DNA of 25,598 nucleotides from a virus (lineage: Duplodnaviria; Heunggongvirae; Uroviricota; Caudoviricetes): IMG/VR virus record IMGVR_UViG_2778261153_000008; one strand, 5' to 3'. Numbering within the stretch: position 1 is the first letter of the stretch; the number at the start of each line of letters is the position of its first letter. The notes beneath the pieces are model-generated. The model was not told the origin of the DNA, ran no database searches, and was given only the letters and a program-made list of their open reading frames with translations. The translations under genes were made by a program, and so were the position numbers. Positions 1 through 25,598 of the stretch are shown in pieces.

Positions 1-1053
1 TTACGGGGTAATGCCAACCGCTGCCGCCACTTTGTCGCCACTTGGCAGCGTTGCCAGAGGATTGAAACGGAGCGCCGTTTCCAGATGATCCGGTGCCAGA
101 TGTGCGTAACGCATAGTCATTTTTATATCGTGGTGTCCGAGAATTTTTTGTAAGGCCAGAATGTTTCCACCCGACATCATGAAGTGCGCCGCAAACGTAT
201 GGCGCAGAACGTGTGTGAGTTGACCGCGAGGGAGCACGATAGACGTTTTTTCCATCACGGATAAAAATTGAAAATAGCAGTCTGTGAAGAAATTGAACCC
301 ATCAAGCGCCATGATCTCTTCGTAAAGCTCTTTACTGATAGGGATGCTTCTGTTTTTCTTCCCCTTCGTTCTGACAAAGGTAATTCGGTATTTGGTCACC
401 TGTGAGCGAGTAAGATTTACGGCTTCACGCCAGCGTGCGCCTGTGCTTAAGCATATCTTAACTACCAGTGCCAGAATTGGGTCCTGACGTTTGCAATCAG
501 CCAGCAATTCAACAATCTGCTCATGGGTAAGCCATGCCATCTCTTTTTCTGCGATGGTGAATTTTCGCATGTTCTCCAGTGGGTTCGGATACGACCATTC
601 GCCCAGACGGGATAGTTCGCTAAAAACACTACTTAGATAGCTTTGCTCCAGGTTAATGGTGACCGGGCTTGCTCCTTTCTTCCATTTCTCGCTGAAGTAG
701 ATCTCGCCTGTCAGGCGTTTATCTCGATAGTGGGCAAACATTTTAGAGGTGAGATCGGTTGCAAGAGGATTGCCCAGAGCGTCAACCATCAACAGCAATT
801 TGTCATAGACATGCTGCCCAGCTGTCAGAGATTTACCATGTAGTTTGAACCATAGTTCAACCACGTCTTTCAGTGTTCGACGATCCACTGATTCACCCAG
901 CCAGGGCTTTGCTTCGGTTTCTTCCATCGTGTGACGCTCAAAAGCCAGAGCTTCGCCTTTGGTGGCGAATTGTTTACGCACACGACGTCCACTACGTCCG
1001 GCGGGGTAACATTCGCAAAGCCATTTTCCTGTGGTGAGTTTTCGTACTGCCAT
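1..1053 (-). CDS. int: Phage integrase, tyrosine recombinase (P2/186 family)
   Basis: 350-aa ORF; C-terminal tyrosine-recombinase signature (LRHTFAAHF ... GHHDIKMTMRYAHL); sits at prophage end beside the immunity region; stop codon at window positions 1-3 so the gene appears complete. Confidence 0.9.
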   Translation of the reverse strand: MAVRKLTTGKWLCECYPAGRSGRRVRKQFATKGEALAFERHTMEETEAKPWLGESVDRRTLKDVVELWFKLHGKSLTAGQHVYDKLLLMVDALGNPLATDLTSKMFAHYRDKRLTGEIYFSEKWKKGASPVTINLEQSYLSSVFSELSRLGEWSYPNPLENMRKFTIAEKEMAWLTHEQIVELLADCKRQDPILALVVKICLSTGARWREAVNLTRSQVTKYRITFVRTKGKKNRSIPISKELYEEIMALDGFNFFTDCYFQFLSVMEKTSIVLPRGQLTHVLRHTFAAHFMMSGGNILALQKILGHHDIKMTMRYAHLAPDHLETALRFNPLATLPSGDKVAAAVGITP

Positions 1054-1078
1054 AAAAAAGCCCTCATATCAGAGGGCT
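1054..1078 (-). terminator. Rho-independent terminator-like hairpin directly abutting the int start codon
   Basis: On the minus strand: A-GCCCTC-TGATAT-GAGGGC-TTTTTT followed immediately by the int ATG; GC-rich 6-7 bp stem, 6-nt loop, T6 tract. The 3' arm GAGGG doubles as the only plausible Shine-Dalgarno for int. Confidence 0.6.
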
Positions 1079-1136
1079 AAATTTAACTGTATATACAACC
1101 AGTAATCAATGTGTGATTACTATGAAACATACATTG

Positions 1137-2813
1137 CTAAGCAACATGCAGTTCATCGTTGGCGGAAGTTGCTGCTTTGCGCTCTTGCTCAATCGCCAGT
1201 GACTCTCTATATTCTTTCGCTTCCGCAAACATTGTCCATTGTGCGTTGATGTTCATATCTTCAATAACAGACTTAATTTCTTTAATATTTACGTTGAAAA
1301 ACTCTTTTCGTGAGTTAATTTTATTGACCTGTTTTTCGTTGAAGACTTTATGCAGATGATTTTCTAATGATGGTGCATCATCACTATAAATCATCGCATG
1401 AACATCGAACGAAAAAGGAACACTAGCATCACCGAGTTCACGAACACGATCAAGTGGTTCAAGGCGGCGTGTCATTCCAATTTTATATACATCTTCGCCA
1501 AATGAGCCAATATTACTAATTATATAAACGTGGCCTGATCTAGTTTGTTGAGCCATAGAAATAGCTCGTTGGTTTTTAGCTTCAGCTTCTTCATATTTTA
1601 ACTGTAGTTCAGCTATTTTTTGCTCTAAAGCTAAGCGTTGTTCTTCATTTGCAAGCATAAGCTCTTTTGTTGCTTTATTTATAGCTTGCTGAATAGCTTT
1701 CTCTTCTTTTTCAGCTTCTTTTATCGCTTTTTCATACTCCCTACGAGCTCTTTCCTCTTCACGAAGTTGTTCTTTAATCCTTCTTTGCTCTTCTTTTTCT
1801 TCGAGCATAATTTCATTAACTGCAACTCCCCATTTTAGCTCGTTGAGTCGAGCTTGAAGATAGATGTCACTTATTTTTGCGGACCTAAAGGCAGAACCAT
1901 TGTAATTTACAAGTTGAAACGCATCTTTTATCTCTTGGGAAAGTTTTCCAAAATTGTTGTGTTTGACTTTTGATAAAATACTGTCAACTCTTCCATTGAA
2001 GGCATCTAAAACAAAGTTGATAGCAGTATTACGCCTGTTTTGTTCGACATAATCACACGAAGCAGCTTTATTAGTTTTTATTAATGATTTTGTTAACTCC
2101 CTGGCTTTTTGTAATTCCTTACCTGCATCTGTAAACTCATAATTTTCTGCCAATTCATCGAGAACGCTACGGTTAGGGATGATCCATTCATCACCATAAC
2201 CTTCAATTTTATTTTTCATTGATTTGGCAACTGCTTCATATTTTTCTGCAAACTCTTTAGCTTCATATGCTGAACCAGCAATCTCTTTTGCTCTTTCTTC
2301 TGCATCGGAAATAATTTTCACTGCATTGTCATTAGCATTTGAGATCAGCTCATTTGCTTTACTATTGGCATTATCAAGACGTTCTTTAGCTTTCAGGCGT
2401 GCATCGCGAGCGTCTTTAGTAATTGCTATAGCTTCGCTATTAGCGTTGCTTATTTTTATCTGAGCTTGATAATTTGCTTCGTTTACTGTCTTAGCAGCCT
2501 TTATTTGGGCTTCTTCTATTTTTTGCCTGGCTATTGAGTCTGCATTTTTTATCTTATTCTCTGCTTCCATCACTGCGCTGTGCAATTCTACGTATTGCCA
2601 TAATGGCGCAGCTCGTCCTTCAAGCTCTGATAGATCTCGTACAGTCTGTGCTAATTCTTCTTGATTTTCTTTCAGTTGGTTGGAAAGGGCTATGTTGTTA
2701 GCTGTCAAGGTATTTATAGCCGCTTTATGTTTTTTGCTTTGCTTAAATAATATTACAGCTAGAATGGGGGCGAGAAATGCTAATAAGAATATAACGATGG
2801 AAAATGAATTCAT
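1137..2813 (-). CDS. Membrane-anchored coiled-coil protein with C-terminal T5orf172/MUG113 (GIY-YIG-like) nuclease domain; DUF4041-like architecture; cargo gene
   Basis: 558 aa. N-terminal hydrophobic helix (FSIVIFLLAFLAPILAVILF), long K/E/A-rich low-complexity middle region predicted coiled coil, C-terminal block GHVYIISNIGSFGEDVYKIGMTRRLEPLDRVRELGDASVPFSF...EFF matching the recalled T5orf172 consensus. Strongly AT-rich versus phage backbone. Start 20 nt downstream of cI stop, SD AAGGA; co-oriented with cI and int. Confidence 0.75.
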   Translation of the reverse strand: MNSFSIVIFLLAFLAPILAVILFKQSKKHKAAINTLTANNIALSNQLKENQEELAQTVRDLSELEGRAAPLWQYVELHSAVMEAENKIKNADSIARQKIEEAQIKAAKTVNEANYQAQIKISNANSEAIAITKDARDARLKAKERLDNANSKANELISNANDNAVKIISDAEERAKEIAGSAYEAKEFAEKYEAVAKSMKNKIEGYGDEWIIPNRSVLDELAENYEFTDAGKELQKARELTKSLIKTNKAASCDYVEQNRRNTAINFVLDAFNGRVDSILSKVKHNNFGKLSQEIKDAFQLVNYNGSAFRSAKISDIYLQARLNELKWGVAVNEIMLEEKEEQRRIKEQLREEERARREYEKAIKEAEKEEKAIQQAINKATKELMLANEEQRLALEQKIAELQLKYEEAEAKNQRAISMAQQTRSGHVYIISNIGSFGEDVYKIGMTRRLEPLDRVRELGDASVPFSFDVHAMIYSDDAPSLENHLHKVFNEKQVNKINSRKEFFNVNIKEIKSVIEDMNINAQWTMFAEAKEYRESLAIEQERKAATSANDELHVA

Positions 2814-2833
2814 TTTTAAATCCTTTTACTATA

Positions 2834-3430
2834 TTAATTTGAAACTATTGTACTTCTTATACAAGCAACTACTTCAATATCAGAAAATGCACATTCAAAG
2901 CTATTCTCTGTACTTGTAATTTTAATCATACCTTTTGGAAGCTTTGTGATTTTTCGAATGGAATAGGTTCCGTCGATGTTGATTAACCAGTGCCCATCAA
3001 GTACTTCAGAAAATTTTTGATCACAAATGTATGTGACGAGCCCATCCTGAATAACAATTGGTGATGAAAGATTTGCAGGAAGAAATGATGAATCGAAGAC
3101 ATATGAACCATCTTCAATCATTTTGCCTGCGGTAAGGCGAAACTTGGCAAGCTCTTCTGTAGCTGCTGTCAGCGAGCTTTGCTTAAGGCCTTGCCCGGTG
3201 GTTAACCATTTCAGTGAGGTTCCTGTTTCAAGAGCACATTGGATTATCCAGTCTGCAGGAAACGTATCCCGCAAATACCTGTTCGCCAGAGTGCTTTTTG
3301 ATACTTCCAAGTGATCAGCTAAAGCCTGTCGTGTCGTAAAGCCATAAGCTTCGACTAATCGCTCAATCGCAGCCTTACCACCTTTATTGGGATTTATTTT
3401 GATCTCATTTGGGTACTTTGATGTTGACAT
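2834..3430 (-). CDS. cI: Immunity repressor, phage 186 CI-like
   Basis: 198-aa ORF divergent from apl/cII; N-terminal HTH-like region (AYGFTTRQALADHLEVSKSTLANRYLR); size and position match 186 CI (about 190 aa). Start codon overlaps the -35 of the rightward promoter. Confidence 0.8.
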   Translation of the reverse strand: MSTSKYPNEIKINPNKGGKAAIERLVEAYGFTTRQALADHLEVSKSTLANRYLRDTFPADWIIQCALETGTSLKWLTTGQGLKQSSLTAATEELAKFRLTAGKMIEDGSYVFDSSFLPANLSSPIVIQDGLVTYICDQKFSEVLDGHWLINIDGTYSIRKITKLPKGMIKITSTENSFECAFSDIEVVACIRSTIVSN

Positions 3431-3477
3431 ATCTCTTTTGCGATCCTAGTATCAATTTTGTCCCCATTTGGGTACTT
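3406..3477. repeat. Two perfect 13-bp direct repeats CATTTGGGTACTT flanking the early promoter; candidate CI or Apl operator sites
   Basis: Copies at 3406-3418 and 3465-3477, 59 bp apart, bracketing the TTGACA/TAGTAT promoter; a degenerate third copy (TATTGGGAT) lies near 3385-3393. Confidence 0.45.
3424..3452 (+). promoter_or_regulatory. Putative early lytic promoter (pR-like) for apl/cII operon
   Basis: TTGACA (3424-3429), 17-bp spacer, TAGTAT (3447-3452); correctly placed about 70 bp upstream of the apl start codon in the cI-apl divergent region. Confidence 0.55.
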
Positions 3478-3525
3478 GTCACGATTACTACAGGCTCACC
3501 ACAAGCCAATAGGAGATGTTGCATC

Positions 3526-3747
3526 ATGACCCCTAACATTTCAATAACTCTGAATACGCCACATGTCACAATTGAGCGTTATAGCGAACTTACTGGTCTT
3601 TCTATCGACACCATCAACGATATGCTGGCTGATGGTCGCATCCCTCGCCATCGCCTTCGGAAAGACAAGAAAAGAGAAAAGGTAATGATCAACCTTGCTG
3701 CTCTTACCGTTGATGCACTTACTGATTGCAATGTTGTATTCAACTAG
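3526..3747 (+). CDS. apl: Excisionase/transcriptional regulator, Apl/Cox-like
   Basis: 73-aa product from ATG 3526 preceded by SD AGGAG (3511-3515); first rightward gene opposite cI; HTH-like segment [21 protein letters not shown]. The ORF-track start at 3409 is an upstream extension with no SD and overlaps cI. Confidence 0.7.
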
Positions 3748-3779
3748 TTCCATTTTGGGATACATCAGGGGTGTCGACT

Positions 3780-4289
3780 ATGTTTGATTACCAAGTTTCC
3801 AAACATCCACATTTTGACGAAGCCTGTCGTGCATTCGCACTGCGCCACAACCTGGTGCAACTGGCAGAACGTGCAGGCATGAATGTACAGATTCTGCGGA
3901 ACAAGCTGAACCCAGCTCAACCTCATTTATTAACCGCACCAGAAATCTGGTTGCTTACCGATCTGACTGAAGATTCAACGCTGGTAGATGGCTTTCTGGC
4001 ACAGATTCACTGCCTGCCATGTGTACCGATTAATGAGGTGGCAAAAGAGAAACTGCCGCATTATGTCATGAGTGCAACTGCAGAGATCGGGCGTGTTGCT
4101 GCAGGTGCGGTATCCGGCGATGTAAAAACCAGTGCAGGTCGTCGTGATGCTATCAGCAGCATTAACTCTGTAACACGGCTGATGGCGCTGGCCGCTGTTT
4201 CATTGCAGGCCCGTTTACAGGCTAATCCTGCGATGGCGAGTGCAGTTGATACCGTTACTGGCCTCGGTGCTTCATTCGGTTTGCTGTGA
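3780..4289 (+). CDS. cII: CII-like transcriptional activator (phage 186 CII family)
   Basis: 169-aa product from ATG 3780 ([19 protein letters not shown]...); size and position after apl match 186 CII; recalled sequence similarity. Confidence 0.7.
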
Positions 4290-4296
4290 GGTGCTT

Positions 4297-4497
4297 ATGC
4301 TTACGAAAGAACCATCATTTGCATCGCTGCTGGTTAAACAAAGCCCGGCAATGCACTACGGTCACGGCTGGATCATGGGTGAGGATGGTAAACGCTGGCA
4401 TCCGTGCCGTTCACAAGATGAATTGCTGGCAGAACTATCTACGAAAAAACGGGGGAACAAATGGCTATTGAAGGCGCTGCGGCGACTGTTCCATTAA
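4297..4497 (+). CDS. Small early protein, hypothetical (possibly Fil-like)
   Basis: 66-aa product from ATG 4297 with SD GAGGTG (4288-4293); in 186 the gene after cII is fil, but I cannot verify similarity. Confidence 0.45.
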   Translation: MLTKEPSFASLLVKQSPAMHYGHGWIMGEDGKRWHPCRSQDELLAELSTKKRGNKWLLKALRRLFH

Positions 4498-4802
4498 GCC
4501 CCGGTGAACGCCTGAATGGACTTAATCATATTGCGGAGTTAAGGGCGAAAGTTTTTGGTCTTAATATTGAGTCAGAGCTTGAGCGGTTTATTAAAGATAT
4601 GCGTGATCCACGGGATATTAATAGCGAACAAAATAAACGGGCACTGGCTGCCATATTCTTTATGGCAAAAATTCCAGCTGAACGTCATAGCATCAGCATT
4701 AATGAGCTGACCACTGACGAAAAGCGGGAGTTGATTAAAGCAATGAATCATTTTCGTGCAGTGGTGAGCTTATTTCCCAGACGGTTAACCATGCCGAATT
4801 AA
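4461..4802 (+). CDS. Hypothetical early protein
   Basis: 113-aa ORF, SD GGGGGA 5 nt upstream of ATG 4461; overlaps the preceding ORF by 37 nt; embedded in the early operon. Confidence 0.5.
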   Translation: MAIEGAAATVPLSPGERLNGLNHIAELRAKVFGLNIESELERFIKDMRDPRDINSEQNKRALAAIFFMAKIPAERHSISINELTTDEKRELIKAMNHFRAVVSLFPRRLTMPN

Positions 4803-4869
4803 CCAACTAATGAAATTAATGGCGTAAACCCGCCGGGCATCCCTTTATCTAAATTCAGGAGAATTGATT

Positions 4870-5103
4870 ATGCGTAATATTGAAACCCTCACGACTAAAA
4901 CCGGACCGGATGACGCAGGGCTTAATATTTTACTGACAGAGGCTCGTCTGGAAGAACGCCGGGCAAGGGCTGAAGCAATGGCAGCTCGCCTTGATAGTCT
5001 GGCGTGTCATATTACATCCCGCCAGCTAAACCACGTCGAAGCGGCAGAACTGCTGCGTGTGACTGCTGAAGCAATCCAGAACGAAGCGCAGGAGATCCAC
5101 TAA
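4870..5103 (+). CDS. Hypothetical early protein
   Basis: ATG 4870 with SD AGGAG (4857-4861); 77 aa, charged/helical; stop overlaps the next gene start (TAATG). Confidence 0.5.
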   Translation: MRNIETLTTKTGPDDAGLNILLTEARLEERRARAEAMAARLDSLACHITSRQLNHVEAAELLRVTAEAIQNEAQEIH

Positions 5104-5330
5104 TGGCTGATGCAATGGATCTCGTACAGCAGCGCGTTGAAGAAGAACGCCAGCGCCATATCCGTGCTGCCCGTGCCAAAACACCGGGCGTGTCACGCGT
5201 ACTTTGCATTGAATGTGAAGCGCCAATTCCGCCAGCACGACGCCGCGCCATTCCGGGAGTGCAGCTTTGCATTACCTGTCAGGAAATCGCAGAACTGAAA
5301 GGCAAACATTACAACGGAGGTGCTGTATGA
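5103..5330 (+). CDS. TraR/DksA-family C4 zinc-finger protein
   Basis: 75 aa with CxxC-(17)-CxxC pattern (CIECEAP...CITCQE), typical of small phage TraR/DksA-like zinc fingers; translationally coupled to flanking genes. Confidence 0.7.
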   Translation: MADAMDLVQQRVEEERQRHIRAARAKTPGVSRVLCIECEAPIPPARRRAIPGVQLCITCQEIAELKGKHYNGGAV

Positions 5331-6175
5331 GCACCATCTTGAAATGGGCGGGAAATAAAACGGCCATTATGGCAGAACTGAAAAAATACCTTCCTGCTGG
5401 CCCGCGACTGGTTGAACCTTTCGCGGGTTCCTGTGCAGTGATGATGGAGACGGATTACCCCAGCTATCTTGTTGCGGATATTAATCCTGATTTAATCAAC
5501 CTCTATAAAAAGGTTGCCGCTGATTGTGAATCGTTTATATCTCGCGCCAGAGTTTTATTTGAGAACGCAAACAGGGAGATGGCTTATTACAACATAAGGC
5601 AGGAGTTTAATTACTCAACTGAAATTACTGATTTCATGAAAGCAGTATATTTCCTGTATCTCAATCGTCACGGTTACCGTGGTTTATGTCGCTATAACAA
5701 GAGCGGGCATTTCAACATTCCCTACGGTAATTATAAAAATCCGTATTTCCCTGAAAAAGAAATTCGTGCATTTGCAGAAAAAGCCCAGCGGGCAACATTT
5801 ATCTGCGCCAGCTTCGATGAAACGCTGGCAATGTTGCACGCGGGGGATGTTGTGTATTGCGATCCGCCTTATGACGGTACGTTTTCCGGTTATCACACTG
5901 ACGGCTTCACTGAAGATGACCAGTATCACCTGGCATCCGTTCTTGAACATCGGTCATCAGAAGGACATCCGGTCATTGTTTCTAACAGTGACACATCCCT
6001 GATCCGCTCGCTGTATCGCAATTTCACTCACCACTACATCAAGGCAAAACGCAGCATTGGCGTGTCAGCTGGCGAGAGTAAATCTGCAACAGAAATCATT
6101 GCCACCAAATCAGCTGGGTGGTTTGGTGTCGATTTTGCCAGCGGCTCTGACCGTACCGTTGAGGTACGCGCATGA
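5327..6175 (+). CDS. dam: DNA adenine methyltransferase (Dam-like, N6-adenine MTase)
   Basis: ATG 5327 (overlaps preceding stop as ATGA); N-terminal AdoMet motif (KWAGNK ... EPFAGSCAV) and catalytic DPPY motif ([11 protein letters not shown]). Confidence 0.85.
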
Positions 6176-7182
6176 ATGCTATCGATCCGCGTTGCTTTGC
6201 CTCAGGCACCATTAACGTCATCACTACTTCTGGTGGCAAAGATAGTCTCGCTCAATGGCTAAGAGCCATTGAAAACGATGTTCCGCATATTTCTGTATTT
6301 GCCGATACGGGTCATGAACATCCACAGACAATAGAATATCTGGATTATCTGGAATCAAAGCTGGGCAAGATTATTCGCGTCAAAGCGGATTTCACACGCC
6401 AGATAGAAGGGAAACGTAAATTCATTGCGGAAAAGTGGACCATTTCTCTCGTTGAGGAATGTGGTATGTCGACAGATGAGGCTGAGGAACGTATTTACCG
6501 GGCACTGGAAATCCTTAAACCAACCGGCGTTCCGTTTCTTGATTTGTGCATGTGGAAAGGTCGCTTCCCTTCAACAAAAGCTCGTTTCTGCACTTTTGAA
6601 CTGAAACATGAACCAATACGTACACAGGTAATCGATCCAGCTCTGGATGAATACGATGAGGTAATCAGTTGGCAAGGAGTCCGGGGGCAGGAATCACCGG
6701 AACGTGCATTGTTGCCTGAGTGGGAGGACGATGCAGACAATACTCTGGGGCTGCATGTTTATCGTCCGATCCTTAATTGGCTGCATGAGGATGTGTTTGC
6801 TATTGCCAAACGTCATGGCATTAAGCCTAACCCCCTTTATATGCAGGGATGCAGTCGTGTCGGTTGTATGCCATGCATTCATGCTCGCAAGTCAGAACTT
6901 GGAGAGATTTTCCAACGCTGGCCAGAAGAAATCCGCCGAGTGGCTGAGTGGGAAAGACTGGTTGCGGAATGTTCAAGACGTGGCAATTCAACGTTCTTTC
7001 CATCCACGCATGATCCGCGCCGTGCTGAAAAACGGATCGAAGTCATAACTGTTGATGCTTATGGCATTGAAACTTATCGGGACTGGGCCTTAACGACTCG
7101 GGGCGGTATGCAGTTTGACCTGCTGGCAGGCATGAATGATAAAGCGGTGTGCAGCAGTGTATATGCAGGAGTCTGTGAGTGA
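6172..7182 (+). CDS. PP-loop ATP pyrophosphatase, phosphoadenosine-phosphosulfate (PAPS) reductase-like family protein
   Basis: 336 aa; PP-loop motif SGGKDS near N-terminus; C-terminal cysteine cluster (CSRVGCMPC); start overlaps dam stop (ATGA), stop overlaps gene A start. Confidence 0.65.
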
Positions 7183-9620
7183 CAGAGATCAGCACAGGCC
7201 GTCTTGCCGATCCATTTGTCAGTGTAACTTCCGGTAGCATTGAGAATTCTGCCGGGGGTTATTCGTGGAATTTACCTAAGAAAGCCATTAACCCTTATCT
7301 GGACCCGGCGGAAGTTGCGCCGGTTTCTGCGCTTTCAAACCTGATCACTCTGTACGCTACCGATAACGAGCAGGAACAACTGCGCCGCGAGGCACTGAGT
7401 GATCAGGTCTGGGAGCGTTATTTCTTTAATGAATCCCGTGATCCTGTCCAGCGCGAAATGGAGCAGGATAAGCTCATTAGCCGGGCAAAGTTGGCGCATG
7501 AGCAGCAGCGTTTTAACCCGGACATGGTCATTCTGGCAGACGTCAGCGCCCAGCCCTCCCATATCAGCAAGCCGCTGATGCAACGTATTGAATACTTCAG
7601 CAGCCTGGGCAGGCCAAAGGCTTATTCCCGCTATTTACGTGAGACGATTAAGCCATGTCTGGAACGACTGGAGCATGTACGCGACAGCCAGCTATCTGCA
7701 TCTTTTCGTTTTATGGCAAGCCATGTAGGGCTGGACGACCTGCTGATTCTGCCTGAAATGAGTCAGGATCAGGTGAAACGCCTGTCTACCCTTGTCGCTG
7801 CGCATATGAGCATGTGCCTTGATGCAGCTTGTGGTGATTTGTATGCCACCGATGACGTTAAGCCAGAAGAAATCCGCAAGACATGGGAAAAGGTGGCAGC
7901 GGAAACCCTGCGTCTGGATGTCATCCCGCCTGCGTTTGAGCAACTCCGCCGGAAAAGAAACCGCCGTAAACCCGTGCCCTATGAACTCATTCCGGGTTCG
8001 CTGGCGCGTATGTTGTGCGCCGACTGGTGGTACCGGAAATTATGGAAGATGCGTTGCGAATGGCGGGAAGAGCAGTTGCGTGCTGTCTGCCTGGTCAGCA
8101 AAAAAGCATCTCCCTATGTCAGCTATGAAGCCGTGATGCATAAACGTGAGCAGCGCCGTAAGTCGCTGGAGTTTTTTCGTTCTCATGAACTGGTGAACGA
8201 AGACGGCGACACGCTGGACATGGAGGATGTGGTAAACGCCAGCAGCAGCAACCCTGCGCATCGCCGCAATGAGATGATGGCCTGTGTTAAAGGCCTGGAG
8301 CTTATCGCGGAAATGCGTGGTGACTGCGCCGTTTTCTACACCATTACCTGTCCGTCACGTTTCCATTCCACGCTCAATAACGGCAGACCAAACCCAACCT
8401 GGACAAATGCGACGGTAAGACAAAGCAGCGATTATCTGGTCGGCATGTTTGCTGCATTTCGTAAGGCGATGCACAAAGCCGGGTTGCGCTGGTATGGCGT
8501 GCGGGTGGCTGAGCCGCATCATGACGGTACGGTTCACTGGCACCTGTTGTGTTTCATGCGCAAAAAAGACCGCCGTGCCATTACTGCATTGTTGCGTAAG
8601 TTTGCCATCCGTGAAGACCGCGAGGAACTGGGTAATAACACTGGTCCACGCTTTAAATCTGAGCTGATAAACCCGCGCAAAGGAACACCGACAAGCTACA
8701 TCGCGAAATACATTAGTAAGAACATTGACGGGCGTGGTCTGGCTGGCGAGATCAGCAAGGAAACGGGTAAATCCCTGCGTGATAACGCTGAATACGTTAA
8801 TGCCTGGGCGTCTCTGCATCGTGTTCAGCAATTCCGCTTCTTTGGTATTCCGGGGCGTCAGGCTTACCGTGAACTGCGATTGCTGGCTGGTCAGGCGGCA
8901 AGGCAACAGGGCGACAAAAAAGCAGGTGCGCCGGTACTGGATAACCCGCGCCTTGATGCCATCCTGGCTGCTGCTGATGCTGGTTGTTTTGCCACTTACA
9001 TCATGAAGCAGGGTGGTGTACTGGTTCCCCGCAAATATCACCTCATCAGAACTGCTTATGAAATTAACGAAGAGCCGACCGCCTATGGCGATCACGGCAT
9101 TCGTATTTATGGCATCTGGTCACCCATTGCAGAGGGCAAGATCTGCACTCATGCAGTGAAGTGGAAAATGGTTCGTAAAGCCGTTGACGTTCAGGAGGCG
9201 GTAGCCGACCAGGGCGCTTGCGCCCCTTGGACTCGTGGCAATAACTGTCCCCTTGCTGAAAATTTGAACCAACAGGAGAAAGATAAATCAGCTGATGGGG
9301 ACCCCAGAACGGACATTACCCGCATGGATGACAAGGTGTTGCACGATTACCTGCACAGTATGAACAAAAAGGAGCGCCGGGAACTGGCTGCAAGGTTACG
9401 TCTGGTGAAACCGAAACGGCGTAGAGACTACAAACAGCGAATTACAGACCATCAACGACAGCATCTCGTCTATGAACTGAAATCCAGAGGATTTGATGGC
9501 AGCGAGAAAGAGGTCGATTTACTCCTTCGCGGCGGCAGTATTCCGTCAGGAGCAGGCCTGCGTATCTTCTATCGGAACCAGCGTTTGCAGGAAGATGATA
9601 AGTGGCGGAACCTGTATTAA
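7179..9620 (+). CDS. A: Replication initiation protein (P2 gpA-like rolling-circle endonuclease)
   Basis: 813 aa, GTG start with SD AGGAG (7167-7171); HUH-type motif ([12 protein letters not shown]) and downstream tyrosine motif ([10 protein letters not shown]); large early gene in the position of P2 gene A. Confidence 0.85.
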
Positions 9621-9713
9621 TTACGCTGGTTAACAATTCGTGCTCTTAATAATACCAGGTATATCAGGCTGATAAGCGTAAAAAAAACGTTTTACATCAG
9701 TAAGATTATTATA

Positions 9714-9733
9714 TACTGTAAATATAAACAGTG
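9714..9733. promoter_or_regulatory. LexA operator (SOS box) at promoter of downstream operon
   Basis: TACTGTAAATATAAACAGTG matches the CTGT-N8-ACAG LexA consensus (TACTGTATATATATACAGTA) at 17 of 20 positions; lies 40 bp upstream of ATG 9774 in an AT-rich intergenic region; a weaker half-site (ACAG at 9743-9746) follows. Confidence 0.75.
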
Positions 9734-9773
9734 GTTATGTATACAGTATTGCTTTGGTGTCATAGGAGGAAAG

Positions 9774-9962
9774 ATGCAGGACTATTTTTTGGAGTCTTTG
9801 AAGCTCCAGCGCATTGATTTTTTTCTTAAGCTTGTAGCGGCTAGTGAGTGTAGTGATGAAGAGAAGGGGCTGGCTTTGCAGTGGGTTTCTGAACTGACTG
9901 ATGAACTCATGGCAAAAATCAGAAGCCACGAATACAACCGCTCAATGGATGTCATCAGCTGA
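9774..9962 (+). CDS. Small SOS-operon protein, hypothetical (possibly N-terminal part of a Tum-like antirepressor)
   Basis: 62-aa ORF with strong SD (AGGAGG) 5 nt upstream; first gene after the LexA box; overlaps the upstream open frame of the DinI-like gene. Confidence 0.5.
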   Translation: MQDYFLESLKLQRIDFFLKLVAASECSDEEKGLALQWVSELTDELMAKIRSHEYNRSMDVIS

Positions 9963-9972
9963 GGTGACTTTT

Positions 9973-10206
9973 ATGCGCATTGAAATAATGATCGATAAAG
10001 AGCAGAAGATTAGCCAGTCTACCCTGGACGCCCTTGAATCCGAGCTTTACCGCAATCTGCGCCCCCTGTATCCCAAAACGGTAATCCGTATCCGTAAAGG
10101 TAGCTCTAACGGTGTGGAACTGACCGGACTGCAACTGGACGAAGAAAGAAAACAAGTGATGAAAATTATGCAGAAGGTGTGGGAAGACGACAGCTGGCTG
10201 CATTGA
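9973..10206 (+). CDS. DinI-like protein (Tum C-terminal-like, SOS-inducible)
   Basis: 77-aa product MRIEIMIDKEQ...KVWEDDSWLH resembles E. coli DinI in length and in N-terminal MRIE and C-terminal W-x-DD-W motifs; SD GAGGTG 6 nt upstream; downstream of LexA box. Confidence 0.7.
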   Translation: MRIEIMIDKEQKISQSTLDALESELYRNLRPLYPKTVIRIRKGSSNGVELTGLQLDEERKQVMKIMQKVWEDDSWLH

Positions 10207-10260
10207 TTTTGTCAATAGACGCTTGTTTTTACTAATCAAAAAGGGTTACATATGAGTGAG

Positions 10261-10293
10261 AGGCGATGTCAATCAGATATCGCCTTGTTTTTT
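10261..10293 (+). terminator. Intrinsic terminator/attenuator-like hairpin
   Basis: A-GGCGAT (10261-10267) pairs with ATCGCC-T (10279-10285), 11-nt loop, followed by TTGTTTTTTG; lies after the DinI-like gene and 27 nt before the lipoprotein start. Confidence 0.45.
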
Positions 10294-10319
10294 GTCAAGA
10301 AAAGAATAATAGGCTAAAA

Positions 10320-10997
10320 ATGAAAATTAATAATGTAGCGTTACCAATATCTCTTGCTGTAATCCTAACTGGTTGCGTGCCACATGCTTCTAACCGAAAT
10401 ATCACTGCTATTGAAGTGGTGAAGCCTGCTATTGGGCAAAGTGCTACCGCCTACATGGGCGATCCCATTATCACATCTGCTACTGGATTTAAAACGGACG
10501 TACTAGAACTTGGTGCGGCTAATGGTGCATTGTCTTCTATCGCTGCTGGTACATATTGCAGTGAGGGGAATGGAATTTACCGCAATTATCATAACCCTCA
10601 AGCTGTTGCGTTAAAAAATCTCTATGGGCAAATCGGTAACTATGTTGATTATGTTAGTTACGATGCTGCAAAAAATGAGATATCACCGCCAAATGGTACT
10701 TCTTATACTGCATCAGAAATTTCTATCAAACGTGTTCCTGATGGGCTGTGTCGAGTTAGTAACTCATTGGTTAAGACTATCGAATACAATGGAAATGCAG
10801 GCGGTGTAATGAAGTTCACCTATCGTGAATTTGCAAACGATATGGCTCGTGCAGCATTTACAACAGATTTTTCTGTAGATTCTAAGGGAAGTGACGTTAT
10901 CGCTTACAAAGGTGCCAAGTTCAAAGTGAACAAGGCTGATAACTCGTCTATTTCTTATACAATTATTTCTGGCTTTGACAAGGCTGTCACGTTCTAG
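10320..10997 (+). CDS. Lipoprotein, function unknown (cargo/moron)
   Basis: Product begins MKINNVALPISLAVILTGC: basic N-terminus, hydrophobic core, lipobox LTGC. Remainder Gly/Ser/Asn/Tyr-rich beta-type sequence. AT-rich relative to backbone. The ORF-track start at 10266 would add 18 non-signal residues and overlaps the hairpin. Confidence 0.7.
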   Translation: MKINNVALPISLAVILTGCVPHASNRNITAIEVVKPAIGQSATAYMGDPIITSATGFKTDVLELGAANGALSSIAAGTYCSEGNGIYRNYHNPQAVALKNLYGQIGNYVDYVSYDAAKNEISPPNGTSYTASEISIKRVPDGLCRVSNSLVKTIEYNGNAGGVMKFTYREFANDMARAAFTTDFSVDSKGSDVIAYKGAKFKVNKADNSSISYTIISGFDKAVTF

Positions 10998-11100
10998 GTT
11001 TCACGCTTACTTAGTATGTTACGATTTTGCACATTCTGCATAAACGCGCATGTCTATGCTGCATGAGATCGCATGATCGTTTGAGGATCTTTTGTGTTAA

Positions 11101-11126
11101 GGCCCGCCAGTTCTGGCGGGCTTTTG
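11101..11126 (+). terminator. Rho-independent terminator
   Basis: GCCCGCCA-gttc-TGGCGGGC stem-loop followed by TTTT; 104 bp downstream of lipoprotein stop, immediately left of putative cos. Confidence 0.7.
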
Positions 11127-11170
11127 CGTAGATCATGCAGGTGCATGAAAACCACTACATAAAGCGGGCA

Positions 11171-11189
11171 GGCGTGGCGGGGATACGAG
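11171..11189. other. Putative cohesive end site (cos) of the P2/186-like genome
   Basis: GGCGTGGCGGGGATACGAG; the first 13 nt match my recollection of the 19-nt cohesive ends of 186 (GGCGTGGCGGGGAAAGCAT) and P2 (GGCGAGGCGGGGAAAGCAC). Lies between the genome-right-end genes and the portal/terminase genes as expected. Confidence 0.5.
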
Positions 11190-11483
11190 CGCGCATTTAT
11201 ATAGAGTTAGAGAAATTTCTCTATGCTGCATGTCATAGTCATATTTGCTGATGCAAATGAAGGTTACAACTAAGGAGAACAACATAATTACCGTAAATAT
11301 AATTTACAATCGTTATTGTTTTGTAGGGTTATGAGATTGACGCATTATATTGAGATCAAGTTCAAAATTATATGTCAATTCATCAATTTTGACGTTTCTT
11401 TCGTTAAATAAATCGCATATCCTATCGTTATGATAAATCGGTCATGATATTTTTTAATTTAACGGAAGTAATCGGAGATTCTA

Positions 11484-13202
11484 ATGCATCCTGTTTTAAA
11501 CAGATATATTCAAGATTTAGCGAGTACACTTGATATAGCAGAAGAGCAAGATAAGTTATTTGAATATTTTTGCAATTTTGTTGTTACATCCAAAAATTAT
11601 CTTGGCCGATTTAATCCTGTCGACATTACGACTCAAGAAGATGATGCATCAATTGATGGCTTGGCGGTTCTAATAGATAGTGAGATCATACTTACCCAAG
11701 AGGACGCTATTGCTGCTTTCGAAAGTCACAAATCGTCATTGCCTGTAGAACTTTTGGTTATTCAAGCTAAATCAGGAGAAACCTTCCGGAAAGATAAAAT
11801 AGCTAATTTTAATTTGGGGTTGCAGGATTTATTCAGTTTGGACCCGAAACTACCTAATGGAAAGTACAATAAAGAAATTATAAAAATATTAAGTGTTATC
11901 ATCGATAATTTGAGAAAAGTCAAGAATAAACTTCCTGATATAAAGGTTTATTTTTGCACAAGCGGTGTCTATTCAAAAGAAAGAGAAATAGAAGCTTCTT
12001 TTAAGATTATTGAAGAAACTTGTAAAGGGGCAGATCTGTTTGGTGAAGTTGAGGTTAGCCCATTAGGTCGTAGCGAACTAATGAAATTGTGGCGCTCAAT
12101 AACCGAAAAAAATGAGGCTACTTTAGAGTTCATAAATTTCATGGGCATCAATGAAATGCCTGGAATTCCTCAAGCATATATTACAACAATAAAAGCTAAG
12201 GAGTTTATTGAAAAAGTTGCGATGGATGAAGATCGCAAAATTCGAGAGGAGGTATTTGATGAAAATGTACGAGCATTTTTAGGTGAAGACAATCCTGTTA
12301 ATAAGGATATTACTAAAACCTTGCAATCTGAAAAATCGAATCAATTCGCTGTGCTAAACAATGGCGTGACCATCATTGCTCCTGAGGTAACCCTCACCCC
12401 AAGTAAAAAAACTATACACATAGCTAATTATCAGATCATTAACGGTTGCCAAACTACCAATACACTATTCAATAACTTTGGAATATTAACGGATGCGACT
12501 GAACTCGTTGTTAAGTTTATACAATCTAGCGAGGTTGATGTCGCAATTGACATTGTAACTGCTACCAATAATCAATCCAAAGTGGAGAGTTCTAGCTTTT
12601 ATGCGTTGAGAGAAAAGTCTAGGATGATACATAAATTTTTTGAAATACAACGGGATGTTGAAGGCAGGGAACACCTTTATTTTGAAAGAAGAGAAGGTGA
12701 GTATCGTGGTAAATCTATCAAAACTACAAAAATATATGACATTGTTGAATTGGCAAGGTGTTTCTTATCTGTATTCAAACAGAGGCCACACAATGCCGCT
12801 ATGTATGTGAAAAAAGTATTAAATGAAAGTAAGGATATATGTTATTTAGATACTGATAACGAATATGCATATTACACAGCAGCTTATATTTGTTATAAAT
12901 ACAGCACGTTGATTAATGGTCGTAAAGCTAATGCTAAGAAATATAATAAGCTACGTTGGCATATTGCTATGCTTTATCCTTGGGTTGTGAGCAAAAGTAT
13001 GGATGTTCCTGCGCCCAATTCAGGAAAGATAACTCCTTTTTGTAATAATATCATGAAAACATTGACAACTGATGAATACGTGGAGAATTTCAAAGAATGT
13101 CAAAAAATAATTGATAAACTTCCATTCCCTACAGATGACCAGATCAAACGAGGAAAATACACCAGCGATCTGAGAACGATGGCAGCAGAACATTTTAAAT
13201 AA
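11484..13202 (+). CDS. Hypothetical 572-aa protein; candidate single-gene anti-phage defence/abortive-infection protein (family unverified, possibly AIPR-like)
   Basis: Long uninterrupted ORF with SD GGAG 6 nt before ATG; very AT-rich compared with flanking packaging genes; own AT-rich upstream region; followed by strong hairpin terminator. No Walker A motif; conserved-looking block ANYQIINGCQTTNT; located between cos and portal gene. Confidence 0.6.
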   Translation: MHPVLNRYIQDLASTLDIAEEQDKLFEYFCNFVVTSKNYLGRFNPVDITTQEDDASIDGLAVLIDSEIILTQEDAIAAFESHKSSLPVELLVIQAKSGETFRKDKIANFNLGLQDLFSLDPKLPNGKYNKEIIKILSVIIDNLRKVKNKLPDIKVYFCTSGVYSKEREIEASFKIIEETCKGADLFGEVEVSPLGRSELMKLWRSITEKNEATLEFINFMGINEMPGIPQAYITTIKAKEFIEKVAMDEDRKIREEVFDENVRAFLGEDNPVNKDITKTLQSEKSNQFAVLNNGVTIIAPEVTLTPSKKTIHIANYQIINGCQTTNTLFNNFGILTDATELVVKFIQSSEVDVAIDIVTATNNQSKVESSSFYALREKSRMIHKFFEIQRDVEGREHLYFERREGEYRGKSIKTTKIYDIVELARCFLSVFKQRPHNAAMYVKKVLNESKDICYLDTDNEYAYYTAAYICYKYSTLINGRKANAKKYNKLRWHIAMLYPWVVSKSMDVPAPNSGKITPFCNNIMKTLTTDEYVENFKECQKIIDKLPFPTDDQIKRGKYTSDLRTMAAEHFK

Positions 13203-13210
13203 TATATACA

Positions 13211-13231
13211 GCCTCTCAAGGTTTGAGAGGC
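13211..13231. terminator. Bidirectional rho-independent terminator between convergent genes
   Basis: GCCTCTCAA-ggt-TTGAGAGGC perfect 9-bp stem, T/A-rich flanks on both sides (ATTGTTATTT on plus; TGTATATATT on minus); lies between the 572-aa gene stop and the Q stop. Confidence 0.8.
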
Positions 13232-13239
13232 ATTGTTAT

Positions 13240-14271
13240 TTAATCTAATATGTACTCGCTAAATTTTATTACTGATTCTCCTACAAATTCATTTAATCCT
13301 TTCACTCTTTCTTTAAGTGGGATGAGTTCGTTACGTACAAATACTTTACTGGCCTTCTCAATATCACCAAAACCGCCAACATTTTGCGGGATGATACCCA
13401 TGAGTTGTGGCGGCACGCGGTGCGCAGCCATCATGTCGTCACGGCTCACGTTTTTGATATTCAGAAACTCATCCTTCGCTGCGACTTCTGACAACGGGAT
13501 AATCTGAAGCCCGTCCTTTTTGCCGTTCGGCGAGTACATAAACAGGTTACGGAAGTTGCCTGGTCCTTTGGCGCTTTTCATTGCGTTGCGGAGGTTGTTT
13601 ACATCCTCCTGGTTCTGTGCGGCATCGGTCATGTACATGATGAAGCCTGCATGACTACCGTTAATGTAATACTTGCGGCGGAACAGCGTGGCGGATTCGT
13701 TGAGCAGGGCTGACGGAATGGCAGAAAGATAACCGGGCAGGCCGTAGATCTCCTGGTTGATGTCCGGTTCCATCAGATGAAAGATGCTGCCTTTCGTGAA
13801 CTGATACGGCTGGGTTGTCATACCGTATTGCACAAACCAGTAGGTATCTAGGTCTAACCCGCGTCGGGTGTATTTTGCCAGCGCAGGCTCAAGGGCGATA
13901 ACTTCACCGAATCGGTTCGTGCGTTTCTCCAGGTAGGCGTTACCAAATACCAGATAGTCCTGCACAAAACGCGAAAAAGCCTGCTGGCTGAGCAGCGGGT
14001 GAGGGATGTAGGTACTGGTCAGAATATTGCATTTCACCGCAATCGGTGAGCTGTGATGCACGGCGGCGCGAAAGGTGCGCGCCAGCCCGTCAAAACTCAC
14101 TGGCGGCTCATACCATCGATCTGTCTGTACGCATTCCACATAGTCCAGCAGTTCACGGCGGTCCAGAACAGGAACGGGATCGCCGAAGCTGAATGCTTCG
14201 GCTGAAGTCTGGCTTTTATGCTGGATCTGATTCATCGCAGCTACGCGGTTTTTTTTACTCTTTCCCATCAA
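13240..14271 (-). CDS. Q: Portal protein (P2 gpQ-like)
   Basis: 343 aa (P2 Q is about 344 aa); leftward gene immediately preceding the large terminase subunit, as in P2; 4-nt overlap with P. Confidence 0.85.
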   Translation of the reverse strand: MMGKSKKNRVAAMNQIQHKSQTSAEAFSFGDPVPVLDRRELLDYVECVQTDRWYEPPVSFDGLARTFRAAVHHSSPIAVKCNILTSTYIPHPLLSQQAFSRFVQDYLVFGNAYLEKRTNRFGEVIALEPALAKYTRRGLDLDTYWFVQYGMTTQPYQFTKGSIFHLMEPDINQEIYGLPGYLSAIPSALLNESATLFRRKYYINGSHAGFIMYMTDAAQNQEDVNNLRNAMKSAKGPGNFRNLFMYSPNGKKDGLQIIPLSEVAAKDEFLNIKNVSRDDMMAAHRVPPQLMGIIPQNVGGFGDIEKASKVFVRNELIPLKERVKGLNEFVGESVIKFSEYILD

Positions 14272-16034
14272 AAAATCTCCACAATATTGCTGGTATTGGC
14301 AGACTCGCCCTGCAGCGGTTCGTTAAACAGTGCGTGCATTGTTGCCCATGCCAGATCCGCATGGCTGGCTTCTTCGCTGCGGCTGGCTTCATAGGTCGGA
14401 CGGTTGCCGCTGGCGGTGGTAGCGCGACGGATTGCCATAAATGACTGCGCTATGTCGGTGTGTCCGGCGTCAAACTCCAGACGACGGTGACTGATAATGT
14501 CGTAAGCCTTGAGTACCAGGGCGTTTTTAACGTTGGGGTTGTAGACAAACTCCCGGACGGCAGGAAAGAACGCTTTCACGTTCTCGTAAACCCCGTGACC
14601 AACGCCGGTTGAGTCGATACCGATATAAGTCACGTTGTACTGTTCGGTAAGTTTTTTGATGGCGTCAGCCTGGGCGCAGAAATCCATCCCGCGCCACTGG
14701 TGACGCTCAAGAATGCGGAACTTACCGCCCGGCACGGCTGGCGGCGCCACCACCACGCATCCGGCGCTGTCGCCGTTCTGCGTACCTTTCGCCGGGTCAT
14801 ATCCGATCCACACTTCGCGCCAGCCAAACGGGCGCAGGGCCAGTGCATGAAAGTCGGTCCAGACTTCCCAACTGTCCACCATGCACGCCTGCAGCTCGCT
14901 GAGCGGGAACACGGACGCGAGATCGTCCACGAACTCACACATCAGCAGGTTCTGGTATTCGTCCGGGCTGTACTCCATGCGCAACTGGTCGAGGTCGAAC
15001 AGGTTACAGCCGCCGCGCACCGCATCTTCCACAGTGACTATCTGGCGGTACTGCCCGTCTGCGCACAGCAGGCCGGGGGCCAGATTGCTGTGGGACAGGT
15101 CGATGTCCACCTTATCGGCTTTGTTGCGCCCTCGGTTGAACAGCGCACCGGACCAGAACGGATAAGCACTGTGTGTCAGGCTGGATGGCGTGGAAAAATA
15201 GGTTTGTCGCCATTTCTTGTGAATAGCCATACCGGAAGCCACTTTGCGCAGCTCCTGGAATTTCGGTATCCAGAAATATTCATCCAGATACAGGTTGCCG
15301 TGGTAACTCTGGGCCGTGCGGGCATTGGTGCCGAGGAAGTACAGCGTGGCCCCGTTAGGAAGCACCATCGGATCGCCTTTCAGCTCCACCTCCACTTCTT
15401 TGGCGAAGTCGATGATGTACTGCTTAAAGACGTGGGCCTGAGCCTTGCTGGCGGAAAGGAAAATCTGGTTACGCCCGGTTAGCAGGGCGTCAATCAGGGC
15501 TTCACGGGCAAAATAGAAGGTCGCGCCGATCTGGCGTGACTTCAGCAGGTTGCGGATGCGGTTGGTTTTTCCGGCTTCCCACCAGTGGCGCTGGTAGTTG
15601 AACATGGAGGAATGGAAGATTTCTTCCAGCTTCTCAATCTGTTCATCGGTGAAAACGTTCTTTTCCGGCTGACGGCGCGGGCCTTTGTTGCGGTTGGCGA
15701 CGTTAGGGTTTAAGTCGGCTTCGTTGCCGCCATTGTTAAACTTGCCGATCCGCGCATGGCGCTCCGACTGGCGCGCCAGCAGGTCAATCTCTTTGAAATC
15801 TTTCCCTTCTTTGTGCTCCTTCATAATGAGCTGGCAGTAGCGTGCGGCGGTGGTGAGCTGCATCTGATCCAGCGGCCCATAGTCACCCCACTTGTCGCGT
15901 TTTTTCCAGCTGTGAACGGTTGCAACTTTCTCGCCCAGCATTTCAGCAATGCGGGCTACGCGGTATCCCTGAAAGTACAGCAGCATGGCCTGCCGACGGG
16001 GATCGAGATCTGCGGGTGTCAGTGTGGTGTTCAT
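14268..16034 (-). CDS. P: Terminase large (ATPase) subunit (P2 gpP-like)
   Basis: 588 aa (P2 P about 590 aa); divergent from the O-N-M-L capsid operon exactly as in P2; recalled similarity. Confidence 0.85.
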   Translation of the reverse strand: MNTTLTPADLDPRRQAMLLYFQGYRVARIAEMLGEKVATVHSWKKRDKWGDYGPLDQMQLTTAARYCQLIMKEHKEGKDFKEIDLLARQSERHARIGKFNNGGNEADLNPNVANRNKGPRRQPEKNVFTDEQIEKLEEIFHSSMFNYQRHWWEAGKTNRIRNLLKSRQIGATFYFAREALIDALLTGRNQIFLSASKAQAHVFKQYIIDFAKEVEVELKGDPMVLPNGATLYFLGTNARTAQSYHGNLYLDEYFWIPKFQELRKVASGMAIHKKWRQTYFSTPSSLTHSAYPFWSGALFNRGRNKADKVDIDLSHSNLAPGLLCADGQYRQIVTVEDAVRGGCNLFDLDQLRMEYSPDEYQNLLMCEFVDDLASVFPLSELQACMVDSWEVWTDFHALALRPFGWREVWIGYDPAKGTQNGDSAGCVVVAPPAVPGGKFRILERHQWRGMDFCAQADAIKKLTEQYNVTYIGIDSTGVGHGVYENVKAFFPAVREFVYNPNVKNALVLKAYDIISHRRLEFDAGHTDIAQSFMAIRRATTASGNRPTYEASRSEEASHADLAWATMHALFNEPLQGESANTSNIVEIF

Positions 16035-16080
16035 GGCACAAACCTACAGCCTTGAATGAAGGCTTTCCCCGCCTGCGGTT

Positions 16081-16098
16081 TGTGTGGTTGTCGGTACA
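16081..16098. promoter_or_regulatory. Candidate late-promoter activator site (Ogr/B-type TGT-N12-ACA dyad) in the P/O divergent region
   Basis: TGTgtggttgtcggtACA between P start (16034) and O start (16177); centre about 55 nt upstream of a TSS that would leave a roughly 30-nt leader for O. Confidence 0.4.
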
Positions 16099-16176
16099 AA
16101 TACCGCGCATTGTTTCACTGCCCCCATCACCGCAACCATAAGGCTCCAGTAAGTTTTTTCTAACGGAGCACGGCTC

Positions 16177-17010
16177 ATGACAGTGAAAGCAAAGCGTTTT
16201 CGCATCGGGGTGGAAGGTGCCACCACCGACGGACGCGAAATCCAGCGTGAATGGCTGGAACAGATGGCAGCCAGCTACAACCCGGCGGTGTATACCGCGC
16301 TGATTAACCTTGAGCACATCAAGTCTTATCTGCCGGACAGCACCTTTAACCGCTACGGCAAGGTGACGGCGCTGTTTGCTGAAGAAATCACGGAAGGTCC
16401 GCTGGCAGGCAAGATGGCGCTGTATGCCGACGTTGAGCCAACGGAGTCCCTGGTGGAACTGGTGAAAAAAGGCCAGAAATTATTCACCTCTATGGAAGTC
16501 AGCCCGAAGTTCGCTGATACGGGCAAAGCCTACCTGGTCGGCCTGGCTGCCACTGATGACCCTGCCAGTCTGGGTACGGAAATGCTGACATTCAGCGCCA
16601 GTGCAGCCCATAACCCGCTGGCAAACCGCAAGCAGAATCCTGCCAATCTCTTTACCGCTGCAGAGGAAACGGTGATCGAACTGGAAGAAATCCAGGACGA
16701 CAAACCGTCCCTGTTTGCCCGCGTCACGGCGCTGTTTACCAAAAAAGAGCAGTCCGATGACGCCCGGTTCTCTGATGTGCATAAGGCCGTGGAGCTGGTC
16801 GCCACTGAGCAGCAGAACCTGAGCGCACACACCGAAAAATCCCTGTCTGAGCAGGAAGAACGTCTGTCTGAGCTGGAGACTGCCCTGCAGGCACAGCAGA
16901 CCGCCTTTAACGAACTGGTGGACAAGCTGAGTCATGAAGACAGCCGCCAGGACTACCGCCAGCGTGCAACAGGCGGTAACGCCCCCGCTGACACTCTGAC
17001 CAATTGCTGA
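16177..17010 (+). CDS. O: Capsid scaffolding protein (P2 gpO-like)
   Basis: 277 aa; strong recalled similarity to P2 gpO (FRIGVEG...DGR..., LVGLA.TDDPASLGTE, SDDAR..DVH); SD GGAG 8 nt upstream. Confidence 0.9.
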   Translation: MTVKAKRFRIGVEGATTDGREIQREWLEQMAASYNPAVYTALINLEHIKSYLPDSTFNRYGKVTALFAEEITEGPLAGKMALYADVEPTESLVELVKKGQKLFTSMEVSPKFADTGKAYLVGLAATDDPASLGTEMLTFSASAAHNPLANRKQNPANLFTAAEETVIELEEIQDDKPSLFARVTALFTKKEQSDDARFSDVHKAVELVATEQQNLSAHTEKSLSEQEERLSELETALQAQQTAFNELVDKLSHEDSRQDYRQRATGGNAPADTLTNC

Positions 17011-17026
17011 TGGAGCACAAAACCCG

Positions 17027-18085
17027 ATGAAGAAGAATACCCGCTTTGCTTTTAACGCTTACCTGCAGCAGCTGGCGCGTCTGAATGGTGTGGCAGTTGA
17101 AGAACTGTCCAGCAAATTCACTGTGGAGCCGTCTGTGCAGCAGACGCTGGAAGACCAGATCCAGCAGTCCGCCGCTTTCCTGACGCTGATTAACGTCACG
17201 CCAGTGACTGAGCAGTCCGGTCAGCTGCTGGGGCTGGGTGTTGGCAGCACCATTGCCGGAACCACTGACACCACTGCGAAAGAGCGTGAACCTGTCGATC
17301 CGACGCTGATGGTCGATGTGGAATATAAATGCGAGCAGACCAACTTTGACACGGTGCTGACCTACGCGAAGCTGGACCTGTGGGCGAAGTTTCAGGATTT
17401 CCAGGTGCGTATCCGTGACGCCATCGTGAAACGTCAGGCACTGGACCGCATCATGATCGGCTTTAACGGCGTGAAGCGTGCGAAAACCTCCAACCGTAGT
17501 GAAAACCCGCTGCTGCAGGATGTGAACAAAGGCTGGCTGCAGAAAATCCGTGAGGATGCACCGGATCACGTCATGGGCAGCACCACCACGGGCGGCGAAA
17601 CCACACCGGGTGCGGTGAAAGTCGGGAAAGGTGGCGAATATGCCAACCTGGACGCTGTGGTGATGGATGCGGTCAATGAGCTTATCGACGTGGTCTACCA
17701 GGACGACGACGATCTGGTGGTGATTTGCGGTCGTGAACTGCTGTCTGACAAGTATTTCCCGCTGGTCAACAAAGAGCAGGAAAACAGTGAAAAACTGGCA
17801 GCCGATATGATTATCAGTCAGAAACGCATGGGCGGTCTGCAGGCCGTGCGTGCGCCGTTCTTCCCGCCGAATGCGCTGCTGATCACCCGTCTGGATAACT
17901 TGTCCATCTACTGGCAGGAAGACACCCGCCGCCGTTCAGTTATCGACAACCCGAAACGTGACCGGATTGAAAACTTTGAATCTGTTAACGAAGCCTATGT
18001 GGTTGAGGACTACCGCTGCGCTGCACTGGTGGAAAACATCCAGATTGGCGATTTCAGCGCCGCCGCAGCAGAAGCCGGAGCGTAA
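17027..18085 (+). CDS. N: Major capsid protein (P2 gpN-like)
   Basis: 352 aa; strong recalled similarity to P2 gpN (TRF.FNAYL, KFTVEPSV.QTL, GFNGVKRA.TS.RS.NP.LQDV, LSIY). Confidence 0.9.
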   Translation: MKKNTRFAFNAYLQQLARLNGVAVEELSSKFTVEPSVQQTLEDQIQQSAAFLTLINVTPVTEQSGQLLGLGVGSTIAGTTDTTAKEREPVDPTLMVDVEYKCEQTNFDTVLTYAKLDLWAKFQDFQVRIRDAIVKRQALDRIMIGFNGVKRAKTSNRSENPLLQDVNKGWLQKIREDAPDHVMGSTTTGGETTPGAVKVGKGGEYANLDAVVMDAVNELIDVVYQDDDDLVVICGRELLSDKYFPLVNKEQENSEKLAADMIISQKRMGGLQAVRAPFFPPNALLITRLDNLSIYWQEDTRRRSVIDNPKRDRIENFESVNEAYVVEDYRCAALVENIQIGDFSAAAAEAGA

Positions 18086-18088
18086 CCC

Positions 18089-18739
18089 ATGAGCCTGAGT
18101 CCCGCACGGCAGCATCGCCTGCGCGTTCAGGCTGAACAGGCCGCCCGTGAGGGCGGCAGCGTTCGCCACGCGTCGGGCTATGACCTGATGCTGCTGCAAC
18201 TGGCGGAAGACCGCCGCCGTCTCAAGGGCGTTCAGTCCACGGTCAAAAAAGCGGAAATCAAGGTGGAACTGCTGCCGAAATACGCCGCCTGGGCAGAGGG
18301 GGTCCTGGCTGGCGGAGGCGCGCAACAGGATGACGTGCTGATGTACGTGATGCTGTGGCGCATTGATGCCGGAGATTATGCCGGGGCGCTGGAGATCGGG
18401 CGTCACGCCCTGCGTCATGGCTGGGTGATGCCGTTGGGTAACCGCAACGTGCAGACCGTGCTGGCAGAGGAAATGGCAGACGCGGCGCAGAGCGCAATGC
18501 TTGCCGCCACCGGCTTTGATGCTGATCTGTTGCTGCAGACGCTGGAGCTGACAGACGGTCTGGATATGCCGGACCAGTCACGGGCACGTCTGCATAAAGC
18601 GATTGGCGCTGTCCTGAGTGAAAGCAATCCGGCTTCCGCCCTTAATCATCTCAACCATGCGTTACAGCTCGATCCCCGCTGTGGCGTGAAAAAAGACAAA
18701 CAGCAGCTGGAGCGCAGACTGCGCAATGACAGCCGCTGA
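18089..18739 (+). CDS. M: Terminase small (endonuclease) subunit (P2 gpM-like)
   Basis: 216 aa immediately after N; position and size consistent with P2 gpM. Confidence 0.8.
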   Translation: MSLSPARQHRLRVQAEQAAREGGSVRHASGYDLMLLQLAEDRRRLKGVQSTVKKAEIKVELLPKYAAWAEGVLAGGGAQQDDVLMYVMLWRIDAGDYAGALEIGRHALRHGWVMPLGNRNVQTVLAEEMADAAQSAMLAATGFDADLLLQTLELTDGLDMPDQSRARLHKAIGAVLSESNPASALNHLNHALQLDPRCGVKKDKQQLERRLRNDSR

Positions 18740-18834
18740 CAGAACGTGCCCCCGCGCACGGGCGGCACGGGGTGGCGAAAGGCACTGCCACATCAAAACC
18801 CCGTCCACCGCCCTTTATTTCAGGAGAAAGCAGC

Positions 18835-19299
18835 ATGAAGTTTGTTGCGCCAGAACAGGCACCGGAACAGGCGGAAATCATCAGAAATACGCCGTTCTGG
18901 CCTGATGTGGACCTGTCGGAGTTTCGCAGCGTGATGCGCACTGACGGCACGGTGACGCAGCCGCGTTTAAAGCAGGTTGCGCTGTCGGCAATTTCGGAGG
19001 TCAACGCAGAGCTGTATGAGTTTCGCAGACGCCAGCAGATGCTGGGGTATGCCTCGCTGGCAGAGGTTCCGGCGGAACAGCTGGACGGCAAAAGTGAGCG
19101 CATTCAGCACTATTTCAACGCGGTTTACTGCTGGGCACGCGCCATGCTCAACGAACGTTACCAGGACTATGACGCCACGGCGTCCGGTGTGAAGCGGGGC
19201 GAGGAACTGGCGGAAGCAAGCGGTGATTTGTGGCGTGACGCCCGCTGGGCCATCAGCCGGGTGCAGGATGCGCCGCACTGCACAGTGGAGCTTATCTGA
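18835..19299 (+). CDS. L: Head completion/stabilisation protein (P2 gpL-like)
   Basis: Similarity to P2 gpL (NT.F.PD.D, NAELYE, LWRD.RWA..R.Q). ATG 18835 has a strong SD (AGGAG, 8 nt); the alternative GTG start at 18772 gives 175 aa, closer to P2 L length, and cannot be excluded. Confidence 0.8.
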   Translation: MKFVAPEQAPEQAEIIRNTPFWPDVDLSEFRSVMRTDGTVTQPRLKQVALSAISEVNAELYEFRRRQQMLGYASLAEVPAEQLDGKSERIQHYFNAVYCWARAMLNERYQDYDATASGVKRGEELAEASGDLWRDARWAISRVQDAPHCTVELI

Positions 19300-19502
19300 T
19301 GAAAGTGCGTGCGCATCAGTATGACACGGTGGACGCGCTTTGCTGGCGTCATTACGGGCGCACGCAGGGTGTCACGGAGCAGGTACTGAAGGCAAATCCG
19401 GGGCTTGCCGAATACGGCCCCTTTTTACCTCACGGGCTGCAGGTGGAGTTGCCGGACATTCCGACCACCACCACCGTGCAGACCGTCCAGCTATGGGACT
19501 GA
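19299..19502 (+). CDS. X: Tail protein X (P2 gpX-like)
   Basis: 67 aa; recalled similarity to P2 gpX (D..DA.C.RYYGRT.GV.E.VL.ANPGLAE.G..LPHG..VELPD). Confidence 0.85.
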   Translation: MKVRAHQYDTVDALCWRHYGRTQGVTEQVLKANPGLAEYGPFLPHGLQVELPDIPTTTTVQTVQLWD

Positions 19503-19505
19503 ATT

Positions 19506-19721
19506 ATGACGCTTGAGCGAATCAGCGCCTTTATCACGTATTGCATCGCCGTCGTGCTGGCCTGGCTGGGCGATTTGTCCATCAAGGATGCCTCAACGCT
19601 GGGCGGCCTGATGATTGGTGTGCTGATGCTGGCTATCAACTGGTACTACAAACACAAAGCCTACCAGCTTCTGCGCGACGGGCAGATCTCGCGGGAGGAC
19701 TATGAATCCATCAATCGTTAA
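19506..19721 (+). CDS. Y: Holin (or pinholin)
   Basis: 71 aa with two hydrophobic segments and charged C-terminus; first gene of lysis cassette, before the endolysin. Confidence 0.65.
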   Translation: MTLERISAFITYCIAVVLAWLGDLSIKDASTLGGLMIGVLMLAINWYYKHKAYQLLRDGQISREDYESINR

Positions 19722-20214
19722 ACGCTGCCTTGTCGGGGCCGTGCTGGCTATTGCTGCCACGCTGCCGGGTTTTCAGCAGCTTCACACCTCCGTGGAAGGG
19801 CTGAAACTGATTGCTGATTACGAAGGTTGTCGTCTGCAGCCGTATCAGTGCAGCGCGGGTGTCTGGACCGACGGCATTGGTAATACGTCGGGCGTCATTC
19901 CCGGCAAAACCATTACGGAGCGACAGGCAGCAGAAGGGCTGATCTCCAACGTGCTGCGTGTGGAGCGGGCGCTGGAAAGGTGTGTGAAGCAACAGCCGCC
20001 GCAGAAGGTGTATGACGCTGCGGTGTCGTTTGCCTTCAACGTGGGTACGGGCAATGCCTGCAGTTCCACGCTGGTGAAATTGCTCAATCAGCGGCGCTGG
20101 GCGGATGCGTGCCGACAGTTGCCGCGCTGGGTTTATGTAAAAGGTGTGTTTAATCAGGGGCTGGATAACCGCCGTGCGCGGGAGATGGCCTGGTGTTTAC
20201 AGGGAGCAAACTGA
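19702..20214 (+). CDS. K: Endolysin, lysozyme with N-terminal signal-anchor-release (SAR) domain
   Basis: 170 aa; N-terminal weakly hydrophobic Gly/Ala-rich segment (CLVGAVLAIAATLPGF), then E-x8-C-x5-T catalytic pattern (EGCRLQPYQCSAGVWT) typical of SAR endolysins. Confidence 0.75.
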   Translation: MNPSIVKRCLVGAVLAIAATLPGFQQLHTSVEGLKLIADYEGCRLQPYQCSAGVWTDGIGNTSGVIPGKTITERQAAEGLISNVLRVERALERCVKQQPPQKVYDAAVSFAFNVGTGNACSSTLVKLLNQRRWADACRQLPRWVYVKGVFNQGLDNRRAREMAWCLQGAN

Positions 20215-20215
20215 A

Positions 20216-20593
20216 ATGAAAAAGAAATTAATCAGCGGACTGTTTCTGATGTTATGGATGGCGCTGTTAATCGCAGCAATGGTGTATCCGCAGGGGATTT
20301 TTCCGGTACTGGCAGCGTCCGGCGTTTGGGTAGCCTGTTTGCTGACATGGGCGGTAATTCCGGTAGCACTGGCTGCGTTAATTAAGAATGGCCCGCTCTG
20401 GCAGGAGTTAAGGGCATCTTTGCTGAAGACAATTACCCGAAAAGAAAACGTATTTATCAGTTGGGTGATGCGATTGCTGATTATCGTAAGTCTCGCCTGG
20501 ACGGGGTGGGCCATTACCCTGGTCTTTTATCTGCTGACCGTTATTGCCTTCTGGATCACCCGTAATCAGATGGCGCAACAGGTAGCAGCATGA
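20216..20593 (+). CDS. lysA: Lysis-regulatory membrane protein (LysA-like)
   Basis: 125 aa from ATG 20216, multiple TM segments; P2 lysA position after endolysin. Confidence 0.6.
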   Translation: MKKKLISGLFLMLWMALLIAAMVYPQGIFPVLAASGVWVACLLTWAVIPVALAALIKNGPLWQELRASLLKTITRKENVFISWVMRLLIIVSLAWTGWAITLVFYLLTVIAFWITRNQMAQQVAA

Positions 20594-21018
20594 ACCGGTT
20601 GCTGCTGGTTGTGCTGGCGTTATTACTGGCGTCGCTGGGCTGGCAGACGTGGCGGCTGGCTGATGCCAGCCAGACCATCAGCACGCAGGCAGACGAGCTG
20701 CGGAGCAAAAGTCAGGCACTGGCAAAGAGCAACAGCCAGCTTATCAGCCTGTCCATTCTGACTGAAACCAATAACCGGGAGCAGGCGCGGCTCTATGCCG
20801 AAGCAGAACAGACCAGCGCGCTGCTGAGACAACGACAACATCGGATTGAGGAACTGAAACGTGAGAACGAGGATTTACGCCGCTGGGCTAATACTCCTTT
20901 GCCTGCTGACATTATCCGGCTGCGGGAACGTCCGGCACTCACCGGAGGTGCAGCTTACCGTCAGTGGTTGTCCGCGAGTGACGCCGTGTCAGCTGGATCA
21001 GGCAGCGCCACACAATAA
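20590..21018 (+). CDS. lysB: Inner-membrane spanin (LysB/Rz-like)
   Basis: 142 aa; N-terminal TM (LLLVVLALLLASLGW), coiled-coil middle; start overlaps lysA stop. Confidence 0.7.
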   Translation: MNRLLLVVLALLLASLGWQTWRLADASQTISTQADELRSKSQALAKSNSQLISLSILTETNNREQARLYAEAEQTSALLRQRQHRIEELKRENEDLRRWANTPLPADIIRLRERPALTGGAAYRQWLSASDAVSAGSGSATQ

Positions 21019-21151
21019 CGGTGATCTGAACGCATTGCTGGATGAAACGGAGGCCGCCTGGGCGGTCTGTGCAGACAAAGTGGACATGATTATTGCGTGT
21101 CAGGAGCGAAACAGTGAACAAACCACAATCCCTGCGCCACGCCCTCAATAA
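20861..21151 (+). CDS. lysC: Outer-membrane lipoprotein spanin (LysC/Rz1-like), overlapping lysB in another frame
   Basis: GTG start with SD GAGGA; lipoprotein signal with lipobox LTLSGC; embedded/overlapping arrangement typical of Rz/Rz1 pairs. Confidence 0.65.
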   Translation: MRTRIYAAGLILLCLLTLSGCGNVRHSPEVQLTVSGCPRVTPCQLDQAAPHNNGDLNALLDETEAAWAVCADKVDMIIACQERNSEQTTIPAPRPQ

Positions 21152-21545
21152 AGCAGTGCCTTATGTCCGCAATAACCCGGACAAACTGCATCTGTTTGTG
21201 GATAACGGTTCGCTGGTTGCCACGGGGGCCAGCTCCATGTCATGGGAGTACCGCTACACCCTGAACGTGGTGATAGAGGATTTCAGCGGCGACCAGAATC
21301 TGCTGATGGCCCCGGTTTTGCTGTGGCTGCGTGATAACCAGCCCGATGCCATCAATAACCCGGCGTTACGGGAAAAACTATTCACCTTTGAGGTGGATAT
21401 TTTGCGCAACGATGTCTGTGATATCAGCCTTAACCTGCAACTGACGGAGCGTGTGCTGGTCAGTACTGACGGCAGTGTGTCGAGTGTTGAAGCTGTAGCG
21501 GAACCCGATGAACCTGAAGAAATGTGGACGGTGAAACGTGGCTGA
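21114..21545 (+). CDS. R: Tail completion protein R (P2 gpR-like)
   Basis: GTG 21114 with SD AGGAG (21102-21106); product VNKPQSLRHAL... aligns with recalled P2 gpR N-terminus (LHLFVDNGS, RYTLNV, LLMAPVL.WLRDNQPD). The ORF-track TTG start at 21093 is a likely over-extension. Confidence 0.8.
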   Translation: MNKPQSLRHALNKAVPYVRNNPDKLHLFVDNGSLVATGASSMSWEYRYTLNVVIEDFSGDQNLLMAPVLLWLRDNQPDAINNPALREKLFTFEVDILRNDVCDISLNLQLTERVLVSTDGSVSSVEAVAEPDEPEEMWTVKRG

Positions 21546-21984
21546 ACTGCAGAAGGTGGACGACTGGCTGAGTGCTTTGCTGGCGAATCTGGAACCAGCC
21601 GCAAGAAGCCGCATGATGCGGCAGCTGGCGCAGGAACTGCGCCGGACACAGCAGCAGAATATCAGAATGCAGCGCAATCCAGATGGCAGCAGTTATGAAC
21701 CGCGCAGGGTAACAGCACGCAGCAAAAAGGGGCGCATCAAACGTCAGATGTTTACAAAGCTGCGCACCACAAAATACCTGAAAACTGCCGCCAGCGCCGA
21801 CTCTGCCAGCGTGCAGTTTGAAGGCAAGGTACAGCGCATTGCCCGTGTTCATCACTACGGCTTACGTGATCGCGTCAGCCGCAAAGGACCGGAGGTCCGT
21901 TACGCAGAGCGTCGTCTTCTGGGTGTAAATGATGATGTTGAGGCAATGACCCGCGACATGATTCTGCAATGGCTGGCGGGGTGA
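21538..21984 (+). CDS. S: Tail completion protein S (P2 gpS-like)
   Basis: 148 aa, GTG start overlapping R stop; position and size match P2 gpS. Confidence 0.75.
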   Translation: MAELQKVDDWLSALLANLEPAARSRMMRQLAQELRRTQQQNIRMQRNPDGSSYEPRRVTARSKKGRIKRQMFTKLRTTKYLKTAASADSASVQFEGKVQRIARVHHYGLRDRVSRKGPEVRYAERRLLGVNDDVEAMTRDMILQWLAG

Positions 21985-21988
21985 TCTT

Positions 21989-22006
21989 TGTATCAGCACT
22001 GATACA
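21989..22006. promoter_or_regulatory. Candidate late-promoter activator site (TGT-N12-ACA dyad) upstream of gene V
   Basis: TGTATCAGCACTGATACA: perfect 8-bp inverted arms with the TGT-N12-ACA spacing of P2-type late promoters, in the S-V intergenic region where P2 has its V promoter. Confidence 0.45.
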
Positions 22007-22052
22007 AGTTGCAGCACTGCCGCCTTTCTTCCCCTGATGGCAACCTTTCCCT

Positions 22053-22631
22053 ATGAACGCACAATTAACCGAAATCATGCGCCTTATCACCAACCTGATC
22101 CGCACAGGGGTAGTCACCGAAGTGGACCGGGAAAACTGGCTTTGCCGGGTGAAAACGGGCGAGCTTGAAACCAACTGGATCAGCTGGCTGACGCTGCGTG
22201 CCGGGAATGCCCGCACATGGTGGCGACCATCGGAAGGTGAGCAGGTGGTGCTGCTGAGTCTGGGCGGCAATCTGGAAACCGCCTTTGCGTTACCCGCCAT
22301 CTATTCGAATCAGTTCGCGCCACCATCGACGTCGGCGGAAGCCTGCGTGACAGAACATCCTGACGGTGGCTGGTTTGAATACGAACCAGCCACCGGGCGC
22401 TGGTATGTCAGGGGCATCAAATCAATGGTCATTGAGGCCGCTGACAACATCACCATGAAAACCAGTGAGTTTGTACTGGAGGCTGACCGCACGCGCATTA
22501 ACAGCGAAGTGGTGATCAATGGTGGCGTTACCCAGGGCGGCGGAGCGATGAGTTCTAACGGGATCGTGGTTGATGCGCATCAGCATACTGGCGTCCTGAA
22601 AGGCGGCGACACAACCGGAGGCCCGGTATGA
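22053..22631 (+). CDS. V: Baseplate spike/assembly protein V (P2 gpV-like)
   Basis: 192 aa; recalled similarity to P2 gpV (IRTG, RTWW.PS.GEQV, YEPETS..., SNG...H.H). Confidence 0.85.
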   Translation: MNAQLTEIMRLITNLIRTGVVTEVDRENWLCRVKTGELETNWISWLTLRAGNARTWWRPSEGEQVVLLSLGGNLETAFALPAIYSNQFAPPSTSAEACVTEHPDGGWFEYEPATGRWYVRGIKSMVIEAADNITMKTSEFVLEADRTRINSEVVINGGVTQGGGAMSSNGIVVDAHQHTGVLKGGDTTGGPV

Positions 22632-22987
22632 CGCTTTATAGCGGGATGAACAATACCAGCGGCAAAGTCATTACTGATATTGACCATCTGCGCCAGTCGG
22701 TGCGGGACATTCTGCTGACGCCACAGGGTAGCCGCATTGCCCGTCGGGAATATGGTTCCCTGCTGTCGGCACTGATAGATCAGCCACAAAATCCGGCGTT
22801 ACGCCTGCAGGTTATGTCGGCTGTGTATGTGGCACTGAGTCGCTGGGAGCCACGGCTGACGCTGGATACCATCACTATTAACAGCAATTTTGACGGTTCA
22901 ATGGTGGTGGAGCTGACCGGGCAGCGGAATAACGGTGTGCCTGTGTCCCTTTCAGTATCAACAGGAGCAGAGAATGGCAGTGATTGA
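22628..22987 (+). CDS. W: Baseplate wedge protein W (P2 gpW-like)
   Basis: 119 aa; SD GGAGG; P2 order V-W-J. Confidence 0.8.
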   Translation: MTLYSGMNNTSGKVITDIDHLRQSVRDILLTPQGSRIARREYGSLLSALIDQPQNPALRLQVMSAVYVALSRWEPRLTLDTITINSNFDGSMVVELTGQRNNGVPVSLSVSTGAENGSD

Positions 22988-23882
22988 CCTTTCGCAGTTG
23001 CCTGCACCGCAGATTATGGATGTGCCGGACTTTGAGATGCTGCTTGCCGAACGCAAGGCAGAATTTGTGGCGCTTCATCCGAAAGATGAGCAGGAAGCAG
23101 TGATCCGCACGCTGGAACTGGAATCTGAACCCGTCACCAAATTGTTGCAGGAGAACGCTTACCGTGAGTTGCTTCTGCGTCAGCGCATTAACGAAGCCGC
23201 GCAGGCGGTAATGGTGGCTTACGCGATGGGCGGCGATCTTGACCAGATCGCTGCCAACTACAACGTGAAACGCCTGACGGTGACGCCTGCTGATAATGAC
23301 GCTGTGCCGCCCGTTGCAGCAGTGATGGAAAGCGATGAAGCGTTACGCCTGCGTGTGCCTGCAGCCTTTGAGGGGCTTTCAGTTGCGGGACCAACTGCCG
23401 CTTATGAATTTCATGCCCGAAGCGCCGACGGTCGGGTGGCGGATGCCAGTGCAACCAGTCCGGCACCTGCAGAGGTGGTGCTGACAGTCCTTAGCCGCGA
23501 AGGCGACGGAACAGCAGAAAAAGACCTGCTGGATGTGGTGGAGAAAGCACTGAACAGTGAGAATGTCCGCCCGGTGGCTGACCGTCTGACGGTTCGCAGC
23601 GCGGAAATCATCCCGTACCGCGTGGAAGCCACCATTTTTCTCTATCCGGGACCGGAAGCAGAGCCGGTAATGGCAGCGGCAAAAGCCAGCCTGCAGAGGT
23701 ACATTGCCAGTCAGACGCGGCTTGGTCGGGATATTCGCCGTAGCGCCATTTTTGCCGCGCTGCATGTTGAGGGTGTTCAGCGTGTGGAACTGGCTTCCCC
23801 GCAGGCGGACGTGGTCCTGAACAAAACGCAGGCGGCATCATGTACGCAGTGGAGCGTGACCAACGGGGGAACGGATGAATAG
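22974..23882 (+). CDS. J: Baseplate protein J (P2 gpJ-like)
   Basis: 302 aa from ATG 22974 (SD AGGAG 22963-22967), equal to P2 gpJ length; overlaps W end by 14 nt. Confidence 0.85.
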   Translation: MAVIDLSQLPAPQIMDVPDFEMLLAERKAEFVALHPKDEQEAVIRTLELESEPVTKLLQENAYRELLLRQRINEAAQAVMVAYAMGGDLDQIAANYNVKRLTVTPADNDAVPPVAAVMESDEALRLRVPAAFEGLSVAGPTAAYEFHARSADGRVADASATSPAPAEVVLTVLSREGDGTAEKDLLDVVEKALNSENVRPVADRLTVRSAEIIPYRVEATIFLYPGPEAEPVMAAAKASLQRYIASQTRLGRDIRRSAIFAALHVEGVQRVELASPQADVVLNKTQAASCTQWSVTNGGTDE

Positions 23883-24480
23883 TCTGCTGCCACCGGGTTC
23901 AACGCCACTGGAGCGCCGACTGGCGCAAACCTGCAGCGGGATTTCTGATCTGCAGGTGTCACTGCGTGACTTGTGGAATCCGGCAACCTGTCCGGTCAGT
24001 TTCCTGCCTTATCTCGCCTGGGCGTTCTCTGTGGATCGCTGGGACGAGGGCTGGACAGAAAGCGTCAAACGCCAGGTAGTGAAGGATGCTTTTTATATTC
24101 ATCAGCACAAAGGAACCACCAGTGCTGTACGGCGGGTGGTGGAGCCGTTCGGCTTCCTGATCCGCATTATTGAGTGGTGGCAGACCGGAGAAACACCGGG
24201 CACGTTTCGCCTGGACATTGGTGTGCAGGACCAGGGCATCACTGAAGATACCTATCTGGAACTTGAGCGACTGATAAGCGATGCCAAACCATGTAGCCGT
24301 CACATGATCGGCATGTCCATCAATCTGCAGACCAGCGGCCCGCATTGGGTGGGAGCCGCCAGTTATCTTGGCGAAGAAATCACGATCTATCCGTATATCA
24401 ACGAAACAATTATTTCCGGCGGCACCGCGCATGAAGGCGGGGCGGTCCATGTTATTGACACAATGAGAGTGAATCCATGA
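23875..24480 (+). CDS. I: Baseplate/tail protein I (P2 gpI-like)
   Basis: 201 aa; between J and tail fibre H as in P2; stop overlaps H start (ATGA). Confidence 0.8.
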   Translation: MNSLLPPGSTPLERRLAQTCSGISDLQVSLRDLWNPATCPVSFLPYLAWAFSVDRWDEGWTESVKRQVVKDAFYIHQHKGTTSAVRRVVEPFGFLIRIIEWWQTGETPGTFRLDIGVQDQGITEDTYLELERLISDAKPCSRHMIGMSINLQTSGPHWVGAASYLGEEITIYPYINETIISGGTAHEGGAVHVIDTMRVNP

Positions 24481-25598
24481 GCACAAAATTTTATACCCTG
24501 CTGACGGATATTGGCGCGGCGAAACTTGCCAGCGCCGCCGCGCTCGGTGTGCCTTTAAAAATTACCCATATGGCGGTCGGCGATGGCGGCGGAACATTGC
24601 CAACGCCGGACGCAAAGCAGACAGCATTAGTAAATGAGAAACGCCGGGCTGCGCTGAATATGCTCTATATCGACCCGCAGAACAGCAGCCAGATTATTGC
24701 TGAACAGGTGATCCCTGAAAATGAGGGTGGTTGGTGGATACGTGAAGTGGGTCTGTTTGATGAGTCCGGGGCATTGATTGCCGTAGGCAACTGCCCGGAA
24801 AGCTATAAGCCGCAACTGGCTGAAGGCAGCGGGCGCACCCAGACCGTGCGCATGGTGCTGATTACCAGCAGCACGGACAATATCACCCTGAAAATCGACC
24901 CTGCCGTCGTGCTGGCAACCCGCAAGTATGTGGATGACAAGGTACTGGAGCTGAAGGTGTTCGTGGATGATAAGATGGCAAAACATCTTGCCGCACCGGA
25001 CCCGCATTCACAGTATGCACCCAAAGAAAGCCCGACATTGACCGGAACACCCAAAGCGCCAACGCCAGCGGAGGGGAATAACACCACGCAGATTGCGACC
25101 ACCGCGTTTGTTCAGGCGGCACTGATGGCCCTTATTAATGGTGCGCCAGCCACACTGGATACGCTGAAAGAAATTGCCGCTGCCATTAATAATGACCCGA
25201 AATTCAGTACCACCATTAACAATGCGCTGGCACTGAAAGCGCCGCTGTTAAGTCCGGCACTCACCGGAACGCCAACAGCCCCCACTGCCGCACAGTCAGT
25301 TAACAATACACAGATTGCCACCACGGCTTTTGTGAAATCGGCAATTGCGGCAATGGTGGGGTCTGCACCTGCTGCACTGGATACACTGAACGAACTGGCT
25401 GCGGCGCTGGGGAATGACCCGAACTTTGCCACGACAATGCTTAATGCGCTGGCAGGTAAACAACCGCTGGACAATACGCTGACTAATTTGAGTGGAAAGG
25501 ATGTAGCTGGTCTTCTCGCATACCTTGGTTTGGGAGAAGCGGCAAAACGGGATGTGGGGACAGGGGAAAATCAGATACCGGACATGGCCTCTTTTGCC
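24477..25598 (+). CDS. H: Tail fibre protein H (P2 gpH-like), 3'-truncated by window end
   Basis: Open frame from ATG 24477 to window end with no stop; N-terminus MSTKFYTLLTDIGAAKLASAAALGVPLKITHMAVGDGGG closely resembles recalled P2 gpH N-terminus; contains the characteristic NNTQIATTAFV...NDPNFATT repeat modules. Confidence 0.85.
   Translation, partial: MSTKFYTLLTDIGAAKLASAAALGVPLKITHMAVGDGGGTLPTPDAKQTALVNEKRRAALNMLYIDPQNSSQIIAEQVIPENEGGWWIREVGLFDESGALIAVGNCPESYKPQLAEGSGRTQTVRMVLITSSTDNITLKIDPAVVLATRKYVDDKVLELKVFVDDKMAKHLAAPDPHSQYAPKESPTLTGTPKAPTPAEGNNTTQIATTAFVQAALMALINGAPATLDTLKEIAAAINNDPKFSTTINNALALKAPLLSPALTGTPTAPTAAQSVNNTQIATTAFVKSAIAAMVGSAPAALDTLNELAAALGNDPNFATTMLNALAGKQPLDNTLTNLSGKDVAGLLAYLGLGEAAKRDVGTGENQIPDMASFA
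25032..25480 (+). repeat. Tandem duplicated module (period about 222 bp, 74 aa) inside tail-fibre gene H
   Basis: Two consecutive copies of LTGTP.AP....NNTQIATTAFV....A...GAPA.LDTL.E.AAA..NDP.F.TT..NALA.K.PL; explains the spurious repeat-containing minus-strand ORFs at 24803-25474. Confidence 0.8.

Follow-up and report, generated by a model that had tools for sequence, protein, structure and literature searches.

The cos-Q interval holds a single cargo gene

The window, that is, the whole stretch of DNA analysed here (25,598 nucleotides; Caudoviricetes record IMGVR_UViG_2778261153_000008), contains a P2-like locus in which the genes for a replication endonuclease and a portal protein flank the cohesive-end site and one additional gene. 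The features are, by position and strand:

7179..9620, + strand: gpA replication endonuclease, the conserved left-hand anchor of the hotspot (Pfam Phage_GPA, E=1.5e-127)
11171..11189, + strand: cos, 19-nt cohesive-end site (alignment to P2 cosL/cosR and Fels-2)
11190..11483, unstranded: AT-rich leader preceding the cargo gene, and left border of the variable slot (three-way alignment; promoter scan)
11474..11477, + strand: Shine-Dalgarno sequence GGAG, 6 nt 5' of the ATG (read from the sequence)
11484..13202, + strand: AbiU/AIPR-family gene, 572 aa, ATG start (ORF list, Pfam, PADLOC, NCBI name)
13211..13231, unstranded: bidirectional intrinsic terminator, serving both the cargo gene and the Q-P operon that converges on it (terminator scan of both strands)
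13240..14271, - strand: portal gene Q, the conserved right-hand anchor of the hotspot (Pfam Phage_portal; portals 91-94% identical in 80 IMG/VR loci)

The site GGCGTGGCGGGGATACGAG at 11171-11189 matches the annotated 19-nt cosL/cosR of P2 in 14 of 19 positions, with the left flank conserved, and is identical to the cos of Fels-2; the putative cos proposed in an earlier note on this DNA is thus genuine. From cos to the stop codon of Q the distance is 2,050 bp, compared with 167 bp in P2, which agrees with the separation of ~2 kb that the note had pointed out. Homology with relatives stops ~6 bp past cos (near 11196) and resumes at Q. In a three-way alignment, the Klebsiella phages 4LV2017 and ST11-OXA48phi15.3 are identical through cos and the following CGCGC, and unrelated thereafter. 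The same slot is filled by a retron in 4LV2017, by a different AIPR gene in Klebsiella phages, and by a 30%-identical homolog in Fels-2.

The cargo gene stands alone: in the ORF list, the cos-Q interval has no further ORF of 50 aa or more that does not overlap it. The N-termini of 55 homologs line up with M1-H2, so that the ATG at 11484 is the right start. GC content of the gene is about 0.34 (0.33-0.36) versus about 0.55 (0.52-0.64) in the packaging and structural genes, which bears out the AT-rich composition that had been read from the letters. The Shine-Dalgarno sequence and the strong bidirectional terminator described earlier were likewise recovered; the latter folds into a hairpin with a 9 bp stem and T-runs on both strands (-17.8 kcal/mol, z = -4.5), and P2 has its tQ terminator at the equivalent place. 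A consensus scan of the leader (11196-11483) yielded no convincing sigma-70 promoter on the + strand. The native leader, the gene and the terminator are all packed into 2 kb.

The slot varies among near-identical phages

Gene content at the cos-Q junction was compared in 76 close IMG/VR relatives, the portals of which are 91-94% identical. The gap between cos and Q ranged from 181 to 3,522 bp, and the slot proved to be variable, with 45 arrangements and 66 protein clusters, including ShosTA, IetAS, a retron RT-Toprim, PDC-M03, an AbiL-like cluster and three clusters of AbiU type. The locus therefore belongs to the hotspot, with gpA and Q as anchors, with cos and clear breakpoints, and with a content that differs among otherwise near-identical phages. 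Throughout this lineage of 76 relatives, the cargo lies strictly on the Q side of cos and in one orientation.

The allele under study was found in none of the 76 relatives and, by megablast of the gene, in none of 5,426 complete E. coli genomes, 1,263 of which carry the P-Q backbone. A sensitive search of the complete E. coli genomes returned a sole relative (66% identical at the DNA level), present in nine genomes and residing in the same cos-Q slot of prophages; other related genes were found on plasmids and in the chromosome. The gene is thus neither shared by essentially all relatives nor of backbone composition. The idea that a single gene of defence type was gained by horizontal transfer and is carried as cargo at the cos end of a P2-like prophage is supported.

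The protein belongs to the AbiU/AIPR family

The earlier note had tentatively named the AIPR family, and rightly so. In profile-HMM searches, Pfam AIPR (PF10592) matched residues 258-499 with 138.6 bits against a cutoff of 25 (E=4.6e-40), and the PADLOC model for AbiU (PDLC02357) matched over its full length (residues 3-565 on model positions 4-532 of 537; E=9.3e-107). All 56 aligned homologs also match Pfam AIPR. Among the candidates scored, 379 homologs had E<=1e-5, the top 120 of which are all full-length with E<1e-179, and NCBI has the identical sequence on 125 contigs representing several prophage backgrounds, under the name 'AIPR family protein'. Calling the gene an orphan was, consequently, wrong. 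Nor is it undescribed, as the family is present in Pfam, in NCBIfam naming, in PADLOC and in DefenseFinder-type catalogues, and this exact protein already bears its name. The family was reportedly defined in 2001, by Dai and colleagues, with lactococcal AbiU (AbiUi/AbiU1) of plasmid pND001.

Two other assignments were considered and rejected. The AIPR core is common to the cargo protein and MzaE (MADS/MZA), as seen from matches to the PADLOC (E=2.5e-10) and NCBIfam (E=3.2e-13) models of MzaE at residues ~253-408. Membership is nevertheless refuted by the score on the NCBIfam equivalog (49.1 bits against a cutoff of 1050), by the absence of mzaA-D, and by the neighbours being cos and Q. An OLD or ABC-type ATPase, as in classical P2 cargo, was also rejected; a Walker A P-loop (GxxxxGK[ST]) occurs in none of the 56 homologs, and the GEYRGKS stretch is not conserved, which upholds the view taken in the earlier note.

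Domain architecture and conserved motifs

Structure prediction divides the protein into three parts:

11484..12113, + strand: N-terminal alpha/beta domain, residues ~1-210, with predicted PD-(D/E)xK nuclease fold; D54/D58...Q94-A-K96 plus E27, D74 and E168
12231..12683, + strand: AIPR core, residues ~250-400, with predicted ParB/sulfiredoxin-like fold; invariant F-x-ENxR, NNGxT, (I/V)NGxQT and TNxQ
12684..13199, + strand: C-terminal all-helical domain, residues ~401-572 (AF2 secondary structure); invariant E401-R402, R425 and R491-W492

According to the model, the protein is a predicted PD-(D/E)xK nuclease of the FokI/MspJI/Mrr type at its N-terminus, followed by a predicted ParB/sulfiredoxin-like AIPR core and a C-terminal helical domain. 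The N-terminal part adopts a restriction-endonuclease-like alpha/beta fold in the predicted structure, and D54, D58, D74, Q94 and K96 are invariant in 56/56 homologs. The D...QxK pattern is retained even in the Fels-2 and Lactococcus homologs, which lends support to the PD-(D/E)xK-like stretch suspected at this end of the protein. Residues 1-249 alone had no match in Pfam, and all 56 homologs searched against Pfam revealed no second domain family, DUF4365 appearing in only two of them, and weakly. HMMER against PDB sequences returned nothing, irrespective of whether the single sequence or the profile was used, and Foldseek against the PDB gave no significant match. In hhalign, the family profile aligned to E. 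coli K-12 Mrr with a probability of 0.3, a weak test with its single-sequence template and a Neff of 2.3. The nuclease and ParB assignments thus rest on predicted structure, with no sequence-level link seen by HMMER (Pfam, PDB) or hhalign (Mrr).

In the AIPR core, the INGCQTTNT block that had looked conserved in the single sequence is so indeed, INGCQT being invariant in 56/56 homologs. The phosphate-binding GxxR motif of ParB/Srx proteins (GERR/GCHR/DGQQR/DGQHR) was not found; the corresponding position, matched from secondary structure, reads N320-G-C-Q-T324, with the arginine replaced by an invariant threonine. Because Thr324 takes the place of this arginine, NTP binding by the core is uncertain. 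C322 was considered as a sulfiredoxin-like catalytic cysteine and rejected, since it is Leu or Ala in distant members and conserved in the close clade only. The C-terminal domain was modelled with AF2 pLDDT values mostly between 86 and 96, and gave no informative fold match.

Proposed function and alternatives

Probably, the gene is a single-gene AbiU/AIPR anti-phage cargo ('moron') that a P2-like (Fels-2/186-type) prophage carries in its gpA-gpQ diversity hotspot next to cos, and a gated nuclease is its likely, proposed mode of action. It presumably protects the lysogen, and therefore the prophage, against competing phages. Several published findings are in line with this reading. AbiUi makes cells resistant by itself, AbiUii being dispensable, and causes a delay in phage transcription; an AF2 model of AbiUi resembles FokI (PMC13064643). 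The ParB superfamily is described as including AbiU1/AIPR alongside COG1479/DUF262/DndB (PMC3506569, PMC3632139), the ParB-superfamily domain of AbiU1/AIPR is often fused to nucleases, PD-(D/E)xK included (PMC3632139), and DndB-like ParB folds bind ATP/GTP. AbiU-1 is catalogued as a PD-(D/E)XK system consisting of one gene, and myoviruses are enriched in AbiU.

In the mechanism that we propose, the predicted N-terminal nuclease would be the effector, kept inactive until the ParB-like core, in concert with the C-terminal domain, senses infection. By analogy with DndB, GmrSD/BrxU and SspE, the core may serve as a nucleotide- and/or DNA-binding switch, and cleavage of nucleic acid would then stall the incoming phage. 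Such a cleavage step would be consistent with the report that lactococcal AbiU delays phage transcription. A narrower version, put forward tentatively, is that the enterobacterial prophage clade represents a self-contained, switch-gated nuclease, in which a degenerate ParB-type nucleotide/DNA clamp (NGxQT for GxxR) licenses the N-terminal D...QxK nuclease on a specific phage cue. If true, its sensor-effector logic would set it apart from GmrSD/SspE and from every Abi system characterised so far.

It is possible, though less likely, that the protein acts instead as a direct, Type IV-like restriction enzyme, which recognises a feature of phage DNA (e.g., modified bases) and cuts without host death, and which would therefore not be abortive. 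Precedents are GmrSD/BrxU/SspE, which combine a ParB-like DUF262 domain with a nuclease, and MspJI/AspBHI, which have a D...QxK nuclease. However, the phenotype by which the family was defined is abortive infection, accompanied by delayed transcription and a weak reduction of the efficiency of plating (EOP), the drop being only 10- to 100-fold for lactococcal AbiU (PMC13064643). Furthermore, no modification-reader domain (SRA, winged helix) was detected, and the single gene has no methylase partner and, therefore, no hint of self/non-self marking.

That the gene is a selfish or inert passenger, either a toxin of the addiction type or an AT-rich gene that is silenced or decaying and has no current role in defence, is unlikely. 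AT-rich cargo is often silenced by H-NS, and the lack of a recognisable promoter in the leader would agree with this possibility, as would the fate of an AIPR gene from a hotspot that Rousset et al. (2022) put to the test. This gene (pFR77, from the P4 hotspot), the sole AIPR they cloned, was inactive against eight phages and is not among their seven validated systems; its product is 25% identical to the cargo protein, in the core only. On the other hand, the reading frame is intact, and none of the family motifs varies among homologs that are 45-77% identical, which argues for purifying selection. The conservation of the identical protein on 125 contigs from several prophage backgrounds, together with a Shine-Dalgarno sequence and a dedicated terminator, also speaks against a mere passenger, and so does Surt, a phage-encoded inhibitor that was validated against a Vibrio AbiU, itself picked for experimental validation.

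Two further explanations are highly improbable. A phage housekeeping or regulatory gene, such as a transcriptional regulator resembling DndB or an accessory packaging factor at cos, is suggested by the adjoining cos and by the ParB-like fold, which is common to the DNA-binding regulators DndB and KorB, but the gene is missing in all 76 close relatives as well as in P2, which packages its DNA without it, its composition is foreign, and homologs reside on plasmids and chromosomes without phage context. An equally improbable HEPN-type RNase toxin, for which the statement that AIPR proteins carry an N-terminal HEPN domain (Makarova 2012; PMC3506569) and one R-x6-H string in the cargo protein could be adduced, is refuted by conservation and fold, as H397 is Asn in 30 of the 56 homologs, R390 also varies, no HEPN family was matched in Pfam, and the N-terminal domain is alpha/beta instead.

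Significance

The gene is real cargo, probably directed against phages, of a long-known family in a published hotspot. It is ordinary rather than new, because the AbiU/AIPR family has been known since 2001 and the P2 hotspot, AIPR included, was published in 2022, and it carries little weight as a discovery because Pfam, PADLOC and NCBI PGAP already name the protein. Its value lies in being a compact, native AbiU-type example from an E. coli/Enterobacter prophage, suited to work on the AbiU mechanism in a tractable host. The census is of value in its own right in that it demonstrates strict Q-side, single-orientation loading of cargo in this lineage.

Comparison with known systems

The cargo protein resembles lactococcal AbiU in matching the AbiU model over its full length and in belonging to the same length class (572 versus 589 aa). 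A 589-aa plasmid protein of Lactococcus cremoris scores 590 bits on that model, aligns with residues 21-469 of the cargo protein and shares all of its motifs, the succession of domains and motifs (D...D, QxK, NNGxT, NGxQT, NxQ) being identical. In contrast, identity amounts to only ~23-26%, there is no AbiUii (HEPN) neighbour here, and lactococcal AbiU is encoded on a plasmid whereas the cargo gene resides on an enterobacterial P2-like prophage.

FokI (cleavage domain), MspJI, AspBHI and Mrr differ from the cargo protein in that sequence similarity is not detectable, and in that the predicted nuclease is here joined to a ParB-like partner and not to a DNA-recognition or SRA domain. GmrSD/BrxU/SspE (DUF262 ParB-like NTPase plus nuclease) and DndB resemble it in that a ParB/Srx-fold domain, here predicted, is coupled to a nuclease, here likewise predicted, in one chain. 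However, the order of domains is reversed relative to GmrSD/BrxU/SspE, the nuclease being N-terminal here and of the PD-(D/E)xK rather than the HNH/DUF1524 type. Moreover, neither DUF262 nor DndB was matched in Pfam, and the signature motif lacks its arginine because NGxQT replaces DGQQR/DGQHR.

Genes of the same family, in the same cos-Q position and orientation, are present in Fels-2 (STM2723.1), ST11-OXA48phi15.3 ('AIPR superfamily protein'), Salmonella phage RE2010 and the prophage of E. coli ECCWS199. The Fels-2 protein again matches AbiU over its full length (E=2.7e-112). These occupants of one slot have diverged widely, the Fels-2 protein being 30% identical to the cargo protein, the Klebsiella type 27% over 164 core residues only, and the ECCWS199 gene 66% at the DNA level; judged from their sequences, they look like independent acquisitions of different subfamilies. 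The P2-like cos-adjacent hotspot was defined as gpA-gpQ by Rousset et al. (2022), who list AIPR in both their P2 and P4 tables, and the present locus resembles it in its anchors gpA, cos and Q, in its high turnover and in the homology break directly after cos. It departs from P2 itself in the side on which cargo is loaded: in P2, tin and old lie on the gpA side of cos and Q is 167 bp away from cos, whereas in this lineage the cargo is inserted on the Q side.

Gene order and boundaries of the cargo gene

Genes of the window, which represents a P2-like prophage, are ordered as follows.

Features of the prophage (coordinates, strand where assigned, identity)
1-1053 (−): integrase
1137-2813 (−): AT-rich 558-aa gene between integrase and CI repressor
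2834-3430: CI repressor
5267-6175 (+): Dam-type D12 N6-adenine methyltransferase, upstream of gpA
6172-7182 (+): PAPS-reductase-domain protein, directly upstream of gpA
7179-9620: gpA
9901-10206: DinI
10266-10997 (+): lipoprotein-like ORF, 243 aa, on the gpA side of cos
11171-11189: cos (19-mer)
11484-13202 (+): cargo gene, 572 aa
right of the cargo gene: Q, P, then the structural genes

What the earlier note had described here was borne out: a 572-codon AT-rich gene with a Shine-Dalgarno (SD) sequence, cos at 11171-11189, a cos-Q gap of ∼2 kb, and a terminator at 13211-13231. The ATG is located 6 nt past GGAG, and the N-terminus of the protein (M-H) lines up with those of 55 homologs in the alignment. 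GC content of the cargo gene (0.33-0.36) is well below that of the packaging and morphogenesis genes (0.52-0.64). Judged by its sequence, the 19-mer is a genuine cos; it is identical to the annotated P2 cosL/cosR at 14 of 19 positions, the sequence to its left is also conserved, and cos of Fels-2 is identical to it. The distance from cos to Q is 2,050 bp, whereas in P2 the end of Q and cos are 167 bp apart, separated by nothing but the tQ terminator, and the P2 cargo genes tin and old are found on the gpA side of cos. The hairpin at 13211-13231 (9 bp, GC-rich, flanked by T-runs on both strands) has a folding energy of −17.8 kcal/mol (z = −4.5). No + strand promoter was detected in the AT-rich leader by consensus scan.

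The 558-aa gene at 1137-2813 (GC ∼0.35) matched the PADLOC model PD-Lambda-1 (E = 4.7e-120) and contains Pfam DUF4041 and T5orf172/MUG113 domains; it is a second defence cargo gene, and the prophage therefore has two defence slots, int-cI and cos-Q. The PAPS-reductase-domain protein gave weak SspD/DndC/BrxP-like PADLOC matches; together with the methyltransferase (5267-7182) it is present in relatives L008 and L009 and missing from L010. The ORF at 10266-10997 (GC ∼0.40) carries a lipoprotein-like signal (LAVILTGC), matched nothing in Pfam or PADLOC, and recurs at this position in Fels-2 (STM2726) as well as in Klebsiella and E. coli relatives (225-aa gene call). It may be a lysogenic-conversion gene.

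The cargo protein is a member of the AbiU/AIPR family

Pfam assigned residues 258-499 to AIPR (PF10592; E = 4.6e-40; 138.6 bits vs a cutoff of 25), and the PADLOC AbiU model covered residues 3-565, that is, nearly the whole protein (E = 9.3e-107). Among 5.8 billion proteins searched, full-length relatives (573-620 aa) numbered in the hundreds, at 45-77% identity and with sources in Enterobacterales, Vibrio, Aeromonas, Shewanella, Burkholderia, cyanobacteria, and Bacteroidota; where source names were supplied, they were nearly always called "AIPR family protein". Public records contain the identical protein on 125 contigs (295 index blocks), for example, under the NCBI accession EFA3984503.1 ("AIPR family protein [Escherichia coli]"), and close variants occur in Enterobacter. 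Thus, the tentative AIPR assignment of the earlier note was correct, but the gene is neither an orphan nor undescribed: its family is known, its membership recognised, and its name in public annotation correct. MzaE was rejected, as the NCBIfam model matches the core alone (49 bits vs a cutoff of 1050).

Plasmid pC42 of Lactococcus cremoris encodes a 589-aa protein (590 bits on the AbiU model) that is alignable to the cargo protein over residues 21-469, with all motifs of the N-terminal domain and the AIPR core conserved. Although AbiUii is reported to be a HEPN protein, the 341-aa gene in its position downstream (4447-5472 of that locus) had no PADLOC match at E ≤ 1e-3.

Predicted domains and motifs

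Structural matches fell into two sets. The first comprised PD-(D/E)xK restriction endonuclease folds: MspJI and AF1548 (both 8.2), N.BspD6I (7.9), the small subunit of R.BspD6I (7.7), AspBHI (7.5), the Mrr-like nuclease domains of LlaBIII and Avs4 (7.0), followed by HamA, NucC, Can2, and Card1. The second comprised ParB/sulfiredoxin folds: a ParB-domain nuclease (5.3), the DUF262 enzyme BrxU (5.1), and PadC (5.0). Foldseek was uninformative for the cargo protein, and sequence-level methods linked it to neither fold.

Seven residues of the N-terminal alpha/beta domain (E27, D54, D58, D74, Q94, K96, and E168) are invariant in 56/56 homologs, and both the Fels-2 and the Lactococcus protein retain D-x3-D-G ... 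Q-x-K, spread over consecutive strands. Among nucleases, Mrr and MspJI-type enzymes have D...QxK as their variant of the active site. Invariant in the core are F258-x-E-N-x-R263, N292-N-G-x-T296, N320-G-x-Q-T324, and T361-N-x-Q364. On the predicted model, the motifs of the two domains are consistent with a PD-(D/E)xK and a ParB/sulfiredoxin fold. The strand-NGxQT-helix would occupy the position of GERR in ParB, GCHR in Srx, DGQQR in DUF262, and DGQHR in DndB, but the arginine of those motifs is replaced by an invariant threonine. C322 is not a catalytic cysteine of the sulfiredoxin kind because the residue varies in distant members. Two of the invariant loops, 260-266 and 363-374, are the sole low-confidence parts of the model, which would suit loops that depend on a ligand. 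The model also predicts, with confidence, a helical domain over residues 401-572, for which no informative fold match was obtained.

The R-x6-H stretch, previously taken as weakly HEPN-like, is not conserved among the 56 homologs (R390 is Asn in 34, H397 is Asn in 30), and the HEPN reading was rejected. An N-terminal HEPN domain has been ascribed to AIPR proteins (Makarova et al, 2012; PMC3506569), but this does not hold for the present clade; the lactococcal AbiU system has its HEPN domain on the separate AbiUii protein (2026 review, PMC13064643; 2024 survey). GEYRGKS is indeed not a P-loop and, moreover, lacks any conservation.

The cos-Q slot among relatives

The cargo gene occupies the diversity hotspot that P2-like phages have next to cos, between gpA and gpQ; 1,650 arrangements were counted there in 18,150 E. 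coli loci (Rousset et al, 2022; PMC9122126). Two Klebsiella P2-like phages match the window base-perfectly through cos and the next few bases, are then unrelated, and resume similarity at the 3′ end of Q. The slot is filled by a retron (St85-family effector and RT) in phage 4LV2017, by a different 580-aa AIPR protein (27% identity over 164 core residues only) in ST11-OXA48phi15.3 and its kin, and by a 565-aa full-length homolog (30% identical, AbiU by PADLOC) in Fels-2.

A census anchored on the portal covered 80 IMG/VR loci (portals 91-94% identical), 76 of which included cos. The cos-Q gap ranged from 181 to 3,522 bp and held 121 ORFs of at least 80 aa (66 clusters, 45 arrangements), all pointing from cos to Q like the cargo gene. 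This strict polarity may stem from how the cargo is inserted or from a constraint of packaging or transcription. The homology break always lay a few bases past cos (cos+CGCGC), and the slot ORFs converge on a shared terminator. Contents included ShosTA (6 loci), PDC-M03 (5), an NsnA-like protein (4), PDC-S59, IetAS, PDC-S49, a type I-C retron RT-Toprim, and AbiL-like, AriA-like, and PDC-M01 proteins. Three clusters (5 loci) were of AbiU type, none with the cargo allele. The junction comparison among the 76 relatives agreed with acquired cargo: the allele is absent from all of them and its composition is unlike the backbone.

None of 5,426 complete RefSeq E. coli genomes contained the cargo allele, though 1,263 had the P-Q backbone, and within the phage collection the backbone was matched most closely by Klebsiella phages; therefore, the allele is rare, and the backbone extends across genera. 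Contigs with the exact protein were mostly draft E. coli or Enterobacter. An AIPR gene 66% identical to the cargo gene was found in nine of the complete genomes; in the one inspected, ECCWS199, it lies between cos and Q. Further relatives were located on Rep3/ParA plasmids (66% identity at the protein level) and in a chromosomal neighbourhood of non-phage character (77%). In GCA_946061555.1 (L010) and ECCWS199 (L097), the AIPR gene sits within a decayed prophage remnant; signs of decay in such remnants are a truncated portal or terminase and ogr adjoining host ybjL directly. This suggests that the cargo can outlive the phage.

Proposed mechanism and comparison with known systems

The cargo gene is real, well-delimited defence-type cargo, and both its family and its hotspot are known. 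In the mechanism we propose, the effector role would fall to the N-terminal nuclease, the ParB-like core, together with the C-terminal domain, would sense a phage cue (nucleotide, DNA, or protein) and gate the nuclease, and cleavage would stall phage gene expression. The main rival invokes the same chemistry, but in direct, Type IV-like restriction rather than abortive infection.

The two-fold reading, a nuclease with a ParB-like core, is known from the literature: AbiU1/AIPR was assigned a domain of the ParB superfamily, one frequently fused to nucleases, PD-(D/E)xK among them (PMC3632139), the N-terminal region of DndB was tied to the same family (Makarova et al, 2012; PMC3506569), and AbiUi, as modelled by AF2, can be superposed on FokI (PMC13064643). 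DndB-like ParB folds bind ATP/GTP. AIPR genes were already listed in both P2 and P4 hotspots (PMC9122126, supplementary tables), and one from a P4 hotspot was cloned (pFR77) but is outside the seven systems reported protective; this negative is not transferable to the cargo protein, to which the cloned AIPR is only 25% identical, in the core. The 2024 survey placed AbiU-1 among single-gene PD-(D/E)XK systems and found AbiU enriched in myoviruses. A Vibrio AbiU was picked for experimental validation, and Surt, a phage-encoded inhibitor of that AbiU, was validated. AbiUi alone lowered plating of lactococcal phage 10- to 100-fold and delayed phage transcription (PMC13064643).
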